Shown here: piece by piece, positions 1 to 64,000 of the stretch
Layout: every line of letters begins with the position of its first letter
How positions within the stretch are numbered: position 1 is the first letter of the stretch
Notes under the pieces: generated by a model
Database searches by the model: none
What the model was told of the DNA's origin: nothing
Seen by the model: the letters and a program-made list of their open reading frames with translations, nothing else
Source: Macrostomum hystrix
Taxonomy: Eukaryota > Animalia > Platyhelminthes
DNA length: 64,000 bases
Direction: 5' to 3'
NCBI GenBank assembly: GCA_950097015.1
Contig: CATNEN010000014.1
Coordinates: 744,001-808,000, forward strand
Position numbers and translations under genes: made by a program

Positions 1-200
1 ACTGGGATTCTAAATTGCTCACAGCTGACTGAGATTCCGGATTGCTCATAGCTGACTGAGATTCAGGATTTCTCACAGCTGACTGGGATTCCGGATTGCT
101 CACAGCTGACTGGGATTCCGGATTTCTCACAGCTGACTGAGATTCCGGATTGCTCACAGCAGACTGGGATTCCGGATTGGTCGCGGCAGACTGGGAATTC
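1..200. repeat. 27-bp minisatellite (ctcacagctgactgggattccggattg), about 7 copies, in the intron upstream of the ABCC exon
   Basis: actg(a/g)gattc recurs at 1, 28, 55, 82 and onward. Confidence 0.9.
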
Positions 201-257
201 GGTTTTCTAGTGACTCTGAGATCCCCATCCGCCCGTTGCTGCCCGCAGCACCCTCAG

Positions 258-1184
258 ATTTTCTACCCCTCCTGGCCTCGCTCCGGCTCCCTGGAGTTCT
301 CTAACGTCTCACTGCGCTACCGGCCCGCCCCGGCGCTGCGCGCACTAAGTCACGTGACATTCAGCGTGGCCCCAGGCGATCGGCTGGCCATTGTGGGTCG
401 CACAGGCAGCGGCAAGACCTCCTTGCTGCGAGCGCTGTTCCGCACCGTTGAGCTGGATGGCGGCCGGGTCACTGTAGACGGCCTGGACATTCACCGGCTG
501 TCCCGCTTCAACATTCGCTCCCGGCTGGCCGTCATTCCCCAGGTGAGGAAGGCTGCTGGGCGGCTCTGGGTTCACTAATAAGGGGGCGGAATTTGTAGCA
601 TAGTTCTCCGCCGTTTACCCTGTTTACTCTTAAATCCATTGCCGGCCCATTAGGAGCCGTTCCTCTTTGATGCCTCTCTGCGCGAGAACCTCGACCCAGC
701 CGGCGAATTCTCCTACGAGGACCTCGAGGCGACCATCGAGCGCTGCCGGCTTCGCAGCCTCGAGTCCCGTCTGGCCGCTCGTCACGACGGCCGCGTCGGC
801 GAAGCCGGCCGCTGCCTGAGCGCCGGGCAGCGCCAGCTGGTCTGCCTGGCTCGCGCGCTGCTCCGCCGGGCGCCGCTAGTCTGCCTCGACGAGGCCACCG
901 CCTGCGTCGACGCCGACACCGAGGCGGAGATGCAGCGGGCGCTGCTGCAGTGCCTGTCTGGTGTCACCCTGCTGGTGATCGCGCACCGCCTGGAGACCGT
1001 GGCCGCCCTCTGCACCTCCGTCATCGTACTCAGCAGCGGCCGCATTGTTGAGCAGGGCTGCCCGGAGGAGCTACTGCGGAATCCTCGGTCCGAGCTCTAC
1101 CGCCTGTTCGCCACCGACACCCGGCGTCGGAGGGGACAGCGGCGGTCCTCCGGGCGGCTATCGCCAGCAGCCGCAGCTGACTGA
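258..1184 (+). CDS. ABCC10: ABCC/MRP transporter, last two exons encoding NBD2; ABCC10 (MRP7)-like
   Basis: Exons ~258-542 and 654-1184, GT-AG intron 543-653 (phase 0). Walker A GRTGSGKT, IPQ|EPFLF junction, signature LSAGQRQ, Walker B VCLDEA, H-loop IAHRL; AATAAA at 1504. The subfamily call rests on remembered similarity; the first acceptor position is approximate. Confidence 0.85.
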
Positions 1185-2282
1185 CTGGCTGATCTTCGGT
1201 GATTTCTGGCCGCATAATACTTATACATCATATATGCCTACATTTGTGGTATACGGTCTGAGCACTTTTCAATGTTTCCTGACTGCCTTCTGAGCTCGCT
1301 GATCCCCAACAATGGCGACTGTCTTTCTCTGCGGCTGCGGCTGCTCCGTGCCTTGCAGTCACTCTGTCTCCACCTCTAAGTTCACAGGTGTTCCTTACGT
1401 CCTTGGCAGGCCGGCCTTATTAACTAATTCTCAACTGTGAAATTCTTTCTGCAGTCTCCTCGCTCATCTCTGCGCTCTGTAAGTTTATTTGTAACCCCTC
1501 ACCAATAAATAGCTGATTGTGGGTTGCCTTGACAATAGGCAGACCACGCAATTCCCCCCACCCCAGGGGAAGGACCACAGGGCTATTTTAAACACCCACT
1601 GCCTACTTCACGAGAGCTCCCAAATAGAATGACTGATTTACGTGAAAGTCCACCATATGGATATAAATCTCCGGCCTTTACGACGAACTAACTTTCGTAG
1701 CCGTCCGAGTCCGCATCTGAGCAGAAGAATTAAGCCTACATTGGTGTTTTCGCCATTCTGCTTTTTCATCGGATAGATGGCGATTAGTTGAATATTTTGG
1801 GAGATACAGAAAAAAGAGAAATGTGGGTATTTGAAATATCCCCGTGGTCCTCCTACTCTCAATAGTTTGCTGTACTCTGCTATTTCAGCAATAAATCTAT
1901 CCGGTATCCGTGCCTGCCGTGCCAAGCCTGTTGATGGCTGCCTATCGAGTCAGAGCTTGTACATTGATTTGCCTCTGATTTTGAGTATTTTTTTATTGGT
2001 TTTTGAGTAGGGTTGCTTGCTATTTTAGCTATGTTTAGCATAATCTGTTCAAGCGTGGTCTTAATTGGCTTTGATTTTTTGAAATAAGCAAACGCATTAT
2101 GAAACTGCAAATTTGCAGATGCTTTCAAAATGCATCGGACCTTACCAACTCGAATTTCGTTTCGTCTTCGTGTCTTTTAATAATGCTAGGCTCAGCTAGT
2201 CCTTAGTGTTAGCTGGAACTGTCTATGGCCCAGAGCCCTCGCGGGAGACCCTTGATATGAAGAGAAAAGCAAGTGTTGAACG

Positions 2283-3031
2283 ATGTCAGTTCAGGCTCTG
2301 ATTGAACAAGCGATTGCCAGACAAAGAAACTGCTCAGGAAAATGGAGACCCACTCAGCGGATGAGGGCACGGACGACTTGTACCGCACCGCGGCCGACCT
2401 GGCCAGAAAGATTCAGGCGAGCATTGAGGCAATGCGCGCTCAGCCACTGCCGCCGCAGCAGCAGCAGTTGCAGCCGCAGCTTCATGACTTGCTGACACAG
2501 TGCGTGCAACAGCTGGGTCAGAGGTTCTTGCCACCGGCTGAGGAGCAGCAGCAGCAGGTTAGGCCTTTGAATAATCAGGAAAGGCTTGTTGAGCGGGAGC
2601 AGCAGGTGTGGCTGGGCCAGGACGCTTTGGTTGCTGGCGAACCATTTCAGCAGCAACAGCGGAAGCCGACGGTTCGTCGGCGGTGTCACCATGACGAGCT
2701 GGAACAGCAGCGGAGGCCGCAGCAGCTGCCACCTTCTGGCGATAAGGTCCAGCGTGGCCTTATACAGCCTCATTATCAGCGCGATGAAGAGCAACAGTGG
2801 AAGCAGAAGAATCCGCAGAGGCGGTCCAGAAAGTCGAGCGGGTGCGAGCGGCAGTCGGAGCCGCAGCCGGCGGCCTTCAATGCTAGCAATCGAGTGCGCC
2901 TTGAGCCCAGCCTGCTGAATCTGGTCCTGCGGCTGGACGGCCGAATCGGTGATGACGGCTCGCTGATTGTGAAGGCCAGCGTTCACCCGGATCGCAGAGC
3001 TGCCGTAGACGAAGCCGGTTGCTCCAACTGA
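2283..3031 (+). CDS. Orphan Gln-rich protein, probable N-terminal coiled coil; apparent 1-nt frameshift near 2325
   Basis: 229-aa ORF 2342-3031. Adding one A at caaagaaa joins ATG 2283 in frame (MSVQALIEQAIARQKKLLRKMETHS). No recognised domain. Confidence 0.45.
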
Positions 3032-3369
3032 CGCAGCTGCGAGGGACTGCTGCACAGGTCAGCACCGAGGTCAAGAGCTGTGAGACGCTTGGAGCCTGAA
3101 GGTGACAATGACTAGCAGTGTCTCCCTAGAAACCCAAGAAACTGTTTATTTAGCCTTATTTTATTGTGTTATAGTCTGCCCTATGCTAGGAAGTAAGCTT
3201 AGTTTCAATACATTCGGATAGTCAGATTAGCCTGAGCTCAAATCAGTAATCCGAATTCGCTAGCCTAATCTGTGCTGCCCAATCGTTGCTGCCTACTGCC
3301 TTGCTTCAGGCTCACATTATTTAAGGAGTGTCCGAGGTCTTTCACTTCTGGAACAGAACTTTTGGGATC

Positions 3370-3822
3370 CGAAACTTCCGATTTTTTAAAGCAAAGCTTC
3401 AGACTTTAAGGTTTGAAACTTCAGGTTTTATGATTTGAAACTTCAGATTTTGGGATTTGAAACTTCAGACTTTAGGATTTGAAACTTCAGATTTTGGGAT
3501 TTGAAACTTCAGGTTTTAGGATTTGAAACTTCAGATTTTGGTATTTGAAACTTCAGATTTTGGGATTTGAAACTTCAGATTTTGGGATTTGAAACTTCAG
3601 ATTTTGGGATTTGAAACTTCAGATTTTGGGATTTGAAACTTCAGATTTTGGGATTTGAAACTTCAGATTTTGGGATTTGAAACTTCAGATTTTGGGATTT
3701 GAAACTACATATTTTTGTGATTTTAAACTTCAGATTTTGAGATTTGAAACTTCAGATTTTTGGGATTCGAAGCTTCTGATTTTGAGATTTGAGACTTCAG
3801 ATTTTGGGATTTGAAACTTCAG
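3370..3822. repeat. 22-bp minisatellite (gaaacttcagattttgggattt), about 20 copies
   Basis: Period of 22 (3437, 3459 and onward). Confidence 0.95.
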
Positions 3823-4850
3823 GGACAGTTTTCGGGATCTGCGAACTTTGAGTCTCCAGTTTTGGTCCCAGAGCTAACCTTTAAATTGGTTTTCAAAGGC
3901 CACAGCAACAGTTGCTGGGGAGATTGTCATCGATTTGGCCGCGGCCATGGCAATCTCTTCAGCTGCTGACTTTACTGCATAGCAGCTACCAAAAGGCTGC
4001 CTACGTTTCGGCATTGACCTGAAATCCAATGCTGCTGGCGGTGAGCAGCTGAAGCACTGCGGACGGCCCCCGCGGACGCCGAGCCGGCAGTTCCCACGCG
4101 AGCGAATTCCATCGATTAATCGAACTGAAGACGCAGGGCTGAGCTGCCAACCGGTTCGAGCACCGCTGGCTGGTGATAGCAGAGGGTCCTCTCTGAGCCA
4201 GCAGCTGCTGCAGCAGGTCGGAGTGGCGTCCACCCCCAGTCGATACGGCGGAGGCTCGAGTCCCTCGCAGCACCCGCGCCATCCCGGCCTCCTCATTAAT
4301 TTTGCCGTGAGAGCCGCGCCATCTGTCTGCTTCAATCGTCTTTTATGGGAAATTTTCCCCTGTCCCCTCTCTGATATAGCTCTCTGGGATTCCGCGAGCA
4401 GATACGACCTGTTTGAACTCGAGTTGAGCTTCAGGCCTTCAATCCACAGGGCTTCTCACTGATAATACGGACCTAATGCAGGAGCGGTTGAGATTCGGCA
4501 GCTGTTACTCACAGCTCATAAGTATGCATCACTCCAGTGTATTTCGCAGTAGGTGTACCAGGTGTGCGCCATAATGTGCTGGTCGCATTGGGATTGGAGG
4601 TGACGAATCGGTGGTGGGGGAGTTGTACACAATCAATATATCGCTTGTGTGGTCAAGGGAGCTGCAATAAAACGTTTTTTTGATTACTAAACTGCAATGA
4701 TTCGCCTACTAGCGTGCGGCCGTAGGGCAGCAGCGATAGAAGACTTTGCTAGCGAATTCGCATGCGAAAACAATGGCGCAAATAAAAGAACAAACAAAAG
4801 GCAACAGCCCGTCTATCATACTGGCCTGCTTCTCTTTCAAAGTATGGCAG

Positions 4851-5195
4851 TCTAACAGCTGACAGGCCTGTCTAACTGGTCGCTGGTTCGAATCTAGCAG
4901 CTGACAGGCCTGTCTAACTGGTCGCTGGTTCGATTCTAACAGCTGACAGGCCTGTCTAACAGGTCGCTGGTTCGAATCTAACAGCTGACAGGCCTGTCTA
5001 ACTGGTCGCTGGTTCGATTCTAACAGCTGACAGGCCTGTCTAACTGGTCGCTGGTTCGATTCTAACAGCTGACAGGCCTGTCTAACAGGTCGCTGGTTCG
5101 ATTCTAACAGCTGACAGGCCTGTCTAACTGGTCGCTGGTTCAAATCTAACAGCTGACAGGCCTGTCTAACAGGTCGCTGGTTGGAATCTAACAGC
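4851..5195. repeat. 42-bp minisatellite, about 8 copies
   Basis: Unit tctaacagctgacaggcctgtctaactggtcgctggttcgat; 14-aa periodicity in the spurious ORF 4709-5143. Confidence 0.95.
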
Positions 5196-5823
5196 TCTAA
5201 CAGCAGTCGCGAACTTGTGTAACACAGTAGCGCTGTGCAAGAGGCCGTAAAAAGTTTCTGGGTCGGAAAGCAGCTAGTTTTGCAACTGAGCCTGTCTGCT
5301 TTTCAAACAGTGGGCGGGCAACCGGACACCCTTGTAATCGGGCCGCCAGTCAACAACTGCACAATGCCAGGCTCAAACTTTAACTAGCGATGGCCACAAG
5401 CAAACAATGCGCCAGGGGCCATGAGCTCTCGTGTGCTCAGAGCTCTGGCCGAGCCTCGCTCACTAACCAGAGACCGAGCGGGCAGCCGTGAGGGAGGAGC
5501 AATCGATAATGCCGCGCCAGCCCAGCTGTGCCCAGCCCGCCCGCCTCTGGCTGCAGTGCGAGCCGCTTCACCTTTGAGTTGGAGCCTCATGTGTCTTGGC
5601 CATTTGCGTAAGATCTGAAAAGTGCATCCGCTAAACTACACTGAGAACAGTTGACAGTCTAGTAGAGAATCCGCTAAGCTACACTGAGAACAGTTGACAG
5701 TCTAGTAGAGAATCCGTATCAGCTAATGCGAATCGTGACTGTCTCAGGAGTGACTCAACACTGCGCCACTCAGTAGCGCGTCAATTTATCCTAAGTGAAC
5801 TGCTCCCACAGCTGACCGCGGCC

Positions 5824-7156
5824 TCAGTATTGACTTCGCCAGGCCGAGTACAGGTTGCAGTCGCGGCTCCTGGCAGCTTCGAACGGCCGCATCGTTTGGC
5901 TGCCACCGGCGCTGTTGGGTGGGTGGGACAGCTGGCGAAGGTGCTGATGCTGCGGAACCCGCGGCTCCCACAGCTGAGTCTCTTGAATTGCTGCGGGCGG
6001 GATCAGGTGGGCGGTTGATTTGTGGGACAATCCACTCACACTGGGACACAATCCTCACACACTGGGACACTCCACACACACTGGGACACAATCCTCACAC
6101 ACTGGGACACTCCACACACACTGGGACAATCCACTCACACTGGGACACAATCCTCACACACTGGGACACTCCACACACACTGGGACAATCCACTCACACT
6201 GGGACACAATCCTCACACACTGGGACACAATCCTCACACACTGGGACACAATCCTCACACACTGGGACACAATCGACTCACACTGGGACACAATCGACTC
6301 ACACTGGGACACTCCACACACACTGGGACACACACTGTCTACAGACACTGGCTTACCATCGTCCTGCTGCTGCTGCATCAGCTGAACAGCAACTGCAGCT
6401 GTCACAGACTGCGGACTCTGTGGCGCCTCGAGCGCCAGCAGCGGAGTGGCGCTTGATGCCAAGCTGCCGCAGCCCAGGGAGCGGCCGGACTGGCCACCGG
6501 CGGAGCGCTGGCGACTGGCCAGGCAGCGGTCGTAGCCGGCCAGGGCTGACCGATTGGCCAGCAAGGTGTCGCAGCTGACTGGCGGCTCAGCGATGACGGC
6601 TGCTGCAGCCGCGGTGCCCGGGCAGCTCACCAGTGCCTGGGCCTTGCGGTAGCCTGCTGGCAGATCGGACACTATCGCCGGTGATCCTGAAGCTGCCGCC
6701 GCTGCCGCCGCCGCCGCCGCCGACGATGAGGCCGACGCCGCAGTCGGGTTCTCGCGTACCAGGCCGTTCAGCGGCTGCTGAGGCGGCGATGACGTCACTG
6801 AAACTCCTGGCGAGGCAATTGCAGCCGCTTCCGCAGCCTTTGGCGACAGCTTTGCCCTGCGTTGCTGCTGCTGCTGTTCCAGACTGTCCTGACTGCCCTC
6901 GAATTCGCCGAACCAAACGGCTTTGAAAAAGCGCTCGCCGCAGATAATGGAGAGAATCAGCAACGTCAGGGACACCATCCAGGAGGAGATCTGCAAATTT
7001 CAAACGCGTCCTTTACTGTCAGTCAGTCTGTCTGGTTGTCTGTCTGACTGTCTGACTGTCGGACTGTCTGTCTGTCTGTCTGTCATAGTGTCTGACTGTC
7101 TGTCTGACTGTCTGACTGTCTGTCTGTCTGACTGTCTGTCTGTCTGTCTGTCTGAC

Positions 7157-7201
<45 letters not shown>

Positions 7202-7348
7202 GACTGTCTGTCTGACTGTCTGACTGTCTGTCTGTCTGTCTGTCTGTCTGTCTGACTGTCTGTCTGTCTGTCTGTCATAGTGTCTGACTGTCTGTCTGAC
7301 TGTCTGACTGTCTGTCTGTCTGACTGTCTGTCTGTCTGTCTGTCTGAC

Positions 7349-7393
<45 letters not shown>

Positions 7394-10300
7394 GACTGTC
7401 TGTCTGTCTGTCTGACTGTCTGACTGTCTGTCTGTCTGTCTTTCTGTCTGGCTTTCTGTCTGTCTGCCCGCCTGCCTGTCTCTCACCTGGGCGATGGTGA
7501 TCAGGCCGAAGAACTTGGAGCTCCTGAAGTAGTCAAAGTCCCGATGCGAAGCGTGCCATTGGAAGGACTGGATGAGCGGGCAGGTCAAGCCGAATCTAGG
7601 ATCAAAGTTGACAGGCGGACAAGATTAGGCATTTCTGAGTTTACTCAAATTATTCTCATGTGGCCTAGCTCTGATTCCTGAGCTGATCAAACCATGCGTC
7701 ATGCCGTCAGTCCCCAGGGTCTTCCTGACAGAGGACAGAGGACGCTACTCCCAATCAAAGCTGCCGCTCGGCCCTATAAAAGTACATGTTCATGCGCAGT
7801 GTTGCGCCAAGCTTTGGTTTCTGCAATTCCCTTGTGCACGTTGACAGCACTGGATTCGCGCTGTTGGAAACTCACTGGCCTCGCTTCATCAGCTCCTTGA
7901 CGGGCTCGGAGTCCTTCAGATCCCCAAGGATCGTGGTGCACCAGAACCTGTGTCCCTGTGTGAGCACACAGCTCGAGATGAGCTGACTGGTAAAAAGAAC
8001 CGAGTTGAACAGCAGCGACGGAAAAACCAGCCGCCTGAGGTGCCTGCGGGGTAGGGAGTTTGATCCTCAGGCCTTTGATTGGCTACGACTGGTCTGGGTT
8101 GCCTGATTGGCGATTTTAATGCCAGTTCTATACCACTGGATTGCTAGCCTATGCCTGGTCACGACATATTTGAGTGGATTGCGACTGGGAATGATTTCGG
8201 ACGTGCAGAGCTGAGCTGAGGACAGGGTAGGACAGAGGACAGGCTGGGTAGGACAGAGGACAGGCAGGGTAGGACAGAGGACAGGCAGGGTAGGACAGAG
8301 GACAGGCAGGGTAGGACAGAGGACAGGCAGGGTAGGACAGAGGACAGGCAGGGTAGGGGGCAGAGAACAAGCATAGTAGGAAGGAGCACAAGAAAAATAG
8401 GCAGTTGGGGAAATGATAGTCCGTGATATGTTTGAGTATTAGGGGAAGCCTTGGCATGCAAATATTTCCCCAAGCTGTGGTGGCGCACCGCCAAAATCCC
8501 CTATTCAAACTTTCCCTCAAGTATCGACGCGAAAGTTTGCCGTGCGCGCCAGCCATTGAAGATTGCCACTTCTCCATTCCTTGGGAGCGGGGCGCGCCCT
8601 AGAAGTGCAGCGCTGTACTCACCCACTCGCCCGCCCCTTCCTCCGGCATTTCCCTCACGGCCTCTCACTTCCCACAGCATGGCTTTAAGCCTCAGGGCCT
8701 CCCAACAATGGCCCTGAGCGGAGGTGAGGCGGCAGTGAATGGCCGATTCCCTTCCCTGCCGCTTCGCTCATTTTCTCGTTTTGCGTCGCCCACGGCTGCG
8801 CTGAGCCCCGGATGGGTGGAGGTGGGGCGGCGATGCCAGAAGGCATTGATCAGACACGCTGCGCCTTCTGGCAACCCGCGGCCTGTGCTGGGGTTGCGTC
8901 TACCTGGCCTGCTCACGCGTGACCCCCCTCGCTCCTCCCTATGTCTCGCCCTGAGTCTATCCAGAATCCATCTCAAAGCAGGTGCGATCCCAATTGCGTG
9001 AACAATCGAAAACTGTGAGCCCCCACTCTGATGAAGCTCAGGTTGCTCTGGCTCTGATTGCTGATGGGGCGAGACTGGGGACAGGTTGGGATTGACTAGG
9101 GACAGGTTGGGATTGACTGGGGACAGGTTGGGATTGACTGAGGGCAGGTTGGCTTTGACTGGGGACAGGTTGGGATTGACTGAGGGCAGGTTGGCTTTGA
9201 CTGGGGACAGGTTGGGTTTGCCTGGGGACAGGTTGGGATTGACTGGGGACAGGTTGGGATTGACTGGGGCAGGTTGGGATTGACTGGGGGCAGGTTGGCT
9301 TTGACTGGGGACAGGTTGGGATTGACTGGGGGAAGGTTGGCTTTGACTGGGGCAGGTTGGGATTGACTGGGGGGAAGGTTGGCTTTGACTGGGGCAGGTT
9401 GGGATTGACTGGGGGAAGGTTGGGTTTGACTGGGGACAGGTTGGGTTTGACTGGGGACAGGTTGGGTTTGCCTGGGGACAGGTTGGGTTTGACTGGGGAC
9501 AGGTTTTGAAGTTTCTGAATGTTTGGCTTCAAAGCATCAAGGGAATTTCGGTTCTTTCGGTGCCTCGCTGTTCAGCTTGAGTTAAAAATAACGCGGCTCG
9601 CCAGCAAGTTGGGCTGCCGCGCAAACAGCCGGTCACGTGACGGGTGTGATCGAAGGCCAGCGCGAGCAGGGAGAGTGAAAGCAGTGGCAGATGAGCTGCT
9701 TGAGCCCGGGAGCAGCCGAGAACAACCAAAAATGCATGAAAATATCTTTACTTGGCCTGCCCCGGTCCAACTTTACATGCTTTCTGGGCTGTTATTTGCA
9801 CAGCCCGCCGGCTTTCCGGGCTTGACTGCCTTGCCTTTCTAGCCAGTGAGGCCACTTTAGGGAACCGCACTTTGAGACGCTTGAGTGACCGCCGCTGAGT
9901 TTTTGCCAATGACTGACAGGTCCTGATATATTATACAGACAGGTGCTCAGATCAGAATGTGACAGGTGCTCAGATCAGAATATGACAGGTGCTCAGATCA
10001 GAATATGACAGGTGCTCAGATCAGAATATGACAGGTGCTCAGATCAGAATATGACAGGTGCTCAGATCAGAATGTGACAGGTGCTCAGATCAGAATGTGA
10101 CAGGTGCTCAGATCAGAAAATGACAGGCGCTCAGATCAGAATGTGACAGGTGCTCAGATCAGAATGTGACAGGTGCTCAGATCAGAATGACAGGTGCTCA
10201 GATCAGAAAATGACAGGTGCTCAGATCAGAATGCTCAGATCAGAATGTGACAGGTGCTCAGATCAGAATGTGACAGGTGCTCAGATCAGAATGTGACAGG

Positions 10301-10836
10301 TGCTCAGATCAGAATGACAGGTGCTCAGATCAGAAAATGACAGGTGCTCAGATCAGAATGCTCAGATCAGAATGTGACAGGTGCTCAGATCAGAAAATGA
10401 CAGGTGCTCAGATCAGAATGTGACAGGTGCTCAGATCAGATTATGACAGGTGCTCAGATCAGAAAGTGATCAGGCAGGTCGCTCACCCCTTCCTGGCCTT
10501 GTTGGGTGAGCTGAGCAGGGCGAACAGGGCGCCCCAGAGCAGGCTGTAGCAGGCGGTGGTGATGTTGAGGTACATGGAGTAATAGCAGGTCTTCTTCTCG
10601 CCGCCCTTCAGGTCGCCTTCGAGGCGCAGCACAAAGGAGCCATTCTCGGAGGGCGCCAGCTCCGCTTTGTTCGGCCGCGCGTACAGCGGGCAATTATCCC
10701 GCAAGTCCTCGAATGTTACCTTCAGCGTCACGCACGAGATCAAAGAGAAAATACCGCTGCCTATGTACAGGGTCACCTGGATCCACCGCAGGTACCGCTG
10801 CAGCGGTGCGGTTGGTGCTCGACTAAAACTGCTCAT
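5824..10836 (-). CDS. TMEM179: TMEM179-family membrane protein, 5 exons, 475 aa
   Basis: Exons 10487-10836, 7876-8043, 7487-7595, 6357-6990, 5824-5990; all GT-AG with matching phases (2,2,0,1). Motifs DLRDNCPLY, TCYYS, GHRFWCTTI and FGLITIAQISSW correspond to TMEM179 DFRGRCLLF, ACRF, GFTMWCDTI and FAIAQFGLW (from memory). Confidence 0.82.
6024..6335. repeat. 21-bp minisatellite (cacactgggacacaatcctca) filling TMEM179 intron 4
   Basis: 7-codon periodic ORFs in all frames. Confidence 0.9.
7015..7480. repeat. (CTGT)n microsatellite filling TMEM179 intron 3
   Basis: Directly visible. Confidence 0.95.
8213..8362. repeat. 21-bp minisatellite (gggtaggacagaggacaggca), about 7 copies
   Basis: Directly visible. 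Confidence 0.9.
9075..9506. repeat. 21-bp minisatellite (ctggggacaggttgggattga), about 20 copies
   Basis: Directly visible. Confidence 0.9.
9938..10465. repeat. 23-bp minisatellite (gacaggtgctcagatcagaatgt), about 23 copies
   Basis: Directly visible; begins about 20 nt inside the intron-1 donor. Confidence 0.95.
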
Positions 10837-10847
10837 CAGACTGAGTA

Positions 10848-11611
10848 GCTAGATCACAGCAGATTGAGTTGCAGTTGCTGCTAGATCACAGCAGATTGAG
10901 TTGCAGTTGCTGCTAGATCACAGCAGATTGAGTTGCAGTTGCTGCTAGATCACAGCAGATTGAGTTGCAGTTGCTGCTAGATCACTGCAGATAGAGGTGC
11001 AGTTGCTGCTAGATCACTGCAGATAGAGGTGCAGTTGCTGCTAGATCACTGCAGATAGAGGTGCAGTTGCTGCTAGATCACTGCAGATAGAGGTGCAGTT
11101 GCTGCTAGATCACAGCAGATTGAGTTGCAGTTGCTGCTAGATCACTGCAGATTGAGCTGCAGTTGCTGCTAGATCACTGCAGATTGAGTTGCAGTTGCTG
11201 CTAGATCACTGCAGATTGAGCTGCAGTTGCTGCTAGATCACTGCAGATTGAGTTGCAGTTGCTGCTAGATCACTGCAGATTGAGTTGCAGTCGCTGCTAG
11301 ATCACTGCAGATTGAGTTGCAGTTGCTGCTAGATCACTGCAGATTGAGTTGCAGTTGCTGCTAGATCACTGCAGATAGAGCTGCAGTTGCTGCTAGATCA
11401 CTGCAGATAGAGCTGCAGTTGCTGCTAGATCACTGCAGATTGAGTTGCAGTTGCTGCTAGATCACAGCAGATTGAGTTGCAGTTGCTGCTAGATCACTGC
11501 AGATAGAGCTGCAGTTGCTGCTAGATCACTGCAGATAGAGCTGCAGTTGCTGCTAGATCACTGCAGATTGAGTTGCAGTTGCTGCTAGATCACAGCAGAT
11601 TGAGTTGCAGA
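10848..11611. repeat. 32-bp minisatellite (agatcactgcagattgagttgcagttgctgct), about 24 copies
   Basis: Directly visible, immediately upstream of the TMEM179 ATG. Confidence 0.95.
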
Positions 11612-12183
11612 TAGAGGTGCATTTCTCAACAATTTATTTTGTAACCGAATCGCTTCGTGGCTGCTAGACGTGGCCCGCAGTTTCTGAGTTGCCTGAAGTG
11701 CAAGGTACGGAATTTCTCTGTTGCACCGATGTCTCCATGCGGGAGTGCCAGGCGCCTTCCCCCTGTCCTGTTCTCGCCAGGCTTTCCCTGCCTCCCAGCC
11801 TTATATTGTGGGCCCGCTACAGCTTTGGCTTTGCAGGTCAGGCAGCTGCAGTTTGGTGACAGCTCTCCCAGCCAATGAGAGAGCGCCTGGGCTAATACTG
11901 GCGTCTTTGGCGGAGCTTAGGGCAAGGGAGGGGCTTCTTGAAAGCAGCGGTGTCAGGGGCTGAAAAGGTATCGTGCAGCATTTTAAAACTGCTTTTGCAG
12001 ACCTTCAGATGAAACTGCAGGACTCCCAACCCCAGTATCCTTATTTTCTTCATGCTTTCGGCGGTGAAGCGATGTGAATCTGCTGTTGTTAGCCTGGTCA
12101 GGACAGCTTGTTGGACCTCGCTTCATGACGCCTCACTACAGCGGCATGAGGTGATTCATTCCGAACATGTTGGGGGTGCGCCA

Positions 12184-12375
12184 GGGGTGAGTGGCGAAGC
12201 GGTTAATGCGTTTGCCTCTCGCGCCAAGGTCCCTGAGCTCGATTCCACATTCATTTGGGGCGCAGCCGTGGCGAGTAGGCTTGGGGGCCAACCTCCAAGG
12301 CACAGTGAGAGTGTACACTGCCTGACGATGAGAAAGTCAGGGCAGATGTACACACCTGTGTGCGTGTGTGCTCAG
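12184..12375 (+). mobile_element. tRNA-derived SINE, copy 1
   Basis: Box A TGGCGAAGCGG (12192), box B-like GAGCTCGATTCC (12235); body shared with the inverted copy at 44178-44414. Confidence 0.75.
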
Positions 12376-12415
12376 AATTTAGCAAACTGGGAAGAATTGC
12401 CTCCTAATGTTGAGA

Positions 12416-12991
12416 TGTGATGTGGAAACCTAATGCTAAGGTGAGATATGGAAACCTAATGCTAAGGTGAGATATGGAAACCTAATGCTAAGGTGAGATG
12501 TGGAAACCTAATGCTAAGGTGAGATATGGAAACCTAATGCTAAGGTGAGATATGGAAACCTAATGCTAAGGTGAGATATGGAAACCTAATGCTAAGGTGA
12601 GATGTGGAAACCTAATGCTAAGGTGGGATATGGAAACCTAATGCTAAGGTGAGATATGGAAACCTAATGCTAAGGTGAGATATGGAAACCTAATGCTAAG
12701 GTGAGATGTGGAAACCTAATGCTAAGGTGAGATATGGAAACCTAATGCTAAGGTGAGATATGGAAACCTAATGCTTAGGTGAGATGTGGAAACCTAATGC
12801 TAAGGTGAGATATGGAAACCTAATGCTAAGGTGAGATATGGAAACCTAATGCTAAGGTGAGATGTGGAAACCTAATGCTAAGGTGAGATATGGAAACCTA
12901 ATGCTAAGGTGAGATATGGAAACCTAATGCTAAGGTGAGATGTGGAAACCTAATGCTAAGGTGAGATGTGGAAACCTAATGCTAAGGTGAG
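12416..12991. repeat. 26-bp minisatellite (gatatggaaacctaatgctaaggtga), about 22 copies, followed by (GATA)n
   Basis: Period of 26 (12424, 12450). Confidence 0.95.
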
Positions 12992-13557
12992 AAGGCTATC
13001 TATCTAGATAGATAGATAGATAGATAGATCTTCAGTTTATCCAAGATGCCGGTGATGCCGGGAAGGCCGGTGACGGTCCAGCACAAAGGGATTACAAAGA
13101 CAGGTCCCGAGAGTAAGTCCAGGCTGCGCGGCTGCCGAGTTCCAGCCGCATCAAGGCAATTTCGCTAATAGCGGCCGACTTCGCCTGATTAAATTCTGTC
13201 GGACCCTCCCAGCGGGGTGGAGCGCCGGCATCTGCGCCGCCTCCCGCAGCTGCCAGAAAGCGTCCCCGGGTTGTATTTCATTCGGCTGCCCCCGCAGGCT
13301 ATTGTGGACCAAGGCGTACTGGACTTGTTTACAACACTGAACCAGGCCTGCCTAATGATGGCCCAACAACGGCAGCTCCACCTGGCTAGCCTTTATAGTT
13401 GAATCTGGCGCAACTTGGTGGCGCAGAAACTCTTTTATTGCCTTGCGAGCCCGGCGGCTACGCTGTGGGAGAGTCGGCTCAATGCGGAGGCCACCACGAA
13501 AATGAGTGGCATTTTCCTAGGCCTCACTGCAGTTGCGTGAGGGGAATAGTCTTTGTC

Positions 13558-14302
13558 AGGGGAATAGCTCCTGAGAGAATAGCTCATAAGGGGTATAGCT
13601 CCCGAGGGAATCGCTCATTAGGGAATAGCTCCTGAGGGAATAGCTCATGAGGGGAATAACTCCGCAGCGAATAGCTCCTGAGGGAATAGCTCCTGATGGA
13701 ATAGCTCCTGAGGGAATAGCTCCAGATGGAATAGCTCCTGAGGGAATAGCTCCTGATGGAATAGCTCCTGAGGGAATAACTCCTGAGGGAATAGCTCCTG
13801 ATGGAATAGTTCCTGAGGGAATAGCTCATGAGGGGAGTAGCTCCTGATGGAATAGCTCCTGAGGGAATAGCTCCTGATGGAATAGTTCCTGAGGGAATAG
13901 CTCATGAGGGGAGTAGCTCCTGAGGGAATAGCTCATGAGGGAATAGCTCCTGAGGGAATAGCTCCTGAGGGAATAGCTCCTGAAGGAATAGCTCCTGAAG
14001 GAATAGCTCCTGAAGGAATAGCTCCTGAGGGAATAGCTCCTGATGGAATAGCTCCTGAGGGAATAGCTCCTGAGGGAATAGCTCCTGAGGGAATAGCTCC
14101 TGAAGGAATAGCTCCTGATGGAATAGTTCCTGAGGGAATAGCTCATGAGGGGAGTAGCTCCTGAGGGAATAGCTCCTGAGGGAATAGCTCCTGAGGGAAT
14201 AGCTCCTGAGGGAATAGCTCCTGAAGGAATAGCTCCTGATGGAATAGTTCCTGAGGGAATAGCTCATGAGGGGAGTAGCTCCTGAGGGAATAGCTCCTGA
14301 GG
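13558..14302. repeat. 15-bp minisatellite (gggaatagctcctga), about 50 copies
   Basis: GIAPE/ELFPQ/SYSLR periodic pseudo-ORFs. Confidence 0.95.
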
Positions 14303-15891
14303 GCTCCTGCTGCACGAGTCATCAGGTGACCTGACGGCATTCCTTACTCACCAGGGTCTGTATCGCTACTGCAGGGTGCCGTTCGGCGTTGCTTCGGCAC
14401 CGGCGGCATTCCAGAGGATGCTGGACGACCTGGTGTCTGATCTGCGCGGTGTTGAGCACATCCTGGACGACTTCATCGTCTTCGGAGCAACTGAAGCCGA
14501 GCACAACTCGAGGCTGCGAGCACTGCTGAAGCGATTGGAGGACGCCGGTCTCACTGCCAACAAGGACAAGTGCCAGCTGCGGAGGACTGAGATTGAGTTC
14601 TTTGGCTTCATCTTCTCAGCCGACGGCATGCGACAGTCTGAGAGTCAGACCAAGGCCTTCAGCGAGCTGCGCCCGCCGACCGACAGGAAGGAGCTGCAGG
14701 CGTTCCTGGGATCCGTCAACTATCTGATGCGGTTCGTGCCCAACTTCGCTGAGGTCACGGCGCCACTGCGGCCTCTGCTGAAAAGCGACGCGGTGTTCGA
14801 ATAGTCGACGGAGTGCGAGAAGGCATTCGAGACACTAAAAGCGACAATCTGCAGTCCGCCGGTCCTAGCTCACTTCGACCCAGGGGCCGAGACGATCGTC
14901 ACTAGCGACGCCAGTGCAGAGTCCCTCCCAGGTCCAAGATGGCATCGAGAGGCCGATCGCCTTCGCCGCCCGAGCCCTGACCGACACGGAGAAGCGATAC
15001 GCAGCGAACGAGCGAGAGGCGCTGGCGAGCCTGTGGGCCATGGAGAAGTGGCACTACTACCTGTACGGGCGCCATTTCGAGCTGCGGACCGACCACCAAA
15101 CGCTGCGCCAGCTCCTGCTGGGACCCAGCGGCACCGGACATCGGCCGCTGCACATCCACCGGTGGTGCGACCGGTTTCAACAGTACGACTTCCACGTGCG
15201 ATACCTGCCGGACAACCGCAACTTCGTGGCCGACATGCTGTCAAGGTGAAGCTGCGGGTCCGACATTAACATCATCCAGCTACCGGACACTGCGATGCCT
15301 CCAGTACGGGTTGTTACCCCGCAGCAGCTAGCGATAAACACAGCCGAGGATGCGGTTCGGCGACAGGTGATTCAGCACGTCACAAGCGGCAAGTGGAGCT
15401 CTACACCGGATAGCGAGCTGCAGCCGTACTTCAAGGTCCGCGAGCGCCTCAGCGTCTGGTAGGACGGCGCCTGCCTGGCTTTCCAAGAACGAGCCGTCAT
15501 TCCCCAGCAGCTGCGGCGCGAGCTTCTGGAGGCAGCGCATTCTCGACATCCGGGGGTGGTGCGCACCAAGCAGCAGCTCCGTGAGTTCGCCTGGTGGCCA
15601 AAGATGGACGGACGTCGAGACGTTCGTCCGGGACTGCGGCGCGTGCGAGACAGGGGAGAAGAATTTCAAGCTGCGACCGGCTCCGCTGCAGCCTCTGCCA
15701 TGGCCGACTACACGGACCACAGTTCGGCGATATCTTCACTAGATTTCTGAGGAATCGGGGCATTCAGCACCTGAAGACCAGCCCGTACCGTCCAAGCACC
15801 AACGGCCAGACCGAGAGACTCAACAGGACGCTGATGGACAGCATCCGAGCGGCCAGTGTGGTGAACATTCCGATGCGCTGCAAGACGCGCT

Positions 15892-18800
15892 TTCTTTCTT
15901 TCGTTTCCAGGGCGCGCCCGATCCGGAGTACCGATAAGGGCGGGGGCGCTAGAGGCGCCCCATACTGCGCAGGAGCTCGACGACCGCGGCCGGGTTCTCC
16001 ATCAAGTTCTCGGCCGGGATTCCGCGTAGGGCTCGGTGGCGGTCGCCTCTTGGACAGTGGAGGACGACGTGGTCGACACTGTCCACCTCGCCGCAATCGG
16101 GACACAGCGGGGACGCGTCGACACCGAGACGGTAGCGGGTCTTTCTATCGACCATGCTCGCGCCCGCGCGAAGTTGGTTGACCAGGACCTGTTGTTTCCG
16201 CGGCAGACCCTGGGGCGGGCTCCAGAAAGGGCCGACTGCTATGATATCCAGGGCGCGCCGGCAGCGTCGGGTGGCTGCTCTGGCGGCGTCCAACTGGATC
16301 GGGACCTGACTTTGGTCTAGTTTTGCCGCCCTGGCCGCCGCCTGATCGGCGGTCTCGTTGCCGGTAATACCGCAGTGGGCCGGAACCCAGCAGAAGCCAA
16401 TCTTGGTGCCTAGCTCGATCAGGTCCAGAATGAGCTGCCAGCAGTCGGCTGCTACTGAGTCCCTCTGCCTAAGTGGCCCGGCGCTCAGGGTCGTGATGGC
16501 GCTCAGGCTGTCGGTGGCGATGGTGATGTCCGGGGGTCTGTCTGCCGCGGTGTTGCAGAGGCGGAGGCCCTCTCGGATAGCGGTGAGTTCGGCCGTGAAG
16601 CTGCTGCATAGGGCGCCCGCCGCAGACATGCGGGCTGCCTCTGGTGGAAGCCATTGTGCGACTGCTGCTCCCCCGCCGTTTCTGCAACCGTCCTGTACCG
16701 AGCCGTCGGTCCAGATGACGTGCTCCGTGAGACGGGACACGGTTGGTTCGGCGAGGGCGGCGCGAAGTTCTGCTGGCATTTGTCGGGTTGCTTCTTTGGC
16801 GGCCGATGTGTCGAAGCGGACTTCTAGGCTTCTGCTGATGGTCCACGGTGCTGGGCCGATTGCCGTTGGTGCTCTTGGGTGGGCCTCAAGCGTGGTGCTG
16901 CATTCCAGCTCTTGCGCGATGCGGCGCCAGCAGGCGCGGTACGGGCGGTTGGCATCCGAGAGCGCGTCCGGGATGCGTTCCCCGCGCTGGCCGTCGTTGG
17001 CCCGGTTCTTCATTGCGGCTTCGTAGGTCCGGTTTTTGAGTCTTGGTCGCTCGTTCGCGGTTGCTGCTTGGTGCGCTGGGATGTCGGCCGGTAGTCTGAC
17101 CATCCTCTCGCGGAGGTTGCTAGCTCTTTCCGCGGCGATGTGGTGGAGGGGCGGCAGGTTGGCGACGGCCAGCAGTTTGTCCGTCCGAGAGGGCATCACG
17201 CAGCCGGTGATTAGGCGTGCACACGCGTTCTGCTGCCTCTCCACAAGTGCCCGGTTGCTTGGTGCTGCGCTCGTTAACCAAATGGCACTGCCGTAGTCCG
17301 CAATGGAGCGGCAGGTTGCGATGTAGGCTGCGCGCAGTGTTTTCTGGTCGGCGCCTGTTTGTCTGTCTGCGAGCATCTGGATCGGTCGGCGTCTAGCTGC
17401 CATTTTCCGTCTGACATCCTTGGCATGTTCTCCGAAACCGAGGTGGTCGTCGAATTTGACCCCTAGGAAGGTCGGGTTCGCCTCGAACCGCAGTGGGTCT
17501 CCGTTGATGTTGAGGTCGAGTCTTATCTTGCCTCTGTTTTCGGCCGGGGATAAAGTGAAGGTGCTGTAACTGCACTTCGCGGTGCTGAGCTCGACTTTCC
17601 ATCTCTTACACCACCCGGCGATGGCGTCCAGAGCCGGTTGCAGGATGTTCTTGCATTCTTGAAGTTTTTCCTTGGTAGCGAGTATCGCGCTGTCGTCGGC
17701 GTAAAGGCTCACACTCGTGTCCGGTGAAGCGGCGTGGATGGTGTCTGGTAGGTCATTGATGTAAACCAGCCATAGCAGCGGGGCCAGGACGCTGCCTTGT
17801 GGGAGCCCCTCGCGGAAGGTGCGTTCCTTACTGTTGCTGGTGCCTACTCGGACCTTGGCCCTTCTATCCGCCAGAAAGCTGTTGATCCACCTGAGGACAC
17901 AGGGTGGGGTGCCGACCTCTTTAAGTTTCAGGAGGAGGGCTCTCTTCCAGACCCTGTCGTAAGCGCGGGAGAAGTCCAGGAGACCAAGGACAGATCGCAT
18001 CGCTGGGGATCTTTCGAAGCCATCGAAGATTTGTTGTGAGATGCGGGCGATCTGCTCCTCGCATGATCTGCCCTTCCGGAACCCGGCTTGCACTCCACTG
18101 ATCTTGCCGTTGGACTCCAAGAAGTAGCTGAGACGGTGGTAGACCAGTCGTTCCGCGACCTTAGCGATACAGCTGGTGAGGGCGACCGGTCTGTAACTGC
18201 CGAGTTCCTCCGCTGGCTTGCCGCGCTTCGGGATAGGAATTATTGTGGCGCGCCGCCATTGGTGCGGGCATTTTCCGGTCAGCCACGACTTGTTCCCCAG
18301 ATCGAGCAGTCTCTTCTCCGTGGGGCTTGCGAGGTGCTTCAGCATCTCGTTCGTAACCTGATCGTCGCCGGGGCTCTTGCCGGACTTAAGCCCGGTCAGG
18401 ACGTTCTTTAGCTCCGCTGCAGAGAAGGCTGAGCAAAGCCCCTTACGATCGTTGTTGTTACAGCAGGGTGCTTGCATAGCTCTATAGGCCTGGTGGTTGA
18501 TGGAGCGGTCGTCGTGGTCCCGTGGGATCCGTGAGATGCTGGCGTAGAGACTTCAGAACGCTTCTGACTTTTCTCTATCGTTGGTGGCGGTTCTGGGCGA
18601 GCCGCCACGGGTCGGGTCGGCCGGGATCTTGAGCGCCGCGTTCGGTGGGGGTGGTGCTGGGTCGCCGCGCAGAGACCGCATGATAGCGAAGAGGTCAGAG
18701 TTGATGTTCAGCGACGCTGTCTTTTCTTTCCAGAAAGCGGCTTTCTCTCTCTGGATCGTGTTGCGGACGTTCTCGCGGGTCGCTTGGTACGCTTCTAGGT

Positions 18801-20496
18801 CGCTTTTTTCCCTGCTTGTTTCTGCTTGTTTGCGGGCTTGCGCGTTCTCCTTGCAGGCCTTGTCGCAGGCTTCTGTCCAGAAGGGCTTACCGGGGGTGCT
18901 GCGGGCTCCTCTGGGGATGCACTCCAGGGCTGCAGTCAGGATGTTGTCGCTGAGCCTTTGGTGATCGAAGTCCACGCTGGAACCTGACTCGGGTTTGCTC
19001 GGCCTGAGCTTAGCCTCTCGGTTGTCGAGCGATTGTTTGTACGCCTTCCAGTCGGCTTTCTTGAAACACCAGCGCGTCTGGCGATTCCGTTTTCCACTGG
19101 CAGATGTCTTAGTCAGCTCGTAGAGTAGGGGCAGGTGGTCGCTGCCGATACACTCGGTTGTCCGCCAGCTGGGACGGCAGACTGCGGTGAGGTTAGGTGA
19201 GCACCAAGTTAGATCCGGACTGGACTTGCCTCCTGTGGCCGGGTTTGTCCTCGTGTGGGCGGACGGGAGGTTGCAGAGGTGTAGGCTGCGTCGGAGCGCC
19301 CACTGTTCGATGCAATCTCCTCTGTCGTCGTCCGGTTGGTGCTCGTCCCAGCTACCGTGGCCGTTGAAGTCGCCGCCGATGACACCGCGCGTGGTGACCG
19401 GGATGAGGTCCCAGTCGGGCTCCTAGTTGTCTTGTTGCCGCTGGTCGCTGTTTGGTGGTGCGTACACGGAGGTGATGTTAAACTTGCCTTTGCCCTTTGG
19501 AATGATGGTGACTGTGGCCCAGTCCATCGGCCCATCGCTGCTTGTTCGTGGCTCCATGAATGGGATGTCGTTGCGCACCAGTATTAGCACGCCTCCGCGG
19601 CCCGGGGGCGCTGTGTTTTTTCTTGATTTTTTAGTGTTTTGTCCCCTAGTAGCTCTGTTGCCGGTTGCGAGTTCGATCTGCGGTGGTGGCAGTGCGTTGG
19701 CTGTTCTGGTGGCTTCCAATTCGGTGTCCGGGCCCTTGTCCGTGGTTGCTGCCGGGGCCGTTTGCTGATTGTGGTTGTCCTTGTCCCCTTCGCGTTCCGG
19801 CCATGGCTGGTCCCGGTTGATGCAGGCCTGTCTGCCGCTGCGACAACCCTGGCACCAGGTCGTCCTGTCGTTTGGCCAGCGTAGCCGGCATCGCGGTCTG
19901 GCGGTGGCGCGCCGGCGGGGGGGCCGTTTGGAGCTGCTTGCGTCATCTGGGTGTTCTGGAGTCGTGGGCTTCCGCCGTCCTGGCGGTCGTCGTCAGTAGT
20001 GGTGGCGGTGACCTCCGGGGTATGTTCTGGTTTTGGTGCGCCATCCTTGCGGGCCGCGACGCTGTAGCCGTGGGGCGGGATGAAGTTGGCTCCTTGACGC
20101 AATTTCGTCTCCTGGAGGAGGGCAGCGCAAGGTTGGGTTGTCTGAGCCTCTCGGCCAGCTCCGTACGGCGGGCCTGCAGCCCATTACAGTTAAGCTGCAG
20201 GACCAGGAGCTCTGGGCCGGGTCTCTTAACCCTTCTGTGCTGTCTTCTCGGGCGGCTGTTCGTTTTCGGTTCACCAGCCGTGGCGTCTCCGCCCCTGAGA
20301 CGCATCACAAGATTCAGCTCCTCGGACGCGTCCTGATCGGTGGTTTCGTTGGGTCGATCTCCTCGTCTTGCGCAGTATCCCTGAAGGGTGTGACATTTCG
20401 TCGGCAACGGTGGTGTGCCGTCCAGGGGCCCCTCGTGGAGGGAGTCACTTGCCGCGTGGGTATGATGGTACTCACGCACCGGGTCGGCCCGGTCCC
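15892..20496 (-). mobile_element. Ingi-like non-LTR retrotransposon (APE-RT-RNase H-C-terminal Zn finger), full length, 4605 bp
   Basis: 12-bp TSD gcaagacgcgct at 15880-15891 and 20497-20508; (GAAA)n tail; APE LQLNCNG, LQET, GDFN, SDH; RT YRPVALTS, QGSVLAP, YADD; RNase H WTDGS, AEL, TDS, HCG-GNE-AD; CPDC-H-C. Two stops (19423, 18553) and two 1-nt frameshifts. No ORF1. Confidence 0.92.
20390..20496 (-). ncRNA. Putative HDV-like self-cleaving ribozyme at the LINE 5' end
   Basis: Folded by hand: P2 GUGAC/GUCAC, P3 CCC/GGG, L3 UCCACGA, P1 3' strand GCCCCU, P1.1 GG, P4 CGGCA/UGCCG, J4/2 CGAA (catalytic C at 20400). P1 5' strand is imperfect (GGGAC, one A-C mismatch, G1 missing). Confidence 0.55.
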
Positions 20497-20809
20497 GCAA
20501 GACGCGCTGCTGCAGTTCCTTGAGGCTTACCGCAGCACTCCACACGCCCTGACTGAGAAGAGCCCGGCTGAGCTGATGCTTGGCAGGCGATGGCGCACAG
20601 CCCTGTCTCTGCTGGCCCCGTCAAAGGACACCGCGGTTGCGCATAACCGAGATGGCCCAGCGAATCCAAGAGCGCTAGCAGTTGACGGCAGCCTACACGG
20701 ACCAGCGGCGAAGAGCGCGACCGCCGGCACTGCGCGCCGGCGACTGGGTTCGGGTGCGGCGTCCAACACGACGGGGCAAGCTCGGAACGCGGCTCTCGGC
20801 GCCGCTGCT

Positions 20810-21660
20810 CTTTCTCGCTATCTACTATCTATTGCCAGGACCTGCACCGGAGCGGTTACGAAAATTAGATTTCTCGGTAGTTGCACGCACTCTTTTGCAC
20901 TACTTGAGTAGTCTGATTTTTGAACGGCATGGCTGGTTCCAGAAGGTAGTTCCTCTGGATAAAAGCGCTTACCGCGCCCATTGGCCTTCCAGCTGCCTTA
21001 ATCGTTTCCGGTGATCTTGTGTGCGTGCTTTCAGCAAGCCAAACAGGTGGACCAGCAGCTCGCTGAGGAGCTCCGCCTCGGTCGCCTTCAGCCCGCCAGC
21101 GGTTCCATCATGCTGAACGCAATCGGCGCTATTCCAAAATCAGATGGCAGCGTCAGGATCATCCACGAGTTTTTGAGCCCTCCGGGATTCTCCGTCAATT
21201 GACAGCTATGAGCAGGAGAAGAGTCTGCGATTCGCCTCAGTCCGAGACCTGGTCAGTAACCTTCGGCTCGGCTCCTTAATCGACAAAGTCGACCTGAAGC
21301 AGGCCTATCGTTCGGTCTCGACCTTCATTCGACTTCTGAAGCGAGGCCTGTCATTTCGTGGCTTCAATGCGAGCGGCTTCTCAGGCCACAGTCTTTGCCG
21401 AGCCGGAGCCAGCGCTGCCTTCGCGTGCGGCCTCTCCTTGGCCGACATTCGCTGCCTCGGACTGCGTCTTGCGCTACTTCTCAGACGACGCCTCGTTTGC
21501 ACGCAGAAGTCGAGCGTCCAGACAGCTTGTCAACTGTCTCGCATTGCAAGGATGTCTGATATTTCTGTGCTTTTTTACTTCGCCTTCCCCTCCTCGCGCT
21601 GCTTTGTGCCACCGACGCTTTGCTGCTTCGCCTTTTTGCTGGGTTGACAGGTTTAATTCG
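20810..21660 (+). mobile_element. Internally deleted DIRS/Ngaro tyrosine-recombinase retroelement
   Basis: RT N-terminus IGAIPKSDGSVRIIH and VDLKQAYRS joined directly to YR C-terminus FSGHSLCRAGASAAFACG and CVLRY. Confidence 0.75.
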
Positions 21661-21675
21661 TATTAGAGTCTTGGG

Positions 21676-23085
21676 TTAAGAAGCAATATTCACCTGCTTC
21701 TGAGATAAGCGCCTTTCAATGCGGTGTAAATTCAGGAGAATAGACAGTAGGCAGCTTAGGGTAGTAGGATTTGGTGTCATAGATCTGGTGTTTTGATTGA
21801 AGCTTAAATCTTGTTTAATGGCAGAGCTTGGTTTTAGACCTGCAATTCGAGTGACTTCATTGTTGACCTGATCAATTACAGCTGTGAGACGATCTATCCA
21901 TTTTGTATTGTACTGCACGCTCTTTAGTTTGAGTTCTTCTGTCGCATGCTTAGTGAAAAGTGGCTAGCGTTAGATTGAATTGTTCAGCAAAGACTTGATC
22001 TCTGCGAACATTATTTCTTCCATAGCGAACTTTGCTGCTTTTATTTTCTTTTCCTTCTGATGTTTCTACAGCCCCCATGAACTCTTTTCCAGAATTAGTC
22101 ATATTTTTATTCATATCAGTCGTATATTAAAGGCTATTTTTAGCCCAGGGTTGAATTGCCTTCTCAACCCCAAGCTCTTTCAGCAGTCTTCCCATTTCTT
22201 TACTAGGCGCGTGCAATGCAAAGCGTTACTTTTGGGACAGGAATTCAGAGTACAGCGGGGACGAGAGGCGTACTCCACATGCACTCCCCTCTATTGGTCA
22301 TTGAGCTCAAAATTAGATTTAGGAAGAAATGGGGCTCTAAGCGGTAAATTTTCTCTAACATTCTCTCAATGATGAACCTCAATGCAAACTCTTCACCGTT
22401 TTAATCAACGTTTTCATTTTCCGTCGCAAACTGCAGCACAATCTCGTGAATCTCCTTATTACTCGATACATTACTATTACTCACTAGATTTGAGTTCTCT
22501 ACCAGCATCTGTCCTCCTGCAACAGAGTTTGAGATTTTGTACAAAATACTCTTTCGCTTTCCCTTCAATGCCCAATCAAGACTGAGAAGTATCTTCATGA
22601 GAAGCAAACAAACGAGAAATCAGTACAGAACTCTATCATCGGGTACATCTCAAAGGCGATTGAAGACAAGTTCACTTCGGAGGATGAATTTAAAACATTC
22701 AAGACCTCTATGAGCAACGAGTTAGGCTTAATCTGAATGCCATTGGTGACATGAGTCAGCTAAGAAATGATTTGGAGAATTTGTTCAAACAGCATGTAGC
22801 GAAATTGGGAAAATGAAAGAATAACTCAAAATTTGTTCTTAGGACTTGGATCTCAAACCGATAAACTCTGTAATGAGGCTGCCAGCCGTTTCATCCTGCA
22901 TTTTTCCTACACTTTTTGATTTGTTGAGTCGCGTACTTGATCACATTTTTGTGTCTTGAAGGACTCTGGATATTCGGATAGGTCATATAAATATCTGGCT
23001 TAGCATGTCCTGATAGACTTCCTCAGTCTGTATGTTTAGAATTGGGGAGTCAGTGTCAGTGTAAGGAAGTCTTTCTCTTCTTCTA
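21676..23085 (-). pseudogene. Polinton/Maverick relic 1: protein-primed PolB fragment (~22845-23085) and integrase fragment (~21676-22130)
   Basis: YTDTDS, IQTEEVYQDM, YDLSEYP, NQKV.GKMQDE, ITEFIGLRSK (PolB motif C region); integrase GKEFMG, EQFNLTLA, NNEVTRIAGLKPSSAIK; many stops and frameshifts. Confidence 0.72.
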
Positions 23086-23094
23086 CTCTTCCTA

Positions 23095-24830
23095 AGTGAA
23101 CAGCGCCGAGGGAGTAAGGTCAAGGCGAGGCAATGGCGAGCAAATAGAACAAAGCGGGGAACAAAGCCCCACAGGGGTGCGAGAGTATATTTTTAGCAAT
23201 ATTGTTATAAAACAGTGGTAAGATTAGGAAGTAAAAAAAGGCATGGATAAGGATAAAAAATTGAGCACGCGAGGGCGAGACAAAGCAGCCTGCCCTGAGG
23301 CCCGCGCCCGGCGCTAAAAACACCCCCAAGGGTTGGGGGTGGGGCAGCACAAGCGCATACGCGAGAGAGAGCGGTCGATAAAGGCGGCCCTCCCCCGCCG
23401 CGTTCACTAACCCGGAGTAGCTACGCTACTCTCCACTTAGTGAACAGCGCCGAGGGAGTAAGGCAAAGGCGAGGCAATGGCGAGCAAATAGAACAAAGCG
23501 GGAAACAAAGCCCCAAACACCAAAAAGGAGGAGTAAGCAGTTAGAAGGTTAGGCTTGGGCGGCATCCGCAAAGGCCTTCAAAACACGCCGAGAGCCACCC
23601 GAGAGCGGCAGGTAGCGCAGAACGGCATTGCTGCGCCAGCCACCCAGCTGCTTCACGTCCTCAACGGTGAGCCCCGCTTCGAAAGCGTGGCAGGCGCCAC
23701 CCCGTCGCATTGAGTGGCCGGAGAACTGGCTGGAAGGCACTCCCGCATCGTCGAGGGGGCGGCGGAGGAGCCGGTTGAAACCTGCAGCTGACATTGTGCG
23801 CCGGCCCTGGCCGGAGCGGAAGCTGAACAGTGGCCAGTCGGGTGTCTTGGTCGAGCAGATGCTGTTGGTGCAGAGATGCTGCGCGAGAGCCTCCGTCGGG
23901 CAGAGCGGGTGACCTCTAGCCAGTCGCGGCAGACGGACGAACTGGTCCCGACGCCCCAGTTGGTTGGTCTTGGACGTCCGGATGCGGAGCTGGACTCCGT
24001 CTCCGTGCCATCGCAAGTCGCTGGCGCGGGCCAGGGAGCGCGGTGAGAACAGGTTAGCGCACCTAAGCAGAGTGATCTTGGCGTCTCTGAACACGTCTGG
24101 CAGGTGAAGGGCGCACAGCAGAGGAGCGAGGGCCTTTTTGAAGTTAATGTGGAGCTCGCTGAAAACTGCGCCCGCATCCAGCTGCCAATTCACGTAAAGC
24201 CAATCGATGATGCAGTTCTCCCGGATGACGCAGCATGCGCCCTCGAGGCAGGAGTCGGACTCTATGATGATCCGGCGGTAGAAATGCGGCCAGATAGGGG
24301 CGCTGAAGAGGGTGGAGACCGCTTGCCTCCACCAAGCCAGGTTGTGCCTTAGGTCGTTGGATACCGGTATGCGGCCTCCTTTACGCCGATCGCAGAGCTG
24401 CAGCAGGTCGCGAAGAAAAGGGCGCGCACGCTTAGCTACGGTGCAGAACCAGCTTAGTTTACCGCACAGACGTTGAAGCTTCTTGCTCGTGATGGTGCTG
24501 CTTGCGTCGCAGTCTCGGATCAGCTCAGTCAGGGCCAGACGCTTGTCATCAGGCAGGTTCATCTGACCTGTAAGCGTGTCGAGCTCGACGCCCAGGAAGA
24601 CAAGCCGCTGGCTGGGCGGGATGACCTTCTTCCAGTTGACTTCCAAGCCGAGCTCCTGGACCAGATTTAGCAGGCGCTCATAGGCCTCTGAACACTCGCT
24701 ATGGGTCGGGGCCGTGACGGCCCAGTCGTCTATATAACCGCAAATGCCGCTGACGCCACTGCGCTGCATGGCGCGGGTGATGGCCTGCGATAGCCGGTTG
24801 AAGTGGTATACGGACGCTGCAGCCCCATGA
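23095..24830 (-). mobile_element. Ngaro-type tyrosine-recombinase retroelement, 5'-truncated, with RT/RNase H fused in frame to YR by an internal deletion
   Basis: YIDD, FLGVELD, RNase H ESD; YR HSMRRGG, LGGWRS, VLRY; split direct repeats of 76 bp at 23095-23170 and 23439-23514 flanking a unique segment (B-A-B layout); hairpin GTTCACTA/TAGTGAAC at 23402-23445. Confidence 0.85.
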
Positions 24831-24868
24831 TGAAAAAATTCCATCAAATGCCAGTTTTCATTCGAATA

Positions 24869-27128
24869 TCTATATATATAAAAGTGAAAACTCTGTCTGT
24901 CTGTCTGTCTGTCTGTGTGCAACCTTTTGTCTTTATAGACGCCGAAACCGCTCAACCAAATCGCACCAAACTTTGCACATACCTAAAACCACCTACGCTG
25001 AGTGCAATAGGCTACTCAAATTCCCGAAAAATCATTTCCTTCCTGCTCAAAAGTGCAAAAAACTGCTCAAAAATCGTCAAAAAATCACTCAATTCGACAT
25101 ATCGTCGCCCCACTTTGTTAGATTTTCTCCAAATTTGATCCACTTACACTTTACATGTTTTCCAACAATGCTGTCAATTTTGAACATCTCTACTCAATCC
25201 AGAGCAAAGCTGCCTCATCTCAAAGTGAGTCACTTTTTGTTTTCCGAGGACAGCCACCCCAACTCCCCTCCGCCACTCTGCGGGCCAAATTTTATTACAG
25301 CCACCCCCTCCCTTTCCCGGGCGCCGAAGCCCCAGACTGTACATTGTATTTCAAGCCGTGAATGTACACAGCCCAAACCCCTAGACTGTCTACTGGCCCC
25401 CAAGCAGCACTAATACTGAGTGCGGTGAGTGCGGTGGCGTCCCAGTGCGCAGGGCTCTCCGGTCGATATTTCTCTCCAGCCAGCCTGGGATAGAAGAAAG
25501 AGAGAGGCTGGCGATCAACTGATGGGTGGTGTCACTCTGCTGCTGTCTGGAGACTTTAGACAGACGCTGCCTGTGATTCCGCGTGGCACTCCTGCTGATG
25601 AGATTAATGCTTGCCTAAAATCATCTCACCTGTGGCCATCGGTTGTGAAGTTGCACCTACGAACAAACATGAGAGCTACAATTCAAGGAGACGAAACAGC
25701 TCATGAGTTCTCTGCCAATCTATTGCGAATCGGCAATGGTCTGCTGGAGATTAGCACCGAGGATGGGCAGTCATCGATCGCTACAATCGGAACCATTGGG
25801 CAGTCAGTGCAGGAGCTCAAGGCAAAAGTTTACCCGAACCTGATGGTTCGATATGCTGACGTTGACTGGCTGTCAGAGAGGGCAATTCTGTGTCCTAGAA
25901 ATGATGCCGCCAACGAAATTAACTACCAACTGCTTCAGGAGTTGCCAGGTGCAGTTTTCACCTACAAGTCAATTGATACAACGTTGACTGATGACACCGC
26001 TGTGGAGTATCCTGTTGAGTTTCTGAACTCTCTAGATCCTCCTGGAACTCCATCGCACAACTTGCAGCTGAAAGTTGGGGCACCAATTATGCTCCTCCGC
26101 AACCTGAATGCGCCAAGGCTGTGTAACGGCACCAGACTGATAGTCAGGCGGCTCTTCCCACACGTGATTGAGGCCACGATAATGACTGGATCTGGCAGAG
26201 GAGAGTCTGTGTTCGTTCCCCGGATTCCAATTATCCCCACGGACCTGCCATTTCAGTTCAAGCGACTGCAGTTCCCTGTGAGAGTGTGCTTTGCGATGAC
26301 TATTAACAAGGCTCAGGGACAGTCGCTGAAGGTGGCTGGCATCAACCTGGAGACTCCTTGCTTCTCGCATGGGCAGCTTTATGTCGCCTGCTCCCGTGTT
26401 GGAACTCCAGCTGGCCTATTCATTTTCGCACCAAGGGGAAGAACGAAGAATGTGGTGTATCCCCAGGCCTTGAGGTGACTCGCAAGCAATTAATAGAAAA
26501 GTAGTCACGAATTGACCTTGACCTGTCTAACTCTAAACTCTGAAACAGTTTAATTTTGTTTCTTTGACATTGTTATTGTTATGCCATGGCTATTTTCCTT
26601 ATGTATACGCGTGTACATGCATACTGTATACAGAGGCAGATTTAGGGGGGGGGGCGGGGGGACAGTCGCCCCCCTAAATTTTAATCATGGGAATAAGATG
26701 CCCCCACCATGCACCCCCACACCTTTTCGGCCGCTGGCGCCCCTTTTTCAGCCGCTGGCTCCCGTTTTTCAGCCGCTGGCGCCCTTTCTTGGCTCCTGGC
26801 GCCCTTTTTCGGCCGCTGGCACCCCCTCTGTGATTCTCATGGCGCTCCCCTGACAGACCGCCCCAAAACAAAATTCCTGGATCTGCCACTGACTGTATAG
26901 AGGAGTGGCTAAGAGACATGTTTCTAAAGAAGTAATCAAGAGGGGGCTGTTTGGACAAACTTTTCACTTATTTTTTACTTAAAACGCCCTTAAACAAACT
27001 CTTCACTTTTCATTAATGCAGTAAATAAATAAATGGTGACCTTCACTATAAAGTTAATACAGAGACGTGAATTGCTTACTGCTTTGCTTTAAATTTCTGC
27101 CCCAAAAACAACGGGCAAAAAAAGCTAG
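24869..27128 (+). mobile_element. Non-autonomous Helitron carrying a Pif1 helicase C-terminal fragment (~25510-26478)
   Basis: A|TC 5' end (tctatatatataaaa followed by (TGTC)n); 3' hairpin tgccc/gggca then CTAG|T at 27125-27129; SGDFRQTLPV, RAILCPRN, GAPIMLLRNL, CNGTR, MTINKAQGQS, HGQLYVACSRV; no Rep domain. Confidence 0.9.
26631..26891. mobile_element. hAT-type MITE, 261 bp, nested in the Helitron
   Basis: TIRs CAGAGGCAGATTTAGG and CCTGGATCTGCCACTG; perfect 8-bp TSD actgtata at 26623-26630 and 26892-26899. Confidence 0.88.
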
Positions 27129-27189
27129 TAATATATATATATAGATAATATATAATATATAAGCTATATATTATCTGTGGTGTCTCCTG

Positions 27190-27418
27190 TTAGACATGGG
27201 TATCACATGTTAATGACCCTCACCCTCATGGTTTTCACCTGTTAGACCTGTTAGACTTGGGTATCACCTGTTAGACATGGGTATCACCTGTTAGACGTGG
27301 GTATCACCTGTTAGACATGGGTATCAGCTGTTAGACATGGGTGTCACATGTTGGACATGGGTGTCACATGTTAGACATGGGTATCACCTGTTAGACATGT
27401 GAATCACCTGTTAGACAC
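27190..27418. repeat. 20-bp minisatellite (cacctgttagacatgggtat), copy A
   Basis: About 11 units, versus about 28 at 46260-46815. Confidence 0.9.
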
Positions 27419-27427
27419 TATACTCAC

Positions 27428-30400
27428 GTTGTTGACGATTCCAATAATGCTCTGTACCGCATCAATCACAACCGATGAGCTCATGGAGTGCATATTGTAC
27501 TGCAATGAGAAGTGAGCAGCTGGACTATTACTCTAGTAAAGTTATTTTTTGGACCTAAATAAGGCCACAATTATTCACATCGGAAACGCTAATCGTTGCT
27601 AAGGCCCTCTAGTATCCATGGTTACCCCGATGGCAAACAAAATATCTCTTAATTTGCATAACATCTCGCACAGCATTAGAATCTTGAGCAACGAGCAAGC
27701 AAAACAGTTTGCAATATGAAAAACTGTCTTGACCACGTTACTCTAGTCGATTGCCTCGCCTAATGTCTATGGTACACCCACATGACCTGGCCTAATGTCT
27801 ATGGTACACCCACATGACCTGGCCTAATGTCTATGGTACACCCACATGACCCGGCCTAATGTCTATGGTACACCCACATGACCTGGCCTAATGTCTATGG
27901 TACACCCACATGACCTGGCCTAATGTCTATGGTACACCCACATGACCTGGCCTAATGTCAATGCTTCTCCCTCAAGTCTTTCCAAAGCTAGTCGCTACTG
28001 TTATTATATGCTATATTAACATCAAATTATAAATGTTACACTCACAAACCAATAATCAGCGATGATGTAGAGCTGCATAATGAATGGGCCGCCACTACTG
28101 ATCACCTTCCTGCTCAGCTTTATGGACCGGGTCTCGGACTTTGCTAAGCGCCGGTGCCTCTGTATTTGAGTTTTGAACAAGCAAAGGCGAGTAGAATTAA
28201 CGGAATTGATTCAGTCAGTCTGTCTGTGTTAGCTTGATCAGTCCATGGACTGGGTGCCGTCACACTCACTCAAATTTCTATCCGAGCTAATGCTGCTAAT
28301 GCTGCTAATGCGGTTAGGAGTCCGAAGCTCTGCGCCAAAACCTCATGAGCATACGCTTTCAATGTTGGGTCACCAAGAAGCATAGAATTTGCAAAGCTAA
28401 GCCTCATCTATATAACTCTTGATTTTTAACTGGCTAACATGATCAAGCTGAACAGCAAGTTGACACTTGAATGGCACCAGTCATAAATACTTTTGCTATT
28501 CTGCCCCATTCTATCTGTTGGTCAGCTTTATCAACAATGGGAACAGCCATCCATCTGACATTATCCTTAATCCTTGGGATATAGAATAGTGACTCATAGA
28601 ATAATTAGTCACTTTCAAAATTGGGCTCTTGAACTCTATTAATCCAAATAATGGCTTACCTGTAATAAAACGCTGCCACCAAGCATTTTGGTCAGTTGCT
28701 GTGGACTTACTGGAAGTTATGGTGAACCCCATCTACTTATTCATTGAGCATCTCAATATATTTCTAAAGTGATGTAAATGAAAGCAAAAATCATACTCAC
28801 GTGCAGCAATCCGCTTATTCAGCACATCATAGGCCGATTCCAATGCTTGACGCTGCTTCCAACCGACACTTGAAGGATACAAGTTGAGCTGGTACACCTG
28901 CCAGCTTGAGTCACGCAGCCGCATGCGATGCCCGGTGGCTTGAATATAGCCCAGGTGAGTGATGTTGATTGACAGCATGCCACTGTCAATGAGGGTTGGA
29001 TTCAGCTGCCCGGGTAAATGATCTGCATGGCTGTCTGCTCTGGGCTGTCTGTTCTGGGCTGTCTGATCTGGGCTGTCTGTTCTGGGCTGTCTGTTCTGGG
29101 GTGTCTGTTCTGGGGTGTCTGTTCTGGGGTGTCTGATCTGGGCGGTCTGTTCTGGGGTGTCTGTTCTGGGGTGTCTGTTCTGGGGTGTCTGTTCTGGGCG
29201 TCTGTTCTGGGCTGTCTGTTCTGGGCTGTCTGTTCTGGGCTGTCTGTTCTAGAGTGTCTGTTCTGTGGTGTCTGCTCTGAAGTGTCTGTTCTGGGGTGTC
29301 TTTTCTGGACTGTCTGTTCTGGACTGTCTGTTCTGGGCTGTCTGTTCTGGGCTGTCTGTTCTGGGCTGTATGTTCTGGGCTGTCTATTCTGGGCTGTCTG
29401 TTCTAGGCTGTCTGTTCTGGGGTGTCCGTTCTTGGCTGTCTGTTCTGGGCTGTCTGTTCTGGGCTGTCTGTTCTTGGATGTCTGATCTGGGGTGTCTGAT
29501 CTGAAGTGTCACTTTTGACGTGTCTTCTGGGGCGTCTGTTCTGGAGTGTCTGATCTGGGGTGTTTGTTCTGGGTGTCTGATCTGGGGTGTCTGTTCTGGG
29601 ATGTCTTCTGGGTTGTCTGTTCTCGGGTGTCTTCTGAGGTGTCTGTTTTCGGGAGTCCGTTCTGCATAGCTTTCTGTTCTGGGCTGTCTGTTCTGAGGTG
29701 CGTGTGTCTGGGGTGTCTGTTCTGGGCTGTCTGTTCTGGGCTGTCTGTTCTGGGCTGTCTTTTCTGGGGTGTCCGTTTTGGGGTGTCTGTTCTAGGGTGT
29801 CTGTTCTGTGGTGTCTGCTCTGAAGTGTCTGTTCTGGACTGACAGTTTTAGGCTGTCTGTTCTGGTATGTCTTTTCTGACGTGTCAGTTTTGGGGTGTCT
29901 GATTTGGGTTGTGTATTTCTGGGGTGTCTGATCTGGGTGTCTTCTGAGGTGTCTGTTTTCGGGAGTCCGTTCTGCATAGCTTTCTGTTCTGGGCTGTCTG
30001 TTCTGAGGTGCGTGTGTCTGGGGTGTCTGTTCTGGGCTGTCTGTTCTGGGCTGTCTGTTCTGGGCTGTCTTTTCTGGGGTGTCCGTTTTGGGGTGTCTGT
30101 TCTAGGGTGTCTGTTCTGTGGTGTCTGCTCTGAAGTGTCTGTTCTGGACTGACAGTTTTAGGCTGTCTGTTCTGGTATGTCTTTTCTGACGTGTCAGTTT
30201 TGGGGTGTCTGATTTGGGTTGTGTATTTCTGGGGTGTCTGATCTGGGTGTCTTCTGAGGTGTCTGTTCTCGGGAGTCAGTTCTGCATGGCTTTCTGTTCT
30301 GGGCTGCCTGTTCAGGGCTGTCTGTTCTGGGGTGTCTGTTCTGGGGTGTCTGTTCTAGGGTGTCTGTTCTGTGGTGTCTGTTCTGTGGTGTCTGTTCTGA

Positions 30401-32338
30401 GGTGTGTGTATCTGGGGTGTCCGTTCTAGGCTGTCTTCTGGGGCGTCTGCTCTGGGTTGCCTGCTCTAAGGTGTCTGCTCTGGGATGTCTGAACTGCATG
30501 GCTGTCTATTCTGGGCTGTCTTCTGGGTGCCTGATCTGGGGTATCTGTTCTTGGGTGTGTGTATCTAGGGTGTGTGTATCTGGGGTGTCTGATCTGTGGT
30601 GTCTGATCTGCGGTGTCTGCTCTCTGGTATCTGATCTGGGGCTTCTGCTCTGGGGTATTTGATCTAGGGTGTCTGCTCTGGGGTATTTGATCTCGGGTGT
30701 CTGATCTGAGCTAGGTGTCTGTTAATTCTGGTGTGTCTGATCTGCATATCTGTATGTTCTTGAGTGTCTGTTCTGGGTGTCCGTTCTCACCGCAGCAGGT
30801 CAGAGCAGAGTGACACAAGGCCTGGCTGAGTCACATTGCCCAACTGGGCAGTCCCAGACTCAATCGGCCACGCTGAGTAGTGGCACTGAGAGCGATGTCG
30901 CGATTTGGTGGCCTGGGATCGACTCCCCACGATTCGAACTGGGAACTCTTCAGGTCTGGAAAAGTATTTAACAAAGAGCTGCTACAAAGAGGCTTGCAGC
31001 AATAGGTCGTATTCGAGCTTCATCAAAAAGTATAAAAGTGCATTTGTGCTTACCTTCTCACCGCCAGGTAGAATGAGAACCGGCGCAGCGATGGCATAGC
31101 AACAATCTCTAAGACCAAATTTCTGCCGATTTTCTGAAGCGGTAAAATCGAACTCACAATTTTGAAAACAATGAAACAATTTCAAGCCTCCGGTGTGTAA
31201 CAGCTGGCACAGCCTTCTGTCGACAGGGGCAGCCTTCTACTGATACGGCAACCTTCCACGGACAGGGCTATCCACTGACAGGACTACCTTCCACTGACAG
31301 GGCTAACTTCCACTGACAGGGCTACCCTCCACTGACAGGGCAACCTCCCACTGACAGGGCTAACTTCCACTGACAGGGCAACCTTCCACTGACAGGGCAA
31401 CCTCCCACTGACAGGGCAACCTTCGACTGACAGGGCTAACTTCCACTGACAGGGCTACCTTCGACTGACAGGGCTAACTTCCACTGACAGGGCAACATTC
31501 GACTGACAGGGCAACCTTCCACTGAAAGGGCAACCTTTCACTGACAGGGCAACCTCCCACTGACAGGCTACCTCCCACTGACAGGGCTAACTTCCACTGA
31601 CAGGGCTACCTTCGACTGACAGGGCTAACTTCCACTGACTACCTCCCACTGACAGGGCTACCTTCCACTGACAGGGCAACCTTCCACTCACAGGGCAACC
31701 TTCCACTGACAGGGAAACTTCCCAATGAGGCTCAACCACTCAAATCAACAAAGTTTCATATGTAGGCTTCACCTTCTAGCCATTTGTTGGTGCAAGATTT
31801 TAACGCAATGAGGTTAGTAACAGTACGAGTGATGGCATTTGATGGCACAGAACATATGCATCTGTTCCAATTTGCTCATCGTTAACGATTGTGCACACTC
31901 GCTTTAATTTTAGTCCAACAATACCAAATCTCTAAAATGTTTTCTTGCTAAAAGGGTTTAGTTCAATCATTTTAGATTTTACTTACCCGGCTTGGCTGAA
32001 CTTCCTGACCATCGTTGGCCTGAAATGTTCTCATCTTGGCCAGCAAGGTTAATGGCCTGGTTGAGTCCGCTGAAATTGCAGTTGAGAAGGCTAGAAATTC
32101 AGTGGCAATCATTGCTTTTGTAGCTTTCCAGCTTGTATTTTGTAAAATATGCTCGCTAATTACTTTTAAATTGTGTTGTCATTTCAAATAATGCATTTAA
32201 AACTGAGCACACTCAAAATAGTTAAAAGGATTGTGAGTACTCACCGATTGCGCAGTTGGAACACAGCAGGATGATAAATTTAGCTATTAATGTGATACAA
32301 AGAAGGCTATGGAGTTCACTGGCATGACTTATTGGCAT
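27428..32338 (-). CDS. ADAM gene copy A: exons 1-8 only (signal peptide, prodomain, furin site, start of the metalloprotease domain)
   Basis: Exons 32245-32338, 31987-32069, 31054-31133, 30791-30955, 28801-28982, 28660-28709, 28046-28159, 27428-27499; open and in phase; no downstream exons found in the window. Confidence 0.75.
27762..27960. repeat. 32-bp minisatellite (ctaatgtctatggtacacccacatgacctggc), copy A
   Basis: 6 full units, versus 11 at 47153-47515. Confidence 0.95.
29020..30790. repeat. 14-bp degenerate minisatellite (tctgttctggggtg) with a 310-bp higher-order repeat
   Basis: The same block recurs at 29641, 29951 and 30261; the paralogous array at 48600-49420 is about half the length. 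Confidence 0.9.
31215..31725. repeat. 19-bp minisatellite (ccactgacagggctacctt), copy A
   Basis: Paralog at 49850-50215. Confidence 0.9.
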
Positions 32339-34731
32339 GTTTACACAAAAAGTTGTAGCGATTCAACCAGTGGAATAGTCAATCGTCAATATATATAAAA
32401 TTCATGCAATTTGAAACCCGATGTATATAGTTTCAGGATTGGAAAGGCTCATAGACTAAAACAGCGGGCACGGAAAGTCGATTTGTGCCCGCTGCCGGGG
32501 GATTTCGTCTATGTCCAAAGCAACGGAAATATTGCTGCAAAGCCAAGAAATCATTAGAGAGCTGCTATCTATTGTTAAATCCCTGCGAAGGTCTTTTCCA
32601 GGATGTATTTTTACGATAGACACAAAACACCGAGCTAGAATTTTTAGTTTTTCGAGTTGTTTATTTTATATTTCATTCTGGATGACAAAAAACGAGATTA
32701 TGAATATAACTGGAAAACGAAAATTTGCAGGTCTTATTGGTGGGCAACAAGGTAGCTTAGTTTACTTATGTTAGTTTGTTTGTTTCGACTTAAGGTAGAT
32801 CAGTTTTTAGTTATTAACAGTTGGGTTCATCGCATGCATGTAACCAATTTTTTATTATGACTGAGCAGTTATTAAAACTGAAATTCAGCTGACGCTCACC
32901 GCGGACGCTAGCTGCGTCTGTCTCAGCCTCGCGTAGTATTTTAGTGTCCAATACAGCGCAGGAATTGGCGATTTGAATGTCGGACGTCCGCTTGTACGTG
33001 CGGACTCCAGCCAAACTTCGGTGACCTGTTCGTTCCATTATTTGCTGTTCTTCAACGCCAGCTTGGTAAAGACGTGTAGCACATGTAGCGCGTAGACTAT
33101 GATTAGTCTTGTGGCCAGAAATCTCGGCTTCAGTGCACATTTCATGCAGAAACTTTGTCAAGGTGTTTTTGCCAATTGGACGATTCGAGTACCATTGCTT
33201 CTCCGATGGTTGCTTCAGCGGCAGAAGGTAAAATCTATTACTCTGGCTAGGCCTGACTTTCTTAAAAAGCTCGAAAAGCCGAACATGACAACGTTCTGGA
33301 TTGGCTGCATTGGCGAAGTGAAGAACTTCCTTTGGTTTGAAGCGAGTGTCGCGCAATCCACCAGCATTCGTCTTCGTGGCCATCTCTTTGTAAACAATAC
33401 ACTTCTGTCCCTCTCGCTCTTGCACACTGAATTGCGAAATGCACAGGGCACTATGTTCCTCACCGCCACGTAGAGCAAAATGCAAGCCGGTAAGATAAAA
33501 CAAAGCTCTGATCAGACTCGTAGGATCTTTGTCGCCTAACACTTTCTCCCAAAGTTTCTCCTCATCTTCATAGCCAACAACTTCAGCAGATTTCCTGGCT
33601 AGTCCTAAGCCATTTCTTATCCCAATCTTCATGGCGGCGTCCAGACTTTCACGCACAATTCTGAATCGCTCATTGCGAAATACGAGCGTAAATCAACTTT
33701 ACGCACCTTGCAGATAGTTTGTTGCAGACCAGCAACAATTGACACGAGTGTGTTTGGCGGATATTGAGTCCCATCGGCACGGGTAACTTCATGAATGAAA
33801 ACAGGAAGGAATTCGTTTAGCTCATCATCGCTAAGTTCTTGCACAGCACGAATAGAATCGTTGGAACGGCCAGAGCGCCACCTATCAAAGACGCCAGCGG
33901 ACCACTTGTTCCGATTGGCGGTATTGGCAGGCTTTGTCGACTCATTAACTGATCGAACCATATCGATAGTCAAGTCCTTGGGCAGCGTTGATGGACCAGG
34001 TTCTTCACGCGACGACCGCACCTCTTGCAATGCGTAAGGGTTTCGCAAATCTTCACCAGCGTCCAGCAGTAGGTCTAAATCGTCCATCGTAAGCTTATTT
34101 GGATCATATTCTTTAGAATAATCAACTAACGGGTTTAAAATAAGTCTTCGTTCTGCCATTAGTTAAGGGATGTAAACTATAGTGTAACTTTTAAGTACAA
34201 GTTAAATTTGTTTCAGTTAGGCTTTGCTGCTATTTATCTGTCTGATGTCTGTCTTTATAAAATATGTCTATGGTATAGAATGTGGAGGCTTGTATTTTGT
34301 CAAATATGCTCGCTAATTACTTTTGAACTGTGTTCTCATTTCAAATAATGCATTTAAAACTGAGCACACTCAAAATAGTTAAAAGGATTGTGAGTACTCA
34401 CCAATTGCGCAGTTGGAACACAGCAGGATGATAAATTTAGCAATTAATGTGATACAAAGAAGACTATGGAGTTCACTGGCATGACTTATTGGCATGTTTA
34501 CACAAAAAGTTGTAGCGATTTAACCAGTGGAATAGTCAATCGTCAATATATATAAAATTCATGCCATTTGAAACCCGATGTATATAGTTTCAGGATTGGA
34601 AAGGCTCATAGACTAAAACAGCGGGCACGGAAAGTCGATTTGTGCCCGCTGCCGGGGGATTTCGTCTATGTCCAAAGCAACGGAAATATTGCTGCAAAGC
34701 CAAGAAATCATTAGAGAGCTGCTATCTATTG
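32131..34731. repeat. 444-bp direct repeats flanking the Crypton (32131-32574 and 34288-34731)
   Basis: Single copy at 50620-51063 in the paralog; each repeat contains ADAM exon 1 (extra copy at 34402-34495). Confidence 0.92.
32575..34287 (-). mobile_element. CryptonA-like tyrosine-recombinase DNA transposon (ORF 34159-32814, one 1-nt frameshift near 33698)
   Basis: GTQYPPNTL, LHFALRGGEEH, ATKTNAGG, ERCHVRLF, WYSNRPIGKNTL, TNHSLRAT, TGHRS, VRTY; catalytic R, H-x-x-R, H and Y present; DUF3504/ZMYM-like. Confidence 0.88.
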
Positions 34732-36530
34732 ATGCAAGGGATGGAGGGATGAGACTCAGCGGCAGAAAGCTGCGTAAAGACAATCATTCCGAACAAGTTT
34801 TGGACAAATCGAGATGAGACATTAAGAAACTTGAGCATGTCCTTAAAGTCCGCTCGCACCGGCGGGACACAACGCCTGTGAGGTATGAGTCAGTCCAGGC
34901 CCACGGGCTAAGGTCTGCGATGCCTCACACCTGCGCAGTCGCTTTTTGAGCAGGCTTGGCAGGAAGCATCCCTGTGCCTTCGGGTACAGGAATCCCTCCA
35001 CGCTGTCCCGTCAGCTGATCCATATGGGTACACGTCCCACGAGTGTTCAATTAAAACTCGTTCGCCACAAATGGAAAACAACTATTCTAATAGATCTTGA
35101 TGTAACTATTATTCGCCACTAATTGTTTCAAGCAGCTTTGTTACTTATAACTTGGTCTGGTCGTTCAAAAAATCAACTTCGGCTTATAACGGGTTTATGA
35201 GCGGTTTATAAGCCCCTACGATAAGAAATTTATACGAAAGCTTTCGCCGTTTTAAAATTCTGGTAGAACACAACTATATACATATAAAACATATTTTTTA
35301 TCAATTTCTGTTGCAAGATAAATTTTCTGGGCAAGCAAAATGTGTATATTTTAACAACAAATCATACTTTCTTTTCGCCAATGACCAAAACAGTAGTCGA
35401 TAGTTTCGCCGTTTTAAAAATATGAAAAAGCGAGGCTTAATTGACGGATTTTTATTGCATTCACTTTTTCGCCAGCTTTTATTATCATATTTCTGAACAT
35501 TTTGTAATGTAGGCAATAACGAGCTTCATCGGCAGCAATTTGTTTTTGAAATTCCGGAAAGACTAAAGATAAATCTGTTAAAAACAGCTGTAAATTTTTC
35601 ATTCAACTTGATAACAAATTAATTTCTGCGCATTTTAATTATAAAACAAAAAAAATTCTTGCATTCTTGTATAACACTTGTTTTAGTTGTGTTGCCATGA
35701 CGCAAAGCATGACCACGATTTCCAGTTTGGTTTGACTTAAAGATTTATAAAATATAATTACCTGAATTATTTAGTTCGTTTTAATTATTATTTTCTCCTA
35801 TGTATGCATGTAATAAACTGGATGTAATGAAATATAAATGTTATTAAATTGATAATGTCACATGTTAACTGTGAAAGCAGTTTGTCAATTTAAAACGTAC
35901 TAATACCTTATATCATGTCTATTATACGAATATCGTAATTCTAATAAGAATGGTTTGTTTGATTCCTTGATGATTCTTTATATAAATATAGTCGTGTATT
36001 ATAATTTAAACGGGCTTACTTAAACTCGTAGTTGCAATTCTTGCGCGGCAAAAAGTTGTTGTATAATTGGCTAGTCTCGATTGCAGTAATAGTCCAGTAG
36101 GCCAATTTTATAAGAAATGTGCATTATTAAGTAGTAAAATACCGATTGTTAGTTGTCATATTATTATGCAGATTTTTTATAAATTATTCATTTTGTTGAT
36201 TGTAGTGGCTGTCTAGTTGTTTCAGAATATTTACAACTGTATTTACCATATTGCCATGTTGTTTTTGGCCCCGTCTTATTAAAAAAGGATAACATATGCC
36301 AATTGTTGCTAATGCTAATTGGCCATGAGCGACTAAATTATATTAACAGTATAATACAGGAAACATGTAATACTTTTCTCTGGTTAAGCGATAAATTTTT
36401 ATTATCATTTTCACTTTTAGTTCACTTCATAAAAATACTCTAGTGGAAATTTAGCCAGACCAAAAATAAAAAAAAACTTTAAAAAGATCGCATTTTTTCC
36501 TTTCTCACTGCTCTAAGTTAATTGGCTTCA

Positions 36531-36878
36531 CTATTCATCAACAGATTCATTAACTGATTCATCAACAGAATTATCAACTGATTCATCAACAGATTCATTA
36601 ACTAATTCATCAACAGATTCATTAACTAATTCATCAACAGATTCATCAACTGATTCATCAACAGATTCATCAACAGATTCATTAACTAATTCATCAACAG
36701 ATTCATCAACAGATTCATCAACTGATTCATCAACAGATTCATCAACAGATTCATTAACTAATTCATCAACAGAATTATCATCTGATTCATCAAAAGATTC
36801 ATCAACAGATTCATCAACAGATTCATCAACTAATTCATCAACTAATTCATCAACTGATTCATCAACTGATGTACTCAT
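36531..36878 (-). repeat. 12-bp minisatellite (ttcatcaacaga); on the minus strand an open acidic (S/L)V(D/N)E-repeat ORF
   Basis: About 28 units; ATG at 36878. Confidence 0.85.
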
Positions 36879-36934
36879 CTAATCTACTCCACTCTACTCT
36901 ATTAGCAGATCTAATCTACTCATTCCTTCCCTTC

Positions 36935-39900
36935 TCATTTTTCTTTAGCAATTTTCTCCATCTCTTGTGGATGTGCTCTGTCATTGCCAGCCTTCACAGC
37001 TGATGCAACTCCACCGGCTACACCTCCTGCAGCACCAAGAGCACCTGCGATGATGGGGATGAGTGTTAGCAAAGGAAGAATCCCGCCTGTCTTCTCATCA
37101 GTGTTATTGTTGACTTATATTTGCATGGCCTCTGGCCTGCAAATCGGTTGCCTCCGTCCGGCAGTGTAAGGGCCACGGGTCAACGGGTGTCGCCGGCCTT
37201 TTGGCAAGTGCGGCAGCTAATATGGCGACCCACCGCGGTCGGCGCAATCCTGGAGCTTCCGAGCGTCGGCGGCGCAGATACAACGCTAGGCGCAAGGAGC
37301 TTCGATTCCTCGCTCGTCGAGCTCGCCGAGACCGCAAGGCCTCGCGGCATCCCCAGCCGGAGGTCAGGGCCAGGTCAACTCGATCCTACCAGGCCCATAA
37401 TCGGAATTCACGCAATCGCGATTTAAGTGAAAGAGCACCAAGGAGTAGCACTCAATTCGCCTCTGTCACCAGGGCTCCTCAAAAAGATGGTGGCCGCATG
37501 CCTAAGCGCATGCGCCTCGGCACCTTCAACGCCAGAACGCTGAAAGACTCCTGGAGGGTCGCCGAACTCTGCGCACTCGCGACGGCGCTCAGCATCGCAG
37601 TTCTCGCTGTGCAGGAGCACCGCCGAGTCAACATCGAGGAAACTGATGTCGGAGCAGGATGGCAGTTCAGGGCCTCTCCAGCCAACCGCCATGGAGGAGG
37701 GGGAATCGGTTTCCTCCTGTCTCCCGCTGCTGTCACCGCCCTTCTCGATATCAGCTTTATCAACGACCGCATAGGCCGCGCGACCTTTGCCTTGAAAGAC
37801 CGCCGGCTGAACCTTATCTGCGTTTACGCACCGACCAGTCCGCAAACGAGCGAAGACAGCGAGGCCACCGCCGAACTCTATAGAACTCTGAGACAGATCT
37901 GCAGCTCTCTACCCGCCCGCGACGCTCTCCTTATCATGGGAGATTTCAACGCTCCCCTCGCGGTCGATGGTGAGCTGGTCAAGAACCGATGTGGAAATCC
38001 AAACGCCAATTCTCCATTTCTTACTGACTTCATCTCATCGGAGGAGCTGATCCCTCTTAACGGTTATTTTAGGCAGCGCGCTACTAAACTGCCCACTTTT
38101 TATGGTACCAACGGGCGTGTCACCCGCCTTGACTGGCTGCTCTGCCCGAAGAACAAGAAGCACATGGTCAGGAAGGTGATCAACTTTCGGCCCAAATGTA
38201 TTCCGTCTGACCACTCTTTGGTTGCCTGCGACGTCGACATCCGTTGGTACACCTACAAAAAGCAGCCCCCCTTTCCTCTCTGGGCCGACCTCCGCAACCC
38301 CGCCACAAGGACAAATTTCATTCAAAGCTTTATGAACTCCGACCCACGCCCTGATGAATCCGCTGACGCCTTTGCCACCGCCGTCGCTTCTGCCGCCGCG
38401 ACGCTGCCGAAGCGCTCCCCTCATCGGCCAAAGGCGCTTTGGGACTCCGATCCTCACGTGGAGCTGGCGAGGAGGAGGCTGCAAAAAAACGTCGCCCGTT
38501 TCGGACAGGACAGCCCTGCTGCCGACAACGCGCGTAACAATCTCACCCGCACCTACTCGGATCGCACGAGACTTTTCGTTGAGGAGGCTGTCTCGGAAAT
38601 CAGGGATGCAGTTGACAACTGCAGACACAGAGCTGCTTGGAGAGCCATAAACAATCTAACCGGCCGGAAACCAAGGCAGTGCACTGTTGTTGGCGCCGAC
38701 TAGGTCGAGGACAGAAAGGCTAAGCTTGTAGAGCACTATCGGCGTGTTCTCAACGCACCTGTCCCAACTGCGGTGCTTCTCCCTGTCCCTGGCTTCACCC
38801 CTGCTCGCAGAGAGGATTTCAATATCGGTCCTATCACGCCCTCCGAGGTTCGCAACACGCTTAAAAGCATGAAGCCTGATGCTGCGCCTGGTGTCGATGG
38901 GGTCCCTCCCAGGGTCCTCAGACTTCCAGAGCTTACTTCGGTAATCACCACGCTCCTCAACAAATATTCCGTTCTTGGAGGCGACGCCGGCGCCGAGGCT
39001 CCCTGCATCTGGCGCACCTCTAAGATTGTCTCAATTCCAAAGAAGGGCCTGTCCACCTGCCTGGACAACCAGAGGGGCATCGCTCTGGAGTGTACCCTGC
39101 CAAAACTCCTCAATTCGATCCTGAGGAACAGACTGCTGCCGATCATCAACCCGCTTCTGCTGGGCGCTCAGAGTGGATTCCGCCCTGGCAGATCTACTGT
39201 TGAGCAAATAGCCACCGTCCGCTGCATCATCGAGTCCTGCGTAACGCGGCAAAAGTCGGTGACCATCGTGTTCGTCGACTTTCGCAAAGCCTTTGACTCG
39301 GTCAGTCGAGCTGCCATCGAGTGGCTCCTCTCTTACTACGGTGTTCCACCAACTCTAGTGACGGCAATCATGGACCTCTACTCCGACACCCGCGCTTTTG
39401 TCGAGATGAGAAAGGATGTCACCGAGACCTTCACTACCAGCTCCGGCGTTCTCCAAGGAGATACCCTAGCCCCTTTCATATTCATCATTATCATTGATTA
39501 TGTCCTTCGCCGTTCCCTCTCTGAAGACGAAGCCTATGTTGTTGTCCGCCGCCGCAGCTCGCGTCACCCTGAGACCACGCTGGCTGCCCTCGCTTTTGCC
39601 GACGACATCGCCCTGGTGTGCAGAGACCCTTCGGCCGCTCAGTCAGCGCTCAACAGAATCTGCGAGGAAGGTGCCAGAGTCGGCCTCGAAGTGAACGCTC
39701 GCAAGACCGAGGTGCTCCACGTCGGCATCAGCGACCCGGCTCCTCTTACCCTTGCTAACGGTGACGAAATCTCTGTCTGCTCGGATTTTCGGTACCTCGG
39801 CTCGCTGGTGGTCTCTCCGGAGGACATCGTCGCCGATCGTCGTGCGCAAGCCTGGACAGCTGCTCGACAGCTGAGCCCCATCTTCTGCTCGCCCGTGCCT

Positions 39901-40529
39901 GACCAACTCAAAATCCGGATTTTTCGTGCTGCCGTAGAGCCGATATTCCTTTATGGCTTGGAGGCTCTCCCAATCACGGAATCTCGCAAGCGGGCTCTCG
40001 ACGCCACTTTCAGAGCCTTTCCTGCGTTTCGCTCTGGACGTACGCTACCCCGAAAGGCTGTCAAACCGTGCGCTCGCTGCTCGCTCCTGCGTCCCGCCGG
40101 TGAGCTCCATACTCAGGGCGCGGAGACAGCGGCTTCTCGGCCACGTGCTACGCAGCTACGGACGCGGAGAAACCAACCCCCTTGCGATCGTTGTGCTAAA
40201 TCCGCCAAGCGATCCTTTTCGACGCGGACATGCGCGCACTGAAACTCTCTTAAAGACCTTCACTAATGACCTACAGGCCATCAACCTCACTCCGCTTGAG
40301 GCTACTTCCTGCCCCTCTGAGCTTTTTCGCGAGCGTGTGAGCGCTAAGGGTCTCTGACTTTTCAGCGTCTTAATAATAATAAATAAAGTGTTATTGTGTG
40401 TTTGATTGTTACAAAGGATTTGATATTGAATTGGATCTACTTTCACTGTCGTTCCTTTATTTTGCACAACACGGGTTTCTTAGAGTCGATAATTCTGTTG
40501 ATTTTATTTACTGTTTTGGTTTCAATCAT
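36935..40529 (-). pseudogene. Small Gly/Ala-rich Polinton/adintovirus-type gene interrupted by the RTE (parts ~40398-40529 and 36935-37110)
   Basis: Removing the RTE plus one TSD restores the frame: QTHNNT|DEKTGGILPLLTLIPIIAGALGAAGGVAGGVASAVKAGND. The family call is from remembered similarity. Confidence 0.6.
37111..40386 (+). mobile_element. RTE-like LINE (APE-RT), 3276 bp, apparently full length
   Basis: 11-bp TSD agtgttattgt at 37100-37110 and 40387-40397; (TAA)n tail; GTFNARTL, VQEHR, GDFN, SDH, NQRGIAL, GVLQGDTLAP, FADD; TAG at 38701 and a frameshift near 40020. Confidence 0.92.
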
Positions 40530-40718
40530 TCTATTTAAACAATTTTAACGAATTTCTGAATCATGTGGAATCACTGTCTTTTTCTATGTTATAGCTAAAT
40601 AGCTAAAAAATCTATGTTATCTGTTTACGAGTTGAAGGGGGAAACAGGAGGGTTGGGAAGGGGCGGGTGGGGAAGGGGGTAGGAGATTGGGGTCAGGGGG
40701 GCCTGTACATTCCAGGAA

Positions 40719-41275
40719 ATGTACAGGCTTGGATGTTCAAGCATTGCGGAAGAGTATATAATGCCTTACATCTGCCTGGCAGAAGATTTTCCCGTCACCG
40801 ATGGAGCCAACGGACTACCACTGAAATCAAGCTTGTTTAGCGACCTACTGTCTGAAGGCAAGGCTTCGACTCTCAGTCAGCTGTTGAATCTCACGTCGAG
40901 AATCAAGAACTGGGCTGAGGATTTCAGCAAGACCGAGTCGGCGCCTGAAGCCAAGGCTTCGAGTCTGTTGGATGCGGTGCAGGATCTTTTGGAGGAGGCA
41001 AAAAGGCTAACGGAAAATCGTACCGTAGGTTTTGCCTTGAAGCAGCTGAAGTTAAGCAGGAAGCCTTTGCGTTCCAGGAGGTACTCCGAGGATCTCGTTG
41101 TGTTCTCCTACCTGATCTACTCCACTTCAGCATACAAGAACATGCTTGATCAAGATTCCATCTGATCGCACGCTGAGGTCCATCACTGCTCGAGTTGGAT
41201 CTTCAAGCGGCCTGGATATCGAGGGCTACCTTGCTCTGAGAGCTTCTAAGCTGTCTCAGCCGGAGATTGCTATAT
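40719..41275 (+). pseudogene. P-element/THAP9-like transposase N-terminal fragment
   Basis: RRYSEDLVVFSYLIY.STSAYKNM and IPSDRTLRSIT, then GYL; truncated and frameshifted. Confidence 0.6.
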
Positions 41276-41379
41276 ATAGAAGTCCCTGCTTTAGTCCAGT
41301 CATTCGAGAAATTTCATTATTGAGTTGATTTATTACAGCTGGGAGCCGGTCTGCCCACTTGGTATAGTATTGGCCACTG

Positions 41380-41735
41380 TTTAGTTTCAGCTGTTCAGCT
41401 GTCTGCTTTGTGAAAAGTCTCTTTGCTAAAGTTAGATTGAATTTTTCAACAAAAGCCTGCAGTCTCTATGGAGCTCAGTTCTTCCGTAGCGTATTTTCGC
41501 ATTGTTCTTTTCCATCTAGCTTTTAACTGCCCCCATGAATTCTTTGCCGGGATCAGTCATAAAGGTTTGGGGTATGTGAGTGAGCGGAGAGTTTTTGTAA
41601 ATGTCTCGGAGGGCAGCTGCAACAGCTGCATCTGATTTCTTAGTCTTAAGTGGTCTCGCATCTTTGTATCTGGAGGCAATGTCTATAACTGTGAGCGCAT
41701 ACTTGTAGCCTGAGTCATTGGGGAGAAACAGCTAG
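41380..41735 (-). pseudogene. Polinton/Maverick relic 2: integrase core fragment
   Basis: LFLPNDSGYKYALTVIDIASRYKDARPLKTK, TDPGKEFMG, AFVEKFNLTLAKRLF; contains stops. Confidence 0.75.
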
Positions 41736-42587
41736 AAGGTTCAGAGCATTATCGAGTAGAGTCGCGTTGTTGTTCTTGTGTTGAGGTTATCGAGATTTTG
41801 TTAAGTGAGTTACCAGTGCGAATTGTGAATTGAATATTGAATTGAATCAAGTACAGTACCTGGCAGGGGAATTAATCGTTCATTGCTTTCTCTTGTTAAC
41901 TAATTAACACTTAAATATCAGCTGTTTAGCTTGGGCTTTTGAATCGTCTTGTCTTCGTTATTTTCGAGTTACGGCAATAGAGTCTCTCGCAAAGAGTAGG
42001 ACACCCGACCTCATTTAGGAATCTCAACGCAGAGACACCTAAGTCAAAATATCAGAAGCGCATACAATCTTTGCCTGAGCCGAGGCCGGACAACGTAATT
42101 TTGCGTCACATTGAAAGTTTCCATAACTGAAAAACTGAAAAAATACCATCAAAGGCCAGTTTTCATTCGAATATTTTATATTTGTTCAAAAGAAAGTCTT
42201 TGTTGTACTATATTTTTCAAAGTTTTGAGCATATTGCCGTGTTTTTGTTCACTACAACCGAGCGAACATTTCTATTCAACGTCCTTTGTCCTACAAAACA
42301 TTACAATTGCGACGAAAAGAAATTTCAAACGGAGAAAGAAAATACTTTGAAATGTTTACATTTCTACCGAGCAGAAAGTAGCATAAAATACCTACAACTA
42401 AAGTTTACTTGAGTGGGTCTCGTGATGTTTAAATTAAAAGAGAAATAATTGAGTCGTTTGTCATGCGTTTAAGTCATTCGAGAGGCGTTTTAGTCTGGAG
42501 AGAGGCATTTTAGTACTTCGAGAGGCATTTGAGTCATTGCATTGTTTGCAAAATTTAAAGGCTGCATTTTCAAACTAAGGCTGTGAC

Positions 42588-45500
42588 CTAGTAGACGGTG
42601 ACTGCGGCGGCTGCCAAGCTGGCCAGGCTTACCAGGATGGCGGCGGAAACTCCGCCAGTTCTCTGGCCGTCACTAAACGGTCCGGGCGGACCGCTGTCGA
42701 TGCTGCCACCGTTGCCGGCCAACTGGCAGTCGGGCGGGGCGAATCCTGGCGGACAGTGGCAGTGGCCGCGCGAGTTCACGGTGCCACCGTTTTGGCAGGT
42801 GACATTGCCAGCCACAGCGGCTCGGTTACGAATCTCCGAGGCGGATTGGCAAGTTCTGTTGAAGCACATTTGCTCGCCGGTACGGTTTCCGCAACGCGCA
42901 CCGTCTGGCACTCGATCGGGCGGCCCGGGTACCCGCGGATGGTAGCCGCAGATGGCAATGCCGCAAGGTTCTGGACCTGTCCCGGTTATATCCGGAACGC
43001 AGTTCGCCAAATTCTCAATCGGTTGCACAAAGGTGCCGCACGTTACCATATCACATTCCTTGCTTTTTATCGGGCACCAGGAACTCTGCAAGCAGTGGAG
43101 AAGTGTGATGTGTTGCTAAAAAGTGAACTAGACAGCGAATCGGAATCGCTCAGGAAGAGACGCAATAAATAGTGAGGTGAGCTTGACGGCTGACTTAAAA
43201 GGCAGTCAATATCGTTTTGCAGGAAAATAAGCAATTCAATCAAAGTGAATAAAAACGGTTAGTAGTTTTAAGAGTTTCCGAGAATGAGGGAATTCCTCTG
43301 ACTCACGGCATCCCGTGCCGTCGGTCCCCAGAGTAACTGACACTGAGTCTGGGCGGAGCCGCACAGACCGTTGGCGCAGAAGTTGCTGCCGCACGGTGTC
43401 CCGTCTCTGGCAGCGAAATCGGCAGGGCAGGTTGAGTTGACGCCGTTACAGAATTCCGGCAGGTCGCATTGTCCTTTGGCGGCGCGGCAAACGGTGCCAG
43501 TCGGGTGCGGCTGACAGACCGTCAAGTCGCAGCAGCGCCCCGCGGCGCAGGCAGCGGATTCGGCCAGCTTGCAGGAGGTGGCGTTGCAGCAGTCGTTGCC
43601 TCTGTGAAACGATTGGTCAGCAGATAACTAACGACTTGTTTGCTACCTCTGACACAAAGCTCGAGACTTTGGATCTTGTTAGTTTCGAAATAGATGAAAG
43701 AGTTGTAGAAAAAAGAATCGATATTGCACGAAATTCACTTGGCACTACCGAAGCTATTGCGCAGCGCTTCCAAATCATGTGTACAGCTGTTCAGTCCGTG
43801 GACTGAGTGCTGCCACTCCTACCGAAATTTCCACGCCAGCAGATGCTGCTAGTCAATTTACAGCTGGGTGAAATGACGCAATGAGGGAATTGATTTAAGC
43901 GTCTGGCTCAGAGACACAGGTTATTTTCTTCGGGCTGCGATTCGAACTCCCGAACTACTCACACGGATCAGTTGCCTTTCAATGTGCAGCAGTCACTTTT
44001 TGTAGGCACTCGTTTTTTAAAACACACACGACACGCAAAACTCCTAAAATAGCTCGTAGAAAGAATTGGCAGAGCACAAAATGAACAATTGCAAGAGGGC
44101 TGCGGGCAATGGCACATCATTTGGCGACAACAGACCTGCAGCCAGCGAGGAGACAATTCGGCCCATTTCGCTGACTCCTGAGCACACCTACTCACACAGG
44201 TGTGTACATCTGCAATCAATTTCTCATCATCAGGCAGTGTACACTGTCACTGTGCCTTGGAGGTTGGCCCCCAAAGGCGCAAATTGCACTACAAGCCCCA
44301 AGCCTAATCTCCGCGGCTGCGGCCCAAATGAATGAGGCCTCACCATGGAATCGAGCTCAGGGAGCTTGGTGCGAGAGGCAAGCGCTTTAGACCGCTCTGC
44401 CACTCACTCACCCCGCAAGTGGGATTCTACAACGTAATTAATAGGTGAAAGTAATTCTAACCTGAGTTGTTCGGCAGCCAAAGTGAAAAGTGAAGAATCC
44501 CAAGATTGGGTCAGATTCAAGAAGTCAAATCCCAGTTGACTGAGTACCCTGACCTACTCATCCCCTAGAACGCCATGACAACCAGCCTCGCCGCCGCAGT
44601 CGCAGTCCTCGCCGTCTTCCAGAAGGCCGTTGCCGCAAACCGCTGTTGGCCAATCCCAGGCTACTGGCAGGCGAAGCCCGCCCGGATAGTCAGCCTCTGG
44701 TCTCGGCCACAGCAGGCAGTGACGGACGCCGGAATCCAGGAAGTTCTTCAGGGCTTTCTTTGAGCATTCCGACCAGCCGATGTTGTGCCACTTGCTGCGA
44801 TTCAGCGTTTTGGGGTGCATCATGCAGTCCTCATTGGAGTCGTAACAATAGCAGGGGCCTTGGTATTTGTTATCGTAGTCGACGCCAAGGTTGTATGCCA
44901 GGTTCTGTGTCATTATCACCCCGGTGGTGTCGATGTAGCTGGACGAATGAGACTGGCGTGGGCAGTCGGAGATATTCGTAATATATTCAATAATTTTATG
45001 TGAACCCAGATTTGGGAGCCTGCGGAGCAGTGATTAGGGAGACTGGGAACAGAGATTAGGAAAACTGCGGAACAGAGATTAGGGAGACTGGGAACAGAGA
45101 TTAGGGAGACTGGGAACTGAGAGTAGGGAGACTGGGGAACCCAGTATAGGGAGGCTGGTGGGATAGATTTTGGGGAGGCTGTGGGATAAAGAATTGGGAG
45201 ACTGGAGATCCAGCGAGGAATTGAAAGAGAGGGTACTGGTCTCCCAATTCATTTTAATGTAGGGATTAGTGTCCTCTGCTGGAAGCCAGTTTGCTAGTTA
45301 CTTACGACGGTAAAACCACTGCACTCTCTCCATTTGCACATGCTATTCTTAGTGGCTGCGCGTCCGTAGCTGTTGGTGTTGTCCCTTTTGCCTCTAAAAT
45401 TTGAGTAGATAAAGGTTTTTCTATAATTTTTGTCAATGCAGACGTAATTTTTTTCCGACAGAAGTGTCTAGTAGATGGGAGTCTACTCGAGATGAATGAG

Positions 45501-48500
45501 AGTCTGGTAGGTTAAAGTATTGTCCATAAGAGAGTCTGGTAGACTGGAATCTTTTGGATAAGAGAGTCTGGTAGACTGGACTCTTTTGGATCAGAGAGTC
45601 TGGTAGACTGGAATCTTTTGGATCAGAGAGTCTGGTAGACTGGAGTCTTTTGGATCAGAGTGTCTGGTAGACTGGAATCTTTTGGATCAGAGAGTCTGGT
45701 AGACTGGAGTCTTTTGGATCAGAGAGTCTGGTAGACTGGAGTCTTTTGGATCAGAGTGTCTGGTAGACTGGACTCTTTTGGATCAGAGAGTCATTATCAA
45801 TAAGATAGGTGTCTTTTGTAAGTATTGTGTAGTCTTGTAAGTCTTTTGTAGAAGGCAATGTGCTATCGGCTGTGGTCTTGCACATAGACAGTGAGCACTC
45901 AAGGCTATCCAATCAGCTCACGTAAGTACGTGCACACAGTCGTAGTCCGTGACATTGAAACTCGGCGTTGCCATTATATGTTTATTCAGTAATCCCAGCA
46001 TGTACTCTACATTACTAGAATGGAATCGAATATAATGGAATGTCTCGAAACGAAAGTCATCTTTAGTACGGCTAGTACGGCTTGTGTGAATTTCCAGCGC
46101 GCTGACTACTACGTCGATGTCGAAGCGGCGAAATAACTGCAGAAATAGCGAAAAAATGCCTCTTATACTGCTTTCAGTACAGTGCGAAAAACAAACTGCA
46201 GCTTTGTATATCCATAATATTTTATTTAGAATTTTTTAAGAGTGTAAAAATATAAAATGTATCATCTGTTAGACATAGGAATCACCTGTTAGACATGGGA
46301 ATCACCTGTTAGACATGGGTATCATCTGTTAGACATGGGTATCACCTGTTAGACATGCGTATCACCTGTAAGACTTGGGTTTCACCTGTTAGACATGGGT
46401 ATCACCTGTTAGACATGGGTTTCACCTGTTAGACATGGGTATCACCTGTTAGACATGGGTATCACCTGTTAGACATGGGTATCACCTGTTAGACATGCGT
46501 ATCACCTGTAAGACATGGGTTTCACCTGTTAGACATGGGTTTCACCTGTTAGACATGGGTTTCACCTGTTAGACATGGGTATCACCTGTTAGACATGGGT
46601 ATCACCTGTTAGACATGCGTATCACCTGTAAGACATGGGTTTCACCTGTTAGACATGGGTGTCACATGTTTGACATGGGTATCACCTGTTAGACATGGGT
46701 ATCACCTGTTAGACATGGGCGTCACATGTTTGACATGGGTATCACCTGTAAGACATAGGCGTCACCTGTTAGACATGGCCATCACCTGTTAGACATGCCT
46801 ATCACTTGTTAGACACTATACTCACGTTGCTGACGATTCCAATAATGCTCTGTACCGCATGAATCACAGCCGATAAGCTCCCGGAGTGCATCTTGTACTG
46901 CAATGAGAAGTGAGCAGCTGGACCATTAATCTAGTGAAGTTTTTTTTTGGGCCTAAATAAGGCCACATTTTTTCACATCGGAAACGCTAATCATTGCTAA
47001 GGCCCTCTAGTATCCATGGTTACCCCAATGGCAAACAAAATATCTCTTAATTTGCATAGCATCTCGCACAGCAGTAGAATCTCGAGCTACGAGCAAGCAA
47101 AACAGTTTGCAATATTAAAAACTGTCTTGACCACTTTACTTCGATTGCCTCGCCTAATGTCTATGGTACACCCACATGACCTGGCCTAATGTCTATGGTA
47201 CACCCACATGACCTGGCCTAATGTCTATGGTACACCGACATGACCTGGCCTAATGTCTATGGTACACCGACATGACCTGGCCTAATGTCTATGGTACACC
47301 CACATGACCTGGCCTAATGTCTATGGTACACCCACATGACCTGGCCTAATGTCTATGGTACACCCACATGACCTGGCCTAATGTCTATGGTACACCGACA
47401 TGACCAGGCCTAATGTCTATGGTACACCCACATGACCTGGCGTAAAGTCTATGGTACACCCACATGACCTGGCCTAATGTCTATGGTACACCCACATGAC
47501 CTGGCCTAATGTCTATGCTTCTCCCTCAAGTCTTTCCAAAGCTAGTCGCTACTGTTATTATATGCTATATTAACATCAAATTATAAATGTTACACTCACA
47601 AACCAATAATCAGCGATGATGTAGAGCTGCATAATGAATGGGCCGTCACGACTGAGCACCTTCCTGCTCAAGTCCAGCTTTATGGACCGCATATCGAACT
47701 TTTTGAAATTATAGAACCGTGCTAAGCGCCGTTGCCTCTGTATTTGAGTTTTGAACAAGCAAAGGCGAGTAGAATTAACGGAATTGATTCAGTCAGTCTG
47801 TCTGTGTTAGCTTGATCAGTCCATGGACTGGGTGCCGTCACACTCACTCAAATTTCTATCCGAGCTAATGCTGCTAATGCTGCTAATGCGGTTAGGAGTC
47901 CGAAGCTCTGCGCCAAAACCTCATGAGCATACGCTTTCAATGTTGGGTCACCAAGAAGCATAGAATTTGCAAAGCTAAGCCTCATCTATATAACTCTTGA
48001 TTTTTAACTGGCTAACATGATCAAGCTGAACAGCAACTTGACACTTGAATGGCACCAGTCATAAATACTTTTGCTATTCTGCCCCATTCTATCTGTTGGT
48101 CAGCTTTATCAACAATGGGAACAGCCATCCATCTGACATTATCCTTAATCCTTGGGATATAGAATAGTGACTCATAGAATAATTAGTCACTTTCAAAATT
48201 GGGCTCTTGAACTTTATTAATCCAAATAATGGCTTACCTGTAATAAAACGCTGCCACCAAGCATTTTGGTCAGTTGCTGTGGACTTACTGGAAGTTATGG
48301 TGAAACCCATCTACTTATTCATTGAGCATCTCAATATATTTCTAAAGTGATGTGAATGAAAACAAAAATCATACTCACGTGCAGCAATCCGCTTATTCAG
48401 CACATCATAGGCCGATTCCAATGCTTGACGCTGCTTCCAACCGACACTTGAAGGATACAAGTTGAGCTGGTACACCTGCCAGCTTGAGTCACGCAGCCGC

Positions 48501-50827
48501 ATGCGATGCCCGGTGGCTTGAATATAGCCCAGGTGAGTGATGTTGATTGACAGCGTGCCACTGTCAATGAGGGTTTGATTCAGCTGCCCGGGTAAATGAT
48601 CTGCATGGCTGTCTGTTCTGGGCTGTCTGTTCTGGGGTGTCTGTTCTGGGGTGTCTGTTCTAGGCTGTCTGTTCTGGGCTGTCTGTTCTGGGCTGTCTGT
48701 TCTGGGGTGTCTGTTCTGGGGTGTCTGTTCTGGGGTGTCTGTTCTGGGGTGTCTGTTCTGGGGTGTCTGTTCTGGGCTGTCTGTTCTGGGGTGTCTGTTC
48801 TGGGGTGTCTGTTCTGGGGTGTCTGTTCTGGGGTGTCTGTTCTGGGGTGTCTGTTCTGGGCTGTCTGTTCTGGGCTGTCTGTTCTGGGGTGTCTGTTCTG
48901 GGCTGTCGGTTCTGGGCGTCTGTTCTGGGCTGTCTGTTCTGGGGTGTCTGTTCTGGGGTGTCTGTTCTGGGGTGTCTGTTCTAGGGTGTCTGTTCTGTAG
49001 TGTCTGTTCTGAGGTGTGTGTATCTGGGGTGTCTTTTCTGGGATGTCTGTTCTGGGCGTCTGTTCTGGGCTGTCCGTTCTAGGCTGTCTTCTGGGGCGTC
49101 TGCTCTGGGGTGCCTGCTCTAAGGTGTCTGCTCTGGGATGTCTGAACTGCATGGCTGTCTATTCTGGGCTGTCTTCTGGGTGTCTGATCTGGGGTATCTG
49201 TTCTAGGGTGTGTGTATCTGGGGTGTCTGATCTGTGGTGTCTGATCTGCGGTGTCTGCTCTCGGGTATCTGATCTGGGGCTTCTGCTCTGGGGTATTTGA
49301 TCTAGGGTGTCTGCTCTGGGGTATTTGATCTCGGGTGTCTGATCTGAGGTGTCTGTTAATTCTGGTGTGTCTGATCTGCATATCTGTGTGTTCTCGAGTG
49401 TCTGTTCTGGGAGTCCGTTCTCACCGCAGCAGGTCAGAGCAGAGTGACACAAGGCCTGGCTGAGTCACATTGCCGAACTGGGCAGTCCCAGACTCAATCG
49501 GCCACGCTGAGTAGTGGCACTGAGAGCGATGTCGCGATTTGGTGGCCCGGGATCGACTCCCCACGATTCGAACTGGGAACTCTTCAGGTCTGGAAAAGTA
49601 TTTAACAAAGAGCTGCTACAAAGAGGCTTGCAGCAATAGGTCGTATTCGAGCTTCATCAAAAAGTATAAAAGTGCATTTGTGCTTACCTTCTCACCGCCA
49701 GGTAGAATGAGAACCGGCGCAGCGATGGCATAGCAACAATCTCTAAGACCAAATTTCTGCCGATTTTCTGAAGCGGTAAAATCGAACTCACAATTTTGAA
49801 AACATTGAAACAATTTCAAGGCTCCGGTGTGTACCAGCTGGCACAGCCTTCTGTCGACAGGGGCAGCCTTCCACTGACAGGGCTAACTTCCACTGACAGG
49901 GCTAACTTTCACTGACAGGGCAACCTTCCACTGACAGGGCTACCTTCCACTGACAGGGCTACCTTCCACTGAAAGGGCTACCTCCCACTGACAGGGCAAC
50001 CTCCCACTGACAGGGCTACCTTCCACTGACAGGGCTACCTTCCACTGACAGGGCTACCTTCCACTGACAGGGCTACCTTCCACTGACAGGGCAACCTTCC
50101 ACTGACAGGGCTACCTTCCACTGACAGGGCTACCTTCCACTGACAGGGCAACCTTCCACTGACAGGGCTACCTTCGACTGACAGGGTTAACTTCCACTGA
50201 CAGGGCAACCTCCCAATGAGGCTCAACCACTCAAATCAACAAAGTTTCATATGTAGGCTTCACCTTCTAGCCTTTTGTAGGTGCAAGATTCCAACACAAT
50301 GATGTTAGTAACAGTACGAGTGGTGGCATTTGATGACAGAACATATGCATCTGTTCCAATTTGCTCATCGTTAACGATTGTGCACACTCGCTTTAATTTT
50401 AGTCCAACAATACCAAATCTCTAAAATGTTTTCTTACTAAAAAGGTTTAGTTCAATCATTTTAGATTTTGCTTACCCGGCTTGGCTGAACTTCCTGACCA
50501 TCGTTGGCCTGAAATGTTCTCACCTTGGCCAGCAAGGTTAATGGCCTGGTTGAGTCCGCTGAAATTGCAGTTGAGAAGGCTAGAAATTCAGTGGCAATCA
50601 TTGCTTTTGTAGCTTTCCAGCTTGTATTTTGTAAAATATGCTCGCTAATTACTTTTGAATTGTGTTGTCATTTCAAATAATGCATTTAAAACTGAGCACA
50701 CTCAAAATAGTTAAAAGGATTGTGAGTACTCACCAATTGCGCAGTTGGAACACAGCAGGATGATAAATTTAGCTATTAATGTGATACAAAGAAGGCTATG
50801 GAGTTCACTGGCATGACTTATTGGCAT
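42588..50827 (-). CDS. ADAM-family protein (signal, prodomain, inactive metalloprotease, disintegrin, Cys-rich, EGF, hydrophobic C-terminus), 13 exons
   Basis: Exons 50734-50827, 50476-50558, 49688-49767, 49425-49589, 48379-48560, 48238-48287, 47600-47737, 46826-46897, 45922-46136, 45306-45393, 44558-44952, 43307-43601, 42588-43085; all GT-AG and in phase. QCHY and LCSDLLRG (prodomain), RQRR furin site, QLYIIAD, CGNGLLEDGEDCDCG, CRAAKGQCDLPEFCNG, CHCPPGFAPPDC, GNGGSIDSG. Exon 6 is the least certain. Confidence 0.88.
44178..44414 (-). mobile_element. tRNA-derived SINE, copy 2 (in an ADAM intron)
   Basis: Box A TGGCAGAGCGG, box B-like GAGCTCGATTCC; homologous to 12184-12375. Confidence 0.75.
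45030..45135. repeat. 22-bp minisatellite (gattagggagactgggaacaga), about 4-5 copies
   Basis: Directly visible, intronic. Confidence 0.8.
45520..45792. repeat. 32-bp minisatellite (agagagtctggtagactggaatcttttggatc), about 8 copies
   Basis: Period of 32 (45561, 45593). Confidence 0.9.
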
Positions 50828-51688
50828 GTTTACACAAAAAGTTGTAGCGATTCAACCAGTGGAATAGTCAATCGTCAATATATATATAATTCCTGCCATT
50901 TGAAACCCGATGTATATAGTTTCAGGATTGGAAAGGCTCATAGACTAAAACAGCGGGCACGGAAAGTCGATTTGTGCCCGCTGCCGGGGGATTTCGTCTA
51001 TGTCCAAAGCAACGGAAATATTGCTGCAAAGCCAAGAAATCATTAGAGAGCTGCTATCTATTGATGCAAGGGATGGAGGGATGAGACTCAGCGGCAGAAA
51101 GCTGCGTAAAGACAATCATTCCGAACAAGTTTTGGACAAATCGAGATGAGACATTAAGAAACTTGAGCATGTCCTTAAAGTCCGCTCGCACCGGCGGGAC
51201 ACAACGCCTGTGAGGTATGAGTCAGTCCAGGCCCACGGGCTAAGGTCTGCGATGCCTCACACCTGCGCAGTCGCTTTTTGAGCAGGCTTGGCAGGAAGCA
51301 TCCCTCTGGTCGTTCAAAAAATCAACTTCGGCTTATAACGGGTTTATGAGCGGTTTATAAGCCCATACGATAAGAGATTTATACGAAAGCTTTCGCCGTT
51401 TTAGAATTCTGGTAGAACACAACTGTATACATATAAAACATATTTTTTATCAATTTCTGTTGCAAGATACATTTTCTGGGCAAGCAAAATGTGTATATTT
51501 TAACAACAAATCATACTTTCTTTTCGCCAATGACCAAAACAGTAGTCGATAGTTTCGCCGTTTTAAAAATATGAAAAAGCGAGGCTTAATTGATGGTTTT
51601 TTATTGCATTCACTTTTTCGCCAGCTTTTATTATCATATATCTGAACATTTTGTAATGTAGGCAATAACGAGCTTCATCGACAGCAAT
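46260..51688. repeat. Segmental duplication, copy B, including arrays at 46260-46815, 47153-47515, 48600-49420 and 49850-50215
   Basis: Collinear with 27190-35550. Confidence 0.95.
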
Positions 51689-54600
51689 TTGGTTTTAAAA
51701 GTCCACCCGTATATACTTTTATGCAAAATGGAATCACCATGTTTCCACGAACATATTAGGAATAGAGACATAGTTTTCCTCTGTGAGACCCACGCCAAAC
51801 AGGAGCAGCTAGACTCAAACACGCTGATAGATTTCACCTGCTTTGGAGCAGATGGAATCAAGGCAAGGGGAATCAACAAAGGTAGATTATCAAATGGCAT
51901 GGTTTTCCTCGTTAAAAATAATATTGCAAAGAGAACCACATTAGTGCACAAATCTGACTTCGCTCTGGTACTAAAAATAAAGCAAAAGCAGTCTGAAGAA
52001 CCTCTGTATATCTTAGGGTGCTATATTCCACCGGAAAATTATAAATACTACAAGGAAGATATATGGGAGGAGATTAAATATCTCATCCAGCTCTTCTCAA
52101 GAGAGGGCTCCGTATTAACAGTAGGTGACTTCAATGCACGAACTGGCACATTACAGTCCAGCACTAGGGATAAGTTTCCCAGACAGAATCAGGACTCTGA
52201 GAAAAACAAGCATGGACTAAGACTGATGGAAATGTGCTCCGAGACCAAGAGCACGATTCTGAACGGAATGACTCAGGGTGACATTATGGGAAATTACACT
52301 TTTAGTAGCACACTAGGCCGAAGTACCATAGACTACGCTATTGCATCCATGGATAAAGTGGATATTATAAAAGACTTCTTTATTCATCCTCAAAGCTTTC
52401 TGTCCAGACATTGCCCGCTAACAGTCACTCTGATTTTTCCTGATCATGTCCAACCCGAACACGCAAACCAGGAAAAACATGAATCCTTCCCAATGCCTCC
52501 AAGATGGGACACTGAAACGCAGGGAAGTTACATTGAGGCATTGAATAACAAACAAAGCGAAGAAATAATTAGAAAGTTGCAATCTATCGACGCACACGAT
52601 GGAAAATCCCTGGAAAATTTGTTCTCGAGCTTGACCAACCTGCTTAGAGACTCAGTGGCAGAAAGCTGCGCAAAGACAATCATTCCGAACAAGTTCTGGA
52701 CAAATCGAGACGAGACACTAAGAAACTTGAGCAAATCATTAAAGTACGTGGCCAGGAAAAAAAGACGTAGACCAACTGACAGCGCGCTGGCATCAGAATA
52801 TAATGGGCTAGCGAAAAAATACAAACAACAGCTCAAGAAACTTAAGCAGATGGACATAAATGACTGCATTCAGAAAATGGCGGCTAACGGAACCTCAAAG
52901 GGATTCTGGTCCGGTCTTAGAAGAGCAGAAGAGTTGCTGTTCCCCAGCAGGAGACTTAACAGATCTCAAGCCCCAATCGCTGACATCGCGGACAACCTAA
53001 CCAAAGTGTTTAACGCACATCCTTCTTCGGGAACCCAGCCGCATCGCACAGATGAAGCAGTTAGTCCCGAAGATTTAATTAGCTGCGTAGATCTCGATAG
53101 AGCAGTTAAAAAGCTAAAGAGAAGAAAGGCTGCAGGAATAGATGGTATAACAAATGAGCACATTATCTACGGACAAGAGAAGCTAAAACCCGTACTTCTG
53201 AAGCTTTTTAACGCAAGCGTAAGACTCGGCCAGACTCCTGCACAGTGGTCAAATGCCCTAATCACACCGATTTATAAAAAGGGTTCCCGTAGTGACCCCA
53301 AAAACTACAGACCCATAAGCGTGCTGCCTGCCCTGGCTCGCCTGTTTGCCTCACTTATCTATGAAAAGCTAGAAACTCATATTCGCACCCTCGACTTGCT
53401 TTCAGCCAGTCAAATAGGAAATAGAAAGGGCTACCGAACTTCAGACCACATTGCCACTCTCTTGTCGTTGATCCACAACAAAAAGCGTCGCAAAAGACCA
53501 TTTCACTTAGTATTCTTTGACTTAAAAAGCGCATTTGACATGGTCCACCATCCAACACTTTTCCAACGACTTAGGGAGTTAAAGGTCAGCCCAGAAATAA
53601 TCGAAGCAATACAAAGCATGTACTCAGGAGCTAAATTCCAACTGAAGATGGCCAAGCAACTAAGGCAAGGAGCATAACAAATGGAGTAAGACAAGGCTGT
53701 CCCCTATCCCCTCTACTCTTCTCACTCTATATAGATCCTTTGAGCACAATGCTAAGGGATTCATTTCGCAGCGACACCTTCATTAAAGATGAACAAATCA
53801 ACAACTTGCTATACTGCGATGATTTAGTGATCTTTGGAGAGAATCCTCGAGAGTTGCAGAAGGGCCTCGATAAAGTGTCTGAATTTTGTCAGAGCCACAA
53901 GCTAGAAATCAATATGCAAAAAACTAAGGTTATTAGCTGTTGCCCTGACCCATCAAAGACGGCTAACAAACTATTTCTGCAGGGACAACTGTTAGATAGC
54001 GTCAAAGAATGGAAATATCTTGGCTTTCACATCAATGCTAAAGGAACCGTGGATTCCCATGCCACAGAGATTAACAAAAAATGTGGATATCCTATTCTTC
54101 TCTTAAGGAAATTAGCCAGCCATGGGGCGGTCAGATACAATCAGCTCATGCTGTACTGCACAGCAATGATAGAAAGCATAGCTCTGTACGCCTCTGAGGC
54201 CTGGGGGGCTTTTGTCTCGTGGAACCTGGGTCCTTGGGACCGCTGTCTTTTTGAAAGAGTAAACATCAGGTGCTGTAAAGCCATACTACAAGTCAGCCAA
54301 AATACGGATGGCAACGGGGCCCGCTCGGAGTTAGGCAGATTGCCTTTATTATACAACATCCAGAAAAGAAGCATTTCGTACTGGGCCTCCATAACAAGCC
54401 GGCCGGACTCCATAATTTCCAAGTTATTGGCGGACCAAACATACAGTGATGTTGGAATCAAAGCAAAGACCAACAATGACGTTATGCTGAACTGCAGAGG
54501 CATTAGTCCTGCAAAAGCAATTGGAAACCACAGGAAAAATTTCGTTTCTCAGTTCGATACCCATTGGAGACAAAGGACACAGAACTCAAGCAAGCTAAGT

Positions 54601-55263
54601 CACTTCTATTACTCCTTCAAGCAATATTATTCAGCCGAAAAATATTTACAACAAATATACAACCCGGAGTGGAGACGTACCATAGCCTCGTTTAGACTAG
54701 GAAACCATAAGCTAGCTTGCGAAACATTGCGAACTGCGAGACCGAAAATTCCGTATGTAAATAGATTATGTAGTAAGTGCAAAACAGAAGTTGAAAACGA
54801 GGTCCACTTCCTTTTTAAGTGCACTTGGAATAAGTATAGCGCAGCACGTTCGAAATTTGAGACGGAAGTTTCTGGGAAAACCCCCAATTTCATATCCTTA
54901 ACAGCAGAAGAAAAATCTAACTACATAATGGCTCAAGACGATAGGGAAACCGCTGAAGCTTTAGCAAAATACATCATAGAAATATCTAAAATAAGGGAAC
55001 AGCTGCCCTGAGACTACGAGATTTTACTAGCATTCAACAATAGATATTTCATAATTTGTTTTATCCCTGGCGTCCCTTGTGTTTTTACTGCTCTTATTTT
55101 TAATACCTTTGCTTTCCCTTCCCAGCTCGATATTTGATTCCTACTAAACTTCGCTTTTTATGTTGCTTTTCGTTGTTCATTTAAATGTGTTGTTAAAAAA
55201 TATATAATAAAAAAATCAGCACCCATAGATGGCGTGCGCGTTTTAATAATAATAATAATAATA
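51689..55263 (+). mobile_element. CR1/L2-group LINE (APE-RT-C-terminal CCHC), 5'-truncated, single 1-nt frameshift near 53645
   Basis: FLCETH, GDFNART, TIDY, NYRPISVL, DLKSAFD, GVRQGCPLSPLLF, YCDD, LCSKC-ENEVHFLFKC; (TAA)n tail at ~55246-55263; absent at the matching site of copy A; no TSD found. Confidence 0.88.
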
Positions 55264-56024
55264 CACTTTTGACCGTATATACCATGCAAAAACGGGCCAG
55301 TTTTGGCTAACATATCATGATATATGATATCGTAGCACGGTATCATTATGTAAAATGCATATCTCTTCCGCGCGATTTCAAATGTCTTTCGGTTTACTGT
55401 ACACCTAGCTCGGTATTTCTTTGGTTAGCTATGCAATTTAACTGATATTTACTGTGCTAGCTCTAGGCTCTACTTTTCTCCATTTTCACAGTGTATTTAG
55501 TTTTTTTCACTTTTAGCATGGAGATTCGCATACTTGGCCTAGTCTTATAATAATAGCTACTATAATTAATATTATTATACATAATTGACCTGTCTAATCA
55601 TTGTGGTCTATTGAGCTAGGCTAATATTTTTTTCTTACTATTATCTGTATGGTAGCAGGTAGCTAGGCTATTGCTATCTGAGCGAACAGGAAATATATTA
55701 GTATATGTAGTAATATAAAACATATATATTATCTATGCTATATGGTACCAGTTATATAGCAAGCAAAGCAAGCAAAAAATGGTAGCTTTTAGATGCTGAA
55801 ATGGTATAAACAGTATAATTCATACTCACTTTAGAATGGCTAATTGCCTAATACTAGGCCTATATGAATTGCTTGATATTTATATCTTTTTTTCATTGAC
55901 ACTACTCTAGACCTAATATAAATTTGCTATTAGTTTCAGTATAAATACGTGTATAAATTTGTATTGTTGGTTTAAATATGATCTTTTTAATATAGGTTGT
56001 ATACCTACAACATACCTACTGCTA

Positions 56025-56170
56025 GGGGTTGTAGCCTAGTGGTTAGAGCATTGGACTCATGACTTAAAGGTTAAGGGTTTGATTTGAGGGTTTACCAGCA
56101 TTACCTAGGGTAATTGATTATGGGTATGGTGGCCTCCTAGTTCATGGACTGAACAGCCATATGTAGCCTT
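56025..56170 (+). mobile_element. Degenerate tRNA-derived SINE head
   Basis: ggggttgtagcctagtggttagagca (box A-like) and ggtttgattt (decayed box B). Confidence 0.5.
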
Positions 56171-56204
56171 GATCCTTGATGTCCCTCTGAACAACAGCTA
56201 TCCT

Positions 56205-56885
56205 ACTTTACTGCTATCCTATCCTCTCTGTTGGCCCTTCTTGCTGTCCTACATTCCCTGCTGCCCTATCCTCCCTACTGTCTTACCCTCCTTACTGCCC
56301 CACCCTCCCTGCTGCCCCACTCTCTCTCCCTACTGTCCCGCATTTCCTACTGGCCCTCCCTGCTTCCCCACCCCTCCTTGCCCTACCCTCCCTGCTGTCC
56401 TGCCCTCCCTGCTAGCCCTACCTGCTGTCCTAACCTCCCTGCTGTCCCACCCTCCCTGCTGTGCTGCCCTCCCTGCTAGCCCTACCTGCTGTCCCACCCT
56501 CCCTGCTGTCCCACCCTCCCTGCTGTCCCACCCTCCCTGCTGTCCCACCCTCCCTGCTGTCCCACCCTCCCTGCTGTGCTGACCTCCCTGCTAGCCCTAC
56601 CTGCTGTTCCACCCTCCCTGTTGTCCCACCCTCCCTGCTGTCCCACCCTCTCTGCTGTCCCACCCTCCCTGCTGTCCCACCCTCCCTGCTGTCCCACCCT
56701 CCCTGTTGTCTCACCCTCCCTGTTGTCCCACCCTCCCTGCTGTGCTGCTCTCCCTGCTAGCCCTACCTGCTGTCCCACCCTCCCTGCTGCCCCACCCTCC
56801 CTGTTGTCCCACCCTCCCTCCCTGCTGTGCTGCCCTCCCTGCTAGCCCTACCTGCTGTCCCACCCTCCCTGCTGCCCCACCCTGC
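56205..56885. repeat. 18-bp minisatellite (ctgctgtcccaccctccc), degenerate at its 5' side
   Basis: Directly visible. Confidence 0.9.
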
Positions 56886-57105
56886 ATGCTGGCCCAACCC
56901 TTCATTTTGTTGATACCCACCGTTTTTTGTTCTTCTTGCGGAACTTATCTGTTGCTAAGTCATCAATATCATATTACCGTAAAAGTCACAAGAGGCCTCG
57001 AGTTTTGCGAACCACAGTAACGACGCAGTGCAATAATATGTGAGTTTGCTCTGTTTAGAACCTTAGTTTTTCTACTATTTTTAGAGTAATATTTTTTCCT
57101 TTCAG

Positions 57106-60100
57106 GGACGAAATCCATATTGATGATAACCGTGAGGCTGTTTATGTGCCTGAGGAAGAATGGAAAGATGTACCTGAAGGCAGGGATCATCCTGATCCAT
57201 ACGATTGTACAGTGCCCTCAAGAAGCCGCACGAAAAAGTCACCCAGTCATTTCAAGCAGTTTTGCGACGATGAATCCGCTGCTTGGAATGACTTGTTTGA
57301 GTCTGGAGCTCTTCTCAACGATTTTGCCACCTACTTCAATAGGCACCCATGTGTTATCTGTGGTGTCTTGTCCGACAACATATTCCGCTGTACAAAATGC
57401 CACCTGCTGTCAGTGTGCACTGCCTGTCTAGAAGTAAAGCATGCACACAACCCACCTCATGTTGTACAACACTGGAATGTAAGGAAAGCCTTTTTGTTCA
57501 TAATTCTTCAGATTTCAAGAAGTGCATACAATATTTTTTCCTCTTCTGAATGTATCTCATTCTACAAGGGCAAATTCTTTGAAGCTGTCGAATCGAATGC
57601 TCGACTGGCTCGAATGTGTGCTTGTAATTCAGCAATCGCTGGCGTATTTCCTGTTACTGTCATCACAGACAATGGTAAAATTATTTAGACATTGTTAAAT
57701 TTGTTTATTTTTGTGTTAATTAATTTTAATATAATTGATTGATGGCAAAAGCTCGCATGTTCTTAACCCATATTCTAGATGCAAGTGAGATGCAAGTTGA
57801 TTTAGAAGTTTGCTCCTGTGCAACTTACCATTCTGCTCTTCTGGTACATGGCTTCTGGCCTTTGCAAGCAAGACCAGAATGTTCTAAAATGTTAACTGCT
57901 ATTGCAGTCGAACTTCTACTACTGCTTGATTCGCTTAATTGCAACTGCACTGCATCCTTATCATCTCTCTGTTGGGCTCTTAAGTGTTATCGTGAGTCAA
58001 TTTGGACGCATAAATACCCATCCGTAAGTTTTACAGGCACCATAGCCCCTGACTAACAAGTTATTCTATTTTATCTACGTATTTCAGTGTATTCCTTACT
58101 TCCTGTAACACTTTGCAGCTCGATCTATTTCGAGCGCTAAATTTGGCTGGCGCGTTTAAATCGTTTCGACGTGTACTTCAAAGCTTTCGATGGGGAGAAA
58201 AAACAACATGTCCCGCTTGTTATTTGGTAATTTTATTTTAAATTCATTTACAAATTACTCCGTTTTCTATTACCTTTCCAATCCCACTATTTTACAATTA
58301 CCATGACTTGTTTGAAAACTCACAGGTCAACGCGAATGCCTCTAGTGAAGAGCCAGTTTTTTTTATGATGGACGGCTGTTTTGGTCTTCGCCATCGAAAA
58401 TCTGCTGGAAATGCCGCTCCACCACCTCCTTCTGGCTTATTTCTTGACGTTGATCTCACTGAGAAATGTCCACCCTCGACAGGACACTGTGCAAACTGGA
58501 ATGCAGGTGGAAGAGGTCGAAGTCTAGCGACTTCTTCAGATAGTGCTAAGTTAGATGTCTTTGGTGCATTCTCTGGTTCCTGCAGACATTCTGCAATAAC
58601 TTATTTGGCCGATATGACATCGACTGGCGAACGGTAAATTGTTTTTGGAAGCATAAAATTACCGTTTTTAATGACCTCACTATTTCGTGTTTTTTCAATT
58701 ATAATTTCTTCTTAGACTTAACTATTCCACGACTATGATTGCTCAAATGATTCGGGATGTTCTGCCAATGGTGCCAATCGTCGTCTCCTACGATATCGGG
58801 TGCAAGCTAACCGGTCGCTTTAACGACTCAAGGCTGTCTTTTGCCATTCCGGCTTTTCATTCCTATGGGCATGTTCTACGCTGTCAACTTTCCCATGGTA
58901 TACGCTCTGTTCAGTCAGTCGGCCTGACAGATGGCGAGAGCGTAGAGCGCGTCTGGGCAACGCTTCGACGATTCGGCCCTCAGCTGAAAGAGATGGCTCA
59001 CGATAACCGTCGGGAATTTTTGAACTATCTAGCGAATACTATCAGCTTCCAGTGTATCACAAAGATCAGTAAGTATTAGTTCTATACATAGTGAAGCAGA
59101 AATTGCGTAAAATAGTGGAAACCCAACAAAAGACTGCGGCATATAAGCAGACAAAAAACCCATAGTTTAACCGATACAATGCGCTAAAATTAAAATCTCA
59201 CTTTAGCTACCTGGCTTATCGGCCGAAAAGCAGTGGAGAGAAAGGCAATCCAGCAGTTCCAAGCTGAGCTTTCGGCTTTTCTACTCCAGAACAATTCTTC
59301 GAGTAAGTTGTTGCCGTTGCATTTTAAATTGGAGTTTAAATGGATTTTTTGTCGGTAGTTTATGGACAAGGGTGTGGATACCATTTAAGGAATTATATTT
59401 TTACCTCATTAACTGACCTCTATAGTGAGCCTGGACGATTTTCTTAACGCTGCGGCCGGTTGGACTTCATTTTGAAGTTTGCAGGAGCTTCTCGATATAC
59501 TAACTGCACATTCCAAAGCATCTTCACCCAAATCTAAAGCCATTCAAAAGCTCTATGGAATGGCCTGCGAGCGCCGGTATTTGATTGAACATGTCGGGAC
59601 AGAACGTGGACAGCGCATGCAAAAGCTTCTTCGAGTTTCTCTTAACAAACTGCTTTCCAAATCAAAAGCGATCTGCTCGAGTTTTAACAGTGCTCATCCT
59701 ACAGACCAACTAGATCCGAGCCACTTCATTAAGCCTGAAGCACCCGGCTTCGAGGAACTTGTGAGCATCAGAAACCAAGCTCAAAAGGTACATGCTGTGA
59801 AGCTTCGAGACCTGTACCTTCGTATCCAGGAGGAGTCGCGTCTGGTAGCTGCGGAAGCAGAGAGGACTTCGCTATTTCTCACTGAAGCGGCTCGCAAAGC
59901 ACGTATGGAAGTACAAGCAGCTCGAGAAGGTCCATTGGCTGCCGCACTGTCTATGAGAGAAAATGGCATTCTTCAGATACTCCAAGCTCACTTAGCAGCC
60001 TTCCCGTCAGAAAGTCAAGCAGTTCAATCTACTTCGAGCAGCATTTCCTGCCTGGAGACAGCACGGGGTAAAGCGCATAAAGCATGATCACATTTTCATA

Positions 60101-60297
60101 CTGGCGTTTCATATTTGCAAATGTTGTGTGGCGTAATGGTTAAATAATTAATTTCTGATGCTTGTACCCTGGATTTTTTAGCGTCCAGTGCTTCTGGGGA
60201 CGAATCCTCGAGTTCACAATCTTCATCGCCGGAAATTGATTTCAAGAGCGAATTTGAATGCACATCCGAGAGCGAATCCGAGTATGAATCAGACTAA
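57106..60297 (+). mobile_element. Intron-containing KDZ (Kyakuja-Dileera-Zisupton) transposase gene with CxC Cys clusters
   Basis: Exons 57106-57478, 57569-57674, 57779-58023, 58119-58226, 58326-58633, 58716-59068, 59207-59302, 59426-60067, 60182-60297; phases consistent. CPAC, MDGCF, SCRH, TGER, YDIGC, FHSYGH-C, GESVERVW. In-frame TGA at 59473; N-terminus unresolved; AATAAA near 60366. Confidence 0.85.
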
Positions 60298-61139
60298 TCT
60301 AGGACACAGCGACTGAGCTAGTTTTCTATTTAGCTTCGAGTAACATTGCTCACTTATTTATTTTAATAAAGCTAATTTAACCATTGCAATTTTCAAATTT
60401 GTAAAAAATGCATATAAAAAATGTGTTCCCATGTATGCTGTGAACCTGGGACATGGGACACTCACTGCTTTACGTTTAAAAGTTGAACTTCTTATTATTG
60501 TCTTGCTTTGTAATGTTTGTCGCAACTATTATCGAAAAATGTCGAAATCAGGTAGTATTTAGCAAGGTTGTATATTACATTTTTATGCGCAATCTCTATC
60601 TTCTTTGAAAGCAGGGGCCAAATTTATAACTAGCAGACCACTAGCATTTCCTATGCCTATGGATTAAAAGTATTTTACAGTATTGCTTTTCCTTAAAATA
60701 CTCGTACTGGTAATGCTAAATAGTTACTGCAACTGCAACTGCTACAGCTCGTAATGCAAATTTTCATAAATATTCTTGTGTGTTATTTAATATGCTCTTC
60801 CTATGTAAGTTTGCATAAAAATAGAACGAAAAATATCGAAAACAATTATTTCTCTTATGAGTACGAACGAATGCAGGAAATGTTACAGTTGCATGATAAA
60901 TGTAGCCACTTTCATTCTTTTTAAATAGTATTAATTTTTTTGCAAGAACAGCGAAACTACCCTAGAGGCAAACCCTAGGAGTGTCTGTACAATTGTGGTT
61001 TAGCCCAGCTTCCATGTGCCCTGAAAAGCTGCTTCTAAGGGCTAATTGGTAATTGAAAGCAGAAGTCCGAATTATGCCGAATCCGAAATATTTTACTTCT
61101 TTCTTACAGTTTTGAAACTATTTTTACCGCATAGATAAC

Positions 61140-61970
61140 AGCGCCATAACTTTAAGGACCATGGTACATATGCATACCAACATCTGCCGCCATGCTGTTT
61201 CGCCGTTAGTTGTACATAGCTGAACGCCATGCTATATAGAATAGCAGGGTTCTGATAGGAACATTTTACGCCATGTTGTTTCTAATTACAGCGCCAAGCT
61301 TTTTCTAATAAAGTGCGCCATGCTGTTTCTGATAACAGCGCCATGCTCTAAGGAACCATGGTACATATGCATACCAACACTCGTCGCCATGCTGTTTCTG
61401 ATTACAGCGCCATGCTCTAAGGAACCATGGTACATATGCATACCAACACTCGTCGCCATGCTGTTTCTGATAACAGCGCCATGCTCTAAGGAACCATGGT
61501 ACATATGCATACCAACACTCGTCGCCATGCTGTTTCTGATTACAGCGCCATGCTCTAAGGAACCATGGTACATATGCATACCAACACTCGTCGCCATGCT
61601 GTTTCTGATTACAGCGCCATGCTCTAAGGAACCATGGTACATATGCATACCAACACTCGTCGCCATGCTGTTTCTGATTACAGCGCCATGCTCTAAGGAA
61701 CCATGGTACATATGCATACCAACACTCGTCGCCATGCTGTTTCTGATTACAGCGCCATGCTCTAAGGAACCATGGTACATATGCATACCAACACTCGTCG
61801 CCATGCTGTTTCTGATTACAGCGCCATGCTCTAAGGAACCATGGTACATATGCATACCAACACTCGTCGCCATGCTGTTTCTGATTACAGCGCCATGCTC
61901 TAAGGAACCATGGTACATATGCATACCAACACTCGTCGCCATGCTGTTTCTGATTACAGCGCCATGCTGT
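61140..61970. repeat. 69-bp minisatellite, 9 near-identical units plus degenerate 5' units
   Basis: Period of 69 (61336, 61405); units differ almost only at gatt/gata. Confidence 0.95.
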
Positions 61971-62854
61971 ATAGAAAAGCATGGCGCTAGCTATCGTAAA
62001 GTTAAAGTAAAGGAAAGCAAAACTACTGTCCTACTGGTTAATGCTACCCTCTCAACTACCCCAGCTAATGCTGGCACATTTAACAGTTGGGTGAGCTGAT
62101 GAAAAACAGTTAAGCGTCTTGCCAATGGACACACATTTTTCTAGTGGAATTGATATTCGAACTCTGAGCATGAGTAAAAAAGCGAGGCCCCAAAGCCCGC
62201 CTTTTATTTTATCAAAATCTCTGTAAGCGAACCTGGAATAGGATCGGAAAGCTGGCTCTAAATTACAGAATATTGCGTTGCTTTGGACAGAGCGACATCT
62301 ATATGCAAAAGCAGTTAATCAACATCATAGGATTTCTTGAATTCAACAGCCAGGTGAAATTTTCAGATAAGCTGTGACGAACCGCACAATGTTACGAGTC
62401 TGCCGCCGACAACCGTAAGTGTCTCGTATTTATCCTACTATATTAATCCTAAAAGTACTGGGAAACATCGGCATTACGTACTGTTTGAGTAATTTACGGG
62501 ACTTGGCCTGTAATTAATTTTTACACTTTAATTGTTTAAGGGGTGCTACGTACTGCTGGAGACTGCTGTCTTATATGTCACAGAAGACAGCGAGAGACAG
62601 CGAGTTCAGGCAGGAAACTTTAGAGTGATTGTGCTAAAGCACATTGGAATATGCCGCCGCCCCAGTCCATACATGTACAATTGGCTCGTACCAAACCAAC
62701 CTCGCAATTGAACTTTAAGTCAAAGCGGGCTCTCGAGACCATGCAGCCAGCGTCTTAGCTGTCAACTTCAACTCACGACCATTCAAGTCTCAACTCAAAG
62801 GATTCTGCTGGTGGGCTTCGTATTAACTCTTGTACAAACTGGCGTATTATTAGC

Positions 62855-62961
62855 GGGCTGCTATCACAAGCTCGAAATTTCACAACACCGAAAAGCATTT
62901 TTTCATTAGGTCGAAACTTTAGTTTTCGACGTTGTGAAATTTCGAGTTTGTGAAACCCCCC
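62855..62961. mobile_element. 107-bp palindromic MITE
   Basis: About 31-bp inverted repeat (3 mismatches) with G-rich and C-rich ends; 8-bp direct repeat ttattagc at 62847-62854 and 62962-62969. Confidence 0.6.
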
Positions 62962-64000
62962 TTATTAGCAATCGGCCTAAATCAGGGGTCGGCAAACTTA
63001 TATGGCTCGAGGGTCACAGAGAGAGTACAAGAGACGACAGCGGGCCGTGCTGATAGAGGTGACTTCATATAGAGGTGACTACTTTCAAAGATCACTTCAT
63101 TATCACTTCATCTTAATATTTATCGCGGCTTCAATGAAGACGTACAGGAGTATAAGAAACGGCAACCTTCCGGCCGACAGTGACGCCAGCCGACCCGCCA
63201 GCACCAGTCGATGACGCAGAAATTCTGACGCTGTTAGCCGACACCGTACTACTGGACTGGTCAACAATGATCGGTGGTAGGTCGGCAAAAGTTTTTTTTT
63301 AAAGAAAATAGACTCCTTTTTTGACCATATAGCGGCTAAGTCCTTTTTGCACAGCCGCTGCGGGTGACAGTCTTGCCGAACACCGGTTGGCCAATTAATC
63401 CACCGACCAAAGCGGGTGTGATTGGAGTACTGGAGCTGTCGGTTTTTAATAATCTTCGCTGCAAGGAAAAAGTAAAAACGCGAGTATGATTCAAGAAGCA
63501 GTGCTGGCCGGTATATTGGTACCTGCTCATGAATTCAAGACAATGCTTTTGACGAACTAACAGAAAAATACGAGTACTTACAAATTTTTTTTTGCAAAAG
63601 CTCGCTAACCGCGACACGAAGACCAGCAGCGGTAGTGAGGCCACCACTATCAGTATTTGCCAAAGCAGATTGAAGAGCCTAAAAATAAGATTCCCAGGGC
63701 TACAACGGTGTGGCCACATTCAATAACATACTCGTAGAATTGCGCCAGATCCAAAACAACATAATAATACTCTTTCCTAAATCCACAAAAAATTTTATAC
63801 TATCTTACCAAAGCAATATTTCGCTTTTCGCAAAACCCTGTCACGTCTTCCGACTCGAAGACGCTGGTTTCTCCGCCGCTTTTTGGATGAAGCAGTACGA
63901 TGGCATGTAAACCAGCTGAGTCAGCAGAATCAATCTGAAATTCCATATACCCTCGTTGAGTTTGTTGTACCTGTGGTAGCGTGGCACACACAATTGGTAA

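What the first reader, a model, noticed from the sequence alone, without database searches (positions are those of the whole stretch)
20288..20317. Ubiquitin C-terminus mimic (LNLVMRLRGG) leading the LINE polyprotein
Seen: in the endonuclease reading frame, about 25 codons before the APE domain, the element encodes EELNLVMRLRGG|DATAG. It matches 8 of the last 10 residues of ubiquitin (LHLVLRLRGG), with M for L. The frame is open back to the element 5' end and has no ATG before this motif. Established: deubiquitinases cleave after LRGG; Ingi/L1Tc and other APE LINEs use N-terminal 2A peptides to release a leader. No DxExNPGP is present here. Inference: this element may use host DUBs instead of 2A to trim a non-AUG-initiated leader made from an uncapped, ribozyme-cleaved RNA. 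That would be a ribozyme plus ubiquitin-mimic expression module. No full ubiquitin fold is evident. I cannot check the literature, so prior reports of RLRGG in retroelements are not excluded.
Basis: partly seen in the sequence, partly recalled or inferred. Interest (0 to 1): 0.82.

Follow-up and report, generated by a model that had tools for sequence, protein, structure and literature searches.

The report
Ubiquitin-tail cleavage motif heading a LINE
A family of jumping genes (LINEs) carries, just before its DNA-cutting enzyme, a conserved copy of the last ten residues of ubiquitin without the rest of ubiquitin, most likely so that a host ubiquitin-trimming enzyme cuts off the leader peptide, where related LINEs use a viral-type 2A peptide.

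Summary
On the minus strand, window 20288-20317 encodes LNLVMRLRGG, which matches 8 of ubiquitin's last 10 residues. It lies in a full-length, TSD-flanked APE-RT-RNase H LINE (15891-20496) that is now frameshifted.

It is not chance. None of 100 simulated windows gives such a match. Ten diverged LINE lineages in this genome, one copy in another assembly and one metagenomic protein keep [DE]-L-x-x-V-[LM]-R-[LIF]-R-G-G about 23-33 residues before the endonuclease. Synonymous codons vary freely, and one lineage is 10/10 (LHLVLRLRGG).

No ubiquitin fold precedes the motif (Pfam, hhalign, AlphaFold2). The element encodes no protease, and the segment is predicted flexible. Related LINEs elsewhere carry a 2A peptide in this same slot. 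The element's 5' end is an HDV-like ribozyme with covarying helices.

Best reading (about 55%): this is a fold-less ubiquitin-tail site that a host deubiquitinase cuts to shed the leader. The likeliest enzyme is the ZUFSP/ZUP1 type, which cleaves bare RLRGG and is present in the host with its key residues. Cleavage itself is untested.

First readers of this scan flagged the same motif in four other windows of this genome, with no follow-up recorded. I found no prior report in the literature I searched.

The parts
20497..20507 (.). 5' copy of the target-site duplication (GCGCGTCTTGC on the element's strand), preceded by CTGCAGCA
   Evidence: the same 11 bp abut both ends of the element.
15891..20496 (-). 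Full-length LINE (4,606 nt): ribozyme, leader, ubiquitin tail, APE, RT, RNase H, CCHC, (GAAA)n tail. 99.3% identical to the intact sibling L014, but broken by two 1-nt deletions.
   Evidence: Pfam; ends; alignment to L014; deletions near window 20140 and 19924; an independent contig stops matching exactly at 20496.
20390..20496 (-). HDV-like ribozyme (element nt 1-107). P1 GGGACC/GGCCCC (one A.C mismatch), 42-nt J1/2 insert, P2 GUGAC/GUCAC, P3 CCU/AGG, L3 CCACG, P4 CGGCA/UGCCG, J4/2 CGAAA. It overlaps the first 35 or so leader codons.
   Evidence: Rfam CPEB3_ribozyme sub-threshold hit at the 5' end of family F; helices and covariation across families.
20318..20389 (-). Variable part of the leader (24 codons), open reading frame, not conserved between families
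   Evidence: length and sequence differ between families.
20288..20317 (-). Ubiquitin C-terminal tail motif LNLVMRLRGG. The predicted cut is after the GG codon, between window 20288 and 20287.
20213..20287 (-). Basic, Pro-rich linker DATAGEPKTNSRPRRQHRRVKRPGP (NLS-like). Its first residue Asp would be the new N-terminus.
   Evidence: AlphaFold2 pLDDT is below 50 here.
19125..20212 (-). APE endonuclease (frameshifted in this copy), with a large insertion that holds a conserved 4-Cys motif
17518..18234 (-). Reverse transcriptase domain
   Evidence: RVT_1, E = 3e-34.
16324..16722 (-). RNase H domain
   Evidence: RNase_H, E = 4e-13.
16054..16104 (-). C-terminal CCHC knuckle (CPDCGEVDSVDHVVLHC)
   Evidence: translation.
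15891..15948 (-). 3' UTR and (GAAA)n tail
15880..15890 (.). 3' copy of the target-site duplication

Best explanation
The motif is a functional, translated copy of ubiquitin's beta5 strand and tail (L67-x-x-V70-L71-R72-L73-R74-G75-G76) without the ubiquitin fold. It sits in a flexible stretch between a short leader and the APE endonuclease of a single-ORF LINE.

Proposed mechanism:
1. The element RNA is made as a co-transcript, and the HDV-like ribozyme at its first base trims it (supported by covariation; activity inferred).
2. Translation starts somewhere in the leader. Some families have an upstream AUG. Others would need a non-AUG codon, or read-in from an uncleaved host transcript, because these LINEs insert in frame behind CAG repeats. 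This step is inferred.
3. A host deubiquitinase cuts after GG. This removes the 35-80-residue leader and leaves a defined N-terminus, usually Asp, on the basic linker and endonuclease (inferred, the key untested step). The best candidate enzyme is the ZUFSP/ZUP1 family. It cleaves the bare RLRGG peptide better than whole ubiquitin and grips Arg72 and Arg74, which are the residues that never vary in the LINE motif.

The module does the job that 2A peptides do in related LINEs.
For: (a) Protein-level selection. Ten lineages only 40-52% identical in the tail-plus-endonuclease block keep V, R, R, G, G invariant. Each residue uses 3-6 different codons (R74: AGG, CGG, AGA, CGC, CGA, CGT), while residues on both sides vary. 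Family F is 10/10 identical to the host ubiquitin tail but differs at 6/30 nucleotides, all synonymous. A copy in assembly GCA_002269645.1 has NLHRVLRLRGG with yet other codons.
(b) The tail is internal to the ORF. Leu replaces Met in four in-genome lineages. Families C, F and G have in-frame AUGs upstream. Family I has no AUG before the middle of the endonuclease.
(c) Same slot as 2A. Of 77 LINE-type relatives with at least 45 residues upstream of the endonuclease, 9 carry D[VI]ExNPGP 27-101 residues before it and 2 carry the ubiquitin tail. Odon et al. 2013 (PMC3708506) show that 2A sits in the N-terminal region of ORF2p, in some elements immediately upstream of APE. L1Tc combines an HDV-like ribozyme with 2A (PMC5814959).
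(d) The element has no protease. Pfam finds only APE, RT and RNase H in the intact 1,515-aa ORF.
(e) The segment looks accessible. AlphaFold2 gives the endonuclease core pLDDT 80-93, the tail block about 49-57 and the linker below 50.
(f) The residue after GG is never Pro (D x7, N x2, E, H, A), as deubiquitinase cleavage requires.
(g) Enzyme plausibility. PMC8776766 reports that ZUFSP enzymes cleave RLRGG-AMC faster than Ub-AMC, form salt bridges to R72 and R74, and are frequent false positives in split-ubiquitin screens. The host has a ZUFSP orthologue (E = 5e-40 to 7OJE) that keeps the catalytic Cys and the equivalents of D406, W423 and E428. It also has more than 20 USP-domain hits and UCH enzymes.
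(h) The ribozyme is supported: P1, P2, P3 and P4 covary across families, and its first base is the first base of the element.
Against: - No experiment or proteomic or RNA data bear on cleavage. Only one weak sequencing run held the region.
- Apart from ZUFSP, deubiquitinases need a folded S1 ubiquitin. UCHL3 and PLpro cut RLRGG-AMC orders of magnitude more slowly than Ub-AMC (PMC8776766). There is no fold here.
- ZUFSP cleavage of a linear peptide bond after a truncated ubiquitin is only inferred, from the split-ubiquitin false positives.
- AlphaFold2 draws the tail block as a low-confidence helix, not as an extended strand.
- Docking to a host UCH gave no answer.
- The tail-bearing LINEs were seen only in this genome, one other assembly and one metagenomic protein, so the function could be a quirk of this lineage.
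Confidence: 0.55

Rival explanations
1. The motif is a functional peptide that is not cleaved. It acts as a docking mimic, for example by recruiting a protein that recognises the ubiquitin tail or beta5 surface, or as a short structural or regulatory helix of the LINE protein's N-terminus.
For: Protein-level conservation shows function but not cleavage. AlphaFold2 predicts a helix over the block. Most deubiquitinases would not cut a fold-less tail.
Against: The known readers of the RLRGG tail (ZnF-UBP domains) need a free C-terminal GG (abstracts). The block sits where relatives have a separation device, 2A. The leader upstream is unconstrained, as expected for a discarded piece. The residue after GG is never Pro.
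Confidence: 0.2
2. The site is cleaved, but not by a deubiquitinase. Another host protease, or an unrecognised activity of the element's own protein, would make the cut.
For: The position is equivalent to 2A. There is no direct evidence on which enzyme acts.
Against: Identity to the ubiquitin tail reaches 10/10 in family F, including R72, the residue that separates ubiquitin from NEDD8. No protease domain is found in the ORF.
Confidence: 0.1
3. The Met of LVM is simply the start codon in the window's family, and the upstream LNLV match to ubiquitin is incidental.
For: In family A the first in-frame ATG is this Met. Five lineages have Met here.
Against: Four in-genome lineages, and the copy in the other assembly, have Leu instead. 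L at -4 and V at -1 relative to the Met/Leu position are conserved through synonymous changes (CTG/TTG/CTC/CTT; GTG/GTT/GTC) in both Met and Leu lineages. Families C, F and G have AUGs further upstream.
Confidence: 0.05
4. The conservation reflects an RNA or DNA element (promoter, IRES, ribozyme extension), or is a chance match.
For: The neighbouring 5' block (…CCACGAGG.GCCCCUGG…) is conserved at the nucleotide level because it is the ribozyme core.
Against: In the tail block the third codon positions vary freely, and even first positions change (AGG/CGG), while the peptide stays the same. The ribozyme ends 72 nt upstream. Simulations gave 0/100 matches by chance.
Confidence: 0.02

Closest known systems
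2A / StopGo peptides in the N-terminal region of ORF2p of APE-type LINEs (L1Tc, Ingi, CR1, Rex1, Crack; Heras 2006; Odon 2013, PMC3708506)
   Same: Same slot, tens of residues upstream of the APE domain of mostly single-ORF LINEs. Same presumed job of separating an N-terminal leader from the enzyme. In L1Tc it is also combined with a 5' HDV-like ribozyme (PMC5814959). Close relatives of this family by endonuclease sequence carry 2A there.
   Different: No D[VI]ExNPGP motif. 2A acts by ribosomal peptide-bond skipping and needs no enzyme. Here a host protease would be required, and the new N-terminus is Asp, Glu or Asn instead of Pro.
Natural ubiquitin fusions (polyubiquitin, Ub-ribosomal protein genes) and the ubiquitin-fusion technique
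   Same: Cleavage after …LRLRGG by host deubiquitinases, whatever the next residue is except Pro. One LINE lineage has the exact last ten residues.
   Different: No beta-grasp domain. Only about 10-15 residues resemble ubiquitin.
ZUFSP/ZUP1-family deubiquitinase substrates: RLRGG-AMC and the C-terminal half of split ubiquitin (PMC8776766)
   Same: A fold-less or truncated ubiquitin tail is accepted. R72 and R74 are the recognition residues, and these are invariant in the LINE motif. The host has an orthologue with the key residues.
   Different: Those are artificial substrates. A natural fold-less substrate of this kind was not described in the papers I searched. Cleavage of this LINE is untested.
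Viral use of the ubiquitin system for polyprotein processing: cytopathic pestiviruses with captured host ubiquitin, and coronavirus PLpro LXGG sites (from my own knowledge, plus abstracts)
   Same: A selfish genome uses an LRGG-type site to release a protein.
   Different: Pestiviruses carry whole ubiquitin monomers. Coronaviruses bring their own protease. This LINE has neither.
LINEs headed by HDV-like ribozymes (R2, L1Tc Pr77/L1TcRz, RTE; PMC3185411, PMC3774820; Ruminski 2011, cited from the reference list only)
   Same: A nested double-pseudoknot ribozyme whose cut site is the first base of the element. The ORF overlaps the ribozyme. An AUG is often missing.
   Different: None of those is reported with a ubiquitin-tail motif. 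In the window's family P1 is imperfect and is followed by a 42-nt insert.

Membership tests
Ubiquitin / ubiquitin-like domain (PF00240, beta-grasp) | Beta-grasp fold of about 70 residues | tested here: not met
   Pfam finds nothing in the leader at E up to 1. hhalign aligns only ubiquitin residues 62-76. AlphaFold2 gives pLDDT 62, pTM 0.23 and no strands. Leaders are 35-80 residues long, and the first 18-35 are encoded by the ribozyme.
Ubiquitin / ubiquitin-like domain (PF00240, beta-grasp) | C-terminal LRLRGG tail with R72 | tested here: met
   8/10 in the window and 10/10 in family F. V70, R72, R74 and G75 are invariant.
2A / StopGo peptide | D[VI]ExNPGP motif | tested here: not met
   No NPGP in the intact 1,515-aa ORF.
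2A / StopGo peptide | [quoted passage not shown] | tested here: met
   The tail lies 23-33 residues before the first endonuclease strand. 2A lies 27-101 residues before it in relatives.
Deubiquitinase substrate (linear ubiquitin-fusion type) | Hydrolysis of the peptide bond after G76 | not testable with these tools
   This needs a cleavage assay. The docking job gave no answer.
Deubiquitinase substrate (linear ubiquitin-fusion type) | Residue after GG is not proline | tested here: met
   D x7, N x2, E, H and A in 12 lineages.
ZUFSP/ZUP1 substrate | R72 and R74 (salt bridges) plus G75-G76. No folded S1 ubiquitin is needed. | tested here: met
   R-x-R-G-G is invariant. The requirement is taken from PMC8776766.
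ZUFSP/ZUP1 substrate | A host enzyme with the catalytic Cys and the equivalents of D406, W423 and E428 | tested here: met
   L064 exon: E = 5e-40 to 7OJE and 3e-36 to 6EI1. GWGCGYRN, FD, KW and E are aligned.
HDV-like self-cleaving ribozyme | Nested P1/P1.1/P2/P3/(P4) fold with a catalytic C in J4/2, starting at the cleavage site | tested here: met
   Families F, H and I: P1 6/6, P2 6/6 with three unrelated sequences, P3 covaries, J4/2 is CUAAY. Families A, B, C and the copy in the other assembly: P2, P3 and P4 covary and J4/2 is CGAA. In the window's family P1 has one A.C mismatch.
HDV-like self-cleaving ribozyme | Rfam gathering score for an HDV-type family | tested here: not met
   Best hit is CPEB3_ribozyme at 22 bits against a threshold of 35, E = 0.1, at the first base of family F. 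Nothing was found in the window region.
HDV-like self-cleaving ribozyme | Self-cleavage activity | not testable with these tools
   Needs in vitro transcription.
APE-type non-LTR retrotransposon (APE-RT-RNase H-CCHC layout, as in the I/Ingi group) | APE, RT and RNase H domains in one ORF, target-site duplication, simple-repeat 3' tail | tested here: met
Ingi clade specifically | RT phylogeny placing the element with Ingi/L1Tc | not tested
   No reference set of LINE clades was available.

The most novel reading that the evidence does not exclude
These LINEs have evolved a minimal, fold-less ubiquitin tail as a dedicated substrate for a host deubiquitinase of the ZUFSP type. The cut also exposes an N-terminal Asp, Glu or Asn, which is a destabilising residue under the Arg/N-degron rule (that rule is from my own knowledge), and this would set the half-life of the LINE protein. 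Because the elements insert in frame behind CAG repeats, the same site would free the enzyme from host polyQ-protein fusions whenever the ribozyme fails to cut. Together this would be a three-part expression module of ribozyme, ubiquitin tail and N-degron, and the first natural linear substrate known for ZUFSP-type enzymes.
Probability: 0.15. Interest if true: 0.88.

Novelty: new variant of a known kind. Interest (0 to 1): 0.72.

Why it matters
How single-ORF LINEs that lack a cap or an AUG produce a clean, active protein is only partly understood. 2A peptides are the one known solution. A ubiquitin-tail site would be a second, independent solution that depends on a host enzyme, and so would open a new point of host control over retrotransposition.

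It would also give ubiquitin biology a natural example of a fold-less tail used as a substrate. That bears on the unexplained preference of ZUFSP/ZUP1 enzymes for RLRGG peptides. It could also supply a very short, naturally evolved cleavage tag.

The prediction is easy to test with a reporter of about 300 nt and GG-to-AA mutants.

Tried and rejected
1. I first read 'VSLKELQQRVL…' upstream of the motif as the middle of ubiquitin. It is the antisense of the Ty3/Gypsy integrase into which the LINE inserted.
2. 'HTLQGY' in family A and 'RTL' in family F resemble ubiquitin R54-Y59, but hhalign does not extend beyond residues 62-76, so I do not claim a relic of more of ubiquitin.
3. Rfam found no ribozyme in window 19800-20800 at E up to 1. 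The fold was established by hand and by covariation instead.
4. Complex prediction with the host UCH37-like domain and the tail region scored 0.03, no answer, and is not evidence either way.
5. RNA evidence: one run of uncertain kind held 8% of the words. Its contig only confirms the 5' end and a (CAG)n flank.
6. The word-based protein search found a single outside relative. P0001 could not be traced to a contig.
7. Ruminski et al. 2011 is not held in the library.
8. A 7/10 match at window 2915-2944 (+ strand) has no LINE context and is at the chance level of 0.12 per window.
The only consensus lines shown are those the alignment tool prints for short stretches.

Full report
**The observation**

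The finding lies on the minus strand. The host's own polyubiquitin genes end in …ESTLHLVLRLRGG, so the match is 8 of 10. In six-frame translation the window holds exactly one match of 8/10 or better, and 100 simulated 64-kb sequences gave none.

**The element**

The motif belongs to a LINE on the minus strand, nested in a plus-strand Ty3/Gypsy integrase gene.
- The same 11 bp (GCGCGTCTTGC) abut both ends. This defines the element as window 15891-20496, 4,606 nt, with a (GAAA)n tail.
- The flanks of sibling copies diverge at the same first base.
- An independent public contig stops matching exactly at 20496 and continues into a (CAG)n flank.
- Pfam finds APE endonuclease, reverse transcriptase and RNase H, and no protease, in the intact 1,515-codon ORF of a 99.3%-identical sibling (L014).
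- The window copy carries two 1-nt deletions, near 20140 and 19924, that break the endonuclease frame.

**Conservation**

Searches of the window's own genome found ten lineages that share the layout.
- They are only 40-52% identical over the tail-plus-endonuclease block.
- All keep [DE]-L-x-x-V-[LM]-R-[LIF]-R-G-G, 23-33 residues before the first endonuclease strand. The sequence between the motif and either neighbour differs in length and content.
- Family F reads ELHLVLRLRGG, which is 10/10 to ubiquitin.
- The codon table is decisive. The invariant residues use many codons: V uses GTG/GTT/GTC. R72 uses CGT/CGC/CGG/CGA. R74 uses six codons, including both AGR and CGN. Each Gly uses three.
- Family F differs from the host ubiquitin genes at 6 of 30 nucleotides, all synonymous, so it is not a recent copy of the host gene.
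- Selection therefore acts on the peptide, not on an RNA or DNA signal, and it reaches upstream of the Met.
- That Met is Leu in four in-genome lineages. Families C, F and G have in-frame AUGs further upstream. Family I has none before the middle of the endonuclease. The tail is thus internal to the translated ORF, and the 'internal ATG' rival fails.

**Outside this genome**

A profile search of 1.84 billion representative proteins returned polyubiquitins, which match only the tail block, and 116 LINE-type N-termini.
- Two of the 116 carry the tail. One is P0001, found earlier by the word search. The other is P0002, encoded in NCBI assembly GCA_002269645.1. From memory that assembly is a Macrostomum flatworm; I did not check this.
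- The P0002 copy has the whole module: a (CAG)n flank, a GGGACC start, a ribozyme core with different, compensating helices, and NLHRVLRLRGG|DSN written in yet other codons.
- Among the 77 LINE-type hits with enough upstream sequence, nine carry a 2A motif (D[VI]ExNPGP) 27-101 residues before the endonuclease. That is the same slot.
- Odon et al. 2013 (PMC3708506) documented this N-terminal position of 2A across LINE clades. The paper does not mention ubiquitin.
- L1Tc combines a 5' HDV-like ribozyme with 2A (PMC5814959).

**No ubiquitin fold**

- Pfam finds nothing in the leader.
- A profile of eleven leaders aligns to host ubiquitin only over residues 62-76 (probability 90%, E = 1.4e-6).
- AlphaFold2 on the leader gives mean pLDDT 62 and pTM 0.23, with no strands.
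- Folded together with the endonuclease, the enzyme core reaches pLDDT 80-93. The tail block stays at about 49-57 and the basic linker below 50. The tail is therefore not predicted to pack against the enzyme.

**The ribozyme**

- Rfam gives a sub-threshold CPEB3-ribozyme hit (22 bits, E = 0.1) starting at the first base of family F.
- In families F, H and I my scripts find P1 at 6/6 and P2 at 6/6 with three unrelated sequences. P3 covaries (CCG/CGG, CGU/ACG, CCU/AGG), and J4/2 is CUAAY.
- In families A, B, C and the copy from the other assembly, P2, P3 and P4 covary and J4/2 is CGAA, as in HDV itself.
- In the window's family the ribozyme spans element nt 1-107 (window 20390-20496). Its P1 has one A.C mismatch and is followed by a 42-nt insert.
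- Earlier follow-ups of this scan reached the same view of these ribozymes.

**Mechanism**

The element has no protease, so any cut must be made by the host. Most deubiquitinases need folded ubiquitin, which is the main argument against cleavage. PMC8776766 reports an exception.
- ZUFSP/ZUP1-family enzymes cleave RLRGG-AMC faster than ubiquitin-AMC.
- They hold the tail through salt bridges to Arg72 and Arg74.
- They are frequent false positives in split-ubiquitin screens, which implies they accept N-terminally truncated ubiquitin.
- R-x-R-G-G is exactly the invariant core of the LINE motif.
- The host encodes a ZUFSP orthologue (E = 5e-40 to 7OJE). It keeps the catalytic Cys and the equivalents of ZUP1 D406, W423 and E428.
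- The host also has UCH enzymes and more than 20 USP-domain hits.
- The residue after GG is never proline.

I therefore put about 55% on host-deubiquitinase cleavage that sheds the leader. I put about 20% on a conserved but uncleaved docking or structural role, about 10% on cleavage by some other protease, and little on the remaining rivals. Cleavage, the start site and ribozyme activity are inferred, not shown.

**Novelty**

- Full-text searches for retrotransposon with LRLRGG or RLRGG, for HDV-like ribozyme with non-LTR and ubiquitin, and related terms found no report of a ubiquitin tail in a retroelement.
- Subscription journals and Repbase reports are not covered by those searches.
- First readers of this scan flagged the same motif in four other windows of this genome, and none shows a follow-up.
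- I class it as a new variant of a known kind, the N-terminal leader-release module of APE LINEs, with a different and host-dependent chemistry.

Read laying was given 861 letters.

Noticed in passing
window 20497-20515; L051, L053, L055, L036, L042, L034, L033, L071 5' flanks: All tail-bearing LINE families insert right after CAGCAG, with a TSD of about 11 bp and (GAA)n or (GAAA)n tails. They are therefore CAG-repeat-targeting LINEs. In about 10 of 13 junctions the upstream (CAG)n reads as polyQ in the LINE's own frame, so a host polyQ exon would run straight into the LINE ORF. The constant TSD length and 5' end explain the phase mechanically, so selection for it is not shown.
   Followed up: partly
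window 20285-20287 (codon after GG) and the same position in the other lineages: The residue that cleavage would expose is D (7 lineages), N (2), E, H or A, and never P. All but Ala are destabilising N-terminal residues under the Arg/N-degron rule (from my own knowledge). This hints that the processed LINE protein may be short-lived by design.
   Followed up: no
window 20423-20425 (element nt 72-74), and the equivalent position in all families: An in-frame CUG lies inside the ribozyme's P1 3' strand and P1.1 (CCC CUG GA.) in every family. It is probably fixed by the ribozyme, but it is a candidate non-AUG start codon for the families that lack an AUG.
   Followed up: no
L014:~1000-1400 (alignment A4, positions ~155-195 of its first sequence); window ~19700-20000, frameshifted there: The endonuclease has an insertion of about 100-150 residues between the strands 'GY.VAAR.DG' and 'GRGG.LILVR.D'. 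It holds a conserved four-Cys motif, RPRCRLR[WF]PD.R..WC.GCRSGR.AC..R..PW. This may be a zinc knuckle that reads the CAG-repeat target. AlphaFold2 gives it low confidence.
   Followed up: partly
window 15594-15890 and 20497-~20640, + strand: The LINE interrupts the integrase (rve-like) ORF of a Ty3/Gypsy-type LTR retrotransposon. The two halves read …TERLNRTLMDSIRAA… and …LLQFLEAYRSTPHALTEKSPAELMLGRR….
   Followed up: partly
L053:2914-5100: About 750 codons of a Q-rich minisatellite (QQKQQQH[DEPH][EG]QA…) lie upstream of a family G copy, open and in frame with it. This gives a nominal 2,238-codon ORF.
   Followed up: no
L035 and L052:5100-5200: LINE copies pile up head to tail. A family I copy starts a few bases after the tail of a family A copy, and a family A copy starts after a family I tail, with short CAG-rich spacers between them.
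   Followed up: no
L064 (G000:C1:~7805414-7806570): The host ZUFSP/ZUP1 orthologue is split into at least two exons. The ORF after the first exon runs into a repetitive hydrophobic stretch that is probably an intron.
   Followed up: partly
window 2915-2944, + strand: LNLVLRLDGR matches the ubiquitin tail at 7/10 but has no endonuclease downstream. This is the chance level (0.12 expected per window).
   Followed up: yes
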